Assembly (NCBI GenBank): GCA_964354485.1
Contig: CAYGZY010000044.1
Coordinates: forward strand, 1-36,214
Reading direction: 5' to 3'
DNA: 36,214 nt
Origin: an uncultured Chlorobiaceae bacterium
GTDB lineage: Bacteria; Bacteroidota; Ignavibacteria; UBA10030; SZUA-254
Position 1 is the stretch's first letter; every line of letters starts with the position of its first letter. Below, piece after piece: positions 1 through 36,214 of the stretch. Made by a program: the position numbers and the translations under genes. Below the pieces are notes generated by a model. The model worked only from the letters and a program-made list of their open reading frames with translations, was not told the DNA's origin and made no database searches.

Positions 1-1369
1 GTTTCCAGAATTTTCCGACATATTCCTGGAGCAGAAAACGGGCAACCCTCGTTCCTGCGTCGATCGTTGTCAGGATGAAGAGCGCCTCAAACATGATTGC
101 AAAATGATACCAGTACGACATCAGCTTTGCCATGCCGGGCACTGCAGAAAATATCTGGGCGAATCCGACGGCCAGGGATACTGCTCCGCCAGTTCTCCCG
201 ACCAGCGATTCACCCACTTGTCTCGAAAGTTCAGCGAGATTCACCGGTTCAATACCGAGCTGTTGAAACTTTTCAGCTGTCGCGTTGATGGCGAAGTAAT
301 CATTCGGATGCAGTGAACATGCTGCGATCAGAGCAATCAGGCCTACCAATCCTTCCATGAGCATCGCACCGTAACCGATCATCCTGGTATCTGTTTCCTT
401 ATTTATCATTTTGGGAGTTGTACCTGAGGCAACGAGCGAATGGAAACCCGAAATGGCGCCGCACGCTATCGTTATGAAGACGAAAGGAAATATTTTTCCC
501 GGAATGATCGGTCCGCCGCCGCTGACGAATTCTGTCAGTGCCGGCATCCTGAGGTCCGGTCTGACAATGATCACACCGATTATGAGCGCAGCGATCGTCC
601 CGATTTTCATGTACGAACTCAGATAATCCCGGGGAGTCAATAGCAACCACACCGGCAGAACTGAGGCAGCGAAACCATATACAGCCAGTGCAATAATGAT
701 TTGTTCCCGCGTGAGGGTAAAGTACGGTGCAAGTGCCGAACCCGGGATGTAGCTACCGAAAATAACTGCCGCAAGAACAGCAAAGACTCCAATAAAGCTG
801 GCCTCTACAATCTTCCCCGGCCGGATCCTGTACATCCATAATCCGACGAATAACGCAATGGGGATCGTCATACCGATAGTAAATGTTCCCCACGAACTTT
901 CAGCAAGCGCGTTTACAACAGCGAGCCCAAGGCCCGAAAGCGCGATAATGACGATAATCAGGATGGCGATCGAGCTGATAATGCTCGCGAGCGGACTTAT
1001 CTCATACCGTGCTATCTCCGAAAGCGACTTGCCTTTTCGCCGGACAGATGCAACTAAAACAGTGAAATCGTGGACGCCACCCGCCAAAACGACACCGATG
1101 AGGAGCCAGAGAAAACCGGGCAGGTAGCCGAACTGCGCGGCGAGAACCGGCCCGATAAGGGGACCTGCTCCCGATATTGCGGCAAAATGATGTCCAAACA
1201 GCACCCACTTGTTCGTCGGCTCGTAATTCTGTCCGTCCCGCATTGTATTGGCAGGCGTAGGTCTGCTTTCGTCAAGTGCAACGACCCTGGCAGCGATGAA
1301 TGCACTGTAGTAACGGTATGCAATTGCCATGACACAGAGTGCGATAATAATCAGCGGTAAGGCATTCAT
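1..1369 (-). CDS. cstA: Carbon starvation protein A (CstA), N-terminal ~456 codons; the 3' end runs off the left edge of the window
   Basis: Absent from the ORF track because the frame has no stop inside the window. Manual minus-strand translation from ATG (1369..1367) stays open to position 1. It gives [85 protein letters not shown] ... [21 protein letters not shown] ... [24 protein letters not shown] ... [26 protein letters not shown]. These blocks match conserved blocks of E. coli CstA almost residue for residue. Confidence 0.93.
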
Positions 1370-1455
1370 GGTTTTCTACTCAAGAGTTGTGCATCATATT
1401 GTGATTGGGGCGAGAATAGCGAAAGGAAGTGTATTCTCCGATCTTCGCGAACATG

Positions 1456-1815
1456 TCAGAATGCATCCTCAATGTGGCGGATGACGGGTGCAGTTTTTTC
1501 ACAATCGATCGCAATGACGTCGAAGCGGCATATTTTATCATCGATGGTGTTCTCGAAGATAAAACCGTCAGCGGTTTTTCGGATTCTTTCGCGTTTATTC
1601 TTAGTCACAGCATCCTCCGGTTCGCCGAACTTCTTCGACCGGAATGTTTTTACTTCGATGAAGACGAGAACATCTCCGTCTTCCGCAATGATATCAATTT
1701 CACCGTGTTCGTAGCGGTAATTTCGCTGAAGAATACGATAACCTTTTTTCAGTAAATAATCAACCGCGAGGCTCTCCCCTGCTTGCCCTCTCGCCCGTCG
1801 GTCATTCATGGTCAT
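1456..1815 (-). CDS. YraN-family (UPF0102) endonuclease-like protein
   Basis: 119-aa ORF. GESLAVDYLLKKGYRILQRNYRYEHGEIDIIAEDGDVLVFIEVKT fits the UPF0102/YraN signature. It shows the classic rnhB-yraN adjacency, and its start overlaps the rnhB stop by 14 nt. Confidence 0.85.
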   Translation of the reverse strand: MTMNDRRARGQAGESLAVDYLLKKGYRILQRNYRYEHGEIDIIAEDGDVLVFIEVKTFRSKKFGEPEDAVTKNKRERIRKTADGFIFENTIDDKICRFDVIAIDCEKTAPVIRHIEDAF

Positions 1816-2440
1816 GATTCTTCAGGGATGAGACGTGAAAGCTCCTCCGGTGGATTGTGCATAATCCGAATTTCCTGATGGCATCGATATGCTCACGGGT
1901 TCCGTACCCCTTGTGATGCGCAAAGCCGTACTGGGGGTACTCCCTGTCATACTGACGCATAAGACGATCACGCGTCACCTTGGCTACTATCGATGCAGCT
2001 GCAACTGAAACGGATATTGTATCACCGTCAACAATCGTTGTATAGGGGATATTCGCTCCGGCAAAATACGGCCCATCGACGAGAAGATGCTCCGGTTCGC
2101 AGTCAAGTCGTGCTATTGCTGAGTGCATCGCGCGGAATGTGGCGTTGAGAATATTCACTTCATCAATAACCACATGATCCACGATCCCCACGCCGATGCC
2201 AACCGCAGAATCCATGATAACTTTAAATAATTCTTCCCTCATTCGTTCAGAGAGTTTTTTGGAGTCGTCAATTCCCTTAATCTCAACATAATGAGGGAAT
2301 ACCACTGCAGCTGCCACTACCGGTCCTGCCAGCGGCCCCCGGCCAGCCTCATCCACGCCGGCAATATATCTCAGACCGCGGTCCCACAATTCCCGTTCAA
2401 TGCGCAGATCTGCCATCGTACGATACGTAACTATTTCCAA
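1802..2440 (-). CDS. rnhB: Ribonuclease HII
   Basis: 212-aa ORF with the active-site block GVDEAGRGPLAGPVVAAAV, DDSKKL, and typical RNase HII length. Confidence 0.95.
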   Translation of the reverse strand: MEIVTYRTMADLRIERELWDRGLRYIAGVDEAGRGPLAGPVVAAAVVFPHYVEIKGIDDSKKLSERMREELFKVIMDSAVGIGVGIVDHVVIDEVNILNATFRAMHSAIARLDCEPEHLLVDGPYFAGANIPYTTIVDGDTISVSVAAASIVAKVTRDRLMRQYDREYPQYGFAHHKGYGTREHIDAIRKFGLCTIHRRSFHVSSLKNHDHE

Positions 2441-2467
2441 AATATATATTTATATAATTGAACAATT

Positions 2468-4189
2468 CTAAAATTCATTTACAATTCCGAAATGAACTTT
2501 CCCTTCGAAAAATGAATCCCCTTCACCGAAACCAAAGCTTACACCGATGTTCCCAATAGCTGTCTCAAAACGAATACCAGACCCATAACCGATGAGGTAA
2601 TCCCGGGCAGAGGAAATTTCAGCAGCCTCATCTGCAGGCAGGAGGAAGTATCCGGTATCAAAAAAAACATAAACGAACGACCTGGATGTGAGGATCAATC
2701 GGTACTCCAAATTCGTCCACGCGACGTCTTTCCCGAGAAACTGGTTTTCACGGTATCCGCGAAAAGTATTTGTACCGCCAAACCGGTGGAGGTCACCGAT
2801 TTCTATGCCTCCGCCAGTAAGCGTTTTGCCGTGAAACCCGATATGTAAAACCTGTCGACTTAATATCTGCATAAAAATGTCAAGATCGATGCCAACGCGC
2901 TGAAGAGTGGTCCGTTCCTCGATTGTTTTTTTTCTCTCCATGTGGTAGTGTGTAGAATATGCAATTCCACGGATTGGATTAAGAATCTGATCGCGGGTAT
3001 CGTAACCGATTTCAAGGCCTGCGACAATCCTTGTGCTTTTCATCAGTTTCGTGGTTGGACCCGACGGGATAACGGTCTGCTGACCGAACACACCGCTTAA
3101 CGTGAGCGACTCATCAACAAGAAGATCAGCCTGTCCCTTGATGCCGCGTCGAACGTAGGTACTATCCTGCTGTCGCTGGTCAAATGCGACAGCAGCGTTT
3201 AAGGGGAAATTAAAAATCCATGGTTCCACGTAGCTGAGTTGCACATCCTGAGAATTCCGTTCATCCTTCGACCAGTGAACCTGAAATTTCCTGCTGGTCC
3301 CGAAGAGATTACGCATGCCGATATCAATCATGCCGGTAAACGTACCGTTCCCCCCGGTGGTGGGCGCATACCCCACGATGCCATTAAAAGTAGCTGTTTT
3401 TCCTTCTACAACCTTGATAACCACCCCGCCTCCGTAGGACGTGCTATATACTTCAGGCTCATCTACCTGAGAGAAAATATTGAGCCGGCGCAGGCGGTTC
3501 GGAATCCTGTCGATTTTTTCGCGGTTATACATTTCATGCAATCTTATGCGAGATTCCCGTATAATCACATCATCGTCGGTCACCGTATTTCCTATGACTT
3601 GTATTTCATCGATTGTAACCTTTTTGCCCTCGTCCACCCCGATGGTTACGCTGATGTTCATCTCATCTTTGCCTCTCATCAAAGAGACATCCTGCACTCG
3701 AATGGATGTAAAAGGAAATCCCATGCGTCCGTACGCACCGATGAGGTTATCAATATCATCTTCGAGCAGGGCAGAAAACAGGTAATTTCCGGTTTTGGTC
3801 TGAAAACTTTCGAGAATTTCCTCCTCAGAAAGAACTGAATTTCCTCTGATCCGTAATTCACCGATAGTGAGCGGCGACCCCTCATTGATCGAGATAAAGA
3901 TTACCACCTCGCTGCTGTCGGTGGAGTACATCAGTGTGTCGACGTATACCTCGGCAAAGTAGCAGCCACGCTGATGGTAAAGAAAAAGTACTAACTGGAC
4001 GTCGTGTAAAATGACAGAAGGAAGCAGAACCGACCCGATTTTTGTGCTCATGGCATCCAGAAGCTGCTGCGATGAAAACACATGATTACCACTGAAACTG
4101 ATTTCCCTCACGACTGCGCTTTCCGACCAAGATGCCATGACGATGCTTACGCTCAAACCAATTATTACGATTGTCCTGGCGATTATCAT
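2468..4189 (-). CDS. Omp85/BamA-family outer-membrane protein (short paralogue, about three POTRA repeats plus a D15 surface-antigen barrel)
   Basis: Repeated POTRA-like units: ISFSGNHVFSSQQLLDAM, LRIRGNSVLSEEEILESF, IQVIGNTVTDDDVIIRES. The C-terminal half is rich in beta strands and ends in an aromatic residue (..GIVNEF), the OMP beta-signal. The track start 4303 overlaps the upstream gene. ATG at 4189 (MIIARTIVIIGLSVSIVMA, signal-like) lies 2 nt after the GWxTD stop (4192-4194) and is preferred. Confidence 0.8.
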   Translation of the reverse strand: MIIARTIVIIGLSVSIVMASWSESAVVREISFSGNHVFSSQQLLDAMSTKIGSVLLPSVILHDVQLVLFLYHQRGCYFAEVYVDTLMYSTDSSEVVIFISINEGSPLTIGELRIRGNSVLSEEEILESFQTKTGNYLFSALLEDDIDNLIGAYGRMGFPFTSIRVQDVSLMRGKDEMNISVTIGVDEGKKVTIDEIQVIGNTVTDDDVIIRESRIRLHEMYNREKIDRIPNRLRRLNIFSQVDEPEVYSTSYGGGVVIKVVEGKTATFNGIVGYAPTTGGNGTFTGMIDIGMRNLFGTSRKFQVHWSKDERNSQDVQLSYVEPWIFNFPLNAAVAFDQRQQDSTYVRRGIKGQADLLVDESLTLSGVFGQQTVIPSGPTTKLMKSTRIVAGLEIGYDTRDQILNPIRGIAYSTHYHMERKKTIEERTTLQRVGIDLDIFMQILSRQVLHIGFHGKTLTGGGIEIGDLHRFGGTNTFRGYRENQFLGKDVAWTNLEYRLILTSRSFVYVFFDTGYFLLPADEAAEISSARDYLIGYGSGIRFETAIGNIGVSFGFGEGDSFFEGKVHFGIVNEF

Positions 4190-4191
4190 TA

Positions 4192-5505
4192 TCAGCGCGG
4201 TCTTATGCCGCTGATATCCCAATCCGTATTCTGTAGCCGATATTCGCCAAAACCGCTTATATCGACGAAGATGAATTCCCGGTTCAGCTCGTAGTAGCTC
4301 CATATTTCGTACGGTTTCGAATTCATCTCAAAGGGATGCCGTTCGATATTACTCGGAGCACCGAAGAGGATGTAGATCATCCCCATATCCGCCTTCCAGC
4401 CATCCAGATAATAACTGAAGTGTACATTTGCATACGCAATGCGCGAGTAGTACTCCTCCATGATTTCATTCCGTTCTGTCTGCGGTGTGGGGTCTTTGGT
4501 CCGCCAGAACTTTTGAAAGAGGTCCCTCTTCATTTCCGGTGCGGCACGACGCATCTCCTCTACCTGTTCACGATCAGCAATATATTGAATCTGCTCTATC
4601 GCAAGGTCAAGGTCAGAGACGGATAGAGGCATGCCACGCCATCGGATTGCAATCTGACGATTCGCGCGGGCTACCTCCGTTTCAATCTCTTTTCTGTTTG
4701 AGTCCCGAACCGGAAAGCCGGTCAATTCCAGAATATAATCTCCGGCAATCAGAGCATCGGTCTTCAGAAGTCTGTATACCCCCTGAGGCGACGTACTGAT
4801 CCGTTGTCTGAACGAGTCACTCTTAACAATTGTACCCTTTATGTTCCTCAGAACGAGCGAGATGGCTGCTGAGTCTGCTGTGAGCGTATCATACACTTCG
4901 AAATAAATGTAAAAACTGTCGAGATTGCCGCCAACAGCACCGGAAATATTCGGTGTAACGACCAGGTTTGCGGAGTCCATCTCGATGTGAGATACAAGCA
5001 TGATATCGCTGATTGCAAACGGAGATTTGGAATAAGCGTGAATCTTGATTTTTTTCTTCTGCTGTGCCGGCATTTCAGTTTCCATATCTTTCACCAGAAC
5101 AGAAATTACGTATGTTCCAGGCGTGAGGAGGAATGTTTTCTGATTGACATAACATATTGAAGACGAAATGGTTTTCCCATAATCTTTTACTCTGATCGTT
5201 TCCCTCCAGAATTTTTCATTAACGAGAGTTTCAGTGGAATCATAGATGGTGATTGTTATTTCACAGCGAGAATTGAAACTGTCTCCCTCCCTCACAAACT
5301 GCAGAGCTTCATATGGGATTTCGAGAAAAACATCAAGCCTCTCCACGCCGCTTTCATCGGCAGAAAAGCTCAGAGCTTCAAAATAAAATTTCGGCATGCC
5401 GCCGTGGTCCGGAGGACGTTCTGACCGCTGACCGTAACAGGGAAATGCCGTAAAGAAACATAGAACTATCCATGTGGTAAAAATTCTCATACTCTTATTC
5501 TCCAT
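4192..5505 (-). CDS. GWxTD domain-containing protein (secreted, function unknown)
   Basis: 437-aa ORF with an N-terminal signal peptide (MRIFTTWIVLCFFTAFPCYGQ). C-terminal block FWRTKDP...YYSRIAYANVHF..DGWKADMGMIYILFGAPSNIE matches the GWxTD domain signature recalled from TIGRFAM. Confidence 0.72.
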   Translation of the reverse strand: MENKSMRIFTTWIVLCFFTAFPCYGQRSERPPDHGGMPKFYFEALSFSADESGVERLDVFLEIPYEALQFVREGDSFNSRCEITITIYDSTETLVNEKFWRETIRVKDYGKTISSSICYVNQKTFLLTPGTYVISVLVKDMETEMPAQQKKKIKIHAYSKSPFAISDIMLVSHIEMDSANLVVTPNISGAVGGNLDSFYIYFEVYDTLTADSAAISLVLRNIKGTIVKSDSFRQRISTSPQGVYRLLKTDALIAGDYILELTGFPVRDSNRKEIETEVARANRQIAIRWRGMPLSVSDLDLAIEQIQYIADREQVEEMRRAAPEMKRDLFQKFWRTKDPTPQTERNEIMEEYYSRIAYANVHFSYYLDGWKADMGMIYILFGAPSNIERHPFEMNSKPYEIWSYYELNREFIFVDISGFGEYRLQNTDWDISGIRPR

Positions 5506-5523
5506 CTGATGGATCTGCAGACA

Positions 5524-6819
5524 TCAATCTACGCAAAGTTTTCCTTCCATATCATACGCATCCGCGCGCTGAATTTCAACATCGTAAAAATTTCCTGTCA
5601 CGGCTCCCACCGCGTCATTTACCGTTACCTCGTTATCAATCTCAGGTGCATCATACTCTGTCCTACCGATGGCTGTTGTTACTTCCTTACGATCGATAAG
5701 CACACGGATTCTCTTCCCTATCATCTTACGGTTGTGTTCGAGCGCGATCCGCTCCTGAAGCTCCATGAGTGCGGCATACCTCTCCTCTTTGATGAGAGAG
5801 GGCACGGGATCGCCGAGCTTATAAGCGTCGGTACCGTCCTCCTGTGAATACGTGAACACCCCTACACGTTCGAACTTTGCCTCCTGAACAAATCCGAAAA
5901 GCTCTTGAAATTCATCTTCGCCTTCGGTCGGGTACCCGACGATAAATGTCGTCCTCAACGCGATATCAGGGACTTTCGCCCGGAGTGTGGAAATAAGTCG
6001 CCGTATTTCGTCTGAAGAGACACCGCGCCTCATCGATGAAAGAACGCTATCTGAAACGTGCTGCAGCGGGATGTCGAGGTATCTGCAAAATTTCCGATTA
6101 CCTGCCAACACATCGATGACATCATCAGGAAAACCGGAGGGATATGCGTACATCAGTCGTATCCACTCGATGCCGTCGAGATCGGCTAACATTGTGAGGA
6201 GTTTAGAGAGCGCACGCTGTCCGTAGATATCGACGCCGTAGTACGTGGTGTCCTGAGCGATCAGTATGAGTTCTTTTACACCCTTTTCTGTAAGACTCTT
6301 TGCCTCACGTTGAAGTTGTTCCAACGGTGTGCTCCGATGCTTGCCTCTGATTTCCGGTATCGCACAAAATGAACAGGGGCGGTCGCATCCTTCCGAAATT
6401 TTCAGGTAAGCGTAATGTGACGGCGTTGTCAGCGATCTTTCACCTAATAGTTCGTCCTTCCATGCAACATCGATTTCCCGGATAACGTCGCGCAGCTTGT
6501 TTGCACCGATGAAGGCATCAACTTCAGGTATTTCCTTAGTCAGTTCATCGGCGTACCGCTCACTCAAGCACCCCATGACGATCAATTTTCTTATGCGTCC
6601 TTCCTCCTTCAGTCGGACAGCCCTCATAATTATATCGATAGACTCTTTTTTCGCACTTTCGATGAAACCGCACGTATTAATGACGACGATATCGCTGCCG
6701 TCGGAAGTATCGATAATTTCATAATTACTCCCTTCGAGCTGTTTCAGGAGCACTTCAGAGTCGACAACGTTTTTCGGACACCCAAGAGTGATAAGTGCGA
6801 GTTTCTTCCTGCGTGGCAT
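5524..6819 (-). CDS. rimO: Ribosomal protein S12 methylthiotransferase RimO (MiaB-family radical SAM with TRAM domain)
   Basis: LITLGCPKNVVDSEVLL N-terminal UPF0004 block, radical-SAM cluster CDRPCSFCAIP, C-terminal TRAM-like tail. The track start 6906 overlaps cdsA. ATG at 6819 (MPRRKKLALITLGCPKN) lies 1 nt after the cdsA stop (6821-6823) and is preferred. Confidence 0.88.
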   Translation of the reverse strand: MPRRKKLALITLGCPKNVVDSEVLLKQLEGSNYEIIDTSDGSDIVVINTCGFIESAKKESIDIIMRAVRLKEEGRIRKLIVMGCLSERYADELTKEIPEVDAFIGANKLRDVIREIDVAWKDELLGERSLTTPSHYAYLKISEGCDRPCSFCAIPEIRGKHRSTPLEQLQREAKSLTEKGVKELILIAQDTTYYGVDIYGQRALSKLLTMLADLDGIEWIRLMYAYPSGFPDDVIDVLAGNRKFCRYLDIPLQHVSDSVLSSMRRGVSSDEIRRLISTLRAKVPDIALRTTFIVGYPTEGEDEFQELFGFVQEAKFERVGVFTYSQEDGTDAYKLGDPVPSLIKEERYAALMELQERIALEHNRKMIGKRIRVLIDRKEVTTAIGRTEYDAPEIDNEVTVNDAVGAVTGNFYDVEIQRADAYDMEGKLCVD

Positions 6820-6820
6820 C

Positions 6821-7768
6821 TCAACTGAAGAGGATGAAATCGATGTAGAGGTAAATGACAGGGGAAACGAGTATAAGACTATCGAAGCGATCGAGAACTC
6901 CGCCATGCCCCGGGATAATATTCGATGAATCTTTTACCCCGGCATCACGTTTTAGGAGAGATTCAACGAGGTCGCCCAACTGACCGATTGTGCCTATTAT
7001 GACGCCGAGGATCACAGCGCTTCCAAGGGATAGGTAGTTGAGAAAAAAGATCTTGAACAATATTCCTGCAATGACGGCGCTGATAAATCCCGCCAACGCA
7101 CCCTCCCAACTTTTATTCGGACTTACCCTCGGAAAAAGTTTATGCCTGCCGGCAGCAGATCCGATATAGTAGGCGGCCGAATCACAGATCCAGATAATCG
7201 CGAGGATTGAAATTACCGTGTAAGCACCCCAGCGGTAAATTTCATCTCTGACGTAAGGATTTGTAAAACTTTCAGGTTCTACAAAAAAACGGGAAACCGG
7301 AAAGTCAAATGGCACAAAAAGTTCTCTAAGCCCGATGAACGTACCCAGAAAAAAGGGGATGTAGAGCAATCCGAAAATCGTTACCGAAAGATTGAGTACG
7401 GCCGACCCGCGATTTCTGAAAAGTTCAATGAGACAGAGCGTTACGATAATAATTGTCAGCATAATATAAAGCAGCTGTGTTTGCGAGGGGAAAGGAATGA
7501 TAATATTATTCTTCCCGAGCAGGTTGAGTACGGCTGACTGGAGTTTATCATGAAAGAACGACAGATTAATGAAAAAGCCGGCTATAAGACCCAGAGCAAT
7601 TTGCGGTTCAGATCCTTTCAGCCGGGCAAGTTTATAAAATTCATGGAGTGCCAGCGCCGAGATGCAGGAAATGGTTAAGAAAAAGGGAATACCGCCGATA
7701 AAAGAAACGACAACGAAGAGAGGAATCCCGACGGCGGCAATAAGAATTCTTTTAAGATGGCTACTCAC
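6821..7768 (-). CDS. cdsA: Phosphatidate cytidylyltransferase (CDP-diglyceride synthase)
   Basis: Polytopic membrane ORF with the CdsA signature SDSAAYYIGSAAGRHKLFPRVSPNKSWEGALAGF and GHGGVLDRFDS. GTG start at 7768 overlaps the upstream stop by 8 nt. Confidence 0.9.
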   Translation of the reverse strand: MSSHLKRILIAAVGIPLFVVVSFIGGIPFFLTISCISALALHEFYKLARLKGSEPQIALGLIAGFFINLSFFHDKLQSAVLNLLGKNNIIIPFPSQTQLLYIMLTIIIVTLCLIELFRNRGSAVLNLSVTIFGLLYIPFFLGTFIGLRELFVPFDFPVSRFFVEPESFTNPYVRDEIYRWGAYTVISILAIIWICDSAAYYIGSAAGRHKLFPRVSPNKSWEGALAGFISAVIAGILFKIFFLNYLSLGSAVILGVIIGTIGQLGDLVESLLKRDAGVKDSSNIIPGHGGVLDRFDSLILVSPVIYLYIDFILFS

Positions 7769-8741
7769 CCTTATTTTCCCTTTCTTGCCCGTTGCTTACG
7801 ATCTGGTCCGCAGGCTGGATTGATTTTTTCGTGATTTTTACGAAGTACATGGTGGATACAAGAAATATCACGCCAAAAAACCAGAATGTCGCAAGAAGCC
7901 CGGCAGTCGACATACCACCGGCATTCCCGACAATGAGATAATCATCCTCCAATTTAAAGTAGAGCGCCGCGCAGGCAAGGGCATTATTGACGAAGTGTGC
8001 GGTTATGGGTACCCATATGCTCCCCGACCGGATGACGATAAACCCAAGATAGATCCCGATAGCTACCAATGGAATGAATGAAAAGGGATTCAGGTGGTAA
8101 GCAGCAAAAATAACACCGGTGACCAGAACGCTTTGCATTGGCGAAAGTGATTTCTCTATAGTTCTCTGTATAAGTCCGCGGAACATGAATTCTTCTGCAA
8201 ATGCGGGAATGAGAGCGACAACGAAAATGACCCAGGATAACTCTGTTAATGAAGCTGAACCGACGAGTTGCCGATAAAGAGACTCGAACAGATCACGGAA
8301 TTTTTCCAGAGTGGATTGAATTTCCTGAGGCATAGGAAGCTGATCCTGAAATATGAGGTAAATCTGAAGCACCGGCTGCAGGGAAACGATTCCGATGATT
8401 GGTACAAGCAATACTTTCAGCTCAGGCCGTATTATTCTCAGGTAGTCTTTCGGTCGGTTTGAGGCGAGGAGCACGAGAACGACTGTCGGTAAAAGAATGA
8501 ATAGGAGTTGACCCACACCCGTAGCCAGTCGATATCCAAACAGACTCTTCTCCAGAGGTTCCACCCCAAAAAGGAGAAAGGTCAGAAGTCCTCCGACCAG
8601 CTGATAGAGAAAAAAAATGATTACCAGCGTAATAAACGCAAAGAGAAGGGGATGAATGCCCTGCCTTTCGATCCACGTCATTGTGATCTGATGGCCCGCC
8701 TCGTTCCGCGGACTACTGTCTGGCATGGAGATATTACTCAA
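7761..8741 (-). CDS. CPBP-family intramembrane glutamic endopeptidase (CAAX protease / Abi family)
   Basis: Multi-TM ORF with the three CPBP motifs EEFMFRGLIQ, FAAYH and HFVNN. The track start is TTG 8741; an ATG at 8726 is an alternative. Confidence 0.85.
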   Translation of the reverse strand: MSNISMPDSSPRNEAGHQITMTWIERQGIHPLLFAFITLVIIFFLYQLVGGLLTFLLFGVEPLEKSLFGYRLATGVGQLLFILLPTVVLVLLASNRPKDYLRIIRPELKVLLVPIIGIVSLQPVLQIYLIFQDQLPMPQEIQSTLEKFRDLFESLYRQLVGSASLTELSWVIFVVALIPAFAEEFMFRGLIQRTIEKSLSPMQSVLVTGVIFAAYHLNPFSFIPLVAIGIYLGFIVIRSGSIWVPITAHFVNNALACAALYFKLEDDYLIVGNAGGMSTAGLLATFWFFGVIFLVSTMYFVKITKKSIQPADQIVSNGQERENKGE

Positions 8742-8743
8742 CT

Positions 8744-9709
8744 TCAGCGAGCTTTCAGTAAATTGTTTATCATTGCACAGAGGAGAGGTATCATGATCTC
8801 ATGGTGACCGGTGAAGAGGTAGCCTTTTCCACCGTCGCGCGTCGGCCGGTGTACTACGTTCATGCGGGGACGATAATGCTGGATCATGTCAAAATTCGCG
8901 GTGGTAAATCCCTTCACGGATTTATATAAATTGCGAGCGACTGTCAGCGCCTTAAGAAACACTTCAGGGAGTATCACTGCAGAACCGACGTTTACCACAA
9001 TCCCGCCGTTGTTAATACCGCGCACAGCTTCACATAGTACCTTGAAGTCCCTGAATGACATTTCACCCGTAATCCCTCCGTCCATTGACGGTTGCTGGTG
9101 AATAATATCCGTCCCGATTGCTGCGTGCACGGTTGCAGGTATTCCGAGCGTATAGCAAGTTGCCAGGATGCTTGCCTTCTTATACCGTGCCTGTCGGAGT
9201 GAGGCGCCAATAGTTTCACCATACCCTGCATCGCTTTCAGTGCATCCCAGCCTCAGTGATTCGTTGATGAATTCACCGGTTTCCTCTGACATCCCGAACC
9301 TCCCGTCGGTGATATACGCTTCGACATCTTCCGATGTTCTTCCCCAGCGCGCAATTTCGACATCATGAATAGCCGCGGCACTGTTCACCGCGACAGCAGT
9401 GATCATGTTTTTCCGGAGTAAATCGATGATGAGTGGTGATAATCCGACCTTCACGACATGTGCGCCTAACATGAAGATCACGGCCTTCTTCTTCTTTCGT
9501 GCGCGTACAATTTCCTCCACGAACAATCTCAGATCCTCGCCGATGAGAACGTGCGGAAGCGATCGGATGAAATCGCCGAATGGCTGGTGCTTGGGATTGT
9601 ACACTTTGGCAAAATCACTCAATCTTACCTTGCTCTTCCGTGATTTTAACGGTATGGTGGTTACATTTTTTAAATCAGCTTGTTTGAATTTAGACATCGG
9701 TATATTCAT
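8744..9709 (-). CDS. Conserved hypothetical protein, deoxyhypusine-synthase-like (DHS-like NAD-binding fold) family; function unknown
   Basis: 321-aa ORF, ATGA-coupled to the upstream gene (9706-9709). Blocks AVIFMLGAHVVKVGLSPLIIDLLRKNMITAVAVNSAAAIHDVEIA, GIPATVHAAIGTDIIHQ and GGIVVNVGSAVILPEVFLKA resemble the deoxyhypusine synthase fold from memory only. The coding call is firm; the family call is tentative. Confidence 0.5.
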   Translation of the reverse strand: MNIPMSKFKQADLKNVTTIPLKSRKSKVRLSDFAKVYNPKHQPFGDFIRSLPHVLIGEDLRLFVEEIVRARKKKKAVIFMLGAHVVKVGLSPLIIDLLRKNMITAVAVNSAAAIHDVEIARWGRTSEDVEAYITDGRFGMSEETGEFINESLRLGCTESDAGYGETIGASLRQARYKKASILATCYTLGIPATVHAAIGTDIIHQQPSMDGGITGEMSFRDFKVLCEAVRGINNGGIVVNVGSAVILPEVFLKALTVARNLYKSVKGFTTANFDMIQHYRPRMNVVHRPTRDGGKGYLFTGHHEIMIPLLCAMINNLLKAR

Positions 9710-10602
9710 CTCTCTTTGATTTTTGAGTTTATAGGACCGGCAATTCCTCTATACTCCACCAATTCCGATTCGACGCTGCCGATTATGATTTTCGCCAATA
9801 CTAAAACGGGCATTCTGCGGTCGTCATCGGTAAGCCATACATGGATTTTCCCTTCGCTTTTAAAGAGGCCGCCTTCCTTGGCAAGGGGTTCGACAACGAT
9901 ACAATTGAATTTACCGGCTTCCACCTCGACGGTCTGTTTACCTTTATATTTCACATCGAGTTCATAGGTAGAATCCTTGTAGAAATTTTGTAGGTGCACT
10001 TTCTCGCCGGGCTTTAACGAAGAGAAGTCGATGGTTCTTGTGAAGTAAAAAGCAGACATAATATCCTGAACATATGAAGGGATGGGGTAATCTCCTTCCG
10101 TTGTAATTGCAATCTGGTTTATGTGATCAAACTCTGCCGTGAAATCCCGGCTGTACCCACCTTCCCGTATATGCTGTTCGAACCGCCACGGAAATATCCC
10201 TTGTGCATCAATGACGGTGCTGTAGCGATCCCGAACCTTATAGAAAACATCGAAAAAGGGTTTTGAGTTGAGGTTAAACTCAACGTTATAGCATTGCCGG
10301 TTTTTGTACAGGGTATCGCTCACCGCGAGAACTGCCTCGCCTGCCGTTACAAATCCGTAATTGATGTCGAACCTGAGGTACTCCCCTGCCGTGAATGCGA
10401 TATTTACAATTTTACGCAGAGTATCGGTCGGCACTACCGTGATCGTGTCAGCCGGAACGTCCGAAACCGTACTGTTCTGTCTGTTATCCCCCCCCTTCGG
10501 CACCATTAATCCTCCAACAGCCAGAACGATTATTATGGAAATCACAAGGAGCAGGTTTATTGAAATCCCTCGTGCGTGAAAGTTTTGCACTGATATACTC
10601 AT
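9706..10602 (-). CDS. DUF3108 domain-containing protein (membrane-anchored or secreted)
   Basis: N-terminal hydrophobic anchor (ISINLLLVISIIIVLAVGGL). It is followed by GEYLRFDINYGFVTAGEAVLAV ... FFDVFYKVRDRYSTVIDAQGIFPWRFEQHIREGGYSRD, as recalled for DUF3108 proteins. The track start 10683 overlaps the GT9 gene; ATG 10602 is preferred. Confidence 0.7.
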   Translation of the reverse strand: MSISVQNFHARGISINLLLVISIIIVLAVGGLMVPKGGDNRQNSTVSDVPADTITVVPTDTLRKIVNIAFTAGEYLRFDINYGFVTAGEAVLAVSDTLYKNRQCYNVEFNLNSKPFFDVFYKVRDRYSTVIDAQGIFPWRFEQHIREGGYSRDFTAEFDHINQIAITTEGDYPIPSYVQDIMSAFYFTRTIDFSSLKPGEKVHLQNFYKDSTYELDVKYKGKQTVEVEAGKFNCIVVEPLAKEGGLFKSEGKIHVWLTDDDRRMPVLVLAKIIIGSVESELVEYRGIAGPINSKIKER

Positions 10603-10612
10603 AGTCAATAAC

Positions 10613-11656
10613 CTAACTTTGCCGAATAAGTTGATTTGCTGCGGAATAAACCTGGTCGACGCTGATTGTATCCATACATTCACAGACAGAACTTTTTTTC
10701 CTGATGCATTTTGTACAATCCAAGGGTTTATCCTGGGGTGAAAAGATTATTTTTTTATCCGTCCATGGGCCCCATCGTCGGGCGCTTAGTGCAGTAATGT
10801 GCGGATAGAATCCGATTAACGGTGTTCCCACTGCTGCTGCGATGTGTATCGGTCCGGTCGAATTTGCAACGAAGAGTGCAGCCTTCTTTATGAATGCTGC
10901 GAACTCACAGATAGAGAGCTGATCCGGAAGGGCAATAGCCCGGTTTCCGGAGATGGAACGGACGAGTTCTATAAGTCGTTGTTCATTTTTACCTCCAGTG
11001 ACGACAACCTGCACATCGTCCATTTCCTGTAATTTCCTCCCAAGAAAACCGAAGTTTTTCGGACTCCAATCGCGGGCAGAACTGCCGCTGCCGGGGTGAA
11101 GGATTACGATCTTTTTATCCCGCAGTAACCCCAGGTCCTCCATATACTTTGTGATCCTTTTTTCAGTATCCGGGGTGACTTCAAGGGTTGGCGATATATC
11201 TAATCCTTCTACGGAATAACCTAATGACCTGATGAGGTGGATATTGTACTCAAGCTCATGGAAGCGGGCATATTTCCGGTGCTCGTAAACTTTTCGCGTA
11301 AAGAGGAAAGAATACCATCTGTAACCGGTTCCCACGCGGATCGGAATACTTGCAAGCCATGTGATCAGTGCAAGGCGGAAGCGGGGATGAGTGTGAAACA
11401 CGACGTCGTACCGACCACGCCGGATATTCTCGATAAGTTCAAAAAAAGGGGTGACTCTTCCGTCATTATCATACGCAATAATTTCGTTTACGTTATGGTT
11501 CGATTCAACAAGTTCGGCTGTATATTGACGGATAAGCATAGTGATGTGTGCACGAGAGACATACTTTCTGATGATAGAAGCCATCGGGAGGGTGAGGATT
11601 ACGTCCCCTATTCTGTCTGTTCGGACTATCAGGAATCGATGAAACTGTTGCTCCAA
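10613..11656 (-). CDS. Glycosyltransferase family 9 (LPS heptosyltransferase-like)
   Basis: N-terminal LIVRTDRIGDVILTLP and C-terminal LFVANSTGPIHIAAAVGTPLIGF are the typical GT9 (RfaF/WaaC-type) blocks. The start codon is TTG (11656) with no in-frame ATG nearby. Confidence 0.85.
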   Translation of the reverse strand: MEQQFHRFLIVRTDRIGDVILTLPMASIIRKYVSRAHITMLIRQYTAELVESNHNVNEIIAYDNDGRVTPFFELIENIRRGRYDVVFHTHPRFRLALITWLASIPIRVGTGYRWYSFLFTRKVYEHRKYARFHELEYNIHLIRSLGYSVEGLDISPTLEVTPDTEKRITKYMEDLGLLRDKKIVILHPGSGSSARDWSPKNFGFLGRKLQEMDDVQVVVTGGKNEQRLIELVRSISGNRAIALPDQLSICEFAAFIKKAALFVANSTGPIHIAAAVGTPLIGFYPHITALSARRWGPWTDKKIIFSPQDKPLDCTKCIRKKSSVCECMDTISVDQVYSAANQLIRQS

Positions 11657-11685
11657 TCGCCGGCAATCTCCATTTACGTGAATTC

Positions 11686-11714
11686 AATATACATTGAAAC
11701 CACCGCAATTGCAA
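11686..11714 (-). promoter_or_regulatory. Putative sigma70-type promoter of the GT9-to-yraN gene string
   Basis: Minus strand reads TTGCAA (11714..11709), a 17-nt spacer, then TATATT (11691..11686), 30 nt upstream of the TTG start. An identical hexamer pair and spacing recurs at 12285-12313. Confidence 0.45.
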
Positions 11715-11747
11715 TGTCAGCACACGCAGAGCGGATAACGATCAACA

Positions 11748-12248
11748 TCAGATGAGGTAAGCGCGTGGTATCGGAGAATTTTGTCGTTCAAGGTCCCACG
11801 TAAAGGACAGGATCGACCATCGTTGCTTTTCCCTTAACAGTTGGACGGAATATATCCCCCGTTGAATGGGATTAGGATCATTTGGCAGATGATGGACTTC
11901 GAACGTACTGAAAACCTGCCCGAGTGCGCCATACGATTGCATACGACGGGCAATTTCTGAAATAATGAAGCCTTTCCGCTCCAGGCCGCTGAAAACTATT
12001 GACTCCACCGACTGACGAATATAAATCTCAAGTTCAATTGACTCGGATTGTGCATCTTTCTCGCTTCGAGGAGGAACTACCTGACCTTGCGGATGAAAAA
12101 GCGTGCGAAGCCGGTTGTAGTCGGGCTGAGCTCCGATTGTAAAGGAGAGCGACTCGAAGAGCGCTTTAACGAGACCGTCGATTGTAGAAACATCTGACGG
12201 ATCGGGAGGACGAGGGACCGGATCAGGAACAAGCTTTTTTCGTGCCAT
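11748..12248 (-). CDS. Hypothetical protein, 166 aa, Pro-rich N-terminus; possibly NTF2/SnoaL-like fold
   Basis: ATG-initiated ORF with its own promoter (12285-12313) and an upstream terminator. No recognisable catalytic motif. The fold guess rests only on size and the hydrophobic pattern (VKALFESLSF...LRTLFHPQG). Confidence 0.6.
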   Translation of the reverse strand: MARKKLVPDPVPRPPDPSDVSTIDGLVKALFESLSFTIGAQPDYNRLRTLFHPQGQVVPPRSEKDAQSESIELEIYIRQSVESIVFSGLERKGFIISEIARRMQSYGALGQVFSTFEVHHLPNDPNPIQRGIYSVQLLREKQRWSILSFTWDLERQNSPIPRAYLI

Positions 12249-12284
12249 TTTCTTCTGAATATTGTAATTAATAACGTTTTACTT

Positions 12285-12313
12285 AATATACGCGGATTAG
12301 AGTAGAGTTGCAA
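12285..12313 (-). promoter_or_regulatory. Putative sigma70-type promoter of the 166-aa ORF
   Basis: Minus strand reads TTGCAA (12313..12308), a 17-nt spacer, then TATATT (12290..12285). It sits 37 nt upstream of ATG 12248 and 20 nt downstream of terminator hairpin B. Confidence 0.5.
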
Positions 12314-12333
12314 AACATTACGGAGGCGGGTAT

Positions 12334-12359
12334 AAAAAAGGTGACCTTGTGGGGTCACC
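12334..12359 (-). terminator. Intrinsic terminator (hairpin B) for minus-strand transcription
   Basis: GGTGACC (12340-12346) pairs with GGTCACC (12353-12359) across a 6-nt loop, preceded on the plus strand by A6 (12334-12339). On the minus strand this is a 7-bp GC-rich stem followed by TTTTTT. Confidence 0.55.
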
Positions 12360-12579
12360 CATGTGGATTAGGTTTGATTCGACTGATTCTCTATTAATAT
12401 AACGAAGGTAGTAATACTTCCGCAATATTATATTGTTCTCTCTTACTCAATTTTTTCATATTTCCTAATGATGACGATTCGTGATTTACATCACATAACC
12501 ATTGGATAGCCCCTCTTTATTTGATACTTTGGGTCTGGGGAAACCTCAAATACCAGGGGCTACAATCCCACATCCCTAA

Positions 12580-12615
12580 GGGTGACCTCTCCTCCCGGTC
12601 ACCCTTCTTTTTTTT
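12580..12615 (+). terminator. Intrinsic terminator (hairpin A) oriented for plus-strand transcription; overlaps the dnaG stop codon
   Basis: GGGTGACC (12580-12587) pairs with GGTCACCC (12597-12604) across a 9-nt loop, followed by TTCTTTTTTTT (12605-12615) on the plus strand. No annotated plus-strand gene lies upstream. Confidence 0.5.
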
Positions 12616-14473
12616 CATCCTTTCCGTGTAAATCCAACTGCTTCATCTGTTGAAGCAATGCCTGATGTATTTCAAGGAATCGTAATATATCTTTCCCTCC
12701 GGCGGATGCTTCCTTCAGTAATTGCTGGTTTTCAATAATTTTTCTCTCGATTGCCTTTTTTTTGAGCACTGTGATTGCATCTTTGACGACATTGAAAGGA
12801 TCTGCTCTCTCAATTTCAATACCTTTCACATCCCATTGCTTGCTGACATAAGATGTGCTCAAAAGCAGTTCCGAGATAAATTTTCTATCCTCTCCATCTT
12901 CAAGCGTATCAATCATTGATGAGGGATGAACGTCATCGTTGCGGCGAATTCGTTCGATCAACATGGTGATAAGCGACCGAATACGGGTATTTGTGAGTAA
13001 TTCGCGGTCAAGATTTTCATCCACAAACGAAATTACGGCCGCACCTCCTTCCAGTATAGCAGACAGCAGTTCCCGCTCAACCGGAGGGATTCGGCGTTCA
13101 TGCAAGCTTGGGACCCGGTCGGCTAAAGTCGGCTCATCGACCTGATCCTGTCTCCGGTAGCTTTGCAGATCCTGATTTCCGCGAAGTGATTTTTCCAGTT
13201 CACGGTGCAAGGTCGACTCATAGAGGTGGTACTTCTCTGCAACGTGCTTGATATAGAAATTTCTCTTGAGTTCATCCTTCATGCGGGCTATCGTCTTGAC
13301 GATTGCGCGAACCGTTTCCGCTTCCCCTTCAGGCGTTTTCAGCTTTCCCTCACGTTCGAATGAACGGGCGATGAAATCGACGAACGACTCAGAGTCATCG
13401 ATGAGTTTTTTAAACGCTTCATCTCCGAATCGGCGGATGTAGGAATCGGGATCTTCCCCTTCGGATAGAACGGCGACCTGGACGTCACAGTCATTTTCGA
13501 GGATCATATCCACTCCCCGCAGTGTCGCCTTCGAGCCTGCCGAGTCGGCATCGTAGAGCAGCGTAATTTTTTTTACGTACCGTGCAATCAGGCGTATCTG
13601 CTCGACTGTCAATGCTGTTCCGCTAGATGCGACCACATTTCGGAAACCCGCCTGATAGACGCTGAGAACATCCGTATATCCTTCCACGAGAAGTACACTT
13701 CCCTTTTCACGAATGTTATCTTTCGCCTGGGAGAGACCGTAGAGCAATCGACTTTTATTAAAGATGGGTGTTTCCGGGGAATTGATATACTTACCGAGAG
13801 GGTCATCCTCATGAAGTTTTCGCGCACCGAAACCTACAACCCGCCCCGTACCTGTGAGAATAGGAAACATTGCCCGGCCGTGGAAGTAATCGTGGTATGA
13901 TCCGTCTTCCCGGCGGCGGAGGAGACCGGCCTTTTCCATGAGCGCAAGATCAAACTTTTTCTCCTGAGCCAGTGTCAGGAGTGCAGTCCATGAATTAGGT
14001 GAATAACCGAGACCAAACGATCGTATTATCTCATCAGTAAAACCGCGGTTATGAAAATAATCACGCGCGTATTTACCCTCCGGAAATTCCATCAGATATG
14101 CATAATAGAAAAGCGCCGCTTCGCGGCAGAGTGCGTAGAGTTGTTCGCTCTCGCTGGCGCGTTCATCGTCAGCCTGAGAATAACGCGGTAAGGGAATACC
14201 GGCACGTTCTGCAAGAGCTTTCACCGCTTCGCCGAACGACACTTTTTCATGCTCCATGACAAAGGTAAAGACGTTCCCCCCTACGCCGCAACCGAAGCAA
14301 TGGTACATCTGCCGCTCCGCAGATACCGTGAAAGATGGTGTCTTTTCGGAATGGAAAGGACACAGCCCGATGAAATTCTTTCCGCGCTTTTTCAGTTGTG
14401 AAAAAGAGCTTATATATTCAACGATATCCGTTGCGTTTCGGATTTCATCAATTTTTTCGGGGAGAATTCTCAC
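12599..14473 (-). CDS. dnaG: DNA primase
   Basis: Zinc-finger block CPFHSEKTPSFTVSAERQMYHCFGCGVGGNVFTF, TOPRIM motifs EGYTDV and DADSAG, 624 aa. GTG start at 14473 (MRILPEKIDEIRNATDIVEYI, a typical primase N-terminus). Confidence 0.95.
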   Translation of the reverse strand: MRILPEKIDEIRNATDIVEYISSFSQLKKRGKNFIGLCPFHSEKTPSFTVSAERQMYHCFGCGVGGNVFTFVMEHEKVSFGEAVKALAERAGIPLPRYSQADDERASESEQLYALCREAALFYYAYLMEFPEGKYARDYFHNRGFTDEIIRSFGLGYSPNSWTALLTLAQEKKFDLALMEKAGLLRRREDGSYHDYFHGRAMFPILTGTGRVVGFGARKLHEDDPLGKYINSPETPIFNKSRLLYGLSQAKDNIREKGSVLLVEGYTDVLSVYQAGFRNVVASSGTALTVEQIRLIARYVKKITLLYDADSAGSKATLRGVDMILENDCDVQVAVLSEGEDPDSYIRRFGDEAFKKLIDDSESFVDFIARSFEREGKLKTPEGEAETVRAIVKTIARMKDELKRNFYIKHVAEKYHLYESTLHRELEKSLRGNQDLQSYRRQDQVDEPTLADRVPSLHERRIPPVERELLSAILEGGAAVISFVDENLDRELLTNTRIRSLITMLIERIRRNDDVHPSSMIDTLEDGEDRKFISELLLSTSYVSKQWDVKGIEIERADPFNVVKDAITVLKKKAIERKIIENQQLLKEASAGGKDILRFLEIHQALLQQMKQLDLHGKDEKKEG

Positions 14474-14511
14474 ATTCTGCCGCAGGAATTGAACTCATGA
14501 ACGATTTTTAG

Positions 14512-14540
14512 AATGTACAGAAAATGGCAGCCGGATGCAA
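14512..14540 (-). promoter_or_regulatory. Putative sigma70-type promoter of dnaG
   Basis: Minus strand reads TTGCAT (14540..14535), a 17-nt spacer, then TACATT (14517..14512), 39 nt upstream of the GTG start. Confidence 0.35.
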
Positions 14541-14553
14541 AATATGTGCATTC

Positions 14554-14601
14554 TTGGATTTGTTGGAATTCTCAGTATATTTAGAGAGGTATCGAGATAC
14601 C
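14554..14601 (+). promoter_or_regulatory. Putative promoter of the kinase/regulator operon, with a 14-bp perfect palindrome at the predicted transcription start
   Basis: TTGGAT (14554-14559), a 16-nt spacer, then TATATT (14576-14581). GGTATCGAGATACC (14588-14601) starts about 7 nt after the -10 hexamer, so it could be an operator or a 5'-terminal hairpin. Confidence 0.4.
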
Positions 14602-14665
14602 CTATACAATAGATCCCGACCGTAATCTTTTGAACCTATATCCGTAACCAACCGGAGGTATGTAC

Positions 14666-17600
14666 ATGAGCCCACAAAATAAAGTCAGACTTTCACTCAC
14701 GCCAGCGAGGATAACGATCTTCTATTATATATTCCTCGGCGGGTTGTGGATTCTCTTTTCGGACCTTCTCCTTTCTTCCTTTGCACCGACCCTTGCATGG
14801 TTGACACTTTTTCAGACATTCAAGGGCTGGTTCTTCGTCATCGTCACAGGATCACTTCTATACGGTCTCATCAAGTACTATGCTTACGAAAGAACAAAAG
14901 CAGAGAATGATCTCCGGAACAGTCACGGGCAATTGGTTTCAATTCTTGATGGAATCAATGACGGTTTTATCACTCTCGATCGCGATCTAAAATACACTTC
15001 GGTAAACAGACGGGCAGGGATTCTATTGAACCATACTCCCAAAGAATGCATCGGCAAATACTTCTGGGACATTTTTCCCGACGCCCATGATAACCAAGTA
15101 CGCAAAACCATGGAGGATGCACTACAATCACTGCAACCTGTCGAATTTGAATGCTTCGATGCGTCGGCACAGCGGTGGTTCGAAAACCGTGTTTACCCGT
15201 CGAAAGACGGGCTGACAATTTTTTTCCAGGACATAACACAACAGAAGGAAGCCGAAGCTGAACGACAACTGCAGCTGGCAATCATTGATAAAACCAGTGA
15301 TATTGTCGGTCTGGCAACACCTGATGGCATGCTTACTTACCTCAACCGTGCGGGGATCGAACTTATCGTCTTTAATCCCGCAGAGGACGGAACGAAAAAA
15401 AATATAACTGAATTCCATCCGCGGTGGGCATCTGACATTTTATTCAGTACTGGATTACCCACTGCGGCTGCGAAAGGATTATGGAAAGGGGAGTTGGCAA
15501 TATTTGATTCAAGCGGAATAGAAGTGCCTGTTTCTCAGCTTATTATGTCGCACAGGACCCCTAACGGCACTCTTACCTACTTCTCAAGCATCATTCGTGA
15601 AATTACCGATTTGAAACTGAAAGAGGAAGCCTTGAGAGGATCAGAAGAAAAATTCTCCAAGGCATTCCAGGCGAGCCCCAATGCTATGGTCATCACGAGG
15701 GTTTCCGACAATATAATTATCGACGTCAATGACAGTTTCATCAGAGCATCAGGATATGGCTATGAAGAAGTGGTGGGTAAGACAACCATTGACCTCAACT
15801 TGTGGAGAGAGCAATCCGACAGAAAAATGTTTCTCGCACAGCTCACCCGGGAGGGTAGTGTAACCAAACATATATTTTACTTTCAACATAAATTGGGCGA
15901 CATCCGGTGCGGATCTATTTCAGGCGAAACAATTCACATCGGGACGGAAAAATGTTACCTGAGTGTAATTGAGGATATCACAGATCAGAAGAACATCGAG
16001 GAAGAGCTTCGCGTCTCACGCGACTTTGCACTTGCCATTATTGATAGTCTTCCCGGTATATTTTACATCTACAATCCTCAGAACAATTCTGTCACCTGGA
16101 ATAAAACATTCAAGGAAATTACCGGATACACCGATGATGAGATCAAATCAATGGCATTCCTCGGAGAATTTGCCGAAGAGGACAGAGATAAACTCCGCAA
16201 CGGTCTCGCAGAAATTCTCAGAGACGGTTCCTCTTCAAGTACAGATGCACGACTGCTGACCAAGGACGGAAAGCAGGTCCTCTTCCATTTAACGGGAACC
16301 AGACTGAATATGAAAGATGAAAAATACATCATCGGTATGGGTATTGATATCACATCGCGCAAAAATGCAGAAGATTTGATACGTCAGGTAAACGAGAGGC
16401 TCCAATACCTGCTCACAGCCACATCCGTAGTGATATACACCGCATCCGTAGCAAAAGCCCACGCTGTTACGTTCGTAAGCGACAACGTAATAAATGTTAC
16501 CGGTTTTTCATCCGATGAATTCCTCAGCGGTGAGAATTTTTGGTGCGAGCAAATTCATCCAGAAGATAGAAAACAAACACAGAACGATCTCGACTCTCTG
16601 ATAACGAAAGGATCCAATACCTACGAATACCGCTTCCGCCAGAAAGACGGCCGGTACACATGGATCAGGGAAGAATGTAAACTGGTCCGTGATGCAAATG
16701 GCACTCCGAAGGAGATCATCGGATACTTTACGGACATCAGTAAGAGGAAGGAGGTTGAACAGGCGCTGAAGTTCAACGAGGAACGGCTCCGGCTTGCGCT
16801 AGAAGCAACGAGCGATGCACTCTGGGATTGGGACCTCTCAACAAACACGCTATACTACAGTCCCCGCTGGTACACCATGCTCGGATATGAGCCTCAATCA
16901 TTCGAGGCAAATTATGAAAATTGGGTTCGGCTCACTATGCCCGAGGATGTCGAACGTACAGTAAGAATCCTCCGGGATGCGATCGAAAACGGCGTCGGAT
17001 TCGAATCAGAATTCAGGATGAAAGCCGCAGACGGAAGCTGGCGATGGATCCTCGGACGTGGGAGGGCAACTGCTTGGGACGCACAAGGCAAAGCACTCCG
17101 TCTCACCGGAACTAACACCGACATGACTGAACGTCGGGAAGCTGAGAATGCACTTCGCATGTCTCGCGACCAGCTTCGAAACTACGGCGCAAGGCTTCAG
17201 CACATTCGCGAGGAAGAACGCACGTACATTGCGCGCGAAATTCATGATGAACTCGGACAAATACTTACAGGCCTCAAAATGGACCTGTCCTTCCTTGAAG
17301 AAATACTTCTAGAAGAAGCGAGACTCACACAGCGAAGAGAAGTGAGAGCGAAGATTGATTCTATGTCGAATCTCATGGATTCCGCCATAGGAAGCATGAG
17401 GAAAATCATAACGGAGTTGAGACCCGTGGTTCTTGATACCATGGGATTATCCGCGGCAATCGAATGGCAAGCAGAGGAATTTCAACAGCGGACCGGTATT
17501 GCATGTTTCTATACGTCGCCGCAGGACATGCCGACGCTTCCACGGGATTTTGCCACATCCATCTTCCGAATTCTGCAGGAATCGCTGACAAACATCATAC

Positions 17601-17842
17601 GGCATGCAGGAGCAAGTAGGACGACGATCACGATGAAGCTTGATCAAGGAAATCTGATACTTCTAGTGCACGACGACGGAAGAGGGATATCGGAGGACGA
17701 GATAGCCCAAAAAAAATCATTTGGTATAACGGGAATGAAGGAACGGGTGGAGCTGTTAGGAGGCAAGTTCAATATTCACGGAATTCAAGGAAAAGGCACC
17801 TTGCTCAGCGTAGAAATACCGCTTCCATCGCAACAAGCATAA
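14666..17842 (+). CDS. Multi-PAS sensor histidine kinase (2 TM, about six PAS/PAC modules, HisKA_3, HATPase_c; NarX/DegS class)
   Basis: Two N-terminal TM helices with almost no periplasmic loop. Six repeats each end in a PAC-like DIT.xK..E motif: FQDITQQKEAE, IREITDLKLKEE, IEDITDQKNIEE, GIDITSRKNAED, FTDISKRKEVEQ, NTDMTERREAEN. H-box REEERTYIAREIHDELGQ (HisKA_3), N-box LQESLTNIIRHAGA, G-boxes DDGRGI and GITGMKERVELLGGKF. The ORF opens at ATG 14660, but GGAGG (14654-14658) is spaced correctly only for ATG 14666. Confidence 0.9.
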   Translation: MSPQNKVRLSLTPARITIFYYIFLGGLWILFSDLLLSSFAPTLAWLTLFQTFKGWFFVIVTGSLLYGLIKYYAYERTKAENDLRNSHGQLVSILDGINDGFITLDRDLKYTSVNRRAGILLNHTPKECIGKYFWDIFPDAHDNQVRKTMEDALQSLQPVEFECFDASAQRWFENRVYPSKDGLTIFFQDITQQKEAEAERQLQLAIIDKTSDIVGLATPDGMLTYLNRAGIELIVFNPAEDGTKKNITEFHPRWASDILFSTGLPTAAAKGLWKGELAIFDSSGIEVPVSQLIMSHRTPNGTLTYFSSIIREITDLKLKEEALRGSEEKFSKAFQASPNAMVITRVSDNIIIDVNDSFIRASGYGYEEVVGKTTIDLNLWREQSDRKMFLAQLTREGSVTKHIFYFQHKLGDIRCGSISGETIHIGTEKCYLSVIEDITDQKNIEEELRVSRDFALAIIDSLPGIFYIYNPQNNSVTWNKTFKEITGYTDDEIKSMAFLGEFAEEDRDKLRNGLAEILRDGSSSSTDARLLTKDGKQVLFHLTGTRLNMKDEKYIIGMGIDITSRKNAEDLIRQVNERLQYLLTATSVVIYTASVAKAHAVTFVSDNVINVTGFSSDEFLSGENFWCEQIHPEDRKQTQNDLDSLITKGSNTYEYRFRQKDGRYTWIREECKLVRDANGTPKEIIGYFTDISKRKEVEQALKFNEERLRLALEATSDALWDWDLSTNTLYYSPRWYTMLGYEPQSFEANYENWVRLTMPEDVERTVRILRDAIENGVGFESEFRMKAADGSWRWILGRGRATAWDAQGKALRLTGTNTDMTERREAENALRMSRDQLRNYGARLQHIREEERTYIAREIHDELGQILTGLKMDLSFLEEILLEEARLTQRREVRAKIDSMSNLMDSAIGSMRKIITELRPVVLDTMGLSAAIEWQAEEFQQRTGIACFYTSPQDMPTLPRDFATSIFRILQESLTNIIRHAGASRTTITMKLDQGNLILLVHDDGRGISEDEIAQKKSFGITGMKERVELLGGKFNIHGIQGKGTLLSVEIPLPSQQA

Positions 17843-17929
17843 ACAACCGGAGAAAACGGTAATTCACCCGGGAATTGATTTTCTTGCGCTTTTTTCTGAT
17901 ATTGCACAAGAAGAGCTGGTGAGAGGAAT

Positions 17930-18586
17930 ATGCCAACCACACGAATGAAAATTCTTATCGCAGATGACCATCCCGTCGTTAGGGAAGGTATAAAGCAGAT
18001 TATCGGGAAGGCCCCCGATATGATCGTCGGTGGCGAAGCTCTGACGGGTCAGGAGGTCCTCGACAAAGTGAACCGGGAGAAGTGGGATGTTGTGATCCTC
18101 GATGTAAACATGCCCGGCAAGGATGGTTTTGAAGTCCTGCGGGAATTACGCCACGATCGTCCCAAACTGCCGATCCTGATTCTGAGCATATACCCTGAAG
18201 AACAGATCGGTGTGCGAATCCTGAGGGCAGGCGCATCCGGATTCCTCAATAAGGAGAGTGCACCGAAAGAACTTCTGAATGCGATCCGCAAAATCCACTC
18301 GGGTGGAAAGTTTGTCAGCCCTTCGCTTGCTGAGAAACTTGCCGTAGAAATTGAATTACGAACAGGCGGCGAGCCGCACACAAACCTTTCGGACCGTGAG
18401 TTCCAGGTACTTTGTTTCATAGCCTCCGGAAAGACAATTTCAGAAATTGGCAATCAACTCTCAATCAGTGAAAAAACCGTCCGAACCTACAGGGAGCGCC
18501 TCCTAAAAAAGATGAACTTAAAGAACGATGTAGAACTGACCCACTATGCTCTGAAACACCGGCTTATAGAATCCCTGAAAGAATAA
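17930..18586 (+). CDS. NarL/FixJ-family response regulator (REC plus LuxR-type HTH)
   Basis: ILIADDHPVVREG..., DVVILDVNMPGKDG, then LSDREFQVLCFIASGKTISEIGNQLSISEKTVRTYRERLLKKM. 87 nt downstream of the kinase. Confidence 0.95.
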   Translation: MPTTRMKILIADDHPVVREGIKQIIGKAPDMIVGGEALTGQEVLDKVNREKWDVVILDVNMPGKDGFEVLRELRHDRPKLPILILSIYPEEQIGVRILRAGASGFLNKESAPKELLNAIRKIHSGGKFVSPSLAEKLAVEIELRTGGEPHTNLSDREFQVLCFIASGKTISEIGNQLSISEKTVRTYRERLLKKMNLKNDVELTHYALKHRLIESLKE

Positions 18587-18696
18587 ACACAGTTCACCGG
18601 GGGTACTTTCTTCCTCCTCTGCTCTACCGCGGGATGTAGGCAATAGACTACACAATCCCCCTCCGCCACATACAACAATATCATCATTATATCTAT

Positions 18697-18724
18697 TTGA
18701 AGGAAGCCGCTTTCATGGTATATT
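18697..18724 (+). promoter_or_regulatory. Putative sigma70-type promoter of the stand-alone receiver gene
   Basis: TTGAAG (18697-18702), a 16-nt spacer, then TATATT (18719-18724) with TG at the extended -10 position (18716-18717). 35 nt upstream of ATG 18759. Confidence 0.4.
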
Positions 18725-18758
18725 ACAGCGTAAATCGAGTAAAGACCGCACGATAATA

Positions 18759-19139
18759 ATGCCATTACAAACTACCATATTCATTGTCGATGATTCATCC
18801 ATTATACGTGAACGAATACTGGAGAAATTAGGAATGCTGCCGATGATCTCAACGGTCTTACAGGCTAAGGATTACCAATCGGCGAATCAGATAATCGACA
18901 AAGAACAGCCGGATATCGCGATCCTCGATATTCAACTTCCGGACGGCAGCGGTATAGATTTACTTTCAAAGATAAAAAATATGCGGAAGGAAACGGTTGT
19001 TATAATGCTGACTAATTACCCGTATTCAATAATCAGAAAACGGTGTGACGAGTTAGGGGCTGATTACTTTTTCGATAAGTCAACTGAGTTTGAGAAAGTC
19101 CTTGAAGTCCTTGAAACCAGACAAACAGCAGTTCGTTAA
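18759..19139 (+). CDS. Single-domain response regulator (CheY-like receiver only)
   Basis: 126-aa ORF with IFIVDDSSIIRE, PDIAILDIQLPDGSG and IMLTNYP. The receiver fold has acidic pocket, phospho-Asp and conserved T/K positions. There is no output domain. Confidence 0.85.
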   Translation: MPLQTTIFIVDDSSIIRERILEKLGMLPMISTVLQAKDYQSANQIIDKEQPDIAILDIQLPDGSGIDLLSKIKNMRKETVVIMLTNYPYSIIRKRCDELGADYFFDKSTEFEKVLEVLETRQTAVR

Positions 19140-19282
19140 AATAAATCTTAACACAAGTCATGTAACCTCCATGAGCCCGGCGATCCCTCATCGAACCAGC
19201 TTCCATTCCCCTTGGATCGATGCTGGGCTTATGGATCTTTTTCCCTATTGAGGGATATAAGTCCTCTCCAACTGAATCCGCT

Positions 19283-20422
19283 TCAACGATCCACTGTAAT
19301 TGTCTCTACAACTTTTTTTACTTTCTTCCCGTCTTTTCTCATATAAGGTTTTTCCATCGGAGGCTGATGGTAGGCCGGTTCTTCTTCGAGGTCGGGATAA
19401 GTAAAGATTTCGTACTTGTAGTTACGGAGTATTATGCACTTTCCTGCTCTTCCCAGTACATATTGAGGGAGCAGGGGTATTTTACCGCCGCCGCCCGGCG
19501 CATCAATTACATAGTATGGTACCGCAAGCCCGGAAGTATATCCGCGCAATTTATCCATGATTTCCAATCCCTTGCTCACCGGTGTGCGGAAGTGGTTGGT
19601 TCCGCTCGTTATATCCGCCTGATACAGGTAGTACGGACGTACGCGCATGACCAAGAGTTTGCGCATCAATTCGAGCATCACGTCGGGATTATCGTTTATT
19701 CCTTTCATCAGTACGGTTTGATTTCCGAGCGGAATACCGGAATCCGAGAGCATATCGCATGCACGCCTGGCTTCAGGCGTACATTCCCAGGGATGGTTGA
19801 AATGCGTGTTGATGTAAATGGGGTGATATTTCTTCAGAATCCTGCACAGCTTTGGTGTAACGCGCTGAGGTAAAACACACGGCATTTTTGTTCCTATACG
19901 AATAATCTCCACATGAGGGATTTCACGTAATCTTTTGAGGATCCTTTCGAGCTGAAAATCCGTAAGCATGAGTGGATCACCCCCCGAGAGAATGACGTCT
20001 CGGACTCCGGAATGGCTTGCTATATATTCAATGCCATCCTGGATGTATTTCATGTTGATTTTCCGTGAGTCGCCCACTTTCCGCTTGCGTGTGCAGAAGC
20101 GGCAATACATCGAGCACTGGCTCGTAGTGAGGAACAGAACCCGGTCGGGATACCGGTGTACGATACTCGGGACCGGACTGTGAGTATCTTCCGCAAGCGG
20201 ATCTTCCGGTAAGCCATCTTTCTCCAGTTCAAGTGCATCTGGAATGCACTGAAGCCAGATTGGATCACCGGGCTGGCGTATCAAGCTCAGGTAGTAAGGA
20301 TTTATCCGGATGTGAAACAATAAGTTAAGTTTCTTTGCTGCTTGTTCGTCGAAACCGAATCGTTCGATCAGATCTTTTGCGCTATCAACGCTCTGACGCA
20401 GCATTTCCTGCCACAATTCCAT
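19283..20422 (-). CDS. kamA: KamA-family radical-SAM aminomutase (probable L-lysine 2,3-aminomutase)
   Basis: CSMYCRFCTRK (CxxxCxxC), SGGDPLML, PYYLYQAD, VIDAPGGGGKIPL; 379 aa. Last gene of a four-gene operon. Confidence 0.85.
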   Translation of the reverse strand: MELWQEMLRQSVDSAKDLIERFGFDEQAAKKLNLLFHIRINPYYLSLIRQPGDPIWLQCIPDALELEKDGLPEDPLAEDTHSPVPSIVHRYPDRVLFLTTSQCSMYCRFCTRKRKVGDSRKINMKYIQDGIEYIASHSGVRDVILSGGDPLMLTDFQLERILKRLREIPHVEIIRIGTKMPCVLPQRVTPKLCRILKKYHPIYINTHFNHPWECTPEARRACDMLSDSGIPLGNQTVLMKGINDNPDVMLELMRKLLVMRVRPYYLYQADITSGTNHFRTPVSKGLEIMDKLRGYTSGLAVPYYVIDAPGGGGKIPLLPQYVLGRAGKCIILRNYKYEIFTYPDLEEEPAYHQPPMEKPYMRKDGKKVKKVVETITVDR

Positions 20423-20431
20423 ACAGCTTAT

Positions 20432-20944
20432 TCAAGCCTCATGTTGTGAGACATATTTTCCATAGATAACAAGATCATCGCCCGCAGAATAGTAATCTCT
20501 TATGCGGGCTAATTCTTCGTACTGAGTCCGGAGGTAAAACTTTCGTGTGTTTTCGTATTTTGGAAGTGACGAAGTTTCTGCAATAATCAACTTTCCGTCC
20601 CTCTTCCTTACCCAATCTTCTACATCGCGGATCAGGTATTTTCCGATGCCCATGTTATGGCATGAAGTATCAACAGCGATCCAATAAAGGTCATATGTTC
20701 CCTTCGTCGCCGGAGTTGGTCCGATGCAGTAGTATCCCTGGACGGCTCCCTCATCAGAAACCGCAACGATAATGTAGTAATCGGTCTGATGAGGATTTTC
20801 TATCACGAGATCGATCAATTCCAGCGCAATCGCCACCTCTTCCTGCGTAAAAACCTCAGTTTCACGCAGGATCTTGTCGAGCGCGGCTCTGTCACCGTGC
20901 TGTATCGGACGAAGAGTACTCAGCTTATTCTCTCCAGTGCGCAA
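20432..20944 (-). CDS. GNAT-family N-acetyltransferase
   Basis: 170-aa ORF with the acetyl-CoA loop HNMGIGKYL and a GNAT-like beta-strand pattern (YYIIVAV..GAVQGYYCIGP..YDLYWIAV). The only in-frame start is TTG 20944, 25 nt inside the preceding gene. Confidence 0.78.
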   Translation of the reverse strand: MRTGENKLSTLRPIQHGDRAALDKILRETEVFTQEEVAIALELIDLVIENPHQTDYYIIVAVSDEGAVQGYYCIGPTPATKGTYDLYWIAVDTSCHNMGIGKYLIRDVEDWVRKRDGKLIIAETSSLPKYENTRKFYLRTQYEELARIRDYYSAGDDLVIYGKYVSQHEA

Positions 20945-22002
20945 TCAACAATTTTCTCAATTAATTCCTCAAACTTATAACCATAAACCCTGGACGACCG
21001 CGCAAAACCCGCATCGTCGGATATGTCAGGATTCGGATTCACCTCCAGAATGTACGGCTCATTATCGTTGCTGAGGCGGAAGTCGATTCTTGCATAATCC
21101 CGGCATCCGGTCAACCGATATGCTTTTAGCGCATACTCCTTCAGGAGTGTCTCGGTTTCTTGAGGTATTTTTGCCGGGCAGACTCCGTTCGTGCACTCAT
21201 ACTCTTCCGATCCCTTAACCCACTTGGCGTTATACGTAATGATGCGACGGTAGAGCTTAGGAAGTGTTGACATATCTATCTCGGATATCGGAAGGATGAT
21301 CTCCTTACGGTTACCGAGGATTGCCACATACAATTCCCTTCCATCGATGAACTCTTCGACAAGCGCCGGCTGATCGAACTGTTCGATGATGTACCTCACG
21401 CGTTTTTTGAGATCTGAGGGATTTTCGACGACTGAATCGGTGGAAATGCCCACGCTGGAATCTTCCTTAGAAGGTTTCACTATAAGGGGGTAGCGGAGGT
21501 CCTCGTTCAGTATAATTTTCATAGGGCTTTTGATTACCTGGTATCGCGGAGTGGGCAGATTGTTTGCCCGAAGGATATCTTTCACGCGCGCTTTATTCAA
21601 CGCCAATCCCAGCGTCAGTGCGTCGGAGCCTGTGTACGGTATGCCCAGCAGCTCGTATAGTCCTGCAACGTGCATTTCGTGAATCGATTGATTCCCGATA
21701 CTTTCGCAGAGGTTGAAGATCACATCCGGTTCTTCTTCCTTTAAAAATGCGATAAGTCGGCCGATGTCGCTGTCGACGTTGAATGTCGTGCTCTTGAATC
21801 CCATCACCTGCAATGCACGGCCAATATCTTCGCGTTCATCGAGTACACCAACCTCCGAGAGATCTACAAATTGCTTTTCACCTGTGTGCCCGGTTTTATT
21901 GCCTGCCTCAAGAATGCCGGCTTCCGAAATGAACTTCCGTTCAGCTTCTGTCTGAGTGACAGGCTCGTTATATACGACTGCAACATGGATTTTCTTTCTC
22001 AT
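20920..22002 (-). CDS. ATP-grasp ligase, D-alanine--D-alanine ligase-like family (paralogue 2)
   Basis: PDVIFNLCE, GIPYTGSDALTLGLALNKARVKDIL, PLIVKPSKEDSSVGI, YNAKW, CPAKI, CRDYARIDFRL, ILEVNPNPDI. ATG 22002 forms an ATGA overlap with the stop of paralogue 1; the track start 22008 is also an ATG. Confidence 0.8.
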   Translation of the reverse strand: MRKKIHVAVVYNEPVTQTEAERKFISEAGILEAGNKTGHTGEKQFVDLSEVGVLDEREDIGRALQVMGFKSTTFNVDSDIGRLIAFLKEEEPDVIFNLCESIGNQSIHEMHVAGLYELLGIPYTGSDALTLGLALNKARVKDILRANNLPTPRYQVIKSPMKIILNEDLRYPLIVKPSKEDSSVGISTDSVVENPSDLKKRVRYIIEQFDQPALVEEFIDGRELYVAILGNRKEIILPISEIDMSTLPKLYRRIITYNAKWVKGSEEYECTNGVCPAKIPQETETLLKEYALKAYRLTGCRDYARIDFRLSNDNEPYILEVNPNPDISDDAGFARSSRVYGYKFEELIEKIVDCALERIS

Positions 22003-23177
22003 ACACATACTCCTGTTAATGTACTCCGCCGGAAACCGGGGGCACTAATGATTTCAGTTCGTTCCGCAGCCAGCAGAAGAACCGTCTGAATTAATTGATT
22101 ATAACTTATTCCCGTGGCGCGTGCCGCCTTGGGGAAGCAGGAATTATCCTCCGGATTTGGCAAAATGCCGGGGAGAGGATTCAACTCGATGATGTGCGGG
22201 CGTCCTTCTCCATCCAGTCGAACATCGATGCGGCACCAATCCCGGCACCGTAAAAGTGTGAATGCCTCACGGCATATCCGTTCGATTTCCTCCCTCAGAC
22301 AGTCGGTGAGGCGAGCAGGGCAGGAAAATATTTCCAGAGGCTCCTCTGCACGATCCCATATCCACTTTGCCTCGTAAGAGTAAATTGGAGTGACGCCGGG
22401 AGGTAATGTGTCGAACTTTATTTCAACGATAGGAAGAACAGTGAGATTTCTGCCATTTCCGAGGATGGCTACGGTAAACTCCCGCCCGGGGAGATATTGT
22501 TCGATGAGAACAGGTTCATTATACCGCATCAGGATGCTTACCGCCTCTTTCCTGAGTTCATTCAAGTTGTGGGCAACTGAATTGTTGAAAATACCTTTAC
22601 TCGATCCCTCATGGAGCGGCTTAACAATAACGGGGAATGATACGCAGAGAGAGTGAATTTCTTCTTCATGGGAGATTACTTGGAAAGCCGGCGTGGGAAT
22701 GCCGTGAAAAGCCATAATTTCTTTCGCACGTGATTTATCCAGACATAATGCCAGTGTGAGAGGATCGGAACCGGTATAGGGAATATTTAACATTTCGAGC
22801 ATGGCAGGTATTTGCGCTTCACGGGAAACACCGGTTAGACCTTCGGCTATATTAAAAACGATTTCCGGCCTGAGTCCCCGTATCTTTACATACGCTTCCT
22901 CGTCTGCCTCTACCATTGTAACACTGTGATGCTCTGCGAGCGCTTCTCGAACAGCGTCAATAGTCGCAAACGTATCCCATTCGGCATACAAATCTGTTTC
23001 CGAATCATGATTGACTTGTGTAGAATGGAAATTGGAGATATGAGGGGAGATTTCCTTCGTCAAACTGGCAGGATCGTCTGATTTATCCTTCAGCGTATGT
23101 TGTGTTACATCTTCCTTTTTCTGATTGTAGACTAGAGCGACTCGCAACTGTTTACTCTGCGCAGGAAGATTTACCAA
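21999..23177 (-). CDS. ATP-grasp ligase, D-alanine--D-alanine ligase-like family (paralogue 1, with about a 50-aa N-terminal insertion)
   Basis: PEIVFNIAE, NIPYTGSDPLTLALCLDKSRAKEIM, PVIVKPLHEGSSKGI, YEAKW, CPARL, CRDWCRIDVRL, IIELNPLPGI. TTG start at 23177, first gene after the 23241-23269 promoter. Confidence 0.8.
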   Translation of the reverse strand: MVNLPAQSKQLRVALVYNQKKEDVTQHTLKDKSDDPASLTKEISPHISNFHSTQVNHDSETDLYAEWDTFATIDAVREALAEHHSVTMVEADEEAYVKIRGLRPEIVFNIAEGLTGVSREAQIPAMLEMLNIPYTGSDPLTLALCLDKSRAKEIMAFHGIPTPAFQVISHEEEIHSLCVSFPVIVKPLHEGSSKGIFNNSVAHNLNELRKEAVSILMRYNEPVLIEQYLPGREFTVAILGNGRNLTVLPIVEIKFDTLPPGVTPIYSYEAKWIWDRAEEPLEIFSCPARLTDCLREEIERICREAFTLLRCRDWCRIDVRLDGEGRPHIIELNPLPGILPNPEDNSCFPKAARATGISYNQLIQTVLLLAAERTEIISAPGFRRSTLTGVCV

Positions 23178-23240
23178 GTAACTCGTGCAATCCTCTCGAT
23201 ACGTTCAACATCAGTTTATTAAAACATCCTAACATGTATA

Positions 23241-23269
23241 ATATAATCAAATTATTTTTCTCTTGTCAA
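23241..23269 (-). promoter_or_regulatory. Near-consensus sigma70 promoter of the ATP-grasp/GNAT/KamA operon
   Basis: Minus strand reads TTGACA (23269..23264), a 17-nt spacer, then TTATAT (23246..23241), preceded by TGa (extended -10-like). It lies in the 156-bp AT-rich gap after recG, about 60 nt upstream of the TTG start. Confidence 0.55.
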
Positions 23270-23333
23270 GAAAAAAATTTCATTTTACGTTTTATTTTCA
23301 CATACACACCGTATCATAAACATTCCAACGTAC

Positions 23334-25553
23334 TCACCCGCCTTGCAACAAGGCAAGGTCTTCTTTCATCCATTGCTCATAGTATTTCTTCAGAGCTTCG
23401 TGATCAGGGAGTCGGAGCTGCGGATCTGTATCGACGAGATCGAACGCTTCTCGTCTCGCTGTCGATAGTATCTCACCATCGGTCAGAAGATTCGCGATAC
23501 GAAGTCGTGGCAGTCCGCTCTGTCGTGTACTGAAAAAATCTCCCGGACCCCGCAATTCCAGGTCAATTTCGGCAATTTTGAAGCCATCCGACGTCTCAAC
23601 CATGGTTTGCAGACGACGGACACTCTTCATCTGTTCACGATCCAGATCATCGACCGGTGTGAACTTGATTGATGTATTAATATTTTTTCTCATCCAATCG
23701 GGTGCGACCAGAACGCAGTATGACTGCGAGATGCCTCGCCCCACGCGACCGCGGAGCTGATGAAGTTGGGATAAACCGAATCTCTCAGCATGTTGTATAA
23801 CCATTACGGAAGCATTCGGAACATCAATTCCCACTTCGATCACAGTCGTTGCGACCAGGATGTCAATCATTCCCCCCTTGAACTTCACCATGACCTCGTC
23901 TTTCTCGGTGGAAGTCATCTGACCGTGAAGCAAACCGACACGTAAATCGGTAAATATTTCCGATTTTAAATACTCATAGCTCTCTGTTGCTGCTTTCAAA
24001 TCTAATTTTTCTGATTCCTCAACGAGAGGATAAACCATATAAGCTTGCCGACCCTGCTCGATCTGGGAGCGGATGAACGCATAGAGTTGTCGGCTTTGTG
24101 ATTCGAAAGTAAGAGAGGTAGTAATTTTTTTTCTATTCGCAGGGAGTTCATCAAGGATGGAAACATCGAGGTCACCGTAAATTGTCAGCGAAAGTGTTCT
24201 CGGTATCGGTGTTGCAGTCATGATGAGGATGTCGGGTTGTAAAGCACCTGATCCCCCCCTATCACCTTTCTCTCTCAGCGCAACCCGCTGAGTAACACCA
24301 AAACGGTGCTGCTCATCGATTACCACGAGTCCGAGTTTTGAAAATTCCACATCCTCCTGGATAATCGCATGTGTACCGACGGTTATGTGGGCATTCCCAT
24401 TTTTTACATCGCTGAGAATATCCTTGCGTAATGCGGATCTTTGGCCACCGACCAGCAAGCGGACATTAATCGGGAGTCCGGCGAGAAACTCAACAATCGT
24501 TCGATAGTGCTGTTCTGCCAGGATTTCAGTTGGCGCCATGAATGCAGCCTGATAACCATTCTCAACAACGATGAGCATCGCGACGAGAGCAACAATCGTT
24601 TTTCCGCTTCCGACGTCGCCCTGGAGGAGCCGGTTCATCGGCTTCGTAGATTTCATATCATCTGTGGTCTCCCGAATCACTCTCTTCTGTGCGTCAGTGA
24701 GAGAGAACGGCAGAGAATCCACCAATCGTCGCGCGACGGCGCTTTTGGTATTGAATGAAATTCCTGTTAATTCGGATCTCAGGTGTTTCCTGCGAAATGC
24801 AAGAAGAAGCTGGATGGAGAACAGTTCATCAAATTTCAAACGCCGCCGACTGGATTCGAGCTGTTCAAACGATTGCGGGAAATGTATCGCTGTAAGGGCC
24901 TGAGAGAGTTGTGGGAACTGATGCCGTCTAATGATTGATTCCGGCAAATATTCCTCTACGCTATCCACGAAAGATTCCAGTGCAGCTTTCACAATTCGCC
25001 GAAAGCCCTTCACGTGAAGGTTGACATCCTTCAGGTCGCTTGAAGAACCGTACTTAGGCACGATACCACTGGTATGCAGGAATCCGTCATATTCGCCATC
25101 ATCTTTCTGACCGCTCGATAAGCGATCGATAGAAGGATGAACCAACTGTATCCTACCCCGGTAGCCTGTAATTTTACCCGAGACTGCCAGAATCTGACCG
25201 ACTGTGAAGGCTTTCTTGAAATAGGTGATACTCCGGAAAAAAACGAGTTCGAGAGTTCCTGTTTCGTCATCAAGAAGGAGGACAAATCGCTGTCGCGGCG
25301 GCCGGCCGAGCAAGTCGAATCCTCGAACGGTGCCGATTACGGTCACCCATGTGGCAGAATCGATGAATGGTCTGAGTGCCGCGATTTTTTTCACCGAACT
25401 GAGATCAATGTAATCGTAGGGAAAGTAGAAAAGAAGGTCTCTCACAGTGCAGATGCCTTCTGATGCAAGTACCTCAGCACGTTTCGGACCGATGCCCTTG
25501 ACATACTGTACAGGCATGTGCAAATCTTTTTCCTTTACCTTCGATACATTCAT
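23334..25553 (-). CDS. recG: ATP-dependent DNA helicase RecG
   Basis: Wedge/OB N-terminal region (VQYVKGIGPKRAEVL), Walker A GDVGSGKT, DEQHRFG, motif VI QLRGRVGRG; 739 aa. An alternative ATG at 25517 gives MPVQYVKGIG. Confidence 0.95.
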   Translation of the reverse strand: MNVSKVKEKDLHMPVQYVKGIGPKRAEVLASEGICTVRDLLFYFPYDYIDLSSVKKIAALRPFIDSATWVTVIGTVRGFDLLGRPPRQRFVLLLDDETGTLELVFFRSITYFKKAFTVGQILAVSGKITGYRGRIQLVHPSIDRLSSGQKDDGEYDGFLHTSGIVPKYGSSSDLKDVNLHVKGFRRIVKAALESFVDSVEEYLPESIIRRHQFPQLSQALTAIHFPQSFEQLESSRRRLKFDELFSIQLLLAFRRKHLRSELTGISFNTKSAVARRLVDSLPFSLTDAQKRVIRETTDDMKSTKPMNRLLQGDVGSGKTIVALVAMLIVVENGYQAAFMAPTEILAEQHYRTIVEFLAGLPINVRLLVGGQRSALRKDILSDVKNGNAHITVGTHAIIQEDVEFSKLGLVVIDEQHRFGVTQRVALREKGDRGGSGALQPDILIMTATPIPRTLSLTIYGDLDVSILDELPANRKKITTSLTFESQSRQLYAFIRSQIEQGRQAYMVYPLVEESEKLDLKAATESYEYLKSEIFTDLRVGLLHGQMTSTEKDEVMVKFKGGMIDILVATTVIEVGIDVPNASVMVIQHAERFGLSQLHQLRGRVGRGISQSYCVLVAPDWMRKNINTSIKFTPVDDLDREQMKSVRRLQTMVETSDGFKIAEIDLELRGPGDFFSTRQSGLPRLRIANLLTDGEILSTARREAFDLVDTDPQLRLPDHEALKKYYEQWMKEDLALLQGG

Positions 25554-25593
25554 CGGTCAAAAGATACAAAGTGGCAGAGGAAATAGCAAAAGT

Positions 25594-25608
25594 CTCAGCA
25601 GGGCTGAG
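25594..25608 (-). terminator. Weak candidate terminator downstream of gpsA
   Basis: CTCAGC (25594-25599) pairs with GCTGAG (25603-25608) across a 3-nt loop. On the minus strand the hairpin is followed by ACTTTTGCTATTT. The stem is short and the T-tract interrupted. Confidence 0.25.
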
Positions 25609-25656
25609 CTGCGGCGTATTTCAGAAATCCTTCATTTAAAAAAAAGATTCAGCCGG

Positions 25657-26655
25657 TTACGCTTCATCTTTTGCATCCCTTGTCATGAGATCGGAAGTAG
25701 CAATGATGGGATCCTTGTACTCAAATAGCACCTGATATACCTGGTTACAGATGGGAAGCTCTATGTGAAACTGTTCTGAAAGATCATGTACCGATCGTGT
25801 TGTGGGTACACCTTCAGCAACCATTACCATTTCTTTGAGGATATCGGAGAGATTTCGTCCCTTCCCGATCTCCTCCCCCACGTGTCTGTTGCGGCTATGT
25901 TTACTCACGCAGGTCGCGATAAGATCGCCAATTCCTGATAATCCGGCGAATGTTTCTGGCCGGGCGCCCATTAATTTACCGAGACGAGCAATTTCAGCGG
26001 TTGCACGGGTCATTATGGCTGCTTTTGTATTCTCGCCGAATCCTGCTCCGTCAGCGATGCCTGCCCCGATAGCTATCACATTTTTCAATGAGCCCGCGAG
26101 TTCAACACCCTTGATATCATCACTGGAATATACGCGGAAGTACGGGGTCATGAAGAGATTTTGGGTTTGTCTTGCTGCGTCTCTGTTTACGGATGCCGCA
26201 ACTACCGCCGTCGGCATCTGTCTGCTCACCTCATGAGCAAAGCTGGGACCGGAGAGAGTCACAATCCGGTCGATGGAGAGCGAAGGCATAACGTCAAGGA
26301 GAATTTCCGAAACTCTCATAATGGATTGATTTTCAATACCTTTGGCAACATTTATAAAGAGGGTATTCCGGAACTTCCGGGACCTCACCTGCTTCATGAC
26401 CGATCGGATATACTGTGTCGGGACTGCGGTTACAATGACCTCCGCGCGTCGGACAGCGGCTTCCAGGTCGCTCGTAATTTCGATATCGGCCGGGATTGAA
26501 ATTCCAGGGAGGAAATCGATATTTTCTCTTCTATCACGAAGCAGTTCGGCAATTGATTGCTCGTATGACCAGAGCACAATTTGGTGAGCATTTGAGTGTA
26601 AGAGTACCGCAAGAGTTGTCCCCCAGCTCCCGGCTCCTAGGACAGTGACGTTCAT
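25657..26655 (-). CDS. gpsA: NAD(P)H-dependent glycerol-3-phosphate dehydrogenase
   Basis: N-terminal VLGAGSWGTTLA Rossmann motif, 332 aa, GpsA-type C-terminal domain (GLSGIGDLIATC), adjacent to plsY. Confidence 0.95.
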   Translation of the reverse strand: MNVTVLGAGSWGTTLAVLLHSNAHQIVLWSYEQSIAELLRDRRENIDFLPGISIPADIEITSDLEAAVRRAEVIVTAVPTQYIRSVMKQVRSRKFRNTLFINVAKGIENQSIMRVSEILLDVMPSLSIDRIVTLSGPSFAHEVSRQMPTAVVAASVNRDAARQTQNLFMTPYFRVYSSDDIKGVELAGSLKNVIAIGAGIADGAGFGENTKAAIMTRATAEIARLGKLMGARPETFAGLSGIGDLIATCVSKHSRNRHVGEEIGKGRNLSDILKEMVMVAEGVPTTRSVHDLSEQFHIELPICNQVYQVLFEYKDPIIATSDLMTRDAKDEA

Positions 26656-26667
26656 ACCGGGACCTTG

Positions 26668-27339
26668 TTACTTCCTATTAAAGATTTGGAGGCGAGTAAG
26701 GCGATGCTCCGTTCCGGCCAGCAGGCGTTTTATATTTGCGCGATGCGTATAAAGAATAAGGATGGAAATTCCGATGCTGAAAAATATAAGCGTGTGGTAT
26801 CCCTGGAGATAACCTTTAAATATATTGTGGCGGAAAAACATTGCCAACGGAAGTGCGAAAGCACTGGCAATCGATCCGAGTGAAACGTACCGGGACAGAA
26901 TAAAGACGATGAGAAATATTCCCAGAGTCACCAATACTTCTATGGTAGCTAGACCCAGAAGGACGCCTCCTGCGGTTGCAATCCCTTTCCCACCGCGAAA
27001 ACCACCGAAGACCGTCCAGATATGACCAACAATCGCAGCACAACCGGCGATGATACGGATAACGGTAATATCTTCGAACGGCGTGATGTTTTCGAATGGC
27101 ACAGGCCCAACCATCAGTCTTGTGACCTCCATTGTAGCGATGTATCCCTTAAAAATATCAAAGGCAATAACGAAAAGACCGATTTCCCAGCCGAGCATCC
27201 GAATAACATTCGTTCCACCGGCATTGCCGCTTCCATAATTCCGAATATCAATTCCCTTAACGAGTTTTGTTACGACAATACTCGTGGGAAATGAACCAAC
27301 GAGATAACTAAGTAAAACGACTAATAGTAAGGTTACCAT
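26668..27339 (-). CDS. plsY: Glycerol-3-phosphate acyltransferase PlsY
   Basis: YLVGSFPTSIVV..., GSGNAGGTNV, FRGGKGIATAGG; multi-TM, 223 aa. Confidence 0.95.
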   Translation of the reverse strand: MVTLLLVVLLSYLVGSFPTSIVVTKLVKGIDIRNYGSGNAGGTNVIRMLGWEIGLFVIAFDIFKGYIATMEVTRLMVGPVPFENITPFEDITVIRIIAGCAAIVGHIWTVFGGFRGGKGIATAGGVLLGLATIEVLVTLGIFLIVFILSRYVSLGSIASAFALPLAMFFRHNIFKGYLQGYHTLIFFSIGISILILYTHRANIKRLLAGTEHRLTRLQIFNRK

Positions 27340-27393
27340 TCGATATCAGTTTTCGTAATCCTATTAGTAAGATAGGAGAAAATTTTTAAAGAA

Positions 27394-28113
27394 TCAATCC
27401 GTTTCATTCGAGGATATCTGTCTATCGGCTATAAACTCGGCAATCTGCATGTCTTCAGGCGTCGTAATCTTGATGTTGTTGTAGTCTCCCTCAACGATTG
27501 TGACTCCCACGCCGAGCCTTTCGACCAGACTTGAATCATCTGTACCAATAAAGTTCACCTTAGATGCCTCCTCGAATGCCCTCGCCAGGAGCCCGCAGGT
27601 AAAAGCCTGAGGGGTCTGTGCTATCCAGAGTTGTTCCCTTTCGGGCGTGTCCCGGATAATTCGCTTGCCATCAGCTATCTTGATTGTATCCTTTACGCGG
27701 ACACCGGCGATCGCCGCTCCCGTGATATCGACGGCTTCAAGAACAGACCGAATAGTACTTAGTGTGACAAAAGGACGGACGGCATCATGAACGATTACGA
27801 TATCGGCAGAAGCTTCTTTCAGAATTCTGAGACAATTTCTCACAGAATTCTGCCGTTCTGCTCCTCCATCCACAATCCTGAACACTTTGGTGAGCCGGTA
27901 TTCATGGATTAACTGCATCAGTTTTTCCCGATATGAAGGTTCAACAGCAACGACTATCGCATCAATCTCAGTGCATTGCTGAAATCGTAGCAGGGTGTGG
28001 ACGAGGACGGGTTTTCCCTTAAGCTCCAGGAACTGTTTGCTCTCGACTCCACCCAGCCGTGTACCTTTTCCGGCCGCAGGGATAATGACGCCAACTTTTT
28101 TTTTGCCGGACAT
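27394..28113 (-). CDS. ispD: 2-C-methyl-D-erythritol 4-phosphate cytidylyltransferase
   Basis: VIIPAAGKGTRLG, VHDAVRPF, QTPQAF; 239 aa. Confidence 0.95.
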   Translation of the reverse strand: MSGKKKVGVIIPAAGKGTRLGGVESKQFLELKGKPVLVHTLLRFQQCTEIDAIVVAVEPSYREKLMQLIHEYRLTKVFRIVDGGAERQNSVRNCLRILKEASADIVIVHDAVRPFVTLSTIRSVLEAVDITGAAIAGVRVKDTIKIADGKRIIRDTPEREQLWIAQTPQAFTCGLLARAFEEASKVNFIGTDDSSLVERLGVGVTIVEGDYNNIKITTPEDMQIAEFIADRQISSNETD

Positions 28114-28122
28114 GATTACCCT

Positions 28123-29169
28123 TCAGATGATCAGCATGGCATCGCCGTAGCTGAAGAACCGCCATTTCTCTTTCATTGCCTTCTTATATGCTTTCATGAT
28201 AAAATCTCTTCCCCCGAAAGCACAGGACAGCATGAGGAGCGTCGATTCAGGCATGTGGAAATTCGTTATGAGCCTGTCGACGATCTTGAAGTCGTACGGC
28301 GGAAAAATGAACTTATCCGTCCAGCCATGAAATATCTTTAGGTGACCTGTCGTGGTAACTGAGGATTCAACGGCACGCGATGAACTCGTCCCGGCGACAA
28401 ACACCGTTCCGCGGCTGTCAATAGTTCTGTTCACGATATCTACGGACGCCTGAGAAATTTCATAGTACTCGGAATCCATTTTATGTTTCGAGAGATCCTC
28501 CACTTCCACCGGCCTGAACGATCCCAGACCCAGGTGGAGCGTAACCGGAGCAACTTTGACACCTTTCCTCTCAAGCGCGGTCAATAGTCGTTTCGTGAAG
28601 TGCAATCCGGCAGTCGGAGCCGCAACTGACCCGATGTTCTTCGCATATACCGTCTGGTACGAATCTTTGTCATCGTCGACGGCATCCCGCTTGATATAGT
28701 ACGGCAGGGGTGTAACGCCGATCCTTTCAATAACCTTGAAGAGATCGTTTTTATAGTTGAAGCGGACAGTTCTTCCCCTCGATGTCGTATTATCGATGAC
28801 TTCACACCATATTTTCCCGTCGTCGAAGTAAATTTTATTGCCGATCCTGACTTTCCGTGCGGGGTCGACTATAACATCCCAGATAGCATCGTCGTGGTTT
28901 AACTCACGCAGGAGGAACACTTCGATTTTGGCGTTTGTTTTTTCCTTACGTCCGAAGAGGCGCGCCGGGAAAACTTTCGTCTGATTGACGATAAGACAGT
29001 CACCCCTGTTGAAATACTCGGCGACATCGCTGAACCGTTTTTCTACAATAGACTCATCCGCGCGGTTGAGCACCATAAGCCTGGATGAATCGCGCGGCTT
29101 TGCCGGGTGCTTTGCAATCAAATTGCGTGGGAGCGGATACTTGAAATCAGAAAGTTTCATACTTCGCAA
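28123..29169 (-). CDS. queA: S-adenosylmethionine:tRNA ribosyltransferase-isomerase
   Basis: FKYPLPRNLIAKHPAKPRDSSRLMVL, SVAAPTAGLHFT, VAGTSSSRAVES, FFSYGDAMLI; 348 aa. Confidence 0.95.
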   Translation of the reverse strand: MRSMKLSDFKYPLPRNLIAKHPAKPRDSSRLMVLNRADESIVEKRFSDVAEYFNRGDCLIVNQTKVFPARLFGRKEKTNAKIEVFLLRELNHDDAIWDVIVDPARKVRIGNKIYFDDGKIWCEVIDNTTSRGRTVRFNYKNDLFKVIERIGVTPLPYYIKRDAVDDDKDSYQTVYAKNIGSVAAPTAGLHFTKRLLTALERKGVKVAPVTLHLGLGSFRPVEVEDLSKHKMDSEYYEISQASVDIVNRTIDSRGTVFVAGTSSSRAVESSVTTTGHLKIFHGWTDKFIFPPYDFKIVDRLITNFHMPESTLLMLSCAFGGRDFIMKAYKKAMKEKWRFFSYGDAMLII

Positions 29170-29216
29170 CCTTCCAAAATATTACTCTATGTGGTCTGTG
29201 AATACTAATCCTTTTG

Positions 29217-31991
29217 TCATTTCCTTCTCGGTGATTTATTTCGCCGAGTCTTTACCCTTTTTGTGTAGCGGATTGCCGCCTGTGCTGCTGCTAATCGCGC
29301 AATCGGAACACGGAATGGTGAGCAGCTGACGTAATCCATCCCAGCGCAGTGGCAGAATTCCACCGAGCGAGGGTCACCACCATGCTCGCCGCATATGCCT
29401 ATTTCAAGGCCGGGCCTCGTTGCACGACCCCGTTTTATACTGATTTCGATAAGCTCGCCGATTCCCTCCTGGTCGATGCTCTGGAAAGGATCCTCAGGTA
29501 AAATGCCTTTTGCCAAGTAATCAGGCAAAAATCCTCCGATATCGTCACGGGAGAACCCGAAGGACATCTGGGTGAGATCATTCGTCCCGAACGAAAAGAA
29601 TTGTGCTACAACGGCGATTTGATTTGATAAAAGAGCTGCGCGTGGAATTTCAATCATAGTACCCATGAGATGTTTCATCTTCTTCATGCCGTACTTATCG
29701 AGGACCTCGCCGTAAACTTTTTTCGCGATCGCAAATTGATGATGCAATTCCTTTACGTCTGATACAACAGGAATCATAATTTCCGGATAAGGACGCTTGC
29801 CATCCTGGATCAATTCTGCGGCAGCCTCGAATACCGCCCGGATCTGCATCTCGCTTACCTCGGGGTATGTGATCCCGAGCCGTACGCCACGGTGCCCCAT
29901 CATCGGATTCGATTCGTGGAGGTTCTCTGCGCGCTTGGCGAGCTCCGTCATCGAAACCTGAAGGTCCGCTGCAAGCTGCTCCAGCTTGCCTTCGCCGCGC
30001 GGAACAAATTCATGGAGGGGCGGATCCAGCAAACGTATTACCACCGGAAAGCCATCCATGGCTTCGAGTGTTCCTTTTATGTCTTTCTTTACGTAGGGAA
30101 ATAACTCGTTGAGAGCGCGCCGTCTCTCGGGTTCGGTTTTCGACATAATCATTTTCCGCAACCGGAAGAGCGGTTCCTCAGAACCTTTTCCGTAGAACAT
30201 ATGTTCGGTGCGGAACAATCCGATACCTTCTGCCCCGAACTGACGACCCTTCCGCGCATCCTCTGGCGTATCGGCATTCGTCCGTACACCGAGGTTACGC
30301 AGAGAATCACACAAGATCAGAAAATCATTGAAAAGAGTATTCTCTTCCACTGCATCCATCATGGGCAGTTCACCGGCGTAGACATTTCCCTTCGTACCGT
30401 TCAGCGTTATCCAATCTCCTTCGCGGAATACTTTTCCGTCTGCAGTCATTTCCTTTTTTTTGGCATCGATGTGAACACCCCCGCAACCGACGATACAGCA
30501 TTTTCCCCAGCCTCGCGCAACGAGTGCCGCATGAGACGTCATTCCTCCGCGCGCGGTCAGAATTGCCTGCGCCGCTCTCATTCCTTCGACATCCTCCGGA
30601 TTCGTCTCTTCGCGTACCAATATCACCTTCTTGCCTTGTTTGTTCCATTCTACGGCGACATTCGCAGAAAACACTATCTGCCCGGATGCACCGCCGGGAC
30701 CGGCAGGTAATCCTTTCGCGAGGACCTTCTGACCAATTTCAGTCTTTGGATTAATAATCGGGTGCAGGAGCTCATCCAGTTGAGATGGCGTTACCCTCAT
30801 AACTGCGGTCCGTTTATCAATGAGTTTTTCCTTCAGCATGTCAACTGCAATCTTCATGGCGGCAGGGCCATTTCTCTTTCCAACCCTGCACTGGAGCATG
30901 AAGAGCCGTCCTTTTTCGATTGTAAACTCGATATCCTGCATATCCCGGTAGTGTTTCTCCAGTCGTTGCTGGTACTCAAACAGTTCGCGGTACAGCGGTG
31001 GCATTGCCTTCTCGAGTGTGATTAAATCCTTATTGTGCTCCGATTTTGAATATTCATTGATCGGGGCGGGTGTGCGAATACCGGCGACGACATCCTCCCC
31101 CTGTGCATTGATCAAATATTCTCCATAGAATGCTGATTCGCCGTTTCCAGGATTACGCGTGAATGCGACGCCGGTAGCTGAATCTACACCCATGTTACCG
31201 AAAACCATCGTCTGCACATTTACAGCAGTACCCCACTCATCGGGGATCCTCTCAATGCGTCTGTAACTGACGGCACGCTTTCCGTTCCACGATGAAAAAA
31301 CAGCACCGATCCCTCCCCATAACTGCTCCGAGGGATCATCAGGAAATTCTTTGCCCAGAAGTTCCCTTATCTTATCCTTAAAGAGTTTGCAGAGCATCTT
31401 CAGGTCCGCGGCAGTGAGATCGGTATCACCAGCATAACTTTTCTCACGCTTTACCTGGCTCATGATTTTTTCAAGCTGCTTCCGGATGCCTGATTCGTCA
31501 TCTTTTGGTTCAATCCCGACAGCTTTTTCCATAACGACATCCGAGTACATCATAATGAGCCGGCGATAAGCGTCGTATACGAACCGCTCGTTACCTCCGC
31601 TCTGTTTAATCAGACCCGGTATTGTCGATGCTGTAAGACCTACATTCAGAACTGTTTCCATCATTCCGGGCATGGAGCGGCGTGCACCGGAACGGACAGA
31701 CACGAGCAGCGGATTATTCGAATCTCCGAATACTCTTCCCATCAATTTTTCAATTTTTTTCAGGCTTGCATTTACTTCTTGTTTCAGTCCTTTCGGATAA
31801 GTTCTCCGATTCTTATAGAAGTAGGTACAAACTTCTGTCGTAATGGTAAATCCGGGAGGGACGGGGAGTTTGAGATCACTGTGTCCTGCCATTTCAGCGA
31901 GATTTGCTCCTTTACCACCCAGAAGATCCTTCATACTTTCCCTGCCGTCAGCTTTCTCTCCGCCAAAAAAATAAACATATCTGTGTGCCAT
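29217..31991 (-). CDS. ppdK: Pyruvate, phosphate dikinase
   Basis: GGKGANLAEM N-terminal ATP-grasp block, phospho-His motif GGMTSHAALVARGWGK, C-terminal PEP-utilising TIM barrel (FFSFGTNDLTQ, ICGEHGGDP). The track start 32000 is GTG; ATG 31991 (MAHRYVYFFGG) fits the usual PPDK N-terminus. Confidence 0.95.
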   Translation of the reverse strand: MAHRYVYFFGGEKADGRESMKDLLGGKGANLAEMAGHSDLKLPVPPGFTITTEVCTYFYKNRRTYPKGLKQEVNASLKKIEKLMGRVFGDSNNPLLVSVRSGARRSMPGMMETVLNVGLTASTIPGLIKQSGGNERFVYDAYRRLIMMYSDVVMEKAVGIEPKDDESGIRKQLEKIMSQVKREKSYAGDTDLTAADLKMLCKLFKDKIRELLGKEFPDDPSEQLWGGIGAVFSSWNGKRAVSYRRIERIPDEWGTAVNVQTMVFGNMGVDSATGVAFTRNPGNGESAFYGEYLINAQGEDVVAGIRTPAPINEYSKSEHNKDLITLEKAMPPLYRELFEYQQRLEKHYRDMQDIEFTIEKGRLFMLQCRVGKRNGPAAMKIAVDMLKEKLIDKRTAVMRVTPSQLDELLHPIINPKTEIGQKVLAKGLPAGPGGASGQIVFSANVAVEWNKQGKKVILVREETNPEDVEGMRAAQAILTARGGMTSHAALVARGWGKCCIVGCGGVHIDAKKKEMTADGKVFREGDWITLNGTKGNVYAGELPMMDAVEENTLFNDFLILCDSLRNLGVRTNADTPEDARKGRQFGAEGIGLFRTEHMFYGKGSEEPLFRLRKMIMSKTEPERRRALNELFPYVKKDIKGTLEAMDGFPVVIRLLDPPLHEFVPRGEGKLEQLAADLQVSMTELAKRAENLHESNPMMGHRGVRLGITYPEVSEMQIRAVFEAAAELIQDGKRPYPEIMIPVVSDVKELHHQFAIAKKVYGEVLDKYGMKKMKHLMGTMIEIPRAALLSNQIAVVAQFFSFGTNDLTQMSFGFSRDDIGGFLPDYLAKGILPEDPFQSIDQEGIGELIEISIKRGRATRPGLEIGICGEHGGDPRSVEFCHCAGMDYVSCSPFRVPIARLAAAQAAIRYTKRVKTRRNKSPRRK

Positions 31992-32020
31992 AACTTGCAC
32001 CCTACTGCCTTTCCTTGCTT

Positions 32021-32707
32021 TTATGAATACTGTATTGTTGATAAAAACTTGTTTCTTATCATCGTCGTCAACGGATTATCGGGATCCTTCATCCTTTCCG
32101 GATGCCATTGGAGCAGAATGCCGAATGGCAGCTCCCTGTCTAATTCCATTGCTTCAACGATCCCATCATCTGCACGCGCCGTAATCCTTAATCCAGTGCC
32201 GGGAACATCGACTCCCTGGTGATGATTTGAGTTTACCGTCCCGCCGATGACACCTGTAGTTGCATACAACAATGACGATTGATCGATCGCAATCGAGTGA
32301 TGATTTTCTATTTCTCCGACGGTTCTGTGCGATCTGTATCCGGCTTCTTCTATGTCAGGGAAAAGCGTTCCGCCAAAATGGACATTGATAAACTGCATCC
32401 CCCGGCATATTGCGAGCAAAGGCATATGCCTTGCCAGCGTTTTATCGACTACCCTCCGTTCAAAAGCATCGCGTTTCGGATCAACATCTTTTATCCGTTG
32501 ATGATTAGCGGGTCCGTTATAGAGCGACGGATCAACATCGTTCCCACCGGAGAGTAGCACGCCCTGACATCGGTTGAGTTCATCGAGATTGTCGTATATA
32601 TATGAAAGCTTTACAACCTCAACCGCTGAATTTCCCTTCATGAGCCAGTCAACGTAAAAGTTAAATTTATCCTTCGAAACCATCGTATCCGTGACGGCGA
32701 TTCTCAT
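32021..32707 (-). CDS. Class-I glutamine amidotransferase-like / peptidase C26 (gamma-glutamyl-GABA hydrolase family)
   Basis: LAICRGMQFINV (nucleophile Cys), NSNHHQGV, LLQWHPE; 228 aa. ATGA overlap with the lpxK stop (32704-32707). Confidence 0.8.
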   Translation of the reverse strand: MRIAVTDTMVSKDKFNFYVDWLMKGNSAVEVVKLSYIYDNLDELNRCQGVLLSGGNDVDPSLYNGPANHQRIKDVDPKRDAFERRVVDKTLARHMPLLAICRGMQFINVHFGGTLFPDIEEAGYRSHRTVGEIENHHSIAIDQSSLLYATTGVIGGTVNSNHHQGVDVPGTGLRITARADDGIVEAMELDRELPFGILLQWHPERMKDPDNPLTTMIRNKFLSTIQYS

Positions 32708-33735
32708 CTGATGAACTGATCTATTTTTTCATAAAGAATTTGTGACAATGCATCTTCGCCCTGAACAATGACTGCTTCAATAACAAGGCAGAGGGAAAGT
32801 TGCAGAGGAAATGCCGGCGGCACTCTGATTGATTCCAGACGAACCGCATCCTTTTCCGTAGTAACAACGAAATCCCCCTTGGTAGTTTCCAGGCTCTGGC
32901 GGATCGTGTTCAGGTCCTTTTCTCTATATATATAGTGATCGGGGTATTCATGGAACGCCAGGATTTCTATCTCAATATCTCTTAAAGTGGACAACAGATT
33001 CTCCGGATTGCCGATACCCGAGAAAACAACACACCGTTTCCCGCGCATCTGATCTACCGAGTAAGATTTGTCCAAAGCCAGCGAACGAAATCTTTTTATT
33101 TTGTACCTCATTTCAACGGTGTGTGCATCAGGTACCGGTCCTTCACTTTTTTCAATATGCGAACGGATTAGCACATCCGCACGCCGTAGCGACGAAAGGT
33201 GCTCTCTCCTTCGACCTGCGGGCAGGAGCGGAATTCCCGTGAGCTCTCGTGTTCCGTCGACCATGACAACGTCAATGTCCCTTCCCATTGAACGATGCTG
33301 AAATCCATCATCGAGGATCAAGAGCTGCGGTTTATGGTGCTTAATAACAAAATCGGCTGCGACTGCTCTTTTCTCGGCGACGACGACCATAGCCCCCGGA
33401 AAGTTTTTCGCGATCTGATACGGTTCGTCACCGGCTGTAAGAGCGTTTCCGCTGATGCTCACCCCGTCAGAGACGACCTGCATACCGCGTGTAAGTCGCT
33501 TGTAGCCGCGACTGATAACACACGGTCTGATTCCTTTGTCCATGTATCGTCTGACAAGGTACTGGACGAAAGGAGTTTTACCCGTCCCGCCGGTGGTAAT
33601 GTTCCCCACTGAAATGACAGGTACGGACGAACGAAATACCGGCATAAGCCCGAGATCATACATCAGATTCCGGATAGAAATTCCGATTCCGTATAACCAG
33701 GCAAAAGGGGTCAGTAATGTCGGTAATAATGCCAT
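32704..33735 (-). CDS. lpxK: Tetraacyldisaccharide 4'-kinase
   Basis: P-loop context VISVGNITTGGTGKTP, ISRGY, DDGFQH; 343 aa. Follows lpxB after a 6-nt gap. Confidence 0.9.
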   Translation of the reverse strand: MALLPTLLTPFAWLYGIGISIRNLMYDLGLMPVFRSSVPVISVGNITTGGTGKTPFVQYLVRRYMDKGIRPCVISRGYKRLTRGMQVVSDGVSISGNALTAGDEPYQIAKNFPGAMVVVAEKRAVAADFVIKHHKPQLLILDDGFQHRSMGRDIDVVMVDGTRELTGIPLLPAGRRREHLSSLRRADVLIRSHIEKSEGPVPDAHTVEMRYKIKRFRSLALDKSYSVDQMRGKRCVVFSGIGNPENLLSTLRDIEIEILAFHEYPDHYIYREKDLNTIRQSLETTKGDFVVTTEKDAVRLESIRVPPAFPLQLSLCLVIEAVIVQGEDALSQILYEKIDQFIR

Positions 33736-33741
33736 ATACGT

Positions 33742-34881
33742 TTACAACACATACGATAATATTTTTTCCGCAACACGCTTCGACGCACCTTTTGTACCAA
33801 GTCGTTCACGAATTATCCCGAGTTTTTGGGAGATTTCCTTCCGACGCCGGTCATTCTCAACCAGCGACCTTATCTCACGCACGATTCTATCCGGTCTGAC
33901 CTGCGCCTGTATAAGTTCCGGGACTATAGTTTCCCCTGCCACGATGTTTACTAATCCGATATTTTTAATTTTCACGAGCAGCCGGCCGATAAGATACGAC
34001 AGCCATGACGTCCTATAGACGATGACCATCGGAGTTTGATAGTAACCAATTTCCAGTGTTGCAGTCCCGGAGGTTACAATCGCACAATCGGAATTTTTCA
34101 TGAGATCGTAAGTGGCATGCTGGACGATCGTTACTGGGAAATCATTCCGGAGAAAGGATTTTACATAGTCGACATCGATAGCCGATGAAACACCGACTGC
34201 CGTCTGCATGCCGTAAGTGTTATTGAGAATACGCGCTGCCCCCAGCATGGAGGGGAATATTTTTTCGAGTTCCTGTCTCCGGCTTCCCGGAAAGAGCCCG
34301 AGTATAAATTTTCCGTTCTCAAGACCGAAACGGGTACAAAATTGTTTACGATCGAGGGGTTCGGTAAAAACCTCAAGCAAGGGGTGTCCGACAAATTCAA
34401 CATCAACACCCTTTTTTGCATAGAATTCGACTTCAAACGGAAAGACAACCAGCATTGCATCTACATTTGCCCTGATTTTGTCTACGCGCCCGGGGTTCCA
34501 TGCCCAGACCTGCGGACTAATGTAGTAAATAACCTTTATACCTTCACGTTTCGCCTGTTCGGCAAACCGCAGGTTGAATCCTGGGTAATCGATAAGGAGA
34601 ACAGCATCAGGGCGCCTGACTTTCAGCAGTACCGACAGCGTTTTCGCAACAGATTTTATGACGGGGAGATTTTGCAAGACCTCCCAGAATCCCATTATGG
34701 CAACTTCGCGAACGTGGTAGATCAATTCCATACCCTCGGCGTGCATCTTATCGCCGCCGATGCCGTAGATCATGCAATTGGGCAGAGATTTCTTCAATTC
34801 GCGTACAACACCCGCGCCGTGAAGATCTCCTGAGGCTTCACCCGCAATGATCAGTATTCTCTTTACGCTACTGCCTGACAT
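33742..34881 (-). CDS. lpxB: Lipid-A-disaccharide synthase
   Basis: ILIIAGEASGDLHGA, ISPQVWAW, GTATLE; 379 aa. Confidence 0.9.
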   Translation of the reverse strand: MSGSSVKRILIIAGEASGDLHGAGVVRELKKSLPNCMIYGIGGDKMHAEGMELIYHVREVAIMGFWEVLQNLPVIKSVAKTLSVLLKVRRPDAVLLIDYPGFNLRFAEQAKREGIKVIYYISPQVWAWNPGRVDKIRANVDAMLVVFPFEVEFYAKKGVDVEFVGHPLLEVFTEPLDRKQFCTRFGLENGKFILGLFPGSRRQELEKIFPSMLGAARILNNTYGMQTAVGVSSAIDVDYVKSFLRNDFPVTIVQHATYDLMKNSDCAIVTSGTATLEIGYYQTPMVIVYRTSWLSYLIGRLLVKIKNIGLVNIVAGETIVPELIQAQVRPDRIVREIRSLVENDRRRKEISQKLGIIRERLGTKGASKRVAEKILSYVL

Positions 34882-35443
34882 ACCACAAAATTACCATGCT
34901 GAGAATGAGAATTCCTATTGCCTGCAGTGTTCTTTTCTCGGATCCGAATCCTTTCTTCCAGGAAAGTTTCGGCTGTGAAAGTTCCGATTGCCCGTACTTC
35001 TTCAGGGTCGGGACGAAGCGCGGAACCGACCGGACGTATTGGAGGTATTGTTCTCCGAATTTTTTCAGCAACGCTTCTTCCTCAAGACTAACAATGAGAG
35101 TATACTGAAGATAGAAGTATATCAATCCGATGATCGCAAGCCCCGGCATATTCGCCATGATCCCGATTCCGAAATACATTATTATATTACCCATGTAAAG
35201 CGGATTACGAACGTACGCAAAGGGACCAACCGTCACGAGGAATGTACCGCCGACGGGTCCCGTAGTTCTCGTTTCACTGCCCGCAATCGCTACGCCCCAC
35301 AACCGGACACATTCGCCGGCGATCACTAGGAGAAATCCTACAGCCATACTCAGGATCGTCGGCCGGGCAATAAATGCGATAATAATCAGGTACGGGATCG
35401 GGGTATAACTCCGATAGCGAAATAACCGCTGACGAAAATCCAC
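34868..35443 (-). CDS. Isoprenylcysteine carboxyl methyltransferase (ICMT/PEMT) family membrane methyltransferase
   Basis: Polytopic 191-aa ORF with LVTVGPFAYVRNPLYMGN and the C-terminal EEEALLKKFGEQYLQYVRSVPRF block typical of the ICMT/Ste14 family. GTG start abuts the upstream stop, and its 3' end overlaps the lpxB start by 14 nt. Confidence 0.8.
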   Translation of the reverse strand: MDFRQRLFRYRSYTPIPYLIIIAFIARPTILSMAVGFLLVIAGECVRLWGVAIAGSETRTTGPVGGTFLVTVGPFAYVRNPLYMGNIIMYFGIGIMANMPGLAIIGLIYFYLQYTLIVSLEEEALLKKFGEQYLQYVRSVPRFVPTLKKYGQSELSQPKLSWKKGFGSEKRTLQAIGILILSMVILWYVRQ

Positions 35444-36184
35444 CTATCCTCCGATGAAAACATCACGGCAGGCAAGCTGCGCCTGTCGTCTTTTTTTAAA
35501 TCTCGCTTTACCAGTCAAAGTTTTTCCACTTGTTTTACCTTGCAGGAGACGGAGCACATCGGAAAACGATCCGTATTCAGTATGTGGAATTTTTTCCTGA
35601 CGGCAGAAGCGAAGTAATTCATCCTTCGCAAACACAACATCGGCATATCTTACCGGACAAAAGTCCGAGTATCCCTCACCAACATAAACGATAAAATCCT
35701 CATCAGCGCTCCGTGTCAGCATGATATTTCGTTTACAACATGCACACCGGTCGCATTCTTCATCTGCATGTGGAAACGAGAGACTGAGAGTGACCATTCC
35801 ATCACGGTCAATCGGAATCAGTTCCAGATGGTTCGCGTAGAATGGAATGTGCTGAATTCTGTTGTGTTCCAATATTTTTTCAATGTAATAATCCATCCCA
35901 TCGCTCACGATGCAGCATTCAAAACCGCTTTTTTCACAAAAAAGAAGAAAATCCTTTACCGAGGAATCTATTTCTTGGTTCCGGATAAACTCGTCAAACT
36001 GGCTTTTTTTAATTTCTCCACATGCTTCTGATTCCAAACGAAAACAGGAAATTGCGGAAATAATACCGCGGTGGTAATCCGCAACAAAGGATTGACATAT
36101 TGCTCCGCCGAACCTCTCAAAGAGTACGTCGCCGACATCGTATTTCGTAATAGTTCCGTCAAAATCTATAAAAATCTTTACCAT
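35444..36184 (-). CDS. HAD-IB phosphatase, MtnX / PHOSPHO-type subfamily
   Basis: N-terminal IFIDFDGTITKYD (DxDGT nucleophile motif), VSDGMDYY, Cys cluster CDRCACCKRN comparable to CSNQCGCCKPS of B. subtilis MtnX, and VGEGYSD. 246 aa. Confidence 0.68.
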   Translation of the reverse strand: MVKIFIDFDGTITKYDVGDVLFERFGGAICQSFVADYHRGIISAISCFRLESEACGEIKKSQFDEFIRNQEIDSSVKDFLLFCEKSGFECCIVSDGMDYYIEKILEHNRIQHIPFYANHLELIPIDRDGMVTLSLSFPHADEECDRCACCKRNIMLTRSADEDFIVYVGEGYSDFCPVRYADVVFAKDELLRFCRQEKIPHTEYGSFSDVLRLLQGKTSGKTLTGKARFKKRRQAQLACRDVFIGG

Positions 36185-36214
36185 CAGACACGCCGGAGAC
36201 TTTCCCCTGAGGAG

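What the first reader, a model, noticed from the sequence alone, without database searches (positions are those of the whole stretch)
19283..23269. Four-gene operon of two tandem Ddl-like ATP-grasp ligases, a GNAT and a KamA-family aminomutase: candidate pathway for an uncharacterised beta-lysine conjugate
Seen in the sequence: four co-directional minus-strand ORFs (23177 down to 19283) have coupled junctions. There is an ATGA stop/start overlap at 21999-22002. The stop of ATP-grasp 2 (20920) lies 25 nt inside the GNAT ORF, whose only in-frame start is TTG 20944. A 9-nt gap precedes the aminomutase. The operon follows the best promoter match in the window (TTGACA, 17 nt, TTATAT with TGn, 23241-23269), just after recG. 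The last gene has CSMYCRFCTRK, SGGDPL, PYYLYQAD and VIDAPGGGGK. The Asp in QAD and in VIDAPGGGG occupy positions where, as I recall, clostridial lysine 2,3-aminomutase holds the lysine epsilon-amino group and glutamate 2,3-aminomutases differ. Beta-lysine is therefore the likely product. The two ligases are clear paralogues, sharing IPYTGSD.LTL, IVKP..E.SS.GI, Y.AKW, CPA, CRD..RID.RL and E.NP.P. Established knowledge: KamA plus a GNAT (AblA/AblB) makes the osmolyte N-epsilon-acetyl-beta-lysine, and EpmB plus EpmA beta-lysylates EF-P. Neither system includes ATP-grasp ligases. Inference: two ATP-dependent amide-bond formations plus an acyl transfer on a beta-amino acid point to one of three things. 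These are a beta-lysine-containing di/tripeptide, a capped oligomer, or a peptide/protein modification. I know of no characterised pathway with exactly this composition.
Basis: partly seen in the sequence, partly recalled or inferred. Interest (0 to 1): 0.75.

Follow-up and report, generated by a model that had tools for sequence, protein, structure and literature searches.

The report
Conserved beta-lysine ligase operon, product unknown
A real four-gene operon joins a lysine 2,3-aminomutase to two D-Ala-D-Ala-ligase-like enzymes and a small acetyltransferase; the same gene set recurs, reordered and sometimes fused, in several bacterial and archaeal phyla and matches no characterised pathway, so it probably makes an undescribed beta-lysine-containing peptide.

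Summary
In detail: all four minus-strand ORFs, their junctions (ATGA overlap, 25-nt overlap, 9-nt gap), the quoted motifs and the promoter are there. The promoter is the only 11/12 sigma-70 match in the window and is conserved in five related loci.

The aminomutase keeps every lysine-binding and catalytic residue of clostridial lysine 2,3-aminomutase. It scores best against AblA but below its cut-off, and far below EpmB.

Both ligases have the Ddl fold and catalytic residues but altered substrate pockets. They form two old paralogue lineages, and every KamA-linked locus has one of each.

The GNAT is not AblB-like. Its orthologue is the orphan structure 2R7H from Desulfovibrio.

In a scan of species-representative genomes, 45 of 80 loci carry the collinear cassette (Ignavibacteria, Kryptonia, Planctomycetota, Desulfuromonadales). 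Desulfovibrio has it reordered, and Bathyarchaeia and Thermodesulfobacteriota lack the GNAT. Ligase-ligase and ligase-GNAT fusions occur next to KamA.

No recurrent transporter, target protein or characterised pathway was found. The best reading is a self-contained pathway: lysine to beta-lysine, two ATP-dependent amide bonds, then N-acylation, giving a small soluble conjugate. The product and its role are unknown.

The parts
23240..23269 (-). Sigma-70-type promoter TTGACA-N18-TATATT of the operon
   Evidence: 11/12 match. It is the only 11/12 match in the window. Both hexamers are invariant in L001 and L005-L008 while the flanking intergenic DNA diverges.
23160..23213 (-). Conserved leader block (TGTTgAAC..TCGAGAGG.TTGCACGAG..ACTTG.TA.ATCTTCCT) between the promoter and the coding region. 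It overlaps the alternative start TTG 23177. Candidate cis-regulatory element, function unknown.
   Evidence: Near-invariant in six loci. No Rfam family. The predicted hairpin has no compensatory changes and is no more stable than shuffles, z = +1.0. Found only in the closest relatives.
21999..23177 (-). ATP-grasp ligase 1 (grasp1 lineage), Ddl-like. Start is TTG 23177 or TTG 23147.
   Evidence: Pfam Dala_Dala_lig_C 130 bits. Best NCBIfam Ddl model 196 bits, below the 243 cut-off. PDB Ddl hits reach E 2e-35. It keeps K97, K144, E180, E187, K215, R255, D257, E270, N272, S150 and S281. It has H63E, Y216W and E68R.
20920..22002 (-). ATP-grasp ligase 2 (grasp2 lineage), Ddl-like with an acidic nucleophile pocket. 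Its ATG overlaps the grasp1 stop (ATGA).
   Evidence: Pfam Dala_Dala_lig_C 134 bits. Best NCBIfam Ddl model 176 bits, below the 243 cut-off. AF2 model pLDDT 84, pTM 0.85; the top 50 Foldseek PDB hits are all Ddl or D-Ala:D-Lac ligases, with TM up to 0.86. Catalytic residues are kept. Substitutions: G149D, S150A, G276D, H280D, S281A, L282G, H63E, Y216W.
20432..20944 (-). Small GNAT N-acyltransferase. TTG start lies 25 nt inside grasp2.
   Evidence: Pfam Acetyltransf_1 39 bits. NCBIfam gives only rimI at 34 bits, below the 86 cut-off. Orthologue of PDB 2R7H, E 1.5e-31. That protein sits in the KamA-grasp-grasp-GNAT operon of Oleidesulfovibrio.
19283..20422 (-). KamA-family radical SAM/PLP 2,3-aminomutase, predicted lysine 2,3-aminomutase. 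Short form that lacks the clostridial C-terminal region.
   Evidence: TIGR00238 300 bits, above the 199 cut-off. AblA 466 bits (cut-off 525), Glu 422 (650), Arg 349 (600), EpmB 236 (369). 405 bits to 2A5H, with CxxxCxxC, R134, D293, D330 and K337 conserved and C268 changed to N.

Best explanation
The four genes form one operon that encodes a self-contained cytoplasmic pathway.

Step 1 is well supported by sequence. The KamA-type radical SAM/PLP enzyme converts L-lysine to beta-lysine.

Steps 2 and 3 are inferred. Two non-redundant Ddl-fold ATP-grasp ligases, one of each old paralogue lineage, each form one amide bond through an acyl-phosphate intermediate. They join beta-lysine to one or two further building blocks. 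These are either common amino acids or more beta-lysine, because no other precursor-making enzyme is conserved alongside.
- grasp1 keeps the Ddl serine that holds the carboxylate of the incoming amino acid, so it probably accepts an amino-acid-type nucleophile.
- grasp2 has replaced that site with three aspartates, so it probably accepts a cationic amine such as a free amino group of a beta-lysine residue.

Step 4 is inferred. The GNAT N-acylates a remaining amino group, most simply by acetylation. This either caps or neutralises the product, or protects one amine.

The product would be a small soluble N-acyl beta-lysine di- or tripeptide, or a short oligomer. Its most likely use is as a compatible solute or a polyamine-like cation. 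Both the identity of the product and its role are unknown.
For: Operon: coupled junctions and a single conserved promoter.

Lysine specificity: R134, D293, D330, K337 and the Fe-S cysteines are conserved in the window protein and in 59 of 59 cassette-linked homologues. The best HMM is AblA in six phylogenetically distant members.

Both ligases are catalytically competent and Ddl-folded. Their pockets are lineage-specific and conserved.

Functional linkage:
- 45 of 80 genome loci are collinear.
- Desulfovibrionales have the reordered form KamA-grasp1-grasp2-GNAT, as do other metagenomic lineages.
- Every KamA-linked locus that holds both ligase genes has one grasp1-type and one grasp2-type.
- A grasp1-grasp2 fusion lies next to KamA and the GNAT (L090). 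A grasp2-GNAT fusion lies next to KamA and grasp1 (L092).

Small-molecule reading:
- Fusions of consecutive enzymes are typical of metabolic pathways.
- No conserved candidate target protein, transporter or envelope gene recurs across phyla.
- The module occurs in Archaea (Bathyarchaeia) as well as Bacteria.
- The omega-loop Lys that closes the Ddl active site over small substrates is retained.

An accessory GNAT-deacetylase (HDAC-family) fusion occurs in two lineages. This fits reversible N-acetylation of an amine metabolite.
Against: No product was observed. The substrate assignments for the ligases rest only on residue comparison with E. coli DdlB.

D293 and D330 could also accommodate another basic amino acid such as ornithine or arginine. 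The stereochemistry of the beta-lysine is unknown.

The GNAT is missing within 10 kb in Bathyarchaeia and Thermodesulfobacteriota loci, so acylation is not essential to the core chemistry.

Steady vertical inheritance next to recG in Ignavibacteria (29 of 45 loci) and about 80% identity of the aminomutase across the class look more like a housekeeping function than a typical stress-solute pathway.

The literature search was limited to open-access full text and to ten queries.
Confidence: 0.5

Rival explanations
1. The ligase pair polymerises beta-lysine, alone or with a second amino acid, into a longer polyamide. This would be a cyanophycin-like nitrogen store or a polycation that substitutes for polyamines. 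The GNAT would prime, cap or tune the charge of the chains.
For: The core is only the aminomutase plus two ligases. The grasp2 pocket is acidic and suited to a cationic growing chain. A tandem grasp fusion is followed by a Peptidase_S58 (DmpA/BapA family) gene in L089. A GNAT-HDAC fusion resembling polyamine acetylation/deacetylation pairs is present in L087 and L095.
Against: Ddl-fold enzymes with a closing omega loop are known as dipeptide ligases, not polymerases. No recurrent depolymerase was found: S58 was seen once, and not next to a KamA within the short contig. No granule or export proteins recur.
Confidence: 0.15
2. The ligases attach beta-lysine to a protein or ribosomal peptide, and the GNAT acetylates the adduct. 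This would be an EF-P-like beta-lysylation or a RimK/TTL-like C-terminal tailing.
For: Beta-lysylation of EF-P by EpmA/EpmB is an established precedent (own knowledge). Weak or faint Pfam RimK and TTL hits on grasp2 and its homologues. The GNAT is weakly RimI-like. The cassette behaves as a core, syntenic gene set in Ignavibacteria.
Against: The aminomutase is far from EpmB (236 bits against a 369 cut-off) and no EpmA was found. No conserved neighbouring substrate gene. The module occurs in Archaea, whose aIF5A is hypusinated (own knowledge). The closest sequences and folds are all small-molecule Ddl enzymes. Enzyme fusions suggest metabolite channelling.
Confidence: 0.1
3. The Ddl-like ligases modify peptidoglycan precursors or another envelope component with beta-lysine.
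For: The ligases are homologous to Ddl. One distant solitary grasp2-like gene is followed by PBP5-type DD-carboxypeptidase and M23 peptidase genes (L046).
Against: The module is present in Bathyarchaeia, which lack murein. The D-Ala-binding residues are changed. No mur, dcw or envelope genes recur next to the cassette. The window context is recG and two-component regulators.
Confidence: 0.05
4. Only the aminomutase and the GNAT work together, as an AblA/AblB-type N-epsilon-acetyl-beta-lysine osmolyte pathway. The two ligases would be unrelated neighbours.
For: AblA is the best-scoring equivalog model. A GNAT is adjacent.
Against: The NCBIfam scan of the GNAT returned only a weak rimI match and no AblB model. 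The ligases are coupled by overlapping junctions. They co-occur with KamA in every lineage, even where the GNAT is absent, and they are fused to each other or to the GNAT.
Confidence: 0.03

Closest known systems
AblA/AblB (lysine 2,3-aminomutase plus beta-lysine N6-acetyltransferase; N-epsilon-acetyl-beta-lysine osmolyte of methanogens and some bacteria)
   Same: A KamA-type aminomutase that scores best on the AblA model and keeps the lysine-binding residues. A GNAT in the same operon. Beta-lysine as the intermediate.
   Different: The aminomutase is below the AblA cut-off (466 against 525) and lacks the C-terminal ~50 model positions. The GNAT is a different, smaller family (2R7H type). Two obligatory ATP-grasp ligases are added. 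The GNAT is dispensable in some lineages.
EpmA/EpmB(/EpmC) beta-lysylation of EF-P
   Same: A short-form KamA-family enzyme supplies beta-lysine, which a second enzyme then joins through an amide bond.
   Different: The EpmB model scores only 236 bits (cut-off 369). The coupling enzymes are ATP-grasp (acyl-phosphate) ligases, not a LysRS-like adenylating enzyme. No EF-P linkage. The module is present in Archaea.
D-alanine--D-alanine ligase (Ddl/VanA family)
   Same: The same three-domain fold (TM up to 0.86). All ATP/Mg and transition-state residues are conserved, and the omega-loop Lys215 is retained.
   Different: Below all Ddl HMM cut-offs. His63 is changed to Glu and Tyr216 to Trp in both. 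grasp2 loses Ser150, Ser281 and Leu282 and gains three Asp. A ~40-aa low-confidence insertion follows strand 1. Not in a cell-wall gene cluster.
Ngg/AsnO pathway for N-acetylglutaminylglutamine amide (NAGGN); also NAT8L plus RIMKLA/B for N-acetyl-aspartyl-glutamate (own knowledge)
   Same: The logic of a GNAT combined with ATP-grasp ligation to make a small N-acetylated peptide. GNAT/ATP-grasp fusions exist in both.
   Different: The ligases here are Ddl-type, not RimK-type. There are two of them. No amidotransferase. A beta-amino acid made by a radical SAM enzyme is the dedicated precursor.
Glutathione synthesis (GshA/GshB; GshF with a Ddl-like ATP-grasp domain) (own knowledge)
   Same: Two successive ATP-dependent ligations that build a tripeptide-sized metabolite. 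A Ddl-related ATP-grasp is used.
   Different: No gamma-glutamylcysteine ligase. No evidence for a thiol component. Aminomutase and GNAT are added.
Bacillus subtilis kamA (yodO) operon with yodP (beta-lysine acetyltransferase) and yodQ (deacetylase) (own knowledge)
   Same: KamA with an acetyltransferase. A deacetylase appears in some relatives (the GNAT-HDAC fusion in L087 and L095).
   Different: No ATP-grasp ligases in the Bacillus operon. Different acetyltransferase and deacetylase families. The Bacillus genes are linked to catabolic CoA-transferase and aminotransferase genes.

Membership tests
KamA family radical SAM 2,3-aminomutases (TIGR00238) | Subfamily HMM above cut-off; CxxxCxxC cluster; PLP-binding Lys | tested here: met
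   300.2 bits against a cut-off of 199.2. CSMYCRFC and the K337 equivalent are aligned to 2A5H.
AblA lysine 2,3-aminomutase equivalog (TIGR03820) | Whole-protein score of at least 525.4 bits | tested here: not met
   466.3 bits in the window protein. 447-503 bits in six cassette homologues from other phyla. Matches end at model positions ~361-373 of 417.
Lysine 2,3-aminomutase (function) | Residues that bind the lysine carboxylate (R134) and the epsilon-ammonium (D293, D330) of C. subterminale LAM | tested here: met
   All are conserved in the window protein and in 59 of 59 cassette-linked homologues. The role of these residues is from the literature (own knowledge).
AblA/AblB osmolyte system | AblB-type beta-lysine N-acetyltransferase as partner | tested here: not met
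   The NCBIfam scan of the GNAT returned only rimI at 34.2 bits (cut-off 86.4) and no AblB model. The closest structure is the orphan 2R7H.
AblA/AblB osmolyte system | Salt-induced expression and accumulation of N-epsilon-acetyl-beta-lysine | not testable with these tools
   Needs culture, RT-qPCR and NMR/LC-MS.
EpmA/EpmB EF-P beta-lysylation | EpmB equivalog score of at least 369.3 bits | tested here: not met
   235.6 bits. 220-265 bits in homologues.
EpmA/EpmB EF-P beta-lysylation | LysRS-like EpmA ligase encoded with or near the aminomutase | tested here: not met
   No class II aaRS domain in any of the 29 window ORFs scanned. None recurs in related loci. The rest of the genome was not available.
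D-alanine--D-alanine ligase (EC 6.3.2.4) | Ddl subfamily HMM above cut-off (243 / 245.65 bits) | tested here: not met
   grasp1 196.2 / 164.7 bits; grasp2 176.4 / 155.7 bits.
D-alanine--D-alanine ligase (EC 6.3.2.4) | ATP-grasp fold with catalytic K97, K144, E180, E187, K215, R255, D257, E270, N272 | tested here: met
   Conserved in 59 grasp1 and 61 grasp2 sequences: invariant at most positions, 56/59 at K215 of grasp1 and 57/61 at E270 of grasp2. The Foldseek top 50 are all Ddl or D-Ala:D-Lac ligases.
D-alanine--D-alanine ligase (EC 6.3.2.4) | D-Ala site residues H63, S150, Y216, S281, L282 | tested here: not met
   H63E and Y216W in both. grasp2 also has S150A, S281A, L282G, G149D, G276D and H280D. 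grasp1 keeps S150 and S281 but has L282C.
NAGGN synthesis (Ngg/AsnO) | GNAT functionally coupled to an ATP-grasp ligase | tested here: met
   grasp2-GNAT fusion proteins exist (P0256, P0257, P0262, P0270, P0338). One lies next to KamA (L092).
NAGGN synthesis (Ngg/AsnO) | RimK-type ATP-grasp and an AsnO-type amidotransferase | tested here: not met
   The ligases are Dala_Dala_lig_C type. No asparagine-synthase-like gene is in the window or recurs in loci.
Cyanophycin synthetase | ATP-grasp domain fused to a Mur-ligase-like domain | tested here: not met
   No Mur ligase domain in either ligase.
Known anti-phage defence systems (PADLOC) | Match to a defence-system protein model | tested here: not met
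   Only a generic radical SAM hit to pVip at E 7e-4.

The most novel reading that the evidence does not exclude
The aminomutase plus the heterotypic pair of Ddl-like ligases makes a previously unknown class of cellular metabolite. Candidates are a glutathione- or trypanothione-sized beta-lysine tripeptide, or an oligo-beta-lysine polycation that stands in for polyamines. Acetylation and deacetylation would control its charge. On this reading it is a core cytoplasmic component of Ignavibacteria, many Desulfobacterota, some Planctomycetota and Bathyarchaeia. It would also explain the orphan structure 2R7H.
Probability: 0.35. Interest if true: 0.8.

Novelty: new variant of a known kind. Interest (0 to 1): 0.62.

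Why it matters
Only two cellular roles for beta-lysine are established outside antibiotic biosynthesis: the osmolyte N-epsilon-acetyl-beta-lysine and the EF-P modification. This operon would be a third route. It couples the aminomutase to two acyl-phosphate-forming ligases. It is inherited as a core syntenic block across a whole bacterial class and is shared with sulfate reducers, planctomycetes and archaea.

Finding the product would assign functions to several things:
- a large branch of proteins now annotated as 'D-alanine--D-alanine ligase' (1,719 clusters at 50% identity score E < 1e-30 against grasp2);
- a structural-genomics orphan (2R7H);
- a distinct KamA clade.

It might also reveal a new compatible solute, polycation or cofactor-like peptide of anaerobes. 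Because Oleidesulfovibrio alaskensis G20 carries the module and is genetically tractable, the question can be tested directly.

Tried and rejected
Literature: ten full-text searches found nothing that describes this gene set. They combined aminomutase, KamA, beta-lysine, ATP-grasp, D-alanine ligase, GNAT, Ignavibacteria, 2R7H and Dde_3041-3045.

Papers not held: Iyer/Aravind 2009 on amidoligases, Ruzicka and Frey 2007 on glutamate 2,3-aminomutase, Pflueger 2003 on ablAB and Sagot 2010 on NAGGN.

Papers read without result: the D. vulgaris sigma-54 regulome paper and the G20 transposon-library paper do not mention these genes.

Riboswitch idea for the conserved leader: no Rfam hit, no compensatory changes in the conserved hairpin, and a fold no better than shuffles. 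It is left as an unexplained conserved element.

Structure: the AF2 model and Foldseek search of grasp2 returned only Ddl or D-Ala:D-Lac ligases. They gave no better functional analogue than the sequence search.

Defence system: rejected.

Recurrent extra genes: a search for transporters, peptidases or target proteins across phyla found none beyond sigma-54 activators in Desulfobacterota.

No intrinsic terminator was detected downstream of the aminomutase on the minus strand.

Full report
OBSERVATION. The region holds four co-directional minus-strand ORFs:
- 21999-23177 (392 aa from TTG)
- 20920-22008 (362 aa)
- 20432-20944 (170 aa, TTG)
- 19283-20422 (379 aa)

The grasp1 stop TGA (21999-22001) shares bases with the ATG at 22002 (ATGA). 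The 360-aa homologues start at that ATG. The grasp2 stop lies 25 nt inside the GNAT ORF, whose only canonical upstream start is TTG 20944. Nine bases separate the GNAT stop from the aminomutase ATG. All quoted motifs are present.

The two ligases are paralogues: 38% identity over 272 aa, E 6e-61.

The promoter-like site TTGACA-N18-TATATT at 23269..23240 is the only 11/12 match in the 36-kb window. Such matches are no more frequent than in shuffled sequence. However, both hexamers of this one are invariant in five related loci whose surrounding spacer has diverged.

One correction concerns the grasp1 start. It may be TTG 23177 (M-x-x-L-P, conserved) or TTG 23147 (an ATG in L001 and L006, giving MRVALVYN).

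CONTEXT. The window is a housekeeping stretch of an uncultured member of the Ignavibacteria. It carries:
- RNase HII, an Omp85 protein, a MiaB/RimO-type enzyme, CdsA and a heptosyltransferase;
- DnaG, a PAS histidine kinase and two response regulators;
- the cassette;
- RecG, GpsA, PlsY, IspD, QueA, PPDK, a C26 peptidase, LpxK and LpxB.

The aminomutase is 78-87% identical to proteins of many Ignavibacteria/Bacteroidota MAGs.

THE FOUR PROTEINS.

(i) Aminomutase. It passes only the generic KamA subfamily model (300 bits against a cut-off of 199). It scores 466 bits on AblA (cut-off 525), 422 on glutamate 2,3-aminomutase (650), 349 on arginine 2,3-aminomutase (600) and 236 on EpmB (369). It aligns to C. 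subterminale lysine 2,3-aminomutase 2A5H at 405 bits. The CxxxCxxC cluster, R134, D293, D330 and the PLP lysine K337 are conserved. The zinc ligand C268 is Asn, and the C-terminal region is missing. The seven key residues (the three cluster cysteines, R134, D293, D330, K337) are identical in 59 of 59 cassette-linked homologues. Six homologues from Desulfovibrio, Bathyarchaeia, Planctomycetota, Desulfuromonadaceae and two metagenomic lineages give the same HMM ranking, always below the AblA cut-off. This is therefore a distinct short-form clade nearest to AblA/KamA. It is very probably specific for lysine, though another basic amino acid is not excluded. The stereochemistry of its product is unknown. 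The role of D293 and D330, and their replacement in glutamate 2,3-aminomutase, come from my own knowledge of the literature and were not tested here.

(ii, iii) Ligases. Both carry Dala_Dala_lig_C (130 and 134 bits) but fall below every Ddl cut-off (196 and 176 bits against 243). Their nearest solved structures by sequence are essentially all D-Ala-D-Ala, D-Ala-D-Lac or D-Ala-D-Ser ligases. The only other hit is a weak one to an L-amino acid ligase at E 1.5e-6. An AF2 model of grasp2 (pLDDT 84, pTM 0.85) has a low-confidence insertion at residues 16-51. It matches only Ddl or D-Ala:D-Lac ligases in the top 50 Foldseek hits, with TM up to 0.86.

I confirmed that my E. coli DdlB sequence is identical to 2DLN/1IOV. 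I then tabulated DdlB positions over 59 grasp1 and 61 grasp2 sequences:
- Both keep K97, K144, E180, E187, K215, R255, D257, E270 and N272, so both should be active ligases.
- Both have His63 changed to Glu (invariant) and Tyr216 changed to Trp.
- grasp1 keeps EGSS (S150), G276 and S281, with L282C and E68R.
- grasp2 has G149D, S150A, G276D, H280D, S281A and L282G.

From this I infer, but have not shown, that grasp1 still binds a nucleophile with a nearby carboxylate. grasp2 offers an acidic pocket for a cationic amine.

(iv) GNAT. It has Acetyltransf_1, only a weak RimI similarity and no AblB-type match. Its one strong structural relative is 2R7H, annotated 'putative D-alanine N-acetyltransferase' (E 1.5e-31). 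This is a structural-genomics entry whose sequence is 99% identical to a protein of Oleidesulfovibrio.

CONSERVATION. I searched grasp2 against 1.84 billion representative proteins. It found 1,719 clusters at E < 1e-30. These include ~500-550-aa ligase-GNAT fusions and ~600-790-aa tandem ligase fusions.

A scan of one genome per GTDB species, using a family alignment, returned 80 loci:
- 45 have the collinear order grasp1-grasp2-GNAT-KamA, with median HSP gaps of 18-48 nt. In 29 of these, recG is immediately upstream.
- 3 more are cut by contig ends.
- 5 have KamA with one or both ligases but no GNAT within 10 kb. These are three Bathyarchaeia and two Thermodesulfobacteriota loci.
- 27 carry only a solitary grasp2-like paralogue.

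Full cassettes occur in Ignavibacteria, Kryptonia, Planctomycetota and Desulfuromonadales.

In Oleidesulfovibrio and Desulfovibrio mangrovi the order is KamA-grasp1-grasp2-GNAT, behind a sigma-54 activator. Other lineages show further arrangements:
- KamA - CxxCxxCC protein - grasp - grasp - GNAT-HDAC fusion - GNAT (L095/L096);
- KamA - grasp1-grasp2 fusion - GNAT (L090);
- grasp1 - KamA - grasp2-GNAT fusion (L092).

Every KamA-linked locus that holds both ligase genes has exactly one ligase of each lineage. L066 shows only grasp2 within its 11-kb stretch.

An all-against-all comparison of flanking ORFs across phyla found nothing else that recurs, apart from sigma-54 activators in Desulfobacterota. 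No transporter, peptidase, candidate target protein or envelope gene turned up.

INTERPRETATION. Several points show that these genes work together as a mobile, self-contained module whose core is the aminomutase plus a heterotypic ligase pair:
- the coupled junctions;
- the single conserved promoter;
- conservation through rearrangement;
- two kinds of gene fusion.

The most economical mechanism has four steps:
1. Lysine is converted to beta-lysine.
2. and 3. Two ATP-dependent amide bonds are formed.
4. An N-acylation tailors or regulates the product.

Four observations favour a small soluble product over a protein or cell-wall modification:
- consecutive enzymes are fused;
- no conserved partner protein was found;
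- the module occurs in Archaea;
- the ligases keep the closed Ddl architecture.

Only beta-lysine has a dedicated biosynthetic enzyme. The other building blocks must therefore be common metabolites or more beta-lysine.

In two lineages a GNAT-HDAC-family fusion is present (60% identical between L087 and L095). This suggests reversible acetylation, as in polyamine homeostasis or protecting-group chemistry.

Two things argue against a purely stress-induced osmolyte. The aminomutase is about 80% identical across Ignavibacteria. The cassette also has a fixed position next to recG, which points to a constitutive core role. I give 0.5 to the small beta-lysine peptide model. I give 0.15 to a longer polymer, 0.1 to protein modification, 0.05 to envelope modification and 0.03 to a plain AblAB-type pathway with bystander ligases.

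COMPARISON WITH KNOWN SYSTEMS. The module resembles AblA/AblB in its first enzyme and in having a GNAT. It resembles NAGGN and NAAG synthesis in pairing a GNAT with ATP-grasp ligation. It resembles glutathione synthesis in using two successive ligations. It fails the membership tests for AblA, AblB, EpmB/EpmA, true Ddl, Ngg/AsnO and cyanophycin synthetase (see the table).

No paper in the held library describes it. NCBI names the ligases only 'ATP-grasp domain-containing protein' or 'D-alanine--D-alanine ligase'.

I rate it a new variant of a known kind. The enzyme families and the logic are familiar, but the combination is uncharacterised and the product is probably new.

LIMITS. No chemistry was observed. 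The substrate inferences rest on alignment to DdlB. The literature search covered open-access full text only. The genome outside the window was not available, so an EpmA, an AblB or a canonical Ddl elsewhere in it cannot be excluded.

Noticed in passing
window 23160-23213 (minus strand): A ~55-nt leader block between the promoter and the grasp1 coding region is nearly invariant in six related loci, although the rest of the spacer has diverged. It contains an SD-like GAGAGGA that can pair with ATCTTCC around the alternative TTG start. There is no Rfam match, no compensatory changes in that hairpin and no unusual stability. It was found only in the closest relatives.
   Followed up: partly
L067 9095-11074; L055 9076-11062; L049 8965-10954: Melioribacter and Ignavibacterium genomes carry a solitary grasp2-type paralogue (41-47% identity, same D149/A150/W216/D276 pocket). 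It is paired divergently with a 278-aa protein that has weak Peptidase_C39 or BtrH_N similarity. This may be a separate ligase/papain-like system.
   Followed up: partly
L087 9629-11386; L095 6211-8004: A 585-597-aa GNAT-HDAC (Hist_deacetyl) fusion, 60% identical between the two, sits beside or inside the cassette in Desulfovibrio mangrovi and in a metagenomic lineage. It is not found in Ignavibacteria loci or in the window.
   Followed up: partly
L095 3671-4195; L048 9357-9983: A small Cys-rich protein lies next to the aminomutase or ligase in two distant lineages. L095 has a faint PF03692 CxxCxxCC hit. L048 has a similar C-x2-C...CC N-terminus but no Pfam hit. It may be an accessory redox or metal partner of the radical SAM enzyme.
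   Followed up: no
L089 670-3823: A tandem ligase-ligase fusion (675 aa) is followed directly by a Peptidase_S58 (DmpA/BapA family) gene. Members of that family cleave N-terminal D- or beta-amino acids (own knowledge). The contig is too short to show whether a KamA is nearby.
   Followed up: no
L046 236-3864: In a deltaproteobacterial MAG, a solitary grasp2-like gene is followed by a PBP5-type DD-carboxypeptidase and an M23 peptidase. Some branches of this ligase family may act on the cell wall.
   Followed up: no
L076 8769-9224 and 1125-3748: In a Thermodesulfobacteriota locus, a PAS histidine kinase and a sigma-54 response regulator lie between grasp1 and KamA. An MscL mechanosensitive channel gene lies about 1.4 kb downstream of grasp2. 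This is a weak hint of osmotic regulation.
   Followed up: no
window 14660-19139 (plus strand): A 1060-aa multi-PAS histidine kinase, a LuxR-type response regulator and a single-domain receiver are convergent with the cassette. The same trio follows the cassette in L001/L002 but not in L003/L004, so the linkage is lineage-specific.
   Followed up: partly
window 19220-19873 (plus strand): A 217-aa antisense ORF lies almost entirely inside the aminomutase gene. It was not examined. It is probably spurious, because the opposite strand encodes a protein about 80% conserved across the class.
   Followed up: no
L093 4339-5656 versus L094 4340-5656; L041 11089-11566; L056 11495-12528: The aminomutase (L093, L056) or the GNAT (L041) is split into two frames in some assemblies that are otherwise nearly identical to intact loci. 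These are probably sequencing frameshifts rather than pseudogenes.
   Followed up: no
window 32021-32707 (minus strand): A Peptidase_C26 / class-I glutamine amidotransferase-like gene (PuuD-like gamma-glutamyl hydrolase family) sits between PPDK and lpxK, 9 kb from the cassette. No linkage to the cassette was examined.
   Followed up: no
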